Shown here: piece by piece, positions 1-64,000 of the stretch
How the letters are laid out: every line of letters starts with the position of its first letter
Position numbering within the stretch: position 1 is the stretch's first letter
Assembly (NCBI RefSeq): GCF_006345805.1
Contig: NC_043013.1
Location: 7,750,001-7,814,000 of the forward strand
DNA length: 64,000 nucleotides
Source: Octopus sinensis
Lineage: Eukaryota
Direction of reading: 5' to 3'
Translations under genes and position numbers: made by a program
The notes under the pieces: model-generated
Database searches by the model: none
What the model was told of the DNA's origin: nothing
Seen by the model: the letters and a program-made list of their open reading frames with translations, nothing else

Positions 1-2109
1 AATAGAATAAGTACCAGGCTTTAAAAGAGAAAAAAAGTACTAGGGTCAATACATTTGGCTAAAAATGCTTCAAGGTAATGCCCCAGCATGGTCACAGTCT
101 GATGACTGAAACAAATAGAAAATAAAAGACAAAAAGAGGAGAAAGAGCCTCTGAGACTGAAGACGAAAAGAGAAGAAATCACATCATAGGTTACTCTTGG
201 AACTGAGATCTACCATATTTTAATGGGGGCTTAAAATTTGGAAAAAGGGATTTATAAGGGATTATAATACTATCCATGTATAAGAAACTCCCATATTTTT
301 TTAACCTAATTTTTGACAAAAAAAAAAAGGGTTCCTTATACACATTAAAATATGGTAATTTAAATGCTTGCTGCAGAATGGACTTCACTAAGAGCCAGAT
401 AGATAGTGGTGTCTTAACCCTTTAGCATTTAAACTGACCATATCTAGTGAAAATGTTCTACCTTATTTTATGATCAAACCAGTAAGATCCAGCCTCTCAC
501 ACCTACTCTACAATGTCATTCTGAAAATAAACAATCACACTATTGAAATCTCAAAGCTATGCAATAATGCATGATTACTTGAAAACTGTCATCATCATCA
601 TTTAATGTCCATTTCCTCTGTTGGCATGGATTGGATGGTTTGAGAGGAGCTGCCCAGGTTCCATGTCTTTTATGGCATGGCTTCTACGGCTGGATGCTCT
701 TTGTAAAAACTAACCAGCTTACAGTGCTTTTCCACAGCACTGGCATGGGTGCGTCTACATGGCACCAGCACCTGTAAGCCTGCAAGATAGGAATGCTCAG
801 CTGGAGCGGGGATGCAGGGGACAAGCATGTATGCAAGGACAACCACACTTAGCTTGGCATGTCTTTTCAAGCCTAGCAAATTGCCAGGTGTCTCAGTCTC
901 CGGTCATCCCCTCTGTGAGCCCCAATGTGTCTGTGAATTCTTTATCCCCACTTCATCTCATATCAAGCATTACATCTGACACAGAATGCTTAAGGGTGAT
1001 GGATTAAGTATACCAGCCATTGAATAGGCTTCTGCACAGTTTCCTTGTTGACTCAGTTTTATTCACAGCTTGGGTCAATTCAAGGCTATTGTAATTGACA
1101 AGGCACCCACTACACTCATGGAGTGGTTGGCGTTAGGAAGGGCATCCAGCCGTAGAAACATTGCCAGATCAGACTGGGCCTGGTGCAGCCTTCTGGCTTC
1201 CCAGACCCCAGTTGCACCGTCCAACCCATGCCAGCATGGAAAGCGGATGCTAAACGATGATGATGATGATGATTTGCCCGAAACCCCACGCGGCAGGATT
1301 GAACCCAGGATCATGTGATGACAAAGTGAAATTCTGAAACAGCACATCACGGCACCATGCATGTGCTCCGTTAAGTAACAAAAGCAAACAAATAATTAAT
1401 TATACTTTGCTCTTTCTGGTATCTTTCTGTGGTATTTATTGATCTGTTTCTCAGACAGACAGACTGTGATAGGAAGTATGAAGCTGAGATAGAATACAAG
1501 CCATCAACCTTTTCTGCTAGTAAGCAATGTTATCAACTCAACTATCTGATACTATTATTTTATGTGACAGTTTTTTTGAGTTTTTTTTTAAATATTTTTT
1601 TTGTACTTTTTCATTATTAACCTGCCTCACGTCATGATGACATACAGACGTACCTCAATATATATCAGTAATTGATTCCATGCCATGTGACTTAAATTGA
1701 AAAATTATGTAACACAGAAAAACATTTTTTTAAAAAATGTATTAGTTCATATCTATTTTAATAAATGATTGATTCATATTTTTGTATGTATTTTTATTTG
1801 ATTTGGTTTTTTTTTTTCACTTCAGTATTGGTTCTTAGATACATTTTTTTTGAATTTTTAAGCTTTTAAATATGTTTGCTGAGACTGCCATAAAATAAGA
1901 TGAATTAACTGAAGCTGAGTTTTATTTTTTCCATTAATTTCTTAAGCAAATGCAGGTTTAGATGTGTGGTGAAGAAGCTTGCTTTCCAACCACATGGTTC
2001 TGGGTTCAGTCCTACTGCATGGCACCTTCGGCAAGTGTCTTCTTCTATAACCTCAGGTTGACTGAAGCCTTGTGAGTGGATTTGGTTAATGGAATTAAAA
2101 GAAGTTCAT

Positions 2110-2310
2110 CATATGTATATGTGTGTGTGTGTGTGTATATGTGTATGTGTCTGTGTGTATATATATGTGTGTGTGTGTATATATATATGTGTGTGTGTAT
2201 ATGTGTGTGTGTGTATATATATATGTGTGTGTGTATATGTGTGTGTGTGTGTATATATATGTGTGTGTATACATATATATATGTGTGTGTATATACCTGT
2301 GTGTGTGTGC
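2110..2310. repeat. Compound (TA)/(TG) microsatellite with ~30-bp higher-order periodicity inside a family A SINE
   Basis: Direct reading; source of the CV/HT-repeat ORFs at 2045-2442. Confidence 0.9.
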
Positions 2311-3071
2311 ATGCGCCTTTGTATTTGTGTTCGTCCCCACCACTGCTTGACAACCAGTGTTGGTGTGTTTATGTCGCCGCAACTTAGCTGTTCAGCAAAG
2401 GAGATCAATAGAATAAATACCAGGCTTCAAAAAAGGGAATGAAAAATAATGTCCTGGGCTTAATTCATTTGACCAAAAATTCTTCAAGTCGGTGCTCCAG
2501 CATGGCTGCAATCTAATATATGAAACAAGTGAAAGATAAAAAATATATTAAAAAAAAAACAATATAAACTTGGAAAAACTTGGGCAAGTGTCTTCTACTA
2601 TAGCCTCAGACCAACCAAAGCCTTGTGAGTGGATTTGGTAGACAGAAACTAAAGGAAGCCCGTCGTATATATATATATGTATATGTATATATATGTGTGT
2701 GTGGTGTGTGTATATATGTTTGTGTGTCTGTGTTTGTTCCCCCAACATTGCTTGACATTGCTTGGTGTGTTTACGTCCCCGTAACTTAGTGGTTCAGCAG
2801 AAGAAGCCGATAGAATAAGTACTAGGCTTACGTAGAATAAGTCCCGGGGTCAATTTGCTCGACTAAAGGCGGTGCTCCAGCATGGCCACAGTCAAATGAC
2901 TGAAACAAGTAAAAGGAGAAAAAGAGTAAAGAAAATAGAATTCTCAAGAATTATTTAAAAAAGTAAAAAACAAGCAAACAAACAGTGCTACTGTCTTTTA
3001 TTATTGAGTAGATGTGATTTCTGATCTGTTGAAATAGCAGCTAAATTTTTCATGACTCACATCATCATCCG

Positions 3072-3484
3072 TTTCTTTATTACCCACAAGGGGCTACACA
3101 CAGAGGAGACAAACAAGGACAGACAAACGGATTAAGCCGATTACATCGAACCCAGTGCGTTACTGGTACTTAATTTATCGACCCCGAAAGGATGAAAGGC
3201 AATGTCGACCTCGGCGGAATTTGAACTCAGATCGTTAAGACAGGCAAAATACCCATTTCTTTACTACCCACAAGGGGCTAAACACAGAGAGGACAAACAA
3301 GGACAGACAAACGGATTAAGTCGATTACATCGACCCCAGTGCGTTACTGGTACTTAATTTATCGACCCCGAAAGGATGAAAGGCAAAGTCGACCTCGGCG
3401 GAATTTGAACTCAGAACGTAACGGCAGACGAAATACAGCTACGCATTTCGCCCAGCGTTCTAATGGTTCTGCCAGCTCGCCGCT
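3072..3484 (-). mobile_element. tRNA-derived SINE (family 'C', my label), dimeric body
   Basis: Head gcggcgagctggcagaa..., B-box-like gttcaaattcc, two body copies. Other copies at about 4180-4417, 30217-30620, 32604-32836, 38460-38690, 58378-59000. Confidence 0.85.
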
Positions 3485-4012
3485 CACATCATCATCATCA
3501 TCATTTAGCGTCCGCTTTCCATGCTAGCATGGGTTGGACTATACATCAAACTATGTATTCCTCTCTACCCCTACTTGAGCACCCCACCCCAAAAATAGAA
3601 TTGAGAAAACTAAAACGGAGAAAAACTATACTCATAGATATATAAAATGACAGGATAGTCATGGATGGAACAGATTTGATCATAGGTCAGTTCAATTAGC
3701 ACATGACCTGTGGCTAAACAGTATTTCCCAGTATCTCTCGACACATTTTAAATCAGACTGGAGAAGAAAATAGATATCTGTTTATTACATGTGAATACAC
3801 TTCTCCATCTCTAACGCCTTCGTCTCTGGAGGAGATAAGCAAGGCTTTTGACTATTTGCTGCTGTTGTCTCTGTCATCAAAATACTTAACATGCCATTAG
3901 TGTATCAACACAAGTAGGTTGGAGTAATGTTTACATGAAGTAAGTCAAGTGAATCTGTGGTGTGAATTTAAATATGTAAGTTAAGAGTTGATGCATCAAA
4001 TGATGTATGCAA

Positions 4013-4055
<43 letters not shown>

Positions 4056-5575
4056 GTTTCAAATTTTACCACAAGGGCGGCAGTTTTAAGGGAGAGGATG
4101 AGTCGATTTCATCAACCCCTGTTCAACTGGTACTTAATTCATTAGTTGAATTTATTTGAATATAGCCAAGAATTTGGAAAGGGCAGTGAGCTGGCAGAAT
4201 TGTTAGCACACCGGGTGAAATGCTTAGCAGTATTTCGTCTGCCGTTATGTTCTGAGTTCAAATTCTGCTGAGGTCGACTTTGCCTTTCATTGTTTTTGGT
4301 GGGGGTCAATAAATTAAGTACCAGTTACACACAGGGGTCGATGTAATTGACTTAATACCTTTGTCTGTCCTTGTTTGTCCCCTCTATGTTTAGCCCCTTG
4401 TGGGCAATAAAGAAATAAGAATTTGGAAAGGGTCTGGTAAATAAATAACTCGGTTATTTATTAAACAGGAGTTTGGAACATAACTTAGCAAAAGGGGTTC
4501 TCACGTAAAATCATGATGGGGGATTCTAATTCAAATACGAGCACTTTAAAATGTGATTCTATCATAGAACCAGAGGAGGAGGAGGTGGTGGTAGTTGTCA
4601 TCGTCATCATCTCGGGCAGATTGGTATCAAAAGGGGTCATAAACTTTGCTGTGTTTATAGTTTGATCAATCAATCTTATATCTAAAGCTACATGGTTATA
4701 TAATAAACTAAAAGTAAATATGCACAACTTACTCTAATAATCACTTTTTAATCAATATCAAGAAAGGAAGTATATATCATATCATCATCATTTTTAGGTT
4801 GTACAGGTCACAGCTTGTATATATATATATTGACATAACCATATTGATTTCTGTTCATCAAGATATTGGTCTTCGACCCATAAATTTTATAATTCACACC
4901 CACACCTATTTTCCAGGTGATGTTTTATTTATGCTACACCATCTTGCCTACAGTATTGCTGTTTGTTATGTGCTGAAGGAATTTTTTTTTTTTTTTTTGC
5001 ATCTTCAGTTAAGTACTCATGTAGCAACCTAATATCAATTTAAGCACTTTCCATTAATGACGCACCATCCTATATCTTCTGTCTTCTACTTGTGTCAGTC
5101 ATTGGACTGCAGTCATGCTGGGACTCCGCCTTCAAGGATTTTAGTTGAACAGATTGACTCCCCGGTACTTTTTCTTTAAGTTTGCTATTCATTCTACTGT
5201 TCCCTTTTGGCAAACTGCTGAGTTACAGGGACATAAAGAAACCAACAACCATTGTCATGTGTTGTAGAGGAGGGACAAGCACAGACACAAAAACACACAC
5301 TCATACATGCATATTCTATACCTCAATATATATATATATATATATATAATTAAGAGTGAAAGATATTATCTATATTAAATCATACAGAAAAAAATTTAAA
5401 TTTTTTTCTGTATGATTTATAGATAATATCTTTATATTTATAGATAATATATTTCACTATTGAATTACTTAATAGAGGCTATTTCTCTTAATTATATACA
5501 TATATTATATATTGTGAAATTTGATTTAGAATTGTTAAATTTAATTTTTCCTTGTCAGTTTGGAATTATATTCCC

Positions 5576-5656
<81 letters not shown>

Positions 5657-6510
5657 TGCACAAGTATACCTTGAAAATGTCTCACTAATAGCCTGTATAT
5701 GTGTGTGTCTGTGTTTGTTCCCCACCACTAATTGACAGTCGGTGTTGATGTGTTTGCATCCCTGTGACCTAGCAGTTCAGCAAAAGAGACTGATAGAATA
5801 AGTACCCGGCTTTACAAAAAAAAAAAAAAAATACCAATTATTGTGGTCAATTTGTTTGATTAAAAAACTCTTCAAGGCAGTGTCCCAGCATAGCCACAGT
5901 CTGACTGAAACAAGTAAAAGATACACACACACACATACGTCAAGTTTCCACACAGTTTCCGTCTACTAAATTCACTCAGAAAGTATTGGTTAGCTTGGGG
6001 CTCTAGTGAAGGTGCTTTGCCAAGGTGCTGCACAGTGGGACTAAACCCAGAAGTGAGCTGCTTAACCTCACAGTCATGCCTGTGCTTCAGTATTTATTAT
6101 TCCTGCAAAATAAGTTCCTAACTGCTGACCATTTTCTTTGAGATATTGTCAGACAGGTTACTTGCACCAATGGCCTACCATAGTATCTGTGCCACCTACA
6201 ATTCTTTTACTATATATTCCCAACAAGTGCTTACTTGATAGGAATAAATAAGGGACTTATTAACCCTTTAGTGTTCAGATTATTCAATCAAACATAATGC
6301 TTATTGATTCCCATTGATTTGAATTAATCATGCATTATCTCATATCTTCAAGATCTTGAGGGTGTAATTACTTAATGTAGAATAACATTGTAGGGTAGGT
6401 GTGAGGGCCTGGATCTGGTCAGTTTGAACATAAAACAGATTAACTATTTTGGCCGGATATGGCCAGTTTAAATACTAAAGGGTTAAGTCTGAACTGTATA
6501 TCTGTTAGTG

Positions 6511-6845
6511 AAAGCACATGGCTCAGTGGTTAGAGCTTCGGGCTCCCAATCATGAGGTAGTGAGTTCGATTCCCAGACTGGGCTATGTGTTGTGTTTTAA
6601 GCAAGACACTTTATTTCATGTTTGCTCCAGTTCACTCAGCTGTAGAAATGAGTTGCACACAGGTGCCAAACTGTATCAGCTTTTGCTTTTTCCTGAGATA
6701 ATATGAGTGTCGTGGAGAAGGGAAGCTGGTATGCATGGGTGACTGCAGGTCTTCCGTAAACAACCTTGCCTGGACTTGTGTCTCAGAGGGTAACTTTCTC
6801 GGTGCAATCCCATAGTTGTTCATGACCGAAGGGGGGTCTTTACCC
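6511..6845 (+). mobile_element. tRNA-derived SINE, additional family
   Basis: A box tggctcagtggttag and B box gttcgattcc; related heads at 8403, 35545, 35826-36128 (-) and 44785-45150 (-). Confidence 0.75.
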
Positions 6846-6974
6846 ATGTGGTCTTGGGTCCAGTCTCACTACACAGCACCTTGGACAAGCATTTTCTACT
6901 ACAACCTTAGACTGACCAAAGCTTTCTGAGTAGATTTGGTTGACAAAAACTGAAAGAATTCACAGCTCTGGGTG

Positions 6975-7235
6975 AGGGATGTGATTAGAATGTCACAGAA
7001 AAGATTTGCCAATACCAAATCTTCAGTCCAAGCCAACCAACTGGAGACACTAGGGGTAGACCAAGAACAGAATGGGTGGATAATATCTATAATCTCAGTT
7101 GGTCATGCTTAGGAATCCAGCCAAAAAGTGTAATGATGGCTGCTTCTGATAGAACCCCATGAGGACGTGTCTGAGGACTCTACCCTCACAACCCTCCCAT
7201 CCATTTATCTCTCCCAAGGCAGAGATGGCTGGATG
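6975..7235 (+). mobile_element. Degenerate RTE-like LINE 3' fragment
   Basis: Interrupted reading GRPRTEWVDNI...AASDR resembles RTE C-termini. Confidence 0.5.
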
Positions 7236-10200
7236 AAAACAGGTGAATCAATAACAGGAAGGGTGTCTAACTATAGAAAATCTACCTCAACAAATTCAAT
7301 TTCATTCATCCAAGCATGGAAAAATGGTTATTAAAGATGATGTGTATAGACTAGTATAGAAATAGTAGAAGTAATTGTAATTAGTATGGTTTGATGATAG
7401 TGTTCCCACACAACCATCAGTTTACTATGTATTAACCCTTTTGATACCAACTCACCTGAGAGCACACCTGGTTCTTTGTTACAAACTTTCTGATTTAAAA
7501 TTATTAAAGTTAAAAATGTTACATCAAAATTTCAAGCACCATGTTAATAATTAGTTATTTAACAAAATTTTTTATTCATTTCCAAATGAATTGAAACAAA
7601 GGCATTGTATTTCGGCAGACATCTGGTGACAAAAAGGTTAATTAGCACAGACTGGCTTCTGGAATATCGAAGTTGCTGAGCCTTTGGGCACTTCTCAAGT
7701 ATTTGATTAACTTTTTAGTCTGTATCCAATCAATTAACTGAGACTTTTTCAGTAATCACAAAAACAGTAGTAACAAACCAATGAGAGAGCCTGTATGCAG
7801 TCATTCAACATGCTAGAAATGTCAACCAAGTCTCCTTCAAATCACATCTGACCATCTTAAAAATGAAACTACTCATTGGATAGTGTAGTCAAACCATATA
7901 TAGGCATGGTTATGTGGTTAAAAAGCTCGCTTTGCAACCATGTGGATTTGAGTTCAATTCCATTATGCAACACCTTTGGCAAATGTCTTCTAATAATAAA
8001 CAGAAATGGTATGGAAGCCTCAGTGTCTGTTTGTCACTCTCTCTCTCCCAACACCTGTTGACAACTAGTGTTGTTTATGTCCCTATGACTTAGCAGTTTG
8101 GCAAAAGAGTCTGATAGAATAAGTAAGTACTAAACTTTAAAAATGCATGTACTGAGGTTCATCTGTTCATCTGTTCATCTAAAACCTTTCAAGTCAGTAA
8201 TGCCCCAGCATGGTCACAGTCCAATGACTGAAACAAATAAGAGATAAATGAAAGGTGGAAAAAAAAAGTGGCATAACCAAGGCTAGGGTGACAGTGATCA
8301 TAGGCATACAAGATCAGTTTGACCTGGGGCTAAACAGCAGCAGGAACAAAAAAATTGTTAAGTTTAAATATGTAACGCAAGTTATCATAAGGTGTAACTA
8401 GTGGAGGGACGTGGCTTAGTGGTTAGGGTGTTGATGAGGGTATTGAACTCGTGATCATAAGATTGTGGTTTCGATTCCTGGACCAGGCAACACGTTGTGT
8501 TCTTGAGCAAAACACTTCATTTCACATTGCTCCAGTCCACTCAGCTGGCAAAAGTGAGTAACGCTGCGATGGACTAGCATCCCATCTGTCAGCATTATCA
8601 TCATCGTTTAATGTCTGTTTTTCATGCTGGCATGGGTTCGACGGTTTGACTGAGGACTGGCAAGCCAGTAAGCTGCACCAGGCTCCAATCTGATCTGGCA
8701 AGGTTTCTACACCTGGATACCCTTCCTAACACCAACCACTCCGAGAGTGTAGTGGGTGCTTTTTACATGACACCGGCATAGGAGCCAGTTAGGGGAGCAC
8801 TGGTTTCAACCATATTCAGAAGGTGCTTTTCACATGTCACGGGCACAGAAGCCAGTCAGGGGCACTGGCATCAACCATGTTCAGATGGTGCCTTTTACAT
8901 GCCACTGGCACGGGAGCCAGTCAAGGAGCACTGGCTTTCTTTGACCATGTTCAGAAGGTGATTTTTACATGTCACCAGTATGGGACCCAGTCAGAAGAAG
9001 CTGGCATTGACCACATTCAGAAGGTGCTTTTTATGTGTCACCAGCATGGGGAACCAGGTGGGGAATGGAAACCATGGAAACCAGCCCTTATGAGTTGGTA
9101 TGACTCATAGAAACCATGGAAACCAGCACCTATGAGTTGGTATGACTAGAGAAAAAAAAACTTTATATATTTATTTCTTTTTATCGAATAAACTAGAATC
9201 CGGTAAGGTCAAGTCAATAAACTTAGATACTGTTGTAGAACTATTTACAAAGAGACTAACTTACTGACTTCAGTGTCAACTATTCAAATCTTTCTATTTG
9301 CTTTGTGTTGCTATTCTTTTATTCTTTTACTTGTTTCAGTCATTTGACTGTGGCCATGCTGGAGCACCACCTGTAGTCGAGAAAATCAACCCCAGGACTT
9401 ATTCTTTTATTTTATCGTATTGGTCTCTTTTGCCAAACCACTAAGTTACGCGGCCATGAACACACTAGGATCGGTTGTCAAGTGATGTTGGGGGCACAGA
9501 CACTCAAACATATACACATACACACACACACACACACATATATCTATATATGACAGGCTTCTTTCAGTTGCCATCTACCAAATCCACTCACAAGGCTTTG
9601 GACAGCCCGAGGCTATAGAAGAAGACACTTACTCAAGGTGCCATGTGGCTTGTAAGCAAGCTACTTACCACACAGCCACTAGTTTTTTTGTTTTTGTTTT
9701 TATTTAAGTTTACTAGTCTATCGGTACAGGGGCTGTGTGGTGGTGGTTGTTAAGAAGCTTGATTTGCAACCACATGGTTTCAGGTTCAGTCCCACTGCAC
9801 AGCACATTGGGCAAGTGTCTTCTCCCATAACTCCAGACTGATCAATGCCTTGTAAATAAATCTGGTAAATGGAAACTGTGTGGAAGCCCATCATGTGTGT
9901 ATCTTTGTGTTTGTTACCCCACTAAATTACAACCAGAGTTGGTTTGTTTGCATCCTCTTAGTTTAGCATTTTGGCAAAAGAGACCAAAAGAAAAAGTATT
10001 TAAAAAAATAAGCACTGGGGTTGATTTGTTTGAGTAAACCATTCAAGACGGTGTTCCAGCATGGCCACTGTCCAATGACAGAAACAAGTAGAAAACAAAA
10101 AACAAAGGTAACTTGATTAATAGATACTTAAACCAATTAATGGTGAACGTGAAGTAACACAATACAAAACTTGATCCGACAACTTTCATAATGATTTAGG

Positions 10201-12382
10201 TTCAAACAACCCTACCAACCCACAATAATAGAAAAGTGTTCTAATGACATTTCAAAATGTATGATTATTTGGATTTGAACAACCTTCCAACTCACAGTGA
10301 TAGGAAAATTGTTAATGGTTAAGTGCAGGCATGGCTGTGAAATTTGGAAATTTTGCTTCGTAACCAACTGTGGGCCAGTAAAAGCCTTGTGAGTAGATCT
10401 GGATGCTGGAAACTAAAAGCCTGTTTTGTGAGTGTATGTAATGTCATTGTCTTGATGTTGTGTGGTTATTGTAAAATACATCACTCTTATACAAACAGTC
10501 CTTTGTTGCTAATCTTTAGTGAAAAATACTTCTGGCCATGGGAAAAATACTACCATGCTTGGAATCGAACACTGGTTGGTAACAGGAAGGGTATCTGGCT
10601 GTTGAAAATCTGCCTGCACAAATTCCATCTGACCTGTACAAGCATAGAAAACATCATCATCATCATTTAATGTCCATTCTCCATGCTGGCTTGGGTTAGA
10701 TGGTTTTCCAGGAACTGGTAAACTGGACAGCTGCACCAGGCTCCAAAACATGTCTGTTTTGGCATGGTTCCTGTGGCTTGATGCCCTTCCTAGGACCAAC
10801 AACTTTACGAAGTGTACCGGTACTTTTTACATGGCACCGTCACCAGTGATTTATACATGGCAACTGCACAGATGTTTTTAACATAGCACTAGAGATGTGG
10901 ATGTTAAAGCAAGAACAACAATGATGATGGTGGTGGCGACGACAACGCTAATTGAGTTTGAACAGACTTCCAACCTTTATTGTAGCTTAGAAAATGATGA
11001 TAAAAAGATTAAAACCATATACAACATTCTGTGAAAGAAAAGATTGTATGTAGCAAGAGAAAAGATAAACTAGACTTCTTTTATGTTGTTGTTGATGATG
11101 ACTCATGGGAGAATTGAAGTGAGATATTCATTTCGAGAAAATGTCATAAGTATTTGTATTGTGTAGGTCTTCATTTAAAATCGCATCTGCAATAGCTTTA
11201 GGTAGAAGCATAATGTTGGATATATCAGCAAAATAATTCATGATTGCTGATCTAACCTTTTGTTGCATGTGAAATTTTAAATATTACTGACTTCTTTGCA
11301 CATGAGAAGATTTGATGCTAATTTGGTGTGGCAATTACGAATTAAAAGTTGGAATAAGTGTAGATGTGGTAAATATTCTTTTATTCTTTTACTTGTCTCA
11401 GTCATTTGACTGTAGCCATGCTGGAGCACCACCTTTAGTCAAACAAATCGACCCCAAGAGTTATTCTTTGTAAGCCTAGTACTTGTTCTATCGGTCTCTT
11501 TTGCTGAACCACTAAGTTACAGGGACATAAACACACTAACATCGATGTTAAGCGATGGTGGTTGGGGGGGGGCAAAGACAGACACACAACACATGCATGC
11601 ATGCATGCATACATACATACATACATACAAACAAACAAACAAACAATGAGCTCCTTTCAGTTTCTGTCTACCAAATCCACTCACAAGACTTTGGTCGGCC
11701 TGAAGCTATAGTTGAAGACACTTACCAAAGGTGCCATGTAGTGGGACTGAACACAGAATCATGTGGTTGGTAAGCAAGCTTCTTACCACTCAACCACTCC
11801 TACACCTATAAATCTGATGTTTTTTTTGTTTTGTTTTGTTTTGTTCTCTCTCGTCACTTGTTTCAGTCATAGACTGTAGCCATGCTGGGCACCACCTTGA
11901 AGAATCCTTTTAGTTGAACAAATTGACTCTAGTACTTTTCTTTTTTAGTGGTTCAGTTACTTAAAAAGCTGAACCACTAAATTATGGGGACGTAAACACC
12001 CCGACACTGGTTGTCAAGCAGTAGTGAGGTAAAGACAAAGATACACACATATAACGACAGGCTTCTTTTAATTTCTTCATAATCCATTCACAAACCTTGG
12101 TCGACCCAACGCTATAGTACAAGACACTTGCCCAAGGTGCCACACAGTGGAACTGAACTTGGAACCATGTGGTTGGGAAGCAAACTTCTTATCACAAGTA
12201 GATTTTTTGAGCTTTATATCAGTTTAAAATTATAATTTCATGGTAGACGCACAACTGATATCCTAGTAGCATATTGACACCTGACCCATTTAATTATTCA
12301 TGCATTAAATATTCATCTGTTTTGCAAGCATTAAAACTAGTTTATATATAATGGGTTCTGTAAGAAGTGTCATGTACTAAGC

Positions 12383-13030
12383 CAGTGGTTCTCAACCAGG
12401 GCACATATGAGATCTTCTTGTTCCGATTTGTGGTAAGAAGCTTGCTTCCCAGCCACATGGTTTTAGGTTCAGTCCCACTGCATGGCACTTTGGGCAAGTG
12501 TCTTCTACTATAGCCTCGGGCTGACCAAAGCCTTGTGAGTGGATTTGGTAGACGGAAACTGAAAGAAGCCTCTTGTGTGTGTGTATGTATCTGTGTGTAT
12601 GTGTAGGTATCTGATTGAATGTGTATGAGTGTATGTATGTATGTATGTATGTATCTGTGTGTGTCCCACCAACACTTGACAACTGATGTCAGTGTGTTTA
12701 CATCCTCATGACTTAAGGGTTTGGCAAAAGAGACCAATAGAATAAGTACCAGGTTTAACAAAAAAAATAAGTACTGGAGTCAATTCATTCGACTAAAATT
12801 GTTCAAGGTGATGCCCCAGCATGGCCACAGTCTAGAAAAGATAAAATAAATTGGTTATACTTCTACAATACACAAAATATTTTAATCTTTTTTTATGTAA
12901 TTTCTAATAATTTAAAATCATAAAACTACAGTACAATTTATTTTTGATTCATTGAATGGCTTTGGAGGTCCATGGGGAGTAAAATAGGGATCAGTGAGGT
13001 CCATATGCAAAAAATGGTTGAGAACCATTT
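12383..13030. mobile_element. hAT-type MITE interrupted by a family A SINE
   Basis: Termini cagtggttctcaacc / ggttgagaaccatt; SINE at about 12428-12845. Confidence 0.65.
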
Positions 13031-14164
13031 AATAATTCATGCATTAAATATTTATAGGTGCAGGAGTGGCTGTGTGGTAAGAAGTTTGCTTCACAACCAC
13101 ATGGTTCCAGGTTCAGTCTCACTATGTGGCACCTTGGGCAAGTGTCTTCTATTATAGCCTCAGGCTGACTGAACCGTTGTGAGTGGATCTGGTGTATGGA
13201 AACTGAAAGAAGCCCATCGTGTATATATATATATGTGTGTGCATATATGTTTTTGTGCCTCTGTTTGTTCCCCCACTATCGCTTGGCTACCGATGTCCCC
13301 CATAACTTAGCAGTTCAGCAAAAGCGCTAGACTTACAAAGAATAAGTCCTGGAGTCAATTTCTTTGACTAAAGGCGATGCTCCAGCATGGCTGCAGTCAG
13401 ATGACTGAAATATGTAAAAAACAATAATAAAAAGAATCTATTCTGCAAGCATTAAAACTGGTTTATGTAATCGTGGCTTCTGTAAGAAGTCATATGTACA
13501 AAACAAAGAAAACAGACTCTGTCACATGGGTCATTAAATAAGCAACAAAGATAAAGAAATTATGATAATTCTTTTGAATAACAGTGAATAAAACAATACT
13601 TAATAATAGCTAAAGTATTTGATCATTAAAATTTATGTGATAGAGGTTACTGCGTTGCCCTGGGATGGAAAAATTAAGTGATAATCTTTTTTATCTTGTA
13701 AGAAATGAGTCGCGTGAAGATTAAGAAATTTTAGAGGTTGAATGAAGGAGAAAGTATGAAAAATCATCATCGTCATCATCATCATCATCATGTTAATGTC
13801 TGCATGGGTGGTTTTGAAGTTTATTGAAACAGGTTTTCGATGACTGCATGCCTTTCCTGTCACCAACTCTCACCTGCTTTCAATTAAGGTAGTAATGTTT
13901 CTGCATGATATTGGAAATAAATAACACTGCTTGTATGATGGTGATGCTCATTTACAACTATCGTGTGATGTCAAGACACAAACCCACACATGCATGCTAC
14001 ATGTACATACATGCGTGCATGCATATATATATATATTGGCCTGCTCGCTTAGCCAGCAGGGTGGCATCATTTGAAGGCTAAAACATTGTGAAGTGCATTG
14101 TGACCAGCAATATGTAGCAACATCTGATAGCCTGGTCGGTCACGGTGATCATGATGATATATAT

Positions 14165-14339
14165 ATACCCAAACAAAATTTAGAGGAACGATGTCTAAGT
14201 TTAGCATAAAGGGGTTGTCCACTTTAGTGGTCAGTCCTCTAAATTTTGTATGTAACACAATTTTTAATCTTTGGATCTTTTAAATATGCTAAGCCACTGG
14301 TTTTAATTGATTAATATCAATTTCTACCCTTATTATCTA

Positions 14340-14386
<47 letters not shown>

Positions 14387-14600
14387 GTATTTCATTTATA
14401 TCTCGCGTATTTGCCGCTGAAGAGGGGAAAATTTCTTATGAATTAACCCCGAAATTGGACCAATACGGTAATAACGAATTTTTTAGAGATTTCTATCGGT
14501 TTGTTTTGAGACGCATAAATTATAATGGTTATCAACAAAAATTTTTTGTTTAGGCATATTTGGCATTAGAATTTTTCTTCTGCCCTTATCTTGTAAATAT
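14165..14600. mobile_element. Probable Penelope-like element remnant between (TA)n tracts
   Basis: Carries the hammerhead motif and is bounded/interrupted by (TA)n; 14190-14330 is similar to 60090-60220, which also follows a (TA)n tract. Confidence 0.45.
14408..14473 (+). ncRNA. Type I hammerhead ribozyme motif
   Basis: UUGCCG-CUGAAGA-GGGG(19 nt)CCCC-GAAA-UUGG-A-CCAA-UA-CGGUAA: all core nucleotides plus stems I, II and III present; predicted cleavage after AUA at 14465. Confidence 0.78.
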
Positions 14601-14619
14601 ATATATATATATATATATA

Positions 14620-14992
14620 CTAGCAGTATCGCCCGGCGTTGCTCAGGTTTGTAAGGGAAATAACTATAAAGCATTTTTAGAGAGTTATAGCCAAAAAAAA
14701 TGGAAAAAAATGATGGTAAATTTTTTTTTAGTTAAAAAAGGTGGAGTTGCGTCCCCTAGACAGTTTGCGGTTTGTGTCTCTAATTCTCGACCCCATGTCG
14801 AATTTATCGATTTTTTTCAGAACTGGGGGAACTTTTCAAAATTTTCGCTGCGTTAGTTTTGAATTATGACATTGGGCTATGTGTGTGTCAAGTTTCATCA
14901 GAATCGGTTGAAAGCCGTGGTCAGGGTGAGGGTACAAGCAAACAGACACACAGAAACACGCACAGACAAACTGCCGTTTATATAGAGAGAGA
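14620..14992 (-). mobile_element. Non-autonomous Helitron
   Basis: TC...hairpin...CTAG termini on - strand; shares a ~200-bp segment with 24623-25054. Confidence 0.75.
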
Positions 14993-15984
14993 TATATATA
15001 TATATATATACATGCACACACACACAAGAATGCATGTATGTACATATAACAAGTTTCTTTCAGTTTCTATATAGCTAATCTGCTCACAAGACTTTGGTTA
15101 ACCTGAGGCTATAGCAGAAAACACTTATCCAAGATGCCATGCAGTAGGACTGAACCTGAAACGGTGTGGTTGGGAAGCAATCTCCTTTATCACATAACTA
15201 CACCTGCACCTGGTTTGGTTAGTAAGGACTAAATGGAAAACTATATCAAGTTTAGTTTTCAATACTGTCTGAAACAGAACAACTGATTGGTTCATTTGAA
15301 ATATTTTTATGCTCTTTGCTTTCAAATGAATATAATGTAAAATGCTCTATTGTGTCTGGGGAGAGTCATTTTCTTTTTGTGCCTTATTATGTAACACACT
15401 CACCAGTAAAATTTCCACGTTTTTCTTATTTTACCGGTGAGTGTGTTACATACAAGCACCAACAATTTGAACTTTTTGAAAGTCCAATAGATCTGTCACT
15501 TTAATGAATTTTAATTACCTTTTTTTGATGATATTTGAAAAGAAACAGCAATTTTAGCAAAACACATTAAGCAATACTAATAATAAATCAAAAAATGTAA
15601 AAATAAACAAGCTTTTGATGGTTTTATAGATATTTCAAAATTATGATGCTAGGTGTTTCCATTGTTTTGTCCAACCCCTATAAATATTAAATAGAGCCTG
15701 AGTGAGAAGTGAAAGTAGAGGAGATAAATGGCAAAGAGTGCATCGTATGAATGAGAAAGGAAGGGGTGATAGATAAATAACAAAGGAAGGGGTGAAAAAG
15801 CCGATAAACCGTGTTTGAAGTGTGAGTATATGTGTGTGTAAAAGAGAAGTATGTTTGCATGCGTGTGTGTGTATAGTAGAAATGAAATAATGTTCAACGC
15901 TGAAAATGTGTGAGTATATGTATGTGTGTGCGTGTACAAGAGAACTATGTAAAACTTTACATATAAGGTAAAGAAAATATTAAA

Positions 15985-16176
15985 AAATAATCCAGAATCC
16001 TTGTCTGGTAGGTGATCGATCCCAAAATCTAATCAGTTCATGTCAGTCACAAGGCCAAACATTTCTGAAAGTTTTGTTAAAAATCTATTCAGTGGTTCTT
16101 GAGATATCTTGTCCATGGACAGGCAAACAGATGCAACTGAAAACAATACCTCCGCCTTCGCTAAGGTGGAAGTAAC
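15985..16176 (-). mobile_element. Helentron/DINE-like short interspersed element
   Basis: Terminal hairpin ttacttccacctt..aaggcggaggta followed by a ctgt-rich tract on - strand. Confidence 0.45.
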
Positions 16177-16387
16177 AAGTAACTTTATATAATAGAACCT
16201 AAAGCAGTTTGATACCAAGGACACTGTTTGTCTGTTTTGTTTTGTTTTTTAGCCTAGAGCAATTGATGCAATTTGTATCAGTGATTTTGTGTGTTGTTGT
16301 CTTGTAGAAAAATTGCTTGAAATTGATAAATTTTAGAGCTATACTTAATTTAATATTTTTTTTTTTTTTTTCCATTTGATTTTTCAG

Positions 16388-16449
16388 AGACTAAATGGGT
16401 ACATACACCTGAATCCCTCTTGCAGGGCCATATAGCATATAATGTCAAG
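16388..16449 (+). CDS. GULP1: CED-6/GULP1 PTB-domain engulfment adaptor, first visible coding exon (TKWVHTPESLLQGHIAYNVK)
   Basis: Polypyrimidine tract + ttttcag acceptor; aag|gtaagt donor. Peptide matches the GULP1 N-terminus as I recall it ([20 protein letters not shown]). Starts in phase 1, so the ATG exon lies upstream. Confidence 0.9.
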
Positions 16450-16539
16450 GTAAGTTCCTTGTTGTTGTTGTGGTCATTGTCGTCGTGTGTGTGTGTGTAA
16501 GTGTGGCAGATGTATTTATACGTGTGGGTGTGATGTGTG

Positions 16540-16582
<43 letters not shown>

Positions 16583-16984
16583 ATCCTAACAATAATGGAT
16601 ATTAAAATGGTAGATGAAATATCACTTCTATTTTGTCTTCTAACTTTGCCATTGAAGAATTAATTCTTAGAACATTTAAAAAAAAATTTGTCAACATTTC
16701 TATCAGCATTCCCCTCACCAGGACCTGCTTCACATGTTCCCTTGTTGGTTGCGCAGGGCTGCTGACCCTACACCTACTACCCTCCTGTTGTCTCATCCAG
16801 GTTTGGAACCAGCAATTACAGAGTTAGTTATCTCACAGACTTTATAGATAAAATTTGAAAGCATTAAGCTTGTCATATCTTTCTGAAAGAAAAAAAAAAA
16901 TAACATTAAGATTATAACTTTTTTTTATTTTGTCACATCAGTCTCATCTTTAGATACTGAAATATAAATGTAAATATTTTTAAA

Positions 16985-17386
16985 GGATCTTTTCGGTTTG
17001 AACGGCAGTTTTTTCTAGCGGTGTCATATGAAATTGTCACCCATAATTATGACCCTAGTACCGATCTATTGCATTTCAATCTGTTTTAGGGTTAGGGGTG
17101 GGGGAAAGGGTATCTTTTTTTTCTTCAGAAATGTAAATAAACCCAATCTGTTTCTTAAACGAGGGACATATTCATACAGCACAGAATGTTTTCAGCTCAA
17201 TAGACATCAGTGATTGGTTGAAATTGCAGAAATTAAGCAATGAATATCTTACAAACTTTAGAATTTTCTCAGTAAATCCAAGAGAAAAAGATGTTTTATA
17301 AACACATTCTACCAGTATACGAAGTTAAAAATTTTTTAGTTACCTAGAAATTATGTTAAAAACTGCCGTTCAAACCGAAAAGATCC
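16985..17386. mobile_element. Non-autonomous DNA transposon (Merlin/Mutator-like MITE)
   Basis: Perfect ~28-bp TIRs GGATCTTTTCGGTTTGAACGGCAGTTTT; 8-bp TSD TTTTTAAA (16977-84, 17387-94). Confidence 0.85.
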
Positions 17387-19285
17387 TTTTTAAAATCTGT
17401 CTGTAACCCAGTGAATAAGTTATTATCTTTTAGTTGGGAAATAAAAGTTCCTGCTTTGAATCCAATCTAATAGTATGTGGTTGTTTGTCCTTCATTTTCA
17501 AAAATGATCAACACTCTACCACTTACACACTGCAACAACAGAATGTGCAGCTACACAAGTAACTACTTGAGGTGCTGTGCAATGGGACTAAACCCCAAAC
17601 CACATGATTGCAAAGTGAGCTTCTTAACCACACAGCCATGTTTTGAAGAAGCACTGGTATTGGATTGCAGTGAGAGAGAGAGAGCTGTGCCAAATGAATG
17701 GCTCCACAACATCCACTCCCCCTTATCATCTTGAATCAGACAAGCTGAGATGATGGAATGAATAGCAGGGATTCAGTGGAACAGCCAAGGGGATAAAGTT
17801 GTCTCAGTGTGAGAGAGTATCAGATGTTGTGTTGTAAGAAACTATTTCTATCCAAATTCTTTGTCCAAGCAATGATTAATAGTGACTATGACAACGAGAT
17901 AATTAGCATTCTCAGCCATTCATGTTGTAGAAATGCTTATATACATACATTACAATATTGACTTCCATTTAAGAAATTGATCAAGACATAGATGTGGTTG
18001 TGTGATTAAGAAGGTGGTTTCTCAATCACTTGGTCTCAGGTTCAGTCTTCCACGTGGAATCTTGGGCTAGTGTCTTCTACTTAAGCCCCAAACTGACCAA
18101 AGCCTTGTGAGTGGATTTCAGCTTTCACCATGTTGTACACTCTCTGAAGTGTTTGGCATTAGGAAGGGCATCTAGCTATAGAGCATGGTGCATGATGCAG
18201 TCCTCCAGCTCATCAAACTAGCCAGCCTGTACTTACTTAGGAGCCAGATATATTATTATGATGGTTATGATGATGTTGAAGAGAATCAAAACTAAACACA
18301 GATATTTAACCTGCTTGTACTACCTTTTCTGACAGCTTATGGACATCCAAAACTTTGTTTTCATAATCATCTCAAGCAGTCTCTCATTTTATGGGTGTCC
18401 CTCCCAATTATTTGGAGGCCCCTGGCCATTAATTAGAAGGCATGGAGGTCTGTGTGTGATGCTGGAGTAGAGCGCTTTGAAACCAAACGCTGGAGACTGC
18501 ATGAAGAGAGGAGGTGACATTGTCATCAACCCCCTGCAGCTGTTGTTTGGGGTCACTTTCAGTGCCCTTAGTACCACAGGATCTGCCAGTCTTGTCAGCC
18601 ATGTCCACTCCCATGAGGAATAATGTGCTGGAGGCAGAAGAGGATGAATGTCTTGGATTAATACTGTTACCACCTTTGATGGGACGTCATAAACAGCATA
18701 ACTCTTAATGTTGTCTAAAGCAGGTATAACACTTGAGCTTTATAACGAGAAGGAAATGAGATGATTCGTTTGTCTGTTAACAATGTAACTGAAGTGTTTC
18801 TAATTAAGAAATGAAGCCAGGACAGGGAGTTGATTTATTGCTATTAGCAAGGTACTCAACTATTCTTAATTATGTAGGTACTTAATAAGATTTGCCAAAA
18901 CTTATTAATACAATGTTTGTTTAATGTTTTATTGATTTCAGTTGACTGAGGTCATGCTGGAGCAGTGCTTTCTAGCGCATAGTTTATTAGGCGTAGATGT
19001 GAGTGCTTATTTTATAGGTCTCATAGAGATGAAAGGAAATATGGGCCTCAGTGAGATTTGAACTCAGAGAGAAGGTATGGCTGTATGATTAAGAAGTTTG
19101 CTTCCCAACCATATGGTTTGGATTTCAGTCCTACATAGCACCTTGTCAAATGTCTTTCATAGTTTCAGGCCAGCCAAAGTTTTGTTAGTGCGTTTGGAAG
19201 AAGGAAACTGAAAGAAGCCCATTATGTTTGAGCGCTTGTGTCTTTTTGTCTTGATATCACATAATTGTTATAAATGAATGCCATT

Positions 19286-20612
19286 CTTATTTCTTTATTG
19301 CCCACAAGGGGCTAAACACAGAGGGGACAAACAAGAACAGACAAAGGGATTAAGTTGATTACATCAACCCCAGTGCATAACTGGTACTTAATTTATCAAC
19401 CCCGAAAGGATGAAGGGTAAAGTCGACCTCGGCAGAATTTGAACTCAGAATGTAACAGCAAACGAAATACCTATTTCTTTACTACCCACAGGGGCTAAAC
19501 ACAGAGGGGACAAACAAGGACAGACAAAGGGATTAAGTTGATTACATCACCCCCAGTGCATAACTGGTACTTAATTTATCACCCCGAAAGGATGAAGGGT
19601 AAAGTCGACCTCGGCAGAATTTGAACTCAGATGTAACAGCAAACGAATACCTATTTCTTTACTACCCACAAGGGGCTAAACACAGAGGGGACAAACAAGG
19701 ACAGACAAAGGGATTAAGTTGATTACATCAACCCCAGTGCATAACTGGTACTTAATTTATCAACCCTGAAAGGATGAAGGGTAAAGTCGACCTCGGCAGA
19801 ATTTGAACTCAGAATGTAACAGCAAACGAAATACCTATTTCTTTACTACCCACAAGGGGCTAAACACAGAGGGGACAAACAAGGACAGACAAAGGGATTA
19901 AGTTGATTACATCAACCCCAGTGCATAACTGGTACTTAATTTATCAACCCCGAAAGGATGAAGGGTAAAGTCGACCTCGGCAGAATTTGAACTCAGAATG
20001 TAACAGCAAACGAAATACCTATTTCTTTACTACCCACAAGGGGCTAAACACAGAGGGGACAAACAAGGACAGACAAAGGGATTAAGTTGATTACATCAAC
20101 CCCAGTGCATAACTGGTACTTAATTTATCAACCCCGAAAGGATGAAGGGTAAAGTCGACCTCGGCAGAATTTGAACTCAGAATGTAACAGCAAACGAAAT
20201 ACCTTTCTTTACTACCCACAAGGGGCTAAACACAGAGGGGACAAACAAGGACAGACAAAGGGATTAAGTCGATTATATCGACCCCAGTGCATAACTGGTA
20301 CTTAATTTATCAACCCCGAAAGGATGAAGGGTAAAGTCGACCTCGGCAGAATTTGAACTCAGAATGTAACAGCAAACGAAATACCTATTTCTTTACTACC
20401 CACAAGGGGCTAAACACAGAGGGGACAAACAAGGACAGACAAAGGGATTAAGTCGATTATATCGACCCCAGTGCGTAACTGGTACTTATTTAATCAACCC
20501 TGAAAGGATAAGTCGACCTTGGAGGAATTTGAACTCAGAACGTAACAGCAGACGAAATACCGCTAAGCATTTCACCCGGTGTGCTAACGTTTCTGCCAGC
20601 TCACCGCCTTTA
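19286..20612 (-). repeat. Tandem array of 7 SINE-body units (~184 bp) behind a single tRNA-like SINE head
   Basis: Unit junctions at about 19471, 19651, 19835, 20019, 20203, 20385; head (aaggcggtgagctggcagaaacgttagc on - strand) occurs once, at about 20560-20612. Confidence 0.92.
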
Positions 20613-21053
20613 ATGAATGCCATTCTGCAGAACCCTGTCTGGCCATGAAGAAATACCACTTTGCCTGAACACAGATAAGGCTTAGCAACAGGAAGGGCAT
20701 TTGGCTGTAGAAAATCTGCCTCGGTAAACTCCATCCAACCCATGCAAGCATGGAAAAGTGGACGTGTAAATGTGATCCAAATAAGGGCATAATTAAATAG
20801 CATATGATATTTTGTCTACCACTCTCCTTGTTCTTTTATTCTTTTACTTGTTTCAGTCATTTGACTGTGGCCATGCTGGAGCACCGCCTTTAGTCGAGCA
20901 AATCGACCCCAGGACTTATTCTTTGTAAGCCCAGTACTTATTCTTTCGGTCTCTTTTGCCGAACTGCTAAGTGACGGGGACGTAAACAAACCAGCATCAG
21001 TTGTCAAGCAATGCTAGGGGGACAAACACAGACATACACACACAAACACATAC

Positions 21054-21630
21054 ATCATCATCATCATCATCATCATTTAACGTCCGCTTTCCATGCTAGC
21101 ATGGGTTGGACAGTTCAACTGGGGTCTGGGGAGCCCGAAAGCTGCACCAGTCCAGTCAGATCTGGCAGTGTTTCTACAGCTGGATGCCCTTCCTAACGCC
21201 AACCACTCCGAGAGTGTAGTGGGTGATTTTATGTGCCACCGACACAGGTGCCAGACGAGGCTGGCAAACGGCCACGCTCGGATGGTGTTTTTTATGTGCC
21301 ACCGACACAGGTGCCAGACGAGGAGGGGCAGACGGCCACGCTCGGATGGTGTTTTTTATGTGCCACCGACACAGGTGCCAGACGAGGCTGGCAGACGGCC
21401 ACACTCGGATGGTGTTTTTTATGTGCCACCGACACAGGTGCCAGACGAGGCTGGCAGACGGCCACGCTCGGATGGTGTTTTTATGTGCCACCGACACAGG
21501 TGCCAGATGAGGCTGGCAAACGGCCACGATCCGATGGTGCTTGTTACGTGCCCACAGCACGGAGGCCAGTCGATGCGGTACTGGCTACGGCCACGTTCGG
21601 ATGGTTTTCTTATGTGCCACGTGCCACCGG
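21054..21630 (-). mobile_element. (GAT)n-tailed SINE (family 'B', my label) with internal ~63-bp tandem repeats, nested in a family A SINE (20832-21813)
   Basis: Repeat starts at 21231, 21294, 21358, 21421, 21483; core ggcgttaggaagggcatccagc. Other copies at about 1100-1273, 8595-9050, 26150-26487, 41074-41270, 43780-44078, 47373-47650, 59005-59350, 60965-61293. Confidence 0.85.
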
Positions 21631-23059
21631 CATATATATATATACATATATACGACAGGCTATTTTCAGTTTCCGTCTACCAAATCCACTCACAAGGCAT
21701 TGGTCGGCCCGGGGCTATAGCAGAAGACACTTGCCCAAGATGCCACGCAGTGGGACTGAACCCGGAACCATGTGGTTGGTTAGCAAGCTACTTACCACAC
21801 AGCCACTCCTGCGCCTGTTATTATTTTTTTTTTTTTTTAATTAATATTCTTATTTAAGATTGTAAATAAAAAGTATAGACCAGAACAATTCTATTTCACA
21901 AAATTATGGAATTACAAACAATAGGTTTTGAGTAATGTGCTCCAAACAACAGATTGTATAACATAGCGTTTGATTTCTTTTGTTTCTTGTTAAGTGTGTA
22001 ATATCTATGAGCAATGATGATTAAATAATATTTATTACTGAGGTTATTGTCATCGTCATTGTTAATGCTTTCACTACAAAATTAAATTTCATGGTTATTT
22101 CAGTAATGGTGTTAAATATCTATTAAAAAGTAAGATTGGTATTTTCAGCACATCACGTTGCTTCAATAATCTTGACATATCTCAAGAGAAAATGGCTTCA
22201 AACATGACATTCCTCAACAAAAGATAAATTGGTATTTAAAACTGCTTTCTGCTGTAAAAGAGTTTAGAATGGTGGAGTGACAGCAATTATAGTCATGGAT
22301 AACTGCACGGCAAACAGCATTTAGCTATTGTCTTCCATGTTCTTCATTCAAATCTTGCTGATGTTGACTGGACCATACTATATATGCATGGTCTTGTGCC
22401 TCTGTAAGAAATTGCCATTATCACCATTATCGTCGCTTTTGATTAAGGTTCAAGAAAATATATGAAGAATCACTCCTTAACATTTTATTTTCACTGGATG
22501 CCCTTTTCTCCTGATTACCCTGTCATATCTATCACCAACACTACTTTTTTTTCTCTGTCATTCACTATATCCACCCCCCGGACACCACAAAAAGCACATA
22601 TTGCCTACAGCAATATGATTTAGAATTGAAATTATAGTTGTGCCGGAATCATAGTTGTGGATGGTGCCAGTAACATGTAGAGGCACCCATGCCGGTGACT
22701 CATGGAGGCACCTGTGCCAGTCACACATGAAAGACACCCAATGTCAACCACTCAAGAGTGGTTGACATTAGGAAGGGCATCCAGCCATAGAAACTAAGCC
22801 AAGATCAGTTTGGAACCTGGTGCAGCTCTCCAGCTTGCCAGTTCCAGTCAAACTGTCCAACCCATGCCAGCATGGAAAGCGTATGTTAAGTGATGATGAT
22901 GATGATGATAATACAATAATGACTCCTACAAGACTGGTCCTTCACTTAGTGTTTATCTGAGAGTCAGGCAAGTTGTACTTGGATTAGCCTCAAGGTCACT
23001 GTCTCTCTCTGACAAATTCCTGTTAAGAAAGGGAACAGGACTAATCTTTTAAGAATTAC

Positions 23060-23091
<32 letters not shown>

Positions 23092-23860
23092 GAAGTCCAG
23101 AATCTCTCTTTTTTTGCCATCTAGCTTAATTTAATCACCAATGTCTATCTGGGTATTATTTTCTCTAAATATTTATTTCCTGTCAGATTGTTTTATCTTA
23201 TCTAAACTCCATCACACCTAAGTGCAATCCACTGTCTGTCTGTTTTAGGACTTCCTTATCTGGTAATTGCATCCAGTCATCCTCCCACCACCACCCCACC
23301 CATCCCCATCAGCACCTTTCTTTTCCATTATCAAATACTCCACAATTTTTAATCCTAAATTTCATCATAATGATTTTTCTTTTCTTCCCCCCCCCCCACT
23401 TAAACGAAATGCTGTTTTTACCGAAGAGCCTAATTGATCACTTTTCTTTGCAAACAGCTTCAAGTCATAAATCATCATCATCATCATCATAATAATAATA
23501 ACCATCATAATCATTATCGTTGTTGTTGTTGTTGTTGGATGGTACCAGACGTCTTGGTAACTATTCCAGTTTTTGTTTTCTTCGTCTTATTTTTACTTTA
23601 TACGTTGCTACTTGAATTTGGCAAGCATTTCAAATCAATAAAATTCATTATCGTCTTTAGCTTATGTGAAATTCTTTACTTTCCCCAATAAACGGCCAAC
23701 TTGTGTTCTTGAATCGGTTCGTGTGCCATCAGGTTCATTGTAGACTTGTGGTGGTCCCTTGGATTTCTTCCCTCTTTTTAGATTTTAATGAAGGAACACC
23801 TCATTTGGAAGGGCAGTTATTTAAAATTGAAGTTCTATTTTTTTTAATTTATTTCAGTTC

Positions 23861-23978
23861 ATTATCATCATCATCATCCTCATCCTCATCATCATCATCA
23901 TCATCCTCATCATCATCATCATCATCCTCATCATCATCATCCTCATCCTCATCATCATCATCCTCATCATCGTCATCG

Positions 23979-24013
<35 letters not shown>

Positions 24014-24018
24014 GTCGT
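23861..24018. repeat. Long (TCA/TCC)n microsatellite, the expanded tail of a family B SINE
   Basis: About 50 triplets directly adjoining a SINE 3' end (ttttccatgcttgcatg). Confidence 0.9.
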
Positions 24019-24428
24019 CCTTTTAGTGTTCACTTTTCCATGCTTGCATGACTTCAAATGGAATTCATTCAGGCAGAATTTCTACGACTAGATGCCCTTC
24101 CTGTCACCAACCTTTATTTATTTCCAAGCAAGGTAATATTTTCCCATGACCAGATGTGTTTCTCTATGGACAATGTAAAGGCATGGAAGTACTACCCCAC
24201 TACCACCACATATACATACATACATACACACATACATACTTACATACACACACACACACACATACATACTGTAGAGTAGTATAGATTGCATGAAGCATTA
24301 TCTGATGTAGATGTTTTCTTTATTTTCTTTAAAGCCAAAACAATGCAAATTATAAGAAGTAATACAAATTAATAATTTGTATTTTTATCTTGTATTTCAA
24401 TATTTTGTGGTCAGGACTTAGTTCTGTA

Positions 24429-24475
<47 letters not shown>

Positions 24476-24622
24476 CACACACTCAGAGAACAGAAGAGAG
24501 AAGTTACCTCACAACACCACACCGTATCTTGAAAGGTTTCCTAAAGAAGAGGTCCTAATCTCAAAATATTTCAATATTACAACATAATAAAGGTACAAAC
24601 CATCGACTTGTATTATTTCATA

Positions 24623-25054
24623 CTAGCAGCATAGCTCGGCGTTGCCCGGGTATGTAAGAGCCCCTAGTAGGCAACGACTAATCCCAATCTAGTCCTTTCC
24701 CTCTAGGGAACGAAGGCGCATGTGTAGGTTGCAATGTCTTCTCTTCACTCGAATACTTCTGTGTATACAATGTTCCTAGCTGTCCCTTTGGGCGATAAAA
24801 AGGTCGAGTTGTGTCCCCTAGACAGAAAATGTGTTGCATATAAAAAGCTTAGATTCTCGACCCCATGTCGAATTTATCGATTTATTTTAGAACTGGGGGA
24901 ACTTTTCAAAATTTTCGCTGTGTTAGTTTTGAATTATGACATTGGGCTATGTGTGTGTCAAATTTCATCAGAATCGGTTGAAAGCCGTGGTCAGGGTGAG
25001 GGTACAACCTGACAGACACACAGACAGACAAACTGCCGTTTATATATAGAGAGA
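24623..25054 (-). mobile_element. Non-autonomous Helitron
   Basis: Same termini as 14620-14992 with a different internal segment. Confidence 0.75.
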
Positions 25055-25679
25055 TAATTGCTTTGACTTGGCCTCATCATCATTTAAAAGCTGTTTTCCA
25101 AGCTGGCATAGATAGAACAGTTTGACTGAAACAAGCAAATCAGAAGACTACATCATGTCCTGCTGTCTGTTTTGGCATGGTTTCTATGGCTAGATGCCTT
25201 TCCTAATGCCATCCACTTTACAGAGTGTACTGGGTGCTTTTTATGTGGCACCAGCAGTTGTGAGATCACCAAGTAACTTGCAAAACAAGACCCCTCAACT
25301 GGGAGTAGTACTGGGGGACAGAAAAGGTGTTTTGCATTAGAAGAGAGACATGGCTTTCTCAGATGGAGAGGAGAAAGAGAAAGACGGGGAAGATGTGACA
25401 AAGAGGAGGCAGGGGCCTAAGTTACAGGGTGGTGTTTATAGTGAAGTGGACTGGGGTTTATATATATATATATACTTTTATTTGTTTCAGTCATTTGACT
25501 GTGGCCATGCTGGAGCACTGCTTTTAGTCGAACTGATCGACCCCAGAACTTATCCTTTGTAAGCCTAGTGCTTATTCTATCGGTTTATTTTGCCAAACCG
25601 CTAAGTTACAGGGACGTGAACACACCAGCATCGGTTGTCAAGTGATGGTGTTGGTACAAACGCAGACATACAAACATGT

Positions 25680-25732
<53 letters not shown>

Positions 25733-26948
25733 GACGATGGGCTTCTTTCAGTTTCCATCTACCAAATCCACTCACAAGGCTTTGGGCGGCCTGAGGCTAT
25801 AGTAGAAGACACTTGCCCAAGGTGCCACGCAGTGGGAATGAACCCGGAACCATGTGGCTGGTAAGCAAGCTATTTACCACACAGCCACACGTGCGCCTAT
25901 GGCTACAAATTCTAATGTATGACCTGCTATATTTTCTTGAAGTGCATCGACTGTAACAAGAGATAGCAGTGAAATCATTTTGAATGGAAGTGTTTGTTAG
26001 TGGCTGACATTCCACTGCAAAGCACACTAAAAATCTTGTCATCATCAACAAACTATGGATATGTGTTTACAGCAGTGTCAGTGTTATTATCAAATGAATG
26101 GAGTAGTTGGTCACAAAATGTAGTTTATTTACCTTTTAGCATTTAAACCAGCACGTAAAAAGCACCATCCGATCGTGGCCATTGCCAGCCTCGCCTGGCC
26201 CCCGTACCTGTGGCACGTAAAAAGTACCATCCGTCCATGGCACGTAAAAAGCACCATCCGTCCGTGGATATTTGCCAGCTCCGTCTGGCACCTGTGCGGG
26301 TGGCACGTAAAATGCACCCACTACACTCACGGAGTGGTTGGCGTTAGGAAGGGCATCCAGCCGTAGAAACACTGCCAGATCAGACTGGGCCTGATGCAGC
26401 CTTCTGGCTTCACAGACCCCAGTTGAACCGTCCAACCCATGCTAGCATGGAAAGCGGACGCTAAATGATGATGATGATGATGATGATAACTGGCCCAAGT
26501 ATTCTGCCTGTTTTATGTCCAAACTGGTCAAATCCAGGCTCTCGCACCTATCTTACAATATCATTCTAAAAATAAACCATCCTATCAGTGAAATTACAAA
26601 AGCTCCAAGATAAAGCATGACTAATTGAAAACAATGTGAATAAATCAGCATTACATTTGACAGGGAAATCTGAGTGCTTGAAGGGTTAAATTTCAGCTTA
26701 GTATAAATGCTTCTATTCTACATCTGATCATTTCCGTTTTCTGGTCAGCTCTTTTACTCTTTTACTTGTTTCAGTCATTTGACGGCGGCCATGCTGGAGC
26801 ACCGCCTTTAATCGAGCAACTCGACCCGGGACTTATTCTTTGTAAGCCCAGTACTTATTCTATCGGTCTCTTTTGCCGAACCGCTAAGTGACGGGGACAT
26901 AAACACACCAGCATCGGTTGTCAAGCAATACTAGGGGGACAAACACAG

Positions 26949-26999
<51 letters not shown>

Positions 27000-29259
27000 T
27001 ACAACGGGCGTCTTTCAGTTTCCGTCTACCAAATCCACTCACAAGGCTTTGGTCGGCCCGAGGCTATAGTAGAAAACACTTGCCCAAGGTGTCACGCAGT
27101 GGGACTGAACCCGGAAGAATGTGGTTGGTAAGCAAGCTACTTAGCACACAGCCACTCCTGCTAAATATAAACCTGTTCATTCTCTTTCTCACTGACTCTT
27201 TGAACATCTCTTTCATAATCTTTGGTATGGAATCGTATTATGGACATTGTTTATCCCTTTAGCATTCAGATTACTCTGTTAAATGTAATGCTTATCTAGT
27301 CACATTGCTTTGAATTAATCATGCATTATCTCATGGCTTTGAGATTTCAATAATGTGATTGTTTATTTTTAGAATGACATTGTAGGGTAGGCATGAGAGG
27401 CTGGATCTGGCCAGTTTGAACTTAAAGCCAGAAGAATATTTTGGCCTGAGATGGTCTGTTTAAATGCTAAAGGGTTATATATCCTGATACATGACAGACA
27501 ACAAGACAAAATCTCTCTATGTATTTATTGGTTTCAGAAATCTGACTAATTCCTCTTCTGATTTTAGCAACCTGACAAAATTCTCTTCCAATTTGAGCAA
27601 TCTGACATACTTTTTGGTGAAAAGTATGCCAGATTATTCGGACACAGCTTACTTTGGGTAAAGCTGTGCTGATTCTATGAGATGAAAGAAAATATGTTCA
27701 TGTGATTCTTGATGTTTATATTTTGATCAATTTGATAAATTTAATCAATGTAAGGGAAGCGTGTTTATAGCACCTTCCGAAAATAAGTTTTATGCCATCA
27801 TTCCTCTAATCTTGTTGAATACTTGGCTTTAGTATTAATATAAGGGTTTTCAAAATGTCTAGCTAAGTTATGGGACAGTGTGCAAATGTCCTGATTTGGA
27901 TTTAGATTATTTCGGAGTTAAAACCAAATTTGTGGAATAAAAGTTGCTATCATTCAGAAATGGGAAACTTACTAACAAATGTCAAATAGATATAGATGTA
28001 TGCCCATGCATGGACAGTGTAGAAAATGATAAGATTTAATCATTTTGATAGCAGTGGCATCTAAGACAGCAAGCTGGTAGAATTGTTAGTACACCAGGCA
28101 AAATGCTTAGCGACATTTCATCCAACTTTATGTACTGAGTTCAGATTCCACCAAGGTCGGCTTTGCCCTTCATCCTTTCAGGGTCAATAAAATAAGCACC
28201 GGTTGAGTACTGGGTCAGTGTTATCAACTTACCCGCTTCCATAAAACTTACTGGCCTTGTGCCAAAATTTGAAACTAATATCAATGGCATCTCCTCATTT
28301 TGGGTTTCATGTGCTTTATATATTTACTTAGGCTGCAGGCGTGATTTTTGTGTTTAAATAGTTCATTTCCCAACTACGTGGTTTTAGGTTCAGTCCCACT
28401 GTGTGGTACATTGGGCAAGTGTCTTCTTGAGTTGCAAGCCAACCAAAGCCCTTTATTGGGTTTGGTTACCAGAAACTGAAAAATGCCTATCATGTATGTA
28501 TACGTGTGTGTATATCATCATCATTTACCGTCTGCTTTCCATGATGGCATGGGTTAGACGGTTTGAATGGAACTGGTAAGCCAGAGAGCTGCACCAGGTT
28601 CCAGTCTGATTTGACATGGTTTCTATGGCTGGATGCCCTTCCTAACACCAACCACTCCAAGTGTGTAATGGGTGCTTTTTACATTCCACCAACATACATA
28701 CACACACACACACACATACTAGAACAGAACAATCAGAAGTTGTTTTGGTCAGAGGGGTAGGGTACAGACTGTTCCAACTATCTGAGTGTAGTGGAGCAGA
28801 CCATACTATGCAGCACTGCTTTGTCTGCCCTTTACTAATGCAAGTATTGCAGTTCAAAAGACCCTGCAGAGTTCAGTAGAAATGTTTAAAAAAATTTTTA
28901 AGGGCGGGGGGACCGTGTCAAGAAATGGTAAACTGTCATGTAACTATTATAATTCAAAGAATCAAAAAAACATCGGATAATCTCTTAAGAACAAACAGTT
29001 TGTGGGTTTATTAAATACATTGGGATGAGGACGTATTTGATTGTATTTATGTAGCTTGTATCAATTGTTATTCAGTATGATACAAACAACTTCAATAAAA
29101 AATATCCCTTGGCATTTAATTTTTGCATCAAAATTACTCTATTTTTGAAATTTGTGGTTATGACTGGTGCCATCTGAATACAATTCGATTATAGCTCTCA
29201 CCTTTCAAAATTCTACACTTTTATCTGAATATTTTTATTTTACAAAAATTAGCTTATTA

Positions 29260-29655
29260 GGCGCAGGAGTGGTTGTGTGGTAAGTAGCTTGCTAACCAGC
29301 CACATGGTTCCGGATTCAGTCCCACTGCGTGGCATCTTGGGCAAGTGTCTTCTGCTATAGCCCCAGGCCAACCAATGCCTTGTGAGTGGATTTGGTAGAC
29401 GGAAACTGAAAGAAGCCTGTCGTATATATGCATATATATGCGTGTGTTTGTGTGTCTGTGTTTGTCTCCCGGGCATTGCTTGACAACCAATGCTGGTGTG
29501 TTTACATCCCCGTCACTTAGCGGTTCGGCAAAAGAGACCGATAGAATAAGTACTGGGCTTACAAAGAATAAGTCCCGGGGTCGATTTGCTCGACTAAAGG
29601 CGATGCTGCAGCATGGCTGCAGTCAAAAAACTGAAACAAGTAAAAGAGTAAAGAG
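29260..29655 (+). mobile_element. tRNA/CORE-type SINE (family 'A', my label), well-preserved copy
   Basis: A box tggttgtgtggtaag, B-box-like region, CORE-like cttgggcaagt, internal (TA/TG)n, tail cagtc...ctgaaacaagtaaaagag. More than 25 copies on both strands, e.g. 1950-2545, 11375-11808, 13057-13430, 25475-25899, 26750-27160, 31075-31790, 37850-38235, 48380-48770, 54403-54803. Confidence 0.88.
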
Positions 29656-31483
29656 TTATTATTACTTCTGTTACTTATATTCATGCCTTGAGTAAGAAGT
29701 CCAGCTTTGCTATCTCTATGCACTGCTTTTTTTTTTTTTAGAGCTTGTCATTTGATAAATGCTACACCTACCGTCTTTTATATCAGAAAACTTCTTAACA
29801 TCTTTTCATATTCAACCCTAACATATTTACAAAGCTCTTTTCCTGCTTTTTTGTCCTTGTCCACTCTTTTCCTTTTCCTGTTATAATCTGTCAGTGTATC
29901 AAATGCTCACTCTGCCACTGACTTAGCTGCAACCAGGATGTCTGCTCTATTCACAGAACTGATGTCTGAGACTTGCAGTAATGTTAAATTCTTACAGATG
30001 CATCCTCTTGCTGCTAGTTCCCTGTTTGTGCACATATCTGCCTCTCTACATCTGCACTGCGAAATTTGACCTTTTACATGAATGTTGTCAGTATTCATAC
30101 TCTCTCACTTTTCGCTTACTGCATTCTTCAAATGTGTTGCTGTTAGAGGCATGTCTTCTACTACCATTAATATTATTGTTGTCGTCGTTGTTGTTGTTGT
30201 TATTTATATATTAGAAAGGTGGCAAGCTGGCAGAATCGTCAGCACGCCGGGCGAAATGCTTAGCGGTATTTCATTTGCCGTTACATTCTGAGTTCAAATT
30301 CCGCTTAGGTCGACTTTGCCTTTCATCCTTTCGGGGGGTCGATAAATTAAGTACCAGTTATGCACTGGGGTCGATGTAATCGACTTAATCCATTTGTCTG
30401 TCCTTGTTTGTCCCCTCTGTGTTTAGCCCCTTGTGGGTAGTACAGAAATAGGTATTTCGTCTGCCACTACATTGGATTCAAATTCCACCAAGCTCAACTT
30501 TGTCTTTCATTCTTTCAGGGTCAATGAAATAAGTACCAGTTATGTACTAGGGTTGATGTAATCGACTAGCCCCCTTCCCCACAAAATTTTCAAGGCCTTG
30601 TGCCTAGAGTAGAAATAATTATTTATATAAGAGTGTGATGGAAAACACACTCCTTACCTGAAATTGTCGACAGGTGTACACATGCTTGTGCACACCCACA
30701 CACACACACACACATATATTCTTGGCATCATAAGAATTCGATTTTTGCTCTCCAAAATGGTTTTTCAGCCTAATAATTTACAAGCTATTATGTATAGATT
30801 TATGTACGTGTTTCAAGATGTATTGTTTTTACCAAAAAAGAATTTCTATGTGTGTGTGACTTTGTCTGTGTTTGTCTCCATAGCACTGCTTGACAACTGG
30901 TGTTGGTATGCTTATGTCCCCATAAATTAGCAGTTCAGCAAAAAAAAAAGTCCAATAGAATGAATTACAGGCTTTAAAAAAAACAGTCCTGGGGTTGGTC
31001 CAGTCGACTAAAGACAGTGCCCCAGCATGGCCACAGTCTAATGACTGAAACAAATAAAAGATATATATATAATATAGGTGTAGGAGTGGCTGTATGGTAA
31101 GTAGCTTGCTTACCAACCACATGGTTCCAAGTTCAGTCCCACTGCGTGGCACCTTGGGCAAGTGTCTTCTACTATAGCCTCGGGCCAACGAAAGCCTTGT
31201 GAGTGGATTTGGTAGATGGAAACTGAAAGAAGCCCATCGTATATATGTGTATATATATGTGTGTGTATATGTTTGTGTGTGTTTGTCCCCCCAACATCAC
31301 TTGACAACCAATGCTGGTGTGTTTATGTCCCCGTAACTTAGCAGTTCAGCAAAAGAGAATGATAGAATAAGTACTAGGCTTACAAAGAATAAGTCCTGGG
31401 GTCGATTTGCTCAACTAAAGGCAGTGCTCCAGCATGGCCACAGTCAAATGACTGAAACAAGTAAAAGACATTATATATATATA

Positions 31484-33530
31484 GGCACAGGAGTGGCTGT
31501 GTGGTGAGTAGCTTGCTTACCAACAATATGGTTCCATGTTCAGTCCCACTGCGTGGCACCTTGGGCAAGTGTCTTCTACTCTCGCCTCGGGCCAACGAAA
31601 GCCTTGTGAGTGGATTTGGTAGATGGAAACTGAAAGAAGCCCATCGTATATATGTGTATATATATGTGTGTGTATATGTTTGTGTGTGTTTGTCCCCCCA
31701 ACATCACTTGACAACCAATGCTGGTGTGTTTATGTCCCCGTAACTTAGCAGTTCAGCAAAAGAGACCGATAGAATAAGTACTAGACTTATAAACAACTAA
31801 AAGAATATTTGTGTGTGTTTATGTGCTTTATCCTGTTTGTATATGAATCATTACTGTGGTAGTGGTTGTTTTCCTTGTGTATTTTTGCTTTTTTTTGTTT
31901 ATTCTTCAGTTACATAACATCCTATTTCAACATTTCAACAAATGGCTCTTATTAATAACATTAGATGTTACTAACTGCAGGAGAAGGCATATCGCTGGTA
32001 AAAACTCTGTGAACAAAATTTTTGTCTAAGACGCAGCGAGGATGGCCATCTGTATAAACAGTATGGTGGTGGTGCTGGTGGTTGTGGTGGCGGTGGGGAA
32101 ATGGTTTTGCAGCTGCCTTGTGCATGCTGCTGTTGATTGTGGTTCTAATGCTCTTGTATCAATCTATTTTGGTGCTAACATTGGTTACAGTTAGCTCTGG
32201 ATTATAGGAATCGTTTCATATACCTGTATATGCATGCATGCATCTGTATGTGTGTGTGTGTGCGTTGACAAATCCTGGGATTCTGACACATGGTAAAACC
32301 GCTGTGAATAAGGTATTAATACCAATTGTGGATGTGTTTTGCTTAATGAATCATGTTATACGCACTTGCACTAAAATATCTGTCACAATGTATATAAATA
32401 AAACGTGTGTGTGCATGTATATATAGGCACAGGAGTGGCTGTGTGGTAAGTAGCTTGCTTACCAACCACATGGTCATGGGTTCTGTCCCACTGTGTGGCA
32501 CCTTGGGCAAGTGTCTTCTACTATAGCCTTGGGCCAACCAAAGCCTTGTGAGTGGATTTGGTAGATGGAAACTGAAAAGAAGACCATCATATATATGTAT
32601 ATTTAAGGCGGCGATATGGCAAAAACGTTAGCGTGCCGGGCGAAATGCTTAGCCGTATTTCGTCTGTCGTTACGTTCTGAGTTCAAATTTCGCTGAGGTC
32701 GACTTTGCCTTTCATCCTCTCAGGGTCGATAAATAAAGTACCAGTTTCGCACTGGGGTCGATGTAATCGACTTAATCCGTTTGTCCGTCCTTGTTTGTCC
32801 CCTCTATGTTTAGCCCCTTGTGGGTAGTAAAGAAATGTATATGTGTGTTTGTGTGTCTGTGTTTGTCCCCCCAACATCGCTTGACAACTGATGCTGGTGT
32901 GTTTACGTACCCGTAACTTAGCGGTTCTGCAAAAGAGACCGATAGGATAAGTACTAGACTTACAAAGAATAAGTCCTTTGATTGCTGCAGTCAGATGACT
33001 GAAACAAATAAAAGGATGTTTGTGTGTGTGTGTGTGTGTGTGTGTGCTTTAACCTGTTTGTATCTGCATCATTACTGTGGTAGTGGTTGTTTTCCTTGTG
33101 TATTTTTCTAGGGTTTTTTTTTTGTTTCTTGTGTATTTTTGCTTTTTTTTGTTTATTCTTCAGTTACATAACATCCTATTTCAACATTTCAACAAATGGC
33201 TCTTATTAATAACATTAGATGTTACTAACTGCAGGAGAAGGCATATCACTGGTAAAAACTCTGTGAACAAAATTTTTGTCTAAGACGCAGCGAGGATGGC
33301 CATCTGTATAAACAGTATGGTGGTGGTACTGGTGATGGTGGGGAAATGGTTTTGCAGCTGCCTTGTGAATGCTGTTGTTGATTGTGGTTCTAATGCTCTT
33401 GTATCAATCTATTTTGGTGCTAACATTGGTTACAGTTAGTTCTGGATTATAGGAATCGTTTCATATACCTGTATGTGCATGCATGCATGTGTGTGTGTGT
33501 GTCTGCGCGTGTTGACAAATCCCAGGATTT
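31484..33530 (+). repeat. Local tandem duplication (SINE + ~500 bp non-SINE sequence)
   Basis: 31800-32285 and 33010-33530 are near-identical, each preceded by a family A SINE. Confidence 0.9.
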
Positions 33531-34589
33531 GTCAACACACACACACACACACATGCACGTGGCGAGAAACAGAAGAAAATTTGAAGAAAGAAGGAAAATA
33601 ATAATAATATCATCATCATCAAATTGGCACTGATTGAACAAATCCATGATCCACAGTATTTCAGATGTAACCTTCCCATCTTTTTAGGGGTATGTCGTAG
33701 TTTGGGATTTGGCTGCTACTTCTTGCAGCTTGAGTGACCACATAGACTGACTCCCTTGTTGGCTTGAATTATCAATCATTGTTCTGTGGGGTACATTAAG
33801 TTGCATATATTTAATTATCTCCAACCACTGCCAGGTATCAGACAGGAAGTTCCAATTTCATATCTGATAATAGACACAATTATATACAACAGATTCACTT
33901 GCTGTAACTGGCTCCTCAAGATCCTTCCTCTTTCTCTTCTACTCTCACTGCTACTTTTCATCTTCATTTATTCCTCATGACATAAGCAAATCTATAAATC
34001 TTAGCATAGGTTTTTATGGTTCAATAGCTGACTGACTGTCTTTGGCAAGGAACCTATTTAATTGTTGTGTCCAGAAATGTTTATTGGGCCACAAGTGTAC
34101 TGTGTTGGCAGGTGAGAGAATGAGATCTATTTCAAACTATGTTTAAATATCACCAATTTTGACACTAACAGCAAAAAGGGAGATGTTTTTATTATAAAAT
34201 TATGTGACCATAGCAATTTTGTTTTATAGGTACAGAGAGAGCTTTTCTCTCGCTGTACACACATGCAGTTGATCTGTTGTAACACTCTTGATAGCAAGTT
34301 AACAATCTATATTTCATAATAAACCCCAACAAGGTCCAGTCCTTGTTGTGTTGTATTGATTTGTGTACCTCAATGACCCTGAAAAATATGCTATGAACAA
34401 ATAAGAAACTAAAAGATGGATAAGCATCACTTCGTTACAGTTATGATGTAATGTTCTCATTAGTCTATTAAAGAAATCTGCTGGAAACAGCTTTAATGAA
34501 GTGGTATTTATCCGTCTTTTTATTATTTATTTATTTGGGTTTTTTGTGTGTGTGTATAATTGTCAGGCAATGCTTCATGCAAACTATTA

Positions 34590-34995
34590 TCTCTCTATAT
34601 ATAAATGGCAAAATGTCTGTCTGTCTGTGTGTGTGTGTGTGTATGTCCTTTATACAAATCCACAATTTTTCAGTTAGAGAGCTCGCACTTTCTATGGTCA
34701 TTCAAAATCATCCAAGGGTGGTCGGGCACATCTTTACATTTCCCCAGTCACCCCCGCAAAGCCATTAAAAAATCAATAGAAGTGACTTTTTTGTGAATTT
34801 TCTATCCAAAACCCAATCAAAATGCCCGAAGCTTGATACACCAATTGAATGCCAGCCATCTGTATGTGATTGATCGGAGATTTGGACAGTACTCGCGTGT
34901 ATGTGTGCACACATGCAGCTGTATATGCATGCATTAGCACTATTTTTGTAAAATCTCAGAAAAATATGACCCGGTGTTGCCGGGTCATAGTGCTA

Positions 34996-34996
<1 letters not shown>
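34590..34996 (+). mobile_element. Non-autonomous Helitron
   Basis: A|TC 5' end, subterminal hairpin atgacccgg..ccgggtcat, CTAG|T 3' end, no TSD. Confidence 0.82.
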
Positions 34997-35035
<39 letters not shown>

Positions 35036-35081
35036 TAATTGTCATTTGTAATGAATAGCCTCTTTATTGTTTATTTTTCAG

Positions 35082-35153
35082 TTCTTGGGTGAGAGCGAAG
35101 TCGATCAACCAAAGGGCATTGAAATCGTGAAGGATGTCATCAGAAAGATGAAG
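35082..35153 (+). CDS. GULP1: CED-6/GULP1 exon (FLGESEVDQPKGIEIVKDVIRKMK), PTB domain
   Basis: tttttcag acceptor, aag|gtaatt donor, 72 nt, phase 0-0; resembles GULP1 [24 protein letters not shown]. Confidence 0.95.
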
Positions 35154-35664
35154 GTAATTCTACTTCACCAGTTTCTCGTCACTGTTGTCAAATCTTGTCC
35201 ATGAAAGAAATTTATGAAGGAATTTAAATGAAGAAAATCCAAATGAACAAAAGATGGGTGGAAACTTACCAAAATATATTGTGCTTTGACATATTACATA
35301 TTTATAGGTGGCAAATTAGCAGGGTCGTTAATGTGTCAGATGATGTGCCTTCCAGTATTTTTTATTCTGGTGTCTGAGGTCAATTGTGCCCATCTTTGTT
35401 TCAAAATCAATCTAGTACCCATCTTGAGTGGTGCACTGATAAAAATCAATAGTATCAAATGGAATGCTATGTGTAACTTGTTCTTATTCACTGCATTCTG
35501 AGTTCAGGTCCCTCTATAGGCTACTGAAAATGTGTGACCTAGTCATAAGGGTTTTTGAACTCATGATTTGCAAGATTGTGGTTTCAATTCCAGGACCGAG
35601 TAGTATGTTGTATTCTTGAACAAGGCACTTCATTTCATATTGCTCCAGTCCATTCAGCTGTAAG

Positions 35665-36345
35665 CAGGGACGTGCCGCCTGGGTAGGCAAGGTAGGCAGT
35701 GCCTCCTCTGAATAAAATAGATCGACAGTAACATTTTCCTTTTATGGCAAAATATGCATCGAATTCAATAAAATTATGAAGGTTACTGTTACTCTGATTA
35801 CTATGCATAAAATGCAAAATATTTTACTTTTTTTATTGTTTGTTCCTTCTCAAGCCATGCCTGGCTCATAGGGCCAGTTTCCCGGTTTCCTTGGTGTATA
35901 GGTTCCCCACCTGAACAGGACGCCGGTCCTTCGCAGGTGAGCTGCAAGATGCAGGAGGAAAGAGTGAGAGATGGTTGTGGCGAAAGAGTCAGTAGAAGTT
36001 TGCCAATGCCTTCTGCCGGAGCCGCGTGGAGCTTAGGTGTTTCGCTCATAAACACACATCACCCGGTCTGAGATTCAAATCCTCGACCTTGAGTCCGCTG
36101 CTCTAACCACTAGACCATGTGCCTCTACTTTTTGTTGGTTAGGTAGGCATAATTCACCTCTGCCTTTCAATCTCAGTATTAAAACTACACATAGGACTGC
36201 TGTAGTACACATGCCGCATACATTCCTACAACAACATTTTCTTTACGTGCTATAAAGGCAGAAGTAAATCTGTCACACGCCTGTGTTTTGCTACATAAAC
36301 ATCACCAACTGCCTAACCTGAGTAATTACTGACAGCACATGCCTG
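35665..36345. mobile_element. hAT-type MITE containing a SINE, itself inserted in an older SINE
   Basis: CAGG...CCTG termini; 8-bp TSD GCTGTAAG (35657-64, 36346-53). Confidence 0.8.
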
Positions 36346-39300
36346 GCTGTAAGTAAACCTGCAATGGACTGGCATCCCATTCAAAGGGTGTGTTGTGATC
36401 TCAGTTACTTATACACCATGGAAGCCAGGTAACCTGCCCTATGAGTCATAAGACTCGAGACAATAATGCCCATAGGTTGATGATGATAAGACCTAATTGA
36501 TGTTTTGAAAATTTCTAGTTTTGTAACAATTCCAACAAAGCACTTTTCTCGTGACATTATCTCGGTAATTTCTAAACATCATTCTACTTTTGTATCTTTG
36601 ATTTCCTGTTTACATTTCAAACAGAAAATTACAACTGGATTCACCGTTTACCGTCCAAGAGACCGCATATTGTTGTTCCTCATTGAAAATCACTATGCTA
36701 CAATTCGGTTCCCCTTCAGCAATTCTAACAGACACACAATAGCATTCTGATTTTCTGTCTACCGTTCAATAAACTCTATTATTGTTTGGTTATCTAATCT
36801 ACAATTCAATGGATACGTTGATACTTTGATCTCATTCCACAGTTCAAACAACAACAATAAATTTCTCTTTGATTCCACACCTACAGTTTGCCAAACCTCA
36901 TGTCACTATTGATTCTTCATATTCAGCTCAACACGCACTTCGTGATTCTTTGATTCTGCTCCTGCAGTTTCTTAACCCCCAACCTCATTTTATTACTAAA
37001 CTATTTTATATAAAGTTCAAAGGTGACCAAAACCCTGTGAGTGAATTTGGGAAACAAAAGCTGAAAGAAGCCCATCAGTTTGCATGCACGCATATATATA
37101 TATATGAATTTTATCTCTAATTCATATTTTATATATTTATACTGTGAAATTTGATTTAATCCTAAATCTAATTTTTCCCTGGTGCCAGTAAGGTGACGTT
37201 GGTAATGATAACGCTCGAATGGTGCACTTTTACGTGCCACTGGCACGGAAGCCAGTTGGCTGCTCTGGCAATGATCACACTCAGATGGTGCTCTTGGCAC
37301 CCAACTAGCACGGGCACAAGTGCCAGTAAGGCAACGCTGGTAACGATCATGCTCGAATGGTGGCCTCTAAGTGCCACTGGCACGGAAGCCGGTTAGCCGC
37401 TCTGTCAATGATCACACTCGTATGGTGCTCTTTGCACCCTGCTAGCACGGATGCCAGTCATCGAATTTGATTTCTTAACATACTTTATATTAGTCTCCAA
37501 TTGTACTTGGACATATTTTAGATTGAATGTTAAAAAAAAAAAAAGAAAAAATTGCATGGCCAAACCACCAGGTCAGGTATTCTTTCAAATTTTCCTTCTC
37601 GCAAGACAAATACTTTATGCAATGTATGACCATGAGCTCTGAATATACCATTATCATCATTTAATGTCCTTGTTCTATGCTGGCAGAGACCGGACTGTTT
37701 GAAAGGATCTAATTGGTCCAAGGACTGCATCATGCTCTTTGTATCTGCTTTGGCATGTTTACTATGGCTGTAAGCCCTTCCTAATGCCAAATATGTGTGT
37801 GTGTGTGTTGATATCAAATGATACAGGTTGGCTCGAAATTCAAACTACTCCTTTTACTCTTTTACTTGTTTCAATCATTTGACTGTGGCCATGCTGGAGC
37901 ACCACCTTTAGTCGAGCGAATCAACCCCAGGACTTATTCTTTGTAAGCCTTCTACTTATTCTATCGCTCTCTTTTGCCGAACCGCTAAGTTACGGGGACG
38001 TAAACACATCACCATTGGTTGTCAAGCGATGTTGGGAGGACAAACATATACACACACACACATACATATATATGACTGGCTTCCTTCAGTTTCTGTCTAC
38101 CAAATCCACTCACAAGGCTTTGGTCGGCCTGAGGCTATAGTAGAAGACACTTGCCCAAGATGCCTCGCAGTGGGAATGAACCCGGAACCATGTGGTTGGT
38201 AAGCAAGCTACTTCCCACACAGCCACTCCTGCACCTATATTTAATTTATTTTGATGTATTAAGTGTAAGTGTAGAATCAAAGAATATTATGATGTATGTT
38301 GAACTATATAATATATCGTTTATTTGTAGGTGCACTCCTGCACCTACTATTTAATTTATTTTGATGTATTAAATGGGAGAGCTGATTCTGGGCCACCCTG
38401 TAGTTGTAAATGAGTGTCACTGTCATACAAGTTGTGTCATTCATTTCCAATATTCTGTGAAGGCGGCGAGCTGGCAGAATCGTTAGCACGCCGGGCGAAA
38501 TGCTTTGTGGTATTTCATCCGCCGCTGCATTCTGAGTTCAAATTCCGCCGAGGTCAACTTTGCCTTTCATGCTTTCGGAGTCGATAAATTAAGTACCAGT
38601 TATGCACTGGGGTCGATGTAATTGACTTAATCCGTTTGTCTGTCCTTGTTTGTGCCCTCTGTGTTTAGCCCCTTGTGGGTAGTAAAGAGATATATGATAT
38701 CCTGTGAAAACATGATCTGGCCACAGGGCAATATTACCTTGCTCAGCAACTGGTAAGTGTTGTTGATAGGAAGGACATCTGGCCATAGAAAATCTCCCTC
38801 AACAAACACCATCCAACCCATGCAAACATGTAAAACGGTCGTTTCCCATTGCTCTAGTCTGTTCCTCTGTAACTGAGTTTCCCCCCATGATCGAATGGCA
38901 TCCCATTCAGGGGTCAAGTTCTCAATCACTAATATGCCATAGAAACCATGTAGCTGTTGAGTCCCAGGACTCAAGATAATGCTCAGTTCACTTGCCAAAA
39001 CTTGTGGCTGTGTAGTAAGAAGCTTGCTTCCCAATCACATGGTTCCAGGTTCAGTTCCACTGTGTGGCACCTTGAGCAAGTGTCTTCTACCACAGCCTCA
39101 AACCAACCAAAATCTTGTGTGTAGATTTGGTAGACGGAAACTGAAAGAAGGCCATCATATGTGTGTATTTGTGTGTGTCTTTGTGTCTGTTTCCCCACCA
39201 CCACACTGCTTCACAACCAGTGTTGGTATGTTTACATCCCTATAACTTAGTGGTTCAGCAAAAGAGACCAATGTAAGTACCGGGCTTCAAAAAATAAGTA

Positions 39301-39562
39301 GTGGGGGTCGATTTTGTTCAACTAAAATTCTTCAAGACAGTGCCTCATCATGGTCACAGTCTAATGACTTAAACAAATAAACGATATATTATACAGTTCA
39401 ATATGCATCATATTGTTCTTTGATTCTACACCTAGTTTACCAAACCTCACATTACTATTAATTCTTCATTTGCAGTTCAATACATTACCGTTATTTGTTT
39501 TTTGATTCCTCGTCTACAGTTAGACACTGTGTTGTTTTATTGTTTTGTTTTCTCATCTTCAG

Positions 39563-39661
39563 TTCAACAAACACATTAAGAAGGCAGAAGGTCAGAAACC
39601 CCCCAAAGTAGAACTTACAATATCAGTCGATGGAGTTACTATACTGGACCCCAAAACAAAG
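39563..39661 (+). CDS. GULP1: CED-6/GULP1 exon ([33 protein letters not shown]), PTB domain
   Basis: cttcag acceptor, aag|gtattt donor, 99 nt; lies within ORF 39545-39736. Confidence 0.95.
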
Positions 39662-39752
39662 GTATTTTTCTTATATTGCTCACTAGAACTTTCTAACAAT
39701 AGAAGCTATTTTGCAATCTACCTTTTAAAAACATAGACACATGGTTGACATA

Positions 39753-40319
39753 TTGGGTTGTCTGGAAAGTTTGTGCCGATTTATTGTAGCTTCCCTTTCG
39801 GCTTATTTTAGAACATGGTTGAGTCCATAAAATAGGATTTGACTACACCTTCATTTAGAGCACAGTTTAGAGCTATCTTTTCGTGGAAGAAGGTTTATGT
39901 TCCTATAACCTGTGTTAATTCTGTAACCCTTTAAAATGGAAGATAAGAAAGTTCATTTTCGGCACTTGATGCTTTGGGAACCAGACAAAAATTGCTGCAG
40001 CTTGGCTAGGATGTGTTACCCCACCATCCATATTCACCAGATATTGCTCCTTCGGATTTCCACTTATTCAGGTCTCTGCAGAATAGTCTTAATGGTAAAA
40101 ATTTCAATTCCTTGGATGACATAAAAAGATACCTTGATGAATTATTTGCCATGAAACCACCTCAGTTCTGGGAAGAGGGTATTTTCAAGTTAAAGGCAAG
40201 ATGGAGACTCATTGTGCAACAAAATGGTTCATATTTGGTTGATTAAAAATGTAATGGCAAGTATTTATTGATCTTTTTCTTTCCTTTAAAAATCGGCAGA
40301 AACTTTCCAGACAACCCAA
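39753..40319 (+). mobile_element. Internally deleted mariner transposon
   Basis: TA target duplications (39751-52, 40320-21); ~30-bp TIRs ttgggttgtctggaaagttt; N-terminal MEDKKVHFRHLMLWE fused to C-terminal PYSPDIAPSDFHLFRSLQN (mariner YSPDLAPxD motif). Confidence 0.92.
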
Positions 40320-42059
40320 TACATTAACCGAAAAAAATGCAGTCTGTTCAAAAACACAGTGTTATTGTTTAGTCCCAAGTTGTTCTCCCTTTGACCATTC
40401 CATCTGTTTTTTAATGGGAACTGAAAAAAGCTTGTTGTGTACATCTTTGTTTTGACATTGAGTGATTTTTACAAATGAATGGCATTTGTTTCCAACATTC
40501 TACAAAAATACGTCTGACGATGGGAAGAGTATTACCTTATTTGGAAATAAGTGGGGATTGACAACATGAAGAACATCAAGTCATAGAACATCTCCCTTGG
40601 TAAACTCTGTCCTACACATGCAAGCATGTAAAAGTGGATGTTAAAACAATGACAATGGTGTATCTAATTAAACAGTACATTATCCCTTTTGATACGAGCC
40701 TGTCAAAAACTGCCCTTGGTCCTTTGATGCAAACTTCCTGTTTTAAAGTAATATTAATTAAAACTTTCCACTAAAATTTCATGTTAATTATGATTACAAA
40801 AACCCAATAAATATTGAAAAAGTTATCTTACTAATTTCATTAGTTTCAAAATAAATTGAAGCAAAGGCTGTGTTTTTCAACAGAAATATGGTAACAAAAG
40901 GATTATCATATGTTTTTTTTTTTTTTATTTTAACCCGTTAGCATTCAGATTAATTTATCAAATTTAATGCTTATTTATCTACATTTTAAAAAATGAATCA
41001 TGTGGTGTGTTGTAGCTTCAAGATTTTGAAGATGTGTTTGTTTATTTTTAGAATGGCACATTGTAGGATAGATATGCAGGTGGCACCTAAAAAGCACCCA
41101 CTACACTCACGGAGTGGTTGGTGTTAGGAAGGGCATCCAGCTGTAGAAACATTGCCAGATAAGACTGGAGCCTGGTGCAGCCACCTGGCTTCCCAGACCC
41201 CAGTTGAACCGTCCAACCCATGCTAGCATGGAGAACGGACGTTAAACGATGATGATGATGATGATGATGATATGAGAGGCTGGATCTGGCCTGTTTCAAC
41301 ATAAAACTGGTAGAATATTTGGGTTGGATATAGCTGGCTCAACCCTTTAGGGTTCGCATTATTCTGCCAAAATTAATGCTTCTTCATCCACATTGTTTTG
41401 AATTAATCATTCATTAATCTTGTAGCTATGAGATTTTGATGAGGTAGCTCTTAATTTTTAAAATAATATTGTAGGGTTGGTGTGAGAGACCAGATCTGGC
41501 CAGTTTGAACTAAAACAGGCAGAATGCTTTTGGCCGGATATGGCCGGTTTAAATGCTAAAGGGTTTATGATTTAAGGGGTATTTGGTTGTTCTTTCTAGC
41601 TGATCTAGCCAGGCTTCATTGTTGACTTGTTTGTGTGTATTGTAGTATACAGCATTGCAGTATATAGCACTGATCAACTGAAAAGAGTTTCCAGCCTTTT
41701 TACGAGCAAATTAATTAGAGTCGGTGTAACTTCTTACTGTTTGTATTTTGCTTTGTTATAGTCTGGCACTAACGACGGGAGCTGAGCAATTCAACACAGC
41801 CGAGAGACTGCATAGTTGTGTTGATTGATTTAATGTTTAATATGTCTGTATTGTAATTAGTAAAGATGGTGGTATATTGGTAAAACAAACAACAAAAAAA
41901 AACATTAAAGTAATGACATGAATAATTAATAACATTTATATTTACATCCTGAAAGTGTCGAAGCTTTGTGATGTGAAATAAATCATTTAAAGGAGCATCT
42001 CAAAGTGGATGTGGATATAAATAACAGTATGTAATATATTGAGTTTAAGAAGAACTTCA

Positions 42060-42135
42060 GGTTGAAACTTTAGTGTAGTGGGTAGCACATTTGTCATTGT
42101 CATAGGAGTTGCCGGTTCAAATCCCACCAGCAGCC
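42060..42135 (+). pseudogene. Degenerate tRNA-like sequence (tRNA pseudogene or old SINE head)
   Basis: tagtgtagtgggtagc (A box), ggttcaaatcc (B box), followed by a T run; similar sequence at 42728-42801; acceptor stem poor. Confidence 0.4.
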
Positions 42136-42248
42136 TTTCACTTTTTTTTTATTTTCATTTTTTTTTACATCAAAACATCTTTTAACAGAATATATTGTAT
42201 GCTTTTATTTGTAGTTGTAACCATTTTGAGTCTCACTTTTAGGATTTA

Positions 42249-42650
42249 CTAGCAGTATTATTGCCCAGCGTTGCTCAGGTTTGTTTCAACCCTTTAGAAT
42301 TGGAATTTTTGAAAAGTAAAAATTTTGCATTATGTACCTTGTTATTCTCTTTAAGTGAACATTTTTCTGGTTGAAATATGCCGAAAAATGGCAACACAGC
42401 AGTCAAAAATCGTAAAAAATAGGGATTTTCATAGAAAAAAAGCACCTTTTTTATGTAAATAATTTTTGGTGTTAACATGGTCCAATTTGAATTTTTTCTT
42501 CTATGGAAGGAAGAGCAAGCCTTCTTCTATCATACTCTCAATTTTGGTCAACTTGCGCCGCAGGGTCTTGGAGGAGATAGTGTTAGTTGAAGGCTACCAA
42601 ACTTGCCACACATACACACACAGACAACTTCAGTTTTATATATAGAGAGA
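42249..42650 (-). mobile_element. Non-autonomous Helitron
   Basis: ctagcagtat...gcccagcgttgctcagg end and tatatagagaga end, as in the other copies. Confidence 0.72.
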
Positions 42651-43329
42651 TTTCAGATTTTCTCAATGGTTCTTCGATGTAAACAAATTTACTTTATCAC
42701 TTTTGATTGAATGAAAGGGAGATCAAAGGTTCTTTTAGTGTAATGGTTAGCATGTCTGTCATGGATACAAAAGATGCAAGTTCAAGTCTCACTGGCAGCC
42801 ACAAACCCTTTTTTAACCCCCACCCCCATCTAAAGGTTTTTTGTTTGTTTTTACCCAATATATTACTGTTATTTACAGATGCATCAATTTTGAAACTTAT
42901 CCTCAAACTGAAAGATTTAATTTTGAACCTCTATGTGTGAGTTCAAACAGCACAAACATTCAACTTATCCTATCATTCTTCCAGGATTGGTAGACTTAAT
43001 CTGTCACCCATTTCAGTGCCATCATCTGGCCATTGGGTCCCTATGGCAGAATCCACTCTCTTGCAAGTATTTGGGACCAGGCCTCTCTTTTGTATGATAG
43101 CAGACTGTGATATAAGAAAGATTTGATCTCTATTTTTTCAGGGGACCAAGTGACCATGTAGAGCTTTCTCAATAGTTTTTCAGCTACTATGTAGAATATA
43201 ATGTAATTTAATCAATAGCCTGTTCATCATCATTTCTTGTACTTTGTCAAGAGACATTAATATTGTAATTAATATCACGCATTCGTCATTGAAATGTTCT
43301 GACCTTCTTTTGTTTTCTTTCGTTTCTAG

Positions 43330-43467
43330 ATCATCTTACACCAGAATCCTCTACATCGTATATCCTACTGCGCCGATGACAAATCAGATAAACGAATGTT
43401 CACATTCATTGCCAAAGCCGCTGATTCTAATAAACATTTTTGCTATGTATTTGACAGTGAAAAATGT
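43330..43467 (+). CDS. GULP1: CED-6/GULP1 exon ([46 protein letters not shown]), PTB core
   Basis: tttctag acceptor, tgt|gtaagt donor, 138 nt; [11 protein letters not shown] and CYVFDSEKC motifs typical of CED-6 PTB. Confidence 0.96.
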
Positions 43468-46400
43468 GTAAGTCTGAAAATTTGTGACAAATTTCTACCA
43501 AAGCACAACATTACCTCCATTAACCATTTTGATAACAAACTATCTAAAATCACTTATTGTTTTATGGCCCCAAAACCATTCAAAGATCATCCAGTAGAAC
43601 TTGGATGGTCAGTAGAACACACTATGGCTGTGTGGTTAAGAAATTTGCTTCCCAGCCACATGGTTTTCAGTTCAATCCCATTGTATGGTTCCTTGGGTAA
43701 ATGTCCTCTGCCATAGCCCCAAACTGATCAAAGCCTTGTGAATGGATTTGGTAGGTAGAAAATGAAAGAAGTCTGTCTTTCTGGCCCCTGTGCCAGTGGC
43801 ACGTAAAAAACACCATCCGATCGTGGCCGTTGCCAGCCTCGCCTGGCCCCCGTGCCGGTGGCACGTAAAAAGCACCATCCGTCTGTGGCCGTTTGCCAGC
43901 TCCATCTGGCACCTGTGCGGGTGGCACGTAAAAAGCACCCACTACACTCACAGAGTGGTTGGCGTTAGGAAGGGCATCCAGCCATAGAAACACTGCCAGA
44001 TCAGACTGGACTTGATGCAGTTGAACCGTCCAACCCATGCTAGCATGGAAAGCGGACGCTAAATGATGATGATGATGATATATATATATATGTATATATT
44101 TATAAATATATATTGTATTAAGGCTTGTTTTTTATGTTTAGTTATAATAAAAACACTTTTACATTACCTGAAAGGTTCCTTTATACTTCTGTAGAATACA
44201 AATTTATTCTTAAACAAAAATGTTGACAGTGACTTTGAAGTTTTGGCCTGTTAAGCCAAAGTCACTGTCAACAACATTCTTGTTTAAGAATAAACTATAT
44301 ATATGTGTATATCATCATTTAACATCCATTTTTCAAGCTGGCATAGTTCACATAGTTTGACAGGAACTGACCAGCTGAAGGGCTGTTCAGGCTGACTCCA
44401 CGTCTAATTTAGAATGGTTTCTATGGCTGGATGCCCTTCCTAACGCCAGCCATTTTACAGAGTGTACTGGGTGCTTTTATGCAGCACAGGTACAGGTGCT
44501 TTTTACACAGCACCAGCTCTTATGAATCCACAAGATTAGGGATGCCCAACTGGAGTGGGTTTTGCAAGGACAACCGTGCTCTTACCTAGCTTGACATGTC
44601 TTTACAAGCACAGCAAACCACCAGGAATCTCTGTCCCCTGTCATTCCCTCTGTGAGTCCCAATGTTTATAGGTCCTTTCTCACCACTTCATCCCACATCT
44701 TCCTGGGTCTACCCCTTCCACATGTCCCCCGCTACAATTAAAGATAAGCACCTCTTGATGCAACTGTCTTTCTTTATGGATGGAAGCACTCCTTCGGTTA
44801 CGACGACGAGGGTTCCGGTTGATCCAAATCAACGGAACAGCCTGCTCGTGAAATTAACGTGTAAGTGGCTGAGCACTCCACAGACACGTGTACCCTTAAC
44901 GTAGTTCTCGGGGATATTCAGCGTGACACAGAGAGTGACAAGGCCGGCCCTTTGAAATACAGGTACAACAGAAACAGGAAGTAAGAGTGAGAGAAAGTTG
45001 TGGTGAAAGAATACAGCAGGGATCACCACCATCCCCTGCCGGAGCCTCGTGGAGCTTTAGGTGTTTTCGCTCAATAAACACTCACAACACCCGGTCTGGG
45101 AATCAAAACCGCGAGTCCGCTGCCCTAACCACTGGGCCATTATGCCTCCACGGTCTTTGTTTATATGCATTACATGGCCATACCAGAACAGTCTTCTTTC
45201 TTGCACACCATCGATTAACATCCATCTTCCATGCTGGCATGGGTTAGACAGTTCGATGAACTGTCAAGTCAAAGGATTGACTTGTGCTTTGGCACAATTT
45301 TCTGCAGCTAGATGCCCTTCCTAATGCAAAGTACTTGCAAAACAAGACCATCTCAACTGAGTAGGGTATAGAATTGAAGGAGGTGAAAGCATGATAGAGA
45401 GACATATATACGATGGGCTTCTTTCAGTTTCCGTCTGCCAAATCCACTCACAAGGCTTTAGTTGGCCCGAGGCTATAGTAGAAGACACTTGCCCAAGGTG
45501 CCATGCAGTGGGACTGAACCTGGAACCAGGTGGAAGGTAAGCAAGCTACTTACCACACAGCCACTCCTGCGCCTAGTATTAAAAATCATTTTGTTTTTCC
45601 AATGTCAATACTTCCCTACCTTTCCCCTCTACCTTTTCTCTTGAACTTCATTTTCTTAGACTTTGTTCAATTGTTAGAACAACCAAAATTATCCTGGAAC
45701 TGTGTACAAAGATAACATTTTCATGTAATGTCTTTTTTTTTCTTTTGTTTATACATGGGTTAGATGGGTTTACAAATCAGGATTTGTGTGTGGTAGAAAT
45801 TCTATGTGTGTTTGTGTGAGTCGTCTGTGTGTGAGCGTGTGTAGTAGGATTTGTGTGTGTTGGTGTATATGTCGCTGTGAGAGGTCAGTCACAAGTCAGC
45901 AGCTGTAGTGAAAGGTGTATGAATGTGTGACTGTATGTGTGTGTGTTAGCATGTGTGCGCATGTATACCATCATTATCATATATATATATGTATATGTCT
46001 GTGTGCAGTTGCATTTGTCCCCCAGCACTGCTTGACGACCAGTGTTGGTTCATTCACAACCGTGTAACAAAGTGGTTCAGCAAAAGAGACTGATAGAGTA
46101 AGGGAATAAGTATCAGGTTTAAAAACAGAAAAGGAGTTCTGGGATCAATTTGTTTGAGTAAAAACCTTCAAGGTGGTACTCCAGCATGGTCACAGTCCAA
46201 AGCAAATACAAAGTAGTGAATCGACCATACATTTATTACGTTGAACCCAGTGCTTAGCGGCATCTCTTCCAGCTTCTTATGTTCCCGGTTCAAATCTTGT
46301 CAAAGTCGATATTGCCATTCATCCTTTTAGGGTGAAATAAGTAGGGTGGAACAAGAAGTCGAACACTGGGGTGGATATAATCAACTATCCTGTTCCCTTA

Positions 46401-47115
46401 AATTGCTGATTTTGTCTTAGAAGCCATTATTTTTAAGTATGAAGTGTTGGCAATATCAGAGTAGTGCAATTGAGAAAGACAGACAGACCAGAATCCTTGA
46501 ATGGATGTCCACAATCCACCCTCTTTGAACTTCCAACTCATTTCTGTCTGTTTTATTACTCAGTATTTTTTTTTTTTTTTTACGTCAAGAGTTCACATGT
46601 ACAATATTTAACCTTAGAGCTGTGTGTGTGTCTGTCTGTCTAAAAGACTAAAATAATCGTTTTACAAAATGACATGTTTCAAACTCTCTGTTGGTTTGTT
46701 TAGGTCAATAGATTTTTAATCCAACTATTGTTATTCATTTATTTGGTCAGGAGTGGTCACATATTGCAGCTATCATTTCTAGTCTGGTTTTCTCTTTCCT
46801 ACATTCGTGTTAAGGTAGTTTAGTATACTACGACTTTCTTTTTTCAACTGAAGCTACTTTCTTTTCATAACAGCAGCACGGTAACATGAAAAATTGCTGT
46901 CTCAGTGGTAGTAGTTTAGTATTTTCTTTATCATTTTAGCCTCAACATTGTATAACACTTAAAATGACTAAATTGAAACACTGTTTTTTGGGGGGGTTTT
47001 TGAGGGGGTTTTTTTTTCCACTTCTTATATAATTTTACTTTACTTTGTTTTTAATTTAATTTTCCCAACCAATGGAGACCTTGTTTTCTAAAGTAAAAAT
47101 CCCTTTCATCTTCAG

Positions 47116-47232
47116 GCTAAAGAAATAACCATGACTGTTGGTCAGGCGTTTGATTTAGCATATCGAAGATTCGTGGAAACAACTGGCAAAGATATTGATG
47201 TTCGTAAACAGTTCCTTCTTTTACAGAAAAAG
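47116..47232 (+). CDS. GULP1: CED-6/GULP1 exon ([39 protein letters not shown]), PTB C-terminal helix
   Basis: cttcag acceptor, aag|gtatgg donor, 117 nt; GQAFDLAY motif. Confidence 0.96.
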
Positions 47233-50200
47233 GTATGGATTTTTTTTGTTTTTGTTTCTGTTTTCATTATAACTTATTAAGAACAATGTATTCTAAATCT
47301 GATAGGTTTTTTGTGATTTCTTTTTTTGTATGGATCAGCGATTCTCAAATTGTTTGATGAAGCATACTGGTGCATCATCATCATCATCATCATCGTTTAA
47401 CGTCCGTTTTCCATGCTTGCATGGGTTGGACGGTTCAACTGGGGTCTGGGAAGCCAGAAGGCTGCGCCAGGCCCAGTCTGATCTGGCAGTGTTTCTACGG
47501 CTGGATGCCGTAGTGTAGTGGGTGCTTTTTACATGACACCTGCACAGGTGCCAGACGAGGCTGGTAAACGGTCACGATTGGATGGTGCTTTTTACGTGCC
47601 ACCGGCACGGAGGCCAGACGAGGCTGGCAACAGCCACAATCGGATGGTGCATCACAAATTATTCTGTCAAACGTAATACTTTTACGTTCACATTGTTTAT
47701 TGTTTTTGATTCGTCATGCATTATTTTGTAGCTTCTAAATTATGATGATGTGATTGTATATATTATAATGGCATTGAAGGATAGGTGTGATAGGCTGGAT
47801 CTGGCTGGCCAGAACATAAAACAGGGAGCATGTTTGGGCCGGATATGGCCAGTAATTCGAGGCTTTGGAAAATCCATCTTTAAAAACATGTTACTCTTTT
47901 ACTTGTTTCAGTCATTTGACTGCGGCCATGCTGGAGCACCGCCTTTAGTCACGCAAATCGACCCCGGGACTTATTCTTTGTAAGCCCAGTACTTATTCTA
48001 TCGGTCTCTTTTGCCGAACCGCTAAGTGACGGGGACGTAAACACACCAGCATCGGTGTGTTATGTTATTCATAATTTTGTTATGTTATTTGTTAAATAAT
48101 TTGTTAAATTATGTTATTCATAACTTTGTAACACGCGTATGATTAACCCTTCAGCCATATCTTAAGCTGGCCTTATCCTGCCCAAATATTCTTCTACCTG
48201 TTTTTATGTTCAAATTGGCCAGATCTGACTTCTCACACATCCCCTTCAATGTCATTCTAAAAATAAGCAGTCACATCATTGAAATCTTGAAGCTACATAC
48301 AAGACAATGAATGGTTAATTCAAAAGAATGTGAATTAAACTTTACATTTGACAATTGTCTAAATGCTAAAGGGTTAATAGTGACTGTGTGGTAAGTAGCT
48401 TGTTTACCAACCACATGGTTCCGGGTTCAGTCCCACTGCGTGGCACCTTGGGCAAGTGTCTTCTACTATAACCTCGGGCCGACCAAAGCCTTGTGAGTGG
48501 ATTTGGTAGACGGAAACTGAAAGAAGCCCGTCGTATATATGTATATATATATATGTGTGTGTATATGTTTGTGCGTCTGTGTTTGTCCCCCTAGCATTGC
48601 TTGACAACCGATGCTGGTGTGCTTATGTCCCCGTTACTTAGCGGTTCAGCAAAAGAGACCGATAGAATAAGTACTGGGCTTACAAAAGAATAAGTCCCGG
48701 GGTCGAGTTGCTCGATTAAAGGCGGTGCTCCAGCATGGCCGCAGTCAAATGACTGAAACAAATAAAATAAATTTTTTAAAAAGAGTAATTGTTTCTATAT
48801 TTTTAAACGACAGATATTTTTTGTTTTGTTTTTTTTTTAAACCTTCTATCAAAAAAAAAAAGAAGAAAGGAGATTGAAAACTTTTGATATCGATATTGAT
48901 TGATTGAAGCTGATGATTTGAAACATCTGTTTACCATTTTACCTACTTATTTATTTATTTATTTATTTTCTTAAATCTTTTTTTTTTGTGTAACTATTCC
49001 CCCCCTCCCCCTCTCTCTCTTTTTAATATTTCATTCTCTTTCTCTTTCTCTCACTTTTCATATTTTCATTGAGAAAAGAGGTTCTGTGCAATTCTGAGGA
49101 TTTGATTTTGTGACAAATTCTTTTTATAGTTTACTAGTTTTTTTTGTGTGTTTTTTTGTTTGTTTTTTGTTTTTTCTTCACCTTTGTGGACTGACTGAGT
49201 GTCTTCATTGGGGATAGCCATGTCTATGTGATTAAGAAGCTTGCTTTGCACGACACCTTGGGCACTGGACCAACCAATGTCTTGTGAGTGAAATTGGTTG
49301 GTGGAAACTCTGGAAGCCTGTCGTGTGTGTGTGTTCATTCGCTCTCTTGCATCCCTACGACTTAGCAGTTCAGCAGAACAGACTGATAGAATAAAGTACC
49401 AGACTCTAGAAAAGAATATAAGTACAAGTGTCAATATATATTTCTTTACTACCCACAAGGGGCTAAACAAGAACAGGCAAACGGATTAAGTCGATTACAT
49501 TGACCCCAGTGCGTAACTGGTACTTAATTTATCGACCCCGAAAGGATGAAAGGCAAAGTTGACCTCGGCGGTCAATATACTCAACTAAAACCCTCCAAGG
49601 TGGTACTCCAGCATGGCCACAAACAAAAGACAAAAAGATTTATTGAGAATAAATTGACGGAGACATATTCCTAATGGCTACAGGCTTGTCTTGGCTCCAT
49701 ATAAAAACAAAATGTTGACCTCGTTTGCTTCAGTAAAATGTGTTTGTATTTTAGTTGAAAAATATATTTCTCTAATGAACATCGTGCCTCCCAGGACACC
49801 TGGATACAGTATTAGTGGTAACCATTTACGTTATAATACTTCAGTCAACTATTCTTTGCTGAGCTTTTCTATAATTAGTCCTATTAAATAGGTTGTATTC
49901 CATAGCTGAGTGACTTTAGGGTGGGTTTACTTAACTATGCACGATGTTAATTGAGAACAGTGTGCTGTTAACGATTCTATTTTTAGGAACTTTGCATTCA
50001 TATTCATTACAGATTCGTGCCTGAATTTAGATCACATGTTTTAAACTTTCGTAAATAAATTTTTTAAATATAAGAGTGTATAAAATGTTTTTATACACAA
50101 AAAAGGAGACCATTGGCAGGACTCCTTACATGCTAAAAAGGCCAGTTTTTTATGATAGTAAATAAATTTTTTTTTTAATTTGTTTTTCTTTTTTAATTTA

Positions 50201-50465
50201 AAAGAATTTTTGATTTTTAATTCTTTTAAACATCTGACTTCGGTCATGCTGGAGCACTGCCTTGTAGTGTCAGTGTTAGTCAAATAAACTGATTCCAGTA
50301 CTTATTTTAAAGTCTAGCATTTATTCCATCAGTCTCTTTAACCAAACTATTAACCCTTTTGTTACCATATTTCTGTTGAGATGCTCTATGTTTCTGTCAA
50401 TTAATTTTAAATATAACAAAGAATTTAGTAAAATAACTTAGTTATCATTAAGCTAGTGATAGGAA

Positions 50466-50765
50466 GTGCCATCCAACCAAAATGCAAATATATGGGAAAC
50501 TACCACCTGTGTCATCTCTTGTGAAAGGTAGGAGAGTCCAGTTTGCTGGACATTGTTGTAGAGCTGAAAACAAGGTAATTTCTACTCTTCTCCTCTGGAA
50601 GCCATCTGCTCGCAATACCAGAGGGCGCACACTCTCCTACCCTGATGTAATCTCCAGGGATACAGGCATCCAGCAACAGGACCTCTGTAATGCCATGATG
50701 GACCGTGAAGTCTGGCGTAGCATGGTAAATTCCATTGTCTCGACCACGGTCAAACAATGATGATG
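50466..50765 (+). mobile_element. 5'-truncated RTE-clade LINE 3' end inserted in a piggyBac-type MITE
   Basis: ORF 50482-50760 (RRVQFAGHCCR...RGR...MDREVWR) is a typical RTE C-terminus; (TGA)n tail; 11-bp TSD AGTGATAGGAA. Confidence 0.85.
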
Positions 50766-52036
50766 AGTGATAGGAACATAAATTGTGTCTAAGGTTTGGT
50801 TGAAGATTTTAATTCAGAAGTTTTGGAGACAAGATATTTGTACTACAGAGCCAGAGGCAGTTTCAGGCAGGTTAGTATCAAAAGGGTTAAGTTATGGAGA
50901 CATGAATCGGTGTCACTTGTCAAGTGGTTGGTGAGAAATACAAACACACACGTGTCAGGTCATTTGTGAGGTCTCTCTTGAGTGATACTGATAACATGGA
51001 ATCCAATTGCAACCTGTTGCATGGTCAGGTCATCTCCACTAGGTTTTCCTGGTGAGGTGGGTTGCTAGAAGCCCAGAAGGACTAAAAACATTACCTGTCA
51101 AAAGGACGGATGAACCTAGGATGGGTTCAACATCTAGCAATAGCACGGGCCCTCAGAATTTCCAAGTTGGTGTCCAGTGTGCTGGAAGACCCCTGGAAGT
51201 GAGGCACCTTTTAGTTTTTGTTAAAGCATGTCTCTAGAACCTGCTTCAGACCTCGGCTACATCTGTTCTGATAATCGATGGTGACTTGGTCAGAGAATCC
51301 TCTGTAACAGTTGATAATTGATGGCAAGGTGAGTGTCCTTCCAGTTGCCAACCCCTCATTTGCTGGATGTCCTTCCTGTTGCCATCCCCTTATTTGCTAC
51401 CAAGTAAGGTAATATTTCCCTATAACCAGATGTGATTTTTCAGGGTAGACTGGGAACACATGACCTCACTGGTATAATGATGACACAACTATCATGCAAT
51501 ATCAAGAAGATGCATAAACACACACATACACACACGTATGCAAGTATATATACATGACAAGCTTCTGTTGGCCTGGTGCTATAATAGAAGACACTCACCC
51601 AAGGTACCATGCAGTCAGTGGCTCTTGCTTGGCTGCCTAGGATTAAGCTGGCTCACTCTGTCAGTGTCCCAGAGTGTGTATGCATGTGACAGGGGACTAC
51701 ACGTGAACTTGTATTTCCACTGAAACAACAAACATGAGTGACATGGTGAACTAGTTCATCAGAGTTTGCTTAACCCATCCCAGGTGAATGCCGTCACTAA
51801 TACAAGTAAGTAGTAAGTACACACACATATAGGTGCAGGTGTAGCTGTATGGTTAACAAGTTTGCTTCCCAAATAAGTAGTCTCCAGTTTTGCCTTTGGG
51901 TTGATATTTAAAAAAAAGACAAACTAAAAGAACGAGCCAAGATTAATTTACATTTTAGTGAAATAAAAGCTGTTTTATCACAACTACTGAAGTATAATTA
52001 TTGGTTGTAGTGAATGTTTATCTAAAATATTGTTGA

Positions 52037-52401
52037 CTAGCACTATGACCCGGCAACGCCAGGTCATAGTGCTAGTGCATGCATATACAGCTGCGTGCGT
52101 GCACACATACACAAGAGTACTGTCCAAATCTCCGACCAATCACATACAGCTAGCTGGCATTCAAATGGTGTATCAAGTTTTGGGCATTTTGATTGGGTTT
52201 TGGATAGAAAATTCACTAAAAAGTCACTTCTATTGATTTTTTTAATGGCTTTGCAGGGTGACTGGGGAAATGTAAAGATGTGCATGACCACCTTTGGATG
52301 GTTTTGAATGGCCATAGAAAGTGCGAGCTCTCTGACTGAAAAATTGTGGATTTGTATAAAGGACACATACGCAGACATTTTGCCGTTTATATATATAGAG
52401 A
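52037..52401 (-). mobile_element. Non-autonomous Helitron, same family as 34590-34996, inverted
   Basis: Reverse-complement similarity along its length; 41-bp terminal palindrome 52036-52076. Confidence 0.82.
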
Positions 52402-52435
52402 TTTAATTAAATCACTTTTGTTTATCATTCATTAG

Positions 52436-52540
52436 GTGAATACTCTACAACAAGAAAATGAAACTTTAAAAAAGAGGATTGTTGACCTGGAAAATCTCAA
52501 AGACAAATCTGATGTGGATTTCTACAAAAGTGCTAATAAT
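52436..52540 (+). CDS. GULP1: CED-6/GULP1 exon (VNTLQQENETLKKRIVDLENLKDKSDVDFYKSANN), leucine zipper / coiled coil
   Basis: attag acceptor, aat|gtaaga donor, 105 nt; heptad leucines follow the PTB domain as in CED-6. Confidence 0.92.
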
Positions 52541-53855
52541 GTAAGAAATTCTGTTTAAATTGTTATAGTTATATTACCATATTTTCTGGCATACAAGTTG
52601 AATTTTTCAGACCGAAATTTGCAGCAAAAAAAGAAAAGCAGGTCAACTTATACACATGACAATTTTGGAGAACCAAAAATTCCATGTAAAATGCAGTAAG
52701 ATTTGCAAAGATAACCACGTCATAATGTTTGAATGTTTATGCTACTCTATATTTATGTTATGTATTTCAAGACAAACACCTTTTTTGTTTTTTCATCTAC
52801 CATTATTTCACTATTCAGATATTTCACAGCATGTCTCTTTTCCCATGTCTAGCATGATGCACTTTGAGTTTATCGTTTGTCTAATTTACTGGCATTTCCT
52901 TCATAATATCTAAGTAACTAGGCATTGTTACTGCCAGGTCACAGTTGCCTCTCTCTAAGAATTAATCTGTCATTCCACATCTGGTCTCGTAAAACCAAGC
53001 GCCAGATGGGGAATTTCTAAGTCAATTCTTTTAGACTGATTGGGACCTGCTGGCACTGTTATATCAATATCTAATATTTGATAGAATACAGTGTTTGAAA
53101 TTCAGATACTGTCTATGAAAAGAAAAGAAAATTAATAAACTAAAGTAAAATTCATTAAAAAAATTAATTTAATTAGATAATTGATCAAAACTTAGTAAAT
53201 TTGTGAATTTTTAAATTTATATTTTTATTGATTGATTTTTAACTTTTGCATGGCTTTGCATGATTTCTTGCAATATTGCATGATTTTATTGCTTCTCTCT
53301 AAGAGATGAAGTTACACTGGAATTCACCTTGGTTAACCCAACTTTCTCAGCATGCTAGTCGTATTGTTTGTTTCTTTAGCACTGGCAGCATTGAGAAATA
53401 TTTGTTCAAAATTCAAATTTGCAACTGTTGACTTTCCATAATTGAACAACGGAATAAAAGAAAAGATGGAACTTTGTACATTCAACCTTACTTCTTGACC
53501 AAGATCTCCACATCCATACATCTGTTGCTGTAGTTTAGTTTAAGAATAGTAAATTAAGCTTTAATTCTGAAGCTAAATATGCTGTTGAAGTCTCAGCACC
53601 ACATGGAACTGTAGCAGCTTTGTTGGGGACAGTTAGAGATCAATGTTGTAACACTGATCATATATGTATACAGAATTTTATTTTAAAAGAAATGTCTAAC
53701 ACTTGGTTACTTACTTGTTCAGTAAAAATTTAAAGCAGAATCTGGATTTTTTTTTTTTTTTAAATTTCTACCAAACAAAGAAAAAAAAAAGTCCTTCCAT
53801 CACATGTCATTTTACTGTAAATTAATTCGGCCGTCTGAAATCCTCCAACTCGCAG

Positions 53856-54056
53856 ATTTTAAACCTTGGCACAGTGGGAACTGTTTCCAGTCCTACGGCT
53901 GTTACTTCAAACACTGGTGGCATGATTTCTCTGACTTCAAGCAGTACTTCTCCTCCGTATAATAAAGCACCTACCTCACCAACAGATATTTTTTCACCAT
54001 CCTCACCAACTGATATCTTTTCACCATCCCCAGTTTCACACACAGTACGAAAGGAG
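53856..54056 (+). CDS. GULP1: CED-6/GULP1 Ser/Thr/Pro-rich exon (ILNLGTVGTVSSPT...SHTVRKE)
   Basis: cgcag acceptor, gag|gtaatt donor, 201 nt open in phase 0-0; overlaps ORF 53874-54152. Confidence 0.82.
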
Positions 54057-56207
54057 GTAATTTTAAAAACCAGCTTCGCATTGCGATTTCAATATAACTT
54101 TTTTCTAACAACATGGAATAAATGTTGTGCTTTCTTCCTAACACCCGTATGAACTAAACCAGAAAAGAAAATAGATGTGTTTATTAAACCCTTAATAACT
54201 CTTAACATAAAATATTCCTGCTATTTACTAAAAAAGGTTTTGGGATAAAATCATTATTTTTCATTGCTTTATTTGTTTTTACTAAATATTTGAAGCCCGT
54301 TCTTGTAATCTCCCTGCAAATCTAATACTTCCATACGCTTGAAACTGGTTGTCTTATGTGTCTAAAGTAATGCTTACATTATCATATATACATATATCTC
54401 TATACTCTTTTACTTGTTTCAGTCATTTTGACTGTGGCCATGCTGGAGCACCGCCTTTAGTCAAGCAAATCGACCCCAGGACTGATTCTTTGTAAGCCTA
54501 GTACTTATTCTATCGGTCTCTTTTGCTGAATCGCTAAGTTTCAGGGACGTAAACACACCACCATCGGTTGTCAAACGATGTTGAGGGGACAAACACAGAC
54601 ACACAAACATACACACACATATATATATATACATATATACGACGGTCTTCTTTCAGTGTCCATCTACCAAATCCACTCACAAGGCTTTGGTCGGCCCGAG
54701 GCTATAGTAGAAAACACTTGCCCAAGGTGCCACGCAGTGGGACTGAACCTGGAACCATGTGGTTGGTAAGCAAGCTACTTACCACACAACCACTCCTACG
54801 CCTATATACATATATATAAAAAATGAAAGTTGGACAAGCAAAGCATTTGGCGTTACTTGAGGATATTTACTTTATAATAAAGAGTTCAAATAAAGTATTT
54901 ATCTACCATAACTGTTCTATGTTTTATTTCTACTTTATTTGTATTCGTTATTATGAAGTAAATATTCTCAAGTAAGGCCAAATGCTTTGCTTGTCCACCT
55001 TCCATTTTTTATCTAATTTCACCTGCTGAATCAGGTACCACTTCTAGTCTTTTGTACTTGAAGGTGGAGCTTTAATGGTAAACCAATCTGAGTGCTCAGT
55101 GTACATACCTATTAACATAGTGTTTATTGATGTATACTCCCTTTCCTTCTTTCCTGAGTGTCCAATAATACTATACGTGTTCCACGTCCTCGTGTTGTTG
55201 TGTTTTCTCTTTGCGTTTTCATGTTTGGATTAACTATATATATATTAAGGGCATTACTATACATAAATGCCTCACATTAAGAGGGACTCTTAAAGTCAAA
55301 ACTACCAGAATAAACACACTGTACCGAATGCAAGGGAATGCAACTCTCGAAGCAAGCCCTTTAAACAGATTCAGTTGCAGATCATATGATTTCATAATAA
55401 GTGCACAAAATGCACTTTTTAATCGTCAGTGCAAGCATAATCAAGACACATAACAATAAAAAAAATATCAACATACCAGACGAATACGACATGTATCCAG
55501 CATTGTACATAGAATTGTTCACACTTATATATCTATGGTAAGAGGCGGGCTTTTCGAATTGCATCTCGGTACATGTGTTTATTCAGAATAAAATTCAGCA
55601 CTGAATATATTCCGGTTAAATTTACAATTTAAAAATAGGATAAAATCTTTATAAGAATTTATCAAGTAGTTAGTGTGAAAAAAACCTGCAATTCAGTGAC
55701 TTAAACATGTAAAAGGATCAAAAGATGTGACTTATGTAGTTCCGCTTCTTCCTATGTTTCAAATAACTTACAACTAATCTTAAATGTCTACAGTATTAAA
55801 TTAATTTGAATTGCCACATGTGTTCTTAAATTAATTTCAAGATCACATGTTGCAAACAAGAGCATAATCATATTTACATGGTTTCAAGTATCTGAACTGA
55901 AAAATATCCTGTGAATCTAATTCTCTTAAAATTGTGTTTTTGATCCATGTACAAGAAATATTTCTCAGCTTTTCAATGAAATATTGAATAGCCATATTTT
56001 AAATTGTCATTTAATCCTACTTTAGGATTATATAGTCAAACAGAACTAAATCTCAAGACAACAGCTTGCTTTTACAACAGGTTTTTATGGTTATGCACCA
56101 AATAACATAATTTATTTTTCTTTCTTTTCAAGTTCCAAATAATTACTAAGTTTATATCATTGTTTAAATTCCTTTTCATAACAGTCTTTGAATTTATGCC
56201 ATTTGTT

Positions 56208-56434
56208 TAACCCTTTCATTACCAACCCGGTTGAAACCAGCTCTGGCTCTGAGTACAAAGGTCTTGTTTTCATAAGTTTTGAATTAAAATCTTCCACCAA
56301 ACCTTAGTCACAATTTATGTTCCTAACACTAGCTTAATGATAACTAAGTTATTTTACTAAATTCTTTGTCATATTTAAAGTAATTGAAAGAAACACAGAG
56401 CATCACAAAATAAATACAGTAACGAAAGGGTTAA
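56208..56434. mobile_element. piggyBac-type MITE (TTAA-CCCTTT...AAAGGG-TTAA)
   Basis: TTAA flanks and short TIRs; two subfamilies, copies at about 415-590, 6260-6486, 7432-7641, 26128-26690, 27253-27477, 40680-40905, 40930-41565, 48143-48377, 50350-50890, 63924-64000. Confidence 0.8.
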
Positions 56435-56695
56435 ACACCTTTTTATAACAATCTATGCCTCTTGGTTCACTTAACGTTAACCCAAACTTATTAATACTAT
56501 TTACTGCTATAATATTTAGTTGACTATCTGGCCATAGATTGGCAACAGAAGACCAACTATTAAACACAATTTACTCATTTTCTAAGAAAAAAAAAGAAAA
56601 AAATCTAATTTTCAGTTTATTTGTTTTATATGTTTTTAAAGTTTTTTTTTCTTCATATTAAGTGCTAATTTTTTCATTCCTCTCATTTTGGTCAG

Positions 56696-56789
56696 GCTGG
56701 ATTGCAGGCAAACAGCAAGAAACAAACAAGCAATGGTGATTTCCTAAATGACCCTTCACACAGAAGCAATTCTCCTCCAAAACCTCTGT
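56696..56789 (+). CDS. GULP1: CED-6/GULP1 exon (AGLQANSKKQTSNGDFLNDPSHRSNSPPKPL)
   Basis: Branch-like tgctaat, pyrimidine tract, gtcag acceptor, t|gtaagt donor; 94 nt, supplies the required phase 0 to 1 switch. Confidence 0.8.
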
Positions 56790-57686
56790 GTAAGTTGTGT
56801 TACGTTTTACAGCCTTTCTTTGATAAATAGATAATATTTCCATTTTAGTATGGATCTCTGTTAATACTCTAACTTTGGCTGTGTGGTTAAGAAACTTGCT
56901 TTGCAACCACATGGCTTTGGGTTCAGTCCCACTGCAGAGCACCTTGGGCAACTGTCTTCTACTAATGCTCCAGGCCTTGTGAGTGAATTTGGTTGAGGAA
57001 AATTGGGAAACCAATTGTGTGTGTGTGTTTATCTCTCCCCCACCCACTGCTTAACAACCGATGTTGATTCATTTACATTACTGTAAATTAATGGTTTGGC
57101 AAAAGGCACCAATAACATAGGTACCAGGGTGAAAACCTAAGTACCAGGGTTGATTTACTCAACTAGTCCTTCAAGGTGATTTCCCCCAGCTTTGCTGCAG
57201 TCCAGAGGCTAGACAGTAACCCTTTTACTCTTTGACAAGGTTAAAGTACACCTGAGGACTGTATGCAAGAAGCTCATCATAATTATCATCATCATCATCA
57301 ATATTATAATGCTGGTGCCACGTAAAAAAACACCTGTGCCTGTGTTATTTAGAAAGTACCGGTGCCAGTGTCATGTATAAAGCACCCATGCTGGTGTCGC
57401 ATAAAAATGTACCCAGTACTCCGTAAAGAGATTGGCATCAGGAAGGGCATCCAGCTGTAGAAACTTTGCCAAAACAGATAATTGGAGCCTGGTGCAGCTC
57501 TCCAGCTGGCAAGTTCATATCAAACTATCCAACCCATGCCAGCATGGAAAAATGGATGTTAAATTATGATGGTGATGATGATGATGATCGCTTCTCTGTA
57601 TTTATACGTAGCCTGACAGGATGGAGTTATACTTCTCTCTGTTCAAATCAGTTCAACCTTTAAATTAAGCTTTTCTGTTTTCCTAG

Positions 57687-57761
57687 TACAACCTCCTCCT
57701 CCCGGAAAGGCTCGATCCGCATCAACTCCAAATCCCAGACAAGTCACATCAACACCACCAG
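57687..57761 (+). CDS. GULP1: CED-6/GULP1 proline-rich exon (LQPPPPGKARSASTPNPRQVTSTPP)
   Basis: ttttcctag acceptor, cag|gtattg donor, 75 nt, phase 1-1. Confidence 0.82.
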
Positions 57762-57883
57762 GTATTGTATTTTTTTTATTTATTAATGGTGATTATGATA
57801 TACGAGCAAAACGCTGTAAACAGTTGGAATGTAACTGGGACTGGAACATTAGAATGATCACCCTACAGAATTAATTCTCATCC

Positions 57884-58213
57884 AGTTCTATATTTAAGAG
57901 AAGAGGAATTATGTACATTATTTACATTCGGTGGATATTTGTCTTCAATTTGTTTGTTGTTAACACAACATTTCGGCTGATATACCCTCCAACCTTCTTC
58001 AGGTGTCTTGGGGAAATTTCGAACCTGGGTTCTCATTCCTAAGATATATTTTTCGATGTTATAATAATAATAACATTGAAAATATATACCTTAGGAATGA
58101 GAACCCAGGTTCGAAATTTCCCCAAGACACCTGAAGAAGGTTGGAGGGTATATCAGCTGAAACATGTTAACAACCAACAAGATGAGGACAAATATCCGTT
58201 GAATGTAAATAAT
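57884..58213. mobile_element. Palindromic Penelope-like element remnant (inverted terminal-repeat structure)
   Basis: Arms of about 145 bp (57917-58061 vs 58069-58213); flanking direct repeat TAATTCTCATCC (57872-57883, 58210-58221); hammerhead motif in each arm. Confidence 0.7.
57962..58007 (-). ncRNA. Minimal type I hammerhead ribozyme motif (mirror copy on + strand at 58126-58168)
   Basis: Minus strand reads GACAC-CUGAAGA-A-GGUUGG(AGGGUAUA)UCAGCC-GAAA-U-GUU-GUGUU; stem I GACAC/GUGUU, 6-bp stem II, vestigial stem III. Confidence 0.6.
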
Positions 58214-59856
58214 TCTCATCCGTCCTTAACCTTTGATTAAACACCACCAGAGCATATAGTCATACTATTTAGCTTTCTTTAGTTTTGGGCTACAGTCCCA
58301 ATTAGCCCTCTCTGTAGGAGCTAGCTTAGAAGTTCACATGGAGTACCACTTTAAAGCTAGTTATTAATATTATTACTAAGGTGGCAAGCTAGCAGAATTG
58401 TTAGCACGCTGGGTGAAATGCTTAGCAATATTTCATCTATCCTTACATTCTGAATTCAAATTCTGCCAAGGTCGACTTCGTCTTTCATCCTTTCAATGAA
58501 ATAAGTAGTTACACACTGGGGTTGATGTAATCGACTAACCCCTGCCCCAAAATTTCAGACCTTGTGCTTATAGTAGAAAGGATTATTATTAAGGTGGTGA
58601 GTTGGCAGTATTTCATCCATCCATACATTCTGAGTTCAAATTCCACCGAGGTCAACTTTGGCTTTCATTCTTTTGGAGTTACTAAAATAAGTGACTGGGG
58701 TTGATGTAATCAGCTCTCTCTCTCTACTCCAAAATTGATGACCTTGGGCTAAAATATGAAACCATTATTATTATTATTAAGATGACAAGCTAGCAGAATC
58801 ATTGGCATGTTGAACAATGTGCTGAACAACATTCTGTCCATCGCTACGTTCTGAGTTCAAATGCCAGGAACGTCAGCTTTGCCTTTCATGTTTCTGGAGT
58901 TAATAAAATAATTAGCAGTCAAGTACTGAGGTTGATGTAATCAACTAGTCCTCTCTCTCAAATTTTCAGCCCTTATGCCTATACTACAATGGATTATTAT
59001 TAAGTGTGGGTTGATGCCAGTGCTGCCTGACTGGTGGTACGTAAAAAGCACCATCTGAACGTGGTCGAAGCCAGTGCCCTCCTACTAACTCCTGTTCCAG
59101 TGGCACATAAAAAGCACCATCTAAATCATGATCGATTCTAGTGCTGCCTGACTGGCTCCCATACTGGTGACATGTAAAAAGCACCCACTACACTCTCGAA
59201 GTGGTTGGCATTAGGAAGGGCATCCATGTGTAGAAACCTTGCCAGATCAGATTGGAGCCTGGTGCAGCCTACTGGCTTGCCAGTCCTCAGTCAAACCGTC
59301 CAACCCATGCCAGCATGGAAAGCGGACGTTAAACGACAATGATGGTGATGTAGTGAGCTGGCAGAATTGTTACAATGCCAGACAAAAAGCTTTAGCAATT
59401 TTTCTGACTTTATGTTGTGAGTTCAAATGTCACCAAGGTTAACTCTGCCTTTCATCCTTTTGGGGTCAATAAAAAAAAGTACCAGTTGAGCACTGGTGTT
59501 GATGTAACTGACTAGTCCCCTTTCCCAAAATTTCAGGCCTTGTAGCTATAACAGAGGTTCATTATTATTATTATGAAAATTACTGGATGTATACATGTGT
59601 GTTTGTGTCTGTTTGTCCCTCAACATCATGTTGGTATGTTTGCATCCCTGAAACTTGAGGGTTCAGCAAAAAGGGCCTATAGAATAAGAACTGTGTTTAG
59701 AAAATATGTACTGGGGTCATTTCATTCAGCTAAAAATTTGAGATGGTGCCCCAGCATGGCCACAGTCTAATGACTGAAACAAACAAAAGAGGAAACAATA
59801 AACCTGATTTATTTGTTTGTTTATTTATTTATTTGTTTATTTATTTCCTCTCCTAG

Positions 59857-60014
59857 TTGTTGTGAACCCTTTAATTGCGGACAGTGGTGCCAGTTCTAAC
59901 TCGGATCCATTTGGCATGGGAGACTTTAACCCTTTTTCCACCCTGAATACAAAATCCAACCAAGACATTGATATGGCCATCAATAATGCTGACAAAGAAT
60001 TGCTTGACCTCCAG
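59857..60014 (+). CDS. GULP1: CED-6/GULP1 exon (VVVNPLIADSGASSNSDPFGMGDFNPF...ELLDLQ)
   Basis: ctcctag acceptor, cag|gtaagt donor, 158 nt, phase 1-0; DPF and NPF endocytic motifs. Confidence 0.9.
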
Positions 60015-60559
60015 GTAAGTTTTATATATTTTTCTATATCACACGCACACACACATACATATATAGATATATATATATATAGTAGATCTACTTCTAGCAT
60101 TAGGGTTGTCCACATAGTGGTCATCCCTCTCATATGTATGTAATACAATTTACTGAACCTTCAGTTTTTTAATATGCTAGACCACTGGTGTTAAATTGAT
60201 GTTATCAAATTAATATCCAATTTTTCGCCCTAGAAGTTGTCATTCATGTAGGCTGGTTCTCAAACTGGTAAATGCCACTCCCTTTCCCTACCCGTCTGTT
60301 CACCGACCAAACATGCAAAAAAAAAAAAAGAATCCAAATTTTTGTTTATTTTCTGTCTGTCTTTATTAGTGAGAAGAATCTCTTCACCAGGATTTTGGAT
60401 AAATCCGAAACCCCACCACCTTATGAGAATTGCTGATCTAGATGATGATACTAAATTTTTTCTTTTCTTCAAATCCCCTCTTTTCTAAATTATAGCCATG
60501 TGTTTTGCTTCCTTATTAACCACACTGTTTTTAAAATTATGCTTAAAAAATTGAGACAA

Positions 60560-61356
60560 ATTACTGTCTGAGGAGTTAGGTGGCCAAATTTTTGGGGTGA
60601 TGTGGTTGCAGAAATTGTAGGCCTCCATGTTGAGTCTGAGGCCCTGTGGGAAGATGAATGGAGGCATAACATCGCCATCACTAGTGATTGCTCCAAACAC
60701 CATGATGTTGACTGAATGTTTGATTTTTATCATTCTCGGTACATATTTTGGGGACTCAGATTGACACCCAACACTCTGCAATGTTCATATTAGAGTTTCC
60801 GGCGCAAATGCCAAGCAGTACAGCTTGTTGTTTCCAAATTTCTGGCTGAGTGAATTGCGTCATGGTACTGTTTTTCTCCCAGACGGTGCTCAACTGACCC
60901 TACCATACTGTGTAGTCGACAAAATCAAAAACGCTGCTGGTGTATGTTGAATCGAATTGAACCAGCCAGGATCCCTGGTCTGGTAGTACGTAAAAAGCAC
61001 TATCCGACTCGTGGCCGATGCCAGCACCGCCTCGACTGGCTTCCGTGCCGGTGGCACATAAAATACACCAATCCGACCGTGGCCGTTGCCAGCCTCGCCT
61101 GGCACCTGTGCAGGTGGCACGTAAAAAGCACCCACTACACTCACGGAGTGGTTGGCGTTAGGAAGGGCATCCAGCTGTAGAAACATTGCCAGATCAGACT
61201 GGAGCCTGGTGCAGCCTTCTGGCTTCCCAGATCCCCGGTTGAACCATCCAACCCATGCTAGCATGGAGAACGGACATTAAACGATGATGATGAAACAATG
61301 CACATGCACGAAATTAAAAATATAGAATGGCAACAATTTACCCATCGCATCCTCTG
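60560..61356 (-). mobile_element. Degenerate Tc1/mariner-superfamily (maT/DD37D-like) fragment interrupted by a SINE
   Basis: ORF 60485-60781 contains IMVFGAITSDGDVMPPFIF and WPPNS, typical of this transposase group; SINE B inserted at about 60965-61293. Confidence 0.65.
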
Positions 61357-61678
61357 TGTGTGTGTGTGTGTGTAGATATATAGAGAGAGATTGAGATTCG
61401 GTTACTATTTCTAGTAAGCCGGCTAACTACATAGAGGCCTTCACATTGACGCTTGGATAGGCTTACCTTAAACACCACGACTACCAAAAGAAAAAATTTT
61501 TCAGGGAAGATAACTCATGCAACACATCAAGAAGTTTGGAGTGAAAACTTACAAATCCCTTTCAAAGCTTTTTTCTCATTTAATTACAGAAAACTTATTT
61601 ATTTGCTAGAAAGCCGACATTTCTAATTTAAACAAAATTATACTCTCGCATATTGATCTAGTCTCTGTATTGCCTTAT

Positions 61679-62064
61679 TAACCAAATTATCAACCATCGC
61701 ACAAACAATAACTCTGAGCACCTCTTCAAACTCCACCCATCTAACACCCGTGAACATATTTACAAAGTCAGAAAACAGCACAGCTCCCATGACTTCAGGA
61801 AACATTTTTTCACGCTGAGAGTTGCTGAAGCGTGGAACAAACTGCCGGCATCGGTTGTTAGTTGTCGGAGCACTGCATCCTTCAAAACTTCCATGCTTCC
61901 TGAGATTCGCCTACACTATACCTGATTTTCTCCCCTCCATACACACACAAGCATGTATCTGACTCATACACTGTTCACTTTCCAGACATTTGTACATTAC
62001 TGCATGTACTTTATATGCACTTTCTGACAAGTTGTGGTGCACCTGAGCACTGTATACAATAATT

Positions 62065-62093
<29 letters not shown>
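61679..62093 (+). mobile_element. 5'-truncated CR1/L2-clade LINE 3' end
   Basis: Translates to ...RKHFFTLRVAEAWNKLPASVV...SFK; (TTA)n tail; flanking 29-bp direct repeat. Confidence 0.85.
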
Positions 62094-62097
<4 letters not shown>

Positions 62098-62150
62098 TGA
62101 TCTAGTCTCTGTATTGCCTTATCCAATGTTTTCCTCTTCATCTGTTTCAG

Positions 62151-62231
62151 ACTGGATTCAGTCGAGGCTTGTGTTTCGGCGCCGAAGACTTCTCGCTTGA
62201 CGATCTGGACCCTCTCAATCAAAAGTCTTAA
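62151..62231 (+). CDS. GULP1: CED-6/GULP1 terminal coding exon (TGFSRGLCFGAEDFSLDDLDPLNQKS*)
   Basis: gtttcag acceptor, in-frame TAA at 62229-62231; GFSRGLxFG...LDPL tail resembles invertebrate CED-6 C-termini. Confidence 0.9.
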   Translation, partial: TGFSRGLCFGAEDFSLDDLDPLNQKS

Positions 62232-62485
62232 TGAAGTACTCTAAAATACATATTCAATGACCAAACAAAAAAAAAAAAAAATTGACAAAATAAAAAAAAA
62301 GAAACAAGAAACAAAACTAAGAAACGAAATAAAACCACACACAAACCCTGTAACATTTTTTTATAAAAAAAAAAAAAGAAAAAAGCCATGTCTTCTTTTC
62401 CGTTTATACTTTATTATTTCCTCTGAACTTCTTCAAGTTTCTAGACATGACAAGATATATTTCCTCTCATGATGCATTCAACTGA

Positions 62486-62521
<36 letters not shown>

Positions 62522-64000
62522 ACTTACATGTATATTAATTATGCAACCCAGAGAAATCTGTTTAGTCTGTACTGCTTATTAATCAAAATGATATCGTTTT
62601 GTTAAGCATGTTTCATTACATGATGATAAATCTTTTTCCAAGCATAACACCTTTTAATTCTAGCTATTTTATGCTGTTAATTCAATTAAATTTAGATACT
62701 ATATTTTATTTGGAAGAAAAACCAAAACATTACAAATGGCCAAAATTGCACTAAAGGAATTTATGTTCTAGTCCGAAATTCTAGCTATGATAAGGTATTT
62801 AATCTTTAATCTGCATAAATCTTTAGGGTTTAAAAGCCACCAATTGCGTGCCTTTGTTGTAAAATATATTGCTTTAACAATCGCAGGTAGAAGTGAAAAA
62901 CATTCCATAGATAATAGATACCTGTAAGACGCTTAGAGCTGTTTGTCTCAACACTTCAGGCTATCTACACGTTAGAAAGGTGTCGTGTCCAATATTGGTT
63001 CTTACCACAAACTGGTGGTTGGTTTCTTAAGATATGTTAAAGTGCTGCAGCTTTGAGATTCTTGTGCCAAAGCAAACATACTGATGCCGTATACCAAAGA
63101 CAGGGTAATATACACAAATATATATATAGACATATAGATTTTATTCTCTTTTAATCCACCATATATTCTCGTTCAGTGGCTTGATGTAGAAATTTCCAAG
63201 TTTGTGTCTTCTGTTACCAAGAAATTTCCAATACTGTTATCCTATTATTATCTTGTGATGTATTTTTTTCTGGGAGCTATTTTTGGCACTGGGTCTTTTT
63301 CATCAGTTTTGGAAATATTTGGGCAACAGGACATGAATGTGAGTATAAGATAAATGTGGTTGGTAGTAAAGACTTCTTGAATGAAGATTTTGTCTTAGAA
63401 GTTGCCATAGAAATATTTTATTTCTAAATATATGTCTGTCTGTCTTAAGCATTGAAGAATAAATTCTTTTGTTACCATAGTTCTGTTGAAATATATTGCC
63501 TATGTTTCGATTAGTTTTTAAAATAATGAAAAATTTAGTAAAATAACGCTGTCATTATTAAGCTGATGTTAAGAACATAAATTAAGATTAAACTTTAAAT
63601 TTTAGGGGAAGGTTTTAATTTAGATCACTTTAAAATAGGGAGTTTGTATCATAGAACAAGGAGCAATTTCAAAATGGTTAAGAGAATTATGACAGTAGAA
63701 CAGCATTGTTAGTGTAGTTCTGCTCTCAGACATGACTATATCAAAGTTGCATAGGTTTCTAGAGAAAACGGTACTTAAAAAAAGTGTTGACTGGTAAGTT
63801 TGCTTAGTTTTGATGTCGACCACTGAGCTTACATTATATAAGAGATATCAATGTTATATGACAGAGAATTTGAAAAATAGTATTTAGATCATTGAGAATT
63901 TAGTGTAAGATTGTTAAGAGTTTGTTAACCCTTTCGTTACTAAACCGGCTCTGGCTCTGAGAACAAATGTCTTGTTTTCATAAGTTTTGAATTAAAATCT

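Follow-up and report, generated by a model that had tools for sequence, protein, structure and literature searches.

A type I hammerhead ribozyme motif in a GULP1 intron of Octopus sinensis belongs to a truncated dispersed repeat, a probable non-LTR retrozyme

Introduction

A hammerhead ribozyme motif lying sense to GULP1/CED-6 in the genome of Octopus sinensis raises the question of whether it acts on the transcript of that gene or is a passenger within it. The DNA analysed (the window) was a stretch of 64,000 nucleotides, and positions given without a contig are those of the window. A preliminary description of its sequence had placed the motif probably in an intron, had related it to Penelope-like elements (PLEs) and retrozymes and had suggested that co-transcriptional self-cleavage could affect splicing or transcript ends.

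Results

The hammerhead motif

A descriptor search of both strands of the 64-kb window returned a single full-consensus type I hammerhead motif, located at 14411-14471 on the plus strand, in which the core CUGANGA, GAAA and NUH are linked by three helices with helix I open, as defines type I. Stem I (14411-14416/14466-14471; 6 bp, one of them G-U) is followed by the catalytic core CUGAAGA (14417-14423), by stem II (14424-14427/14447-14450; 4 bp), which is extended through an internal loop by a small covarying hairpin (14431-14443) inside the 19-nt loop 2, by the GAAA core (14451-14454) and by the palindromic stem III AUUGG-A-CCAAU (14454-14464; 4 bp with a GAC loop). Cleavage is predicted from the hammerhead consensus after A14465 (14465/14466). 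Past stem I, beyond an internal loop, is a short outer helix (14406-14407/14475-14476) that also covaries. The coordinates previously assigned to the core, stems, GAAA and cut site all agreed with the letters and with the descriptor search, and the earlier view of a type I hammerhead with a palindromic stem III suited to dimer cleavage was borne out by the descriptor and by folding predictions. No stable hairpin was predicted for stem III alone, and a self-duplex was predicted at -8.9 kcal/mol. This fits the dimer mode, which has been shown in axolotl repeats (PMC7229834) and described for a helix III that is short and palindromic (PMC4209133).

In 60 windows simulated with a second-order Markov model as a control for chance, loose descriptor matches averaged 0.05 per window and strict matches were found in 0/60. 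Comparison with the Rfam hammerhead models, a check suggested in the preliminary description, gave no match either at gathering score over the window or at E<=10 over 14000-15000. The stability of the 81-nt stretch around the motif was ordinary (z -0.87 versus shuffles), and the minimum free energy structure of the isolated stretch differed from the active fold in that the core was paired into stem III.

The window copy and the dispersed repeat

The motif is contained in a 212-bp, plus-strand truncated copy (14387-14598) of a repeat unit of ~470 nt, corresponding to unit positions ~168-380. This copy lies between target (TA)n sequences, a microsatellite on the left (14346-14390) and a shorter run on the right (14599-14620); it is without the 5' ~165 nt of the unit and ends at the "short" of two 3' end classes, without the ~80-nt tail. 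Neither a second unit nor a second ribozyme copy was found in the 64-kb window. The 221 bp around the motif gave 53 matches of 91-100% identity, and a further similarity search gave 88, with identities of 84-100% over the two (40 candidates scored in each); the first-look candidate counts of 1,939 and 2,774 are not copy numbers. Other copies extended the unit to its full ~470 nt, which is non-coding.

Exact matches across the genome numbered 359 for a 20-mer of the window ribozyme, 583 for a 22-mer of a sister subfamily and 1,215 for a shared upstream 20-mer, while a shared tail 21-mer had 3,814 matches with at most one mismatch; all are counts of matches rather than of insertions, and every reversed-sequence control was zero. 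Mean divergence from the column majority was 3.4% among 91 aligned pieces from the top BLAST loci, and the window copy departed from the majority at 7 of 228 positions, none of them in the ribozyme. The lower substitution rate in the core (10/736) than elsewhere (803/23,242), counted among top BLAST matches, is only a hint.

The surrounding DNA (13800-16200) is mostly covered by repeats. A different and far commoner repeat occupies 14621-14990, its first letters being CTAG directly beyond the right TA flank and its end a TA/GA run; we take it to resemble non-autonomous Helitron-type elements. Elsewhere in the window, a 102-aa open frame (50452-50760) gives the impression of the end of a LINE reverse-transcriptase ORF.

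Covariation between subfamilies

The sister subfamily, which is ~72% alike over the whole unit, carries a homologous hammerhead. Covariation was assessed in an alignment of the window copy with 24 of 30 loci chosen by an upstream motif outside the ribozyme; five of the six loci that were dropped were truncated or rearranged within the motif and one was an inverted twin, and three pairs in the alignment are halves of one insertion. The named structure was paired in 92.2% of 498 cells, as opposed to 27-42% when slid. Double changes, 6-9 at each, were noted at seven base pairs across all three stems and their extensions (one each in stem I, stem III and the outer extension of stem I, and two each in stem II and the loop 2 hairpin), which is the stem covariation among genomic homologues by which the preliminary description had proposed to judge the motif. 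Two of five covariation measures were not above shuffles (92/500 and 456/500), and only three or four splits between subfamilies account for the double changes. RNAalifold recovered stems I and II with eight double-change pairs and did not recover stem III. The changes on both sides of seven pairs suggest that the hammerhead fold has therefore likely been selected, or maintained, in a mobile-element lineage, and the covariation reflects selection on the mobile family rather than on the GULP1 locus. The usually conserved G10.1-C11.1 pair is A-U in 15 of the 25 aligned sequences (sister subfamily, L113-L142), and loop 3 is longer by one base in a third subfamily.

Layout and ends of insertions

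Insertion layout was examined in 126 distinct loci obtained from 180 fetched by merging those with shared 40-mers, one merge uniting two near-identical loci on different contigs. Outward-facing inverted pairs were found at 66 loci, a single-strand layout at 58 and other layouts at 2, and a head-to-tail junction was present in 38 of the 126. Long tandem arrays were absent from the loci examined, the longest of which (L033) comprised ~2.6 units with three cut sites spaced 513 and 468 nt.

Insertions ended at two preferred 3' end classes ~80 nt apart. Both ends were classifiable in 46 of the 66 inverted loci, and these included 44 short with long, 2 long with long and 0 short with short (binomial P 1.4e-11); the remaining 20 inverted loci had an end elsewhere. 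The motifs by which the samples were chosen differed, and one lay within the tail, a choice that favours long ends and does not force the pairing. Outer ends entered a TA tract of at least 8 nt in 31 of 35 cases from 24 genome-order loci versus 12.9% of random flank positions. Partial tandems, inverted pairs, ends in TA runs and a one-ended tail of ~80 nt are PLE signatures, and the kinship with PLEs and retrozymes proposed earlier was borne out.

The monomer between cut sites in L033 is 468 nt long with 31% GC and gave a z of -2.4 when folded as a circle; a sister unit folded likewise gave -4.8. Contigs of four sequencing runs, guessed to be RNA, covered the unit piecewise, strand, ends and circles not being readable from contigs, and two joints in them at which the sequence goes back along the unit are as expected from a tandem reference. 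A donor-like GTAAGT site upstream of the ribozyme (unit positions ~160-172) is conserved in all subfamilies and falls just beyond the left end of the window copy, and both main subfamilies have an AG where tandem units join. Within a tandem transcript of the element itself, the ribozyme may be intronic.

The host intron and folding within it

A GULP1/CED-6 coding exon, identified by protein homology at 16388-16450 on the plus strand, is 100% identical to PTB-domain engulfment adapter protein 1 of Octopus and Argonauta. One such protein, mapped exon by exon to C17, has coding exons before the window starts, at 7566120 and 7731504, contrary to a gene start downstream of 14475, which would have spoken against an intronic motif. 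The upstream exon sought in the preliminary description was found at G000:C17:7731510-7731597 by protein homology, from which the gene structure given here comes. This preceding coding exon ends at a GTAAGT donor, and its leftover base completes a Gln codon with the first two bases of the exon at 16388. The ribozyme therefore lies sense within a GULP1 intron of 34,790 nt, its cut site 1,922 nt 5' of the acceptor, and the previously suggested intronic position ~1.9 kb upstream of the acceptor is upheld by the upstream coding exon and the reading-frame join.

Predicted probabilities of stem I, which are equilibrium values without tertiary contacts or Mg2+, were 0.53-0.58 in full units, 0.37-0.41 when 14387-14480 was folded alone and 0.01-0.14 for the window copy with its intron flanks. 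With a single ribozyme copy, and with this last value set against that of full units, the window copy is therefore left with no partner ribozyme and is predicted to have lost the context for its folding as well. Contigs of four sequencing runs compared with 13600-16700 were swamped by repeats, and none spanned the insertion site.

The proposed effect on GULP1 splicing or transcript ends did not gain support. The motif is the column majority of the sampled copies and one of hundreds that are near-identical, the window holds no second ribozyme, and stem I is predicted to form in the intron only 1-14% of the time. As a truncated copy of a repeat with hundreds of near-identical genomic copies, the window copy is probably a passenger rather than a GULP1 switch, and a role in GULP1 is unlikely because of the single ribozyme, its weak stem III and the misfolding predicted in the intron.

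Search for a partner element

Elements with a reverse transcriptase (RT), a CxxxxCxxC linker and, at the C-terminus, a GIY-YIG domain are abundant in the genome, have (TA)n ends and in some cases are 98% identical to each other; they are called Neptune-type here from this layout alone, which Neptune or Nematis clades share. The unit was not the element's own 3' end at any of 80 GIY-YIG-type loci (30 + 20 + 30, a few of them SLX1-like or unrelated), a small part of the thousands of candidates, and eight element 3' ends aligned to two units gave no significant similarity (best p 0.08). A PLE-type ORF was found within 1.5 kb of only 4 of the 126 repeat loci, always in opposite orientation and tail-to-tail across a TA run. 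The four loci with a Neptune-type ORF, and L248, were rejected as partners, being mere neighbours across a shared TA run; L203 was rejected since the unit there sits in a duplicated flank and is not the element's own end.

Locus L203 (G000:C1:207472000-207481500) contains a Neptune-type element whose open frame (RT and GIY-YIG) is 781 aa long and which is flanked by a direct repeat of 1,676 bp at 99.3% identity (L203:484-2153 and 6417-8091). The direct repeat includes the element's own terminal repeat and flanking DNA downstream, a retrozyme unit of the sister subfamily and one further repeat, and looks like the product of either 3' transduction, in which the element copies DNA lying downstream of it, or local duplication.

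Discussion

We consider it highly probable that a ~470-nt repeat, likely a non-LTR retrozyme (a non-autonomous PLE), gave rise to the truncated copy between (TA)n runs to which the hammerhead belongs, and that this copy inserted into a GULP1 intron with probably no consequence for the gene. The family is likely mobilised by Neptune-type elements. In the mechanism proposed, tandem copies would be transcribed, two ribozymes would pair through the palindromic stem III and excise a 468-nt monomer, and the monomer may be circularised. A Penelope-type RT/GIY-YIG protein, probably of Neptune type, would nick TA-rich DNA and the RNA would be copied from two internal start sites. We infer that each target strand is primed from a different one, and inverted, one-tailed insertions would follow from this use of one start site per strand. 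The window copy would be a short one-strand product of the inner start site, with no partner ribozyme and a predicted misfold.

On sequence grounds, the ribozyme motif is real. A chance match in AT-rich repeat DNA would accord with the Rfam result and with the fold z of -0.87, but strict matches were absent from 60 simulated windows and the core has been retained while stems changed on both sides between subfamilies ~72% alike, which leaves this reading next to no probability. It is unlikely, though less so, that the unit amounts to no more than the pseudo-LTR of an autonomous PLE family outside our sample, its copies being insertions of this family truncated on the 5' side and no small RNA propagating independently. 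Partial tandems, inversions, a one-sided tail and a hammerhead are all pseudo-LTR features (PMC8557442); the conserved GTAAGT site has a counterpart in the donor-like site of neighbouring Neptune-type terminal repeats, and only 80 of thousands of GIY-YIG candidates were read. Against this, the head-to-tail junctions (38/126 loci) join unit end to unit start with no ORF, and the four nearby PLE-type ORFs are all in opposite orientation across a TA run.

Recruitment by the host, whereby co-transcriptional cleavage in the 34.8-kb intron would alter GULP1 splicing or create transcript ends as proposed for amniote intronic hammerheads, is in our judgement very unlikely. The motif is sense and intronic with an intact core, and all 7 departures from the column majority over 228 positions lie outside it; however, copies of the family are only ~3% divergent and an intact 61-nt motif therefore needs no selection at the locus. 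Moreover, the ribozyme is alone, its stem III has a probability of at most 0.1, the flanking intron is predicted to out-compete stem I, and intronic copies are common in Xenopus, where they make up 42-44% of retrozymes (bioRxiv 10.64898/2026.07.22.740005). The RECK and C10orf118 hammerheads of amniotes are likewise sense and intronic but are isolated motifs (PMC10761166, PMC7229834), whereas the octopus motif is one of hundreds of young dispersed copies; an isolated motif of the RECK type was rejected for this reason.

The preferred reading of the family as a non-LTR retrozyme can be compared with published systems. Its units are short, AT-rich and non-coding, with one type I hammerhead each and no PLE ORF inside, and head-to-tail copies with two consecutive ribozymes occur in the family (L033); the window copy has one ribozyme and thus falls short of the two units of an active retrozyme. 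Animal non-LTR retrozymes (Cervera and de la Pena 2020, PMC7229834; Li, Clavereau and Pollet 2026, bioRxiv 10.64898/2026.07.22.740005) likewise combine a type I hammerhead with a short non-coding unit rich in AT, occur head to tail, have a predicted self-paired circular fold and coexist with PLEs, and the archetypal loop 1-loop 2 nucleotides are lacking in a mussel retrozyme family (350-390 nt), as they may be in the octopus unit. Li, Clavereau and Pollet argue that repeats of this kind derive from PLE pseudo-LTRs. These structural parallels suggest that the octopus family would work like an animal non-LTR retrozyme, with a putative circular RNA. The octopus unit, at 468 nt, is slightly above the 150-450 bp reported for animal non-LTR retrozymes in these sources, and its copies are mostly dispersed insertions of 0.5-2.6 units with inversions as opposed to long arrays.

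Craig et al. 2021 (PMC8557442) described PLEs with partial tandems, an inverted 5'-truncated copy, (TA)n targets and a 30-40-bp tail, often at one end only. With PLEs and pseudo-LTRs of the Neptune clade (PMC8557442; PMC11167929) the octopus unit shares partial tandems, the inverted truncated copy, the one-ended tail, (TA)n targets and the hammerhead, but it is without an ORF, its tail is ~80 nt rather than 30-40 nt, and it has no sequence link to any sampled autonomous family. An anole protein studied by Frangieh et al. 2024 (PMC11167929) is a predicted dimer that cleaves AT-rich DNA on both strands and begins to copy from two internal sites delimiting the tail, to which the two preferred ends of the octopus unit correspond; the ribozyme was dispensable for insertion in vitro. 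In minimal PLE hammerheads (Cervera and de la Pena 2014, PMC4209133), a palindromic helix III fit for dimers and compensatory changes are found as in the octopus motif, whereas helices I (6 bp) and II (4 bp) of the latter are of canonical size, its helix III is longer and its sister subfamily has the A-U replacement of G10.1-C11.1.

A more far-reaching proposal, tentative and in our opinion somewhat doubtful, is that of a cephalopod retrozyme family whose self-cleaved 468-nt circular RNA would hijack Neptune-type proteins in trans without shared sequence. The short/long pairing (44/46) would then be the trace left in the genome by a protein dimer that primes each of the two target strands from a different RNA start site, the sites being 80 nt apart, and host pre-mRNAs might be nicked by intact sense copies in introns, including that of the window.

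No description of an octopus hammerhead repeat was found in literature on octopus or cephalopod ribozymes and on octopus Penelope/Neptune elements (the supplement of PMC7229834 may list cephalopod repeats), nor is octopus mentioned in the main text of bioRxiv 10.64898/2026.07.22.740005. The locus itself is ordinary, a truncated mobile repeat within a long intron. The value of the family is modest and lies in its being a small, young, covariation-backed substrate for studying the role of the hammerhead in Penelope-type mobility and the origin of the one-sided tail. If an effect on GULP1 were shown, it would mean that a retrozyme ribozyme acts on a host pre-mRNA in an invertebrate; nothing here indicates such an effect.

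The 6-bp stem I and 4-bp stem III of the unit also distinguish its ribozyme from minimal motifs of local Neptune-type elements. Abundant Neptune-type families carry, ~70-110 nt before the TA-bound end, a hammerhead-like motif with a covarying stem II and a palindromic stem III, in which UUGAUAA replaces CUGANGA and the core is off consensus (L203:6853-6887, L029:1130-1170 and the 3' ends of L079 and L082). In another Neptune-type family (3' regions of L066, L095 and L112), a minimal hammerhead combines the canonical CUGAAGA core with the palindrome GUAC in its stem III. The minus strand of L066 (oriented position 2621) carries a separate motif resembling a canonical type I hammerhead, with a 7-bp stem I and a long loop 2; its 3' part recurs in the flank of L030 and may belong to yet another repeat family.
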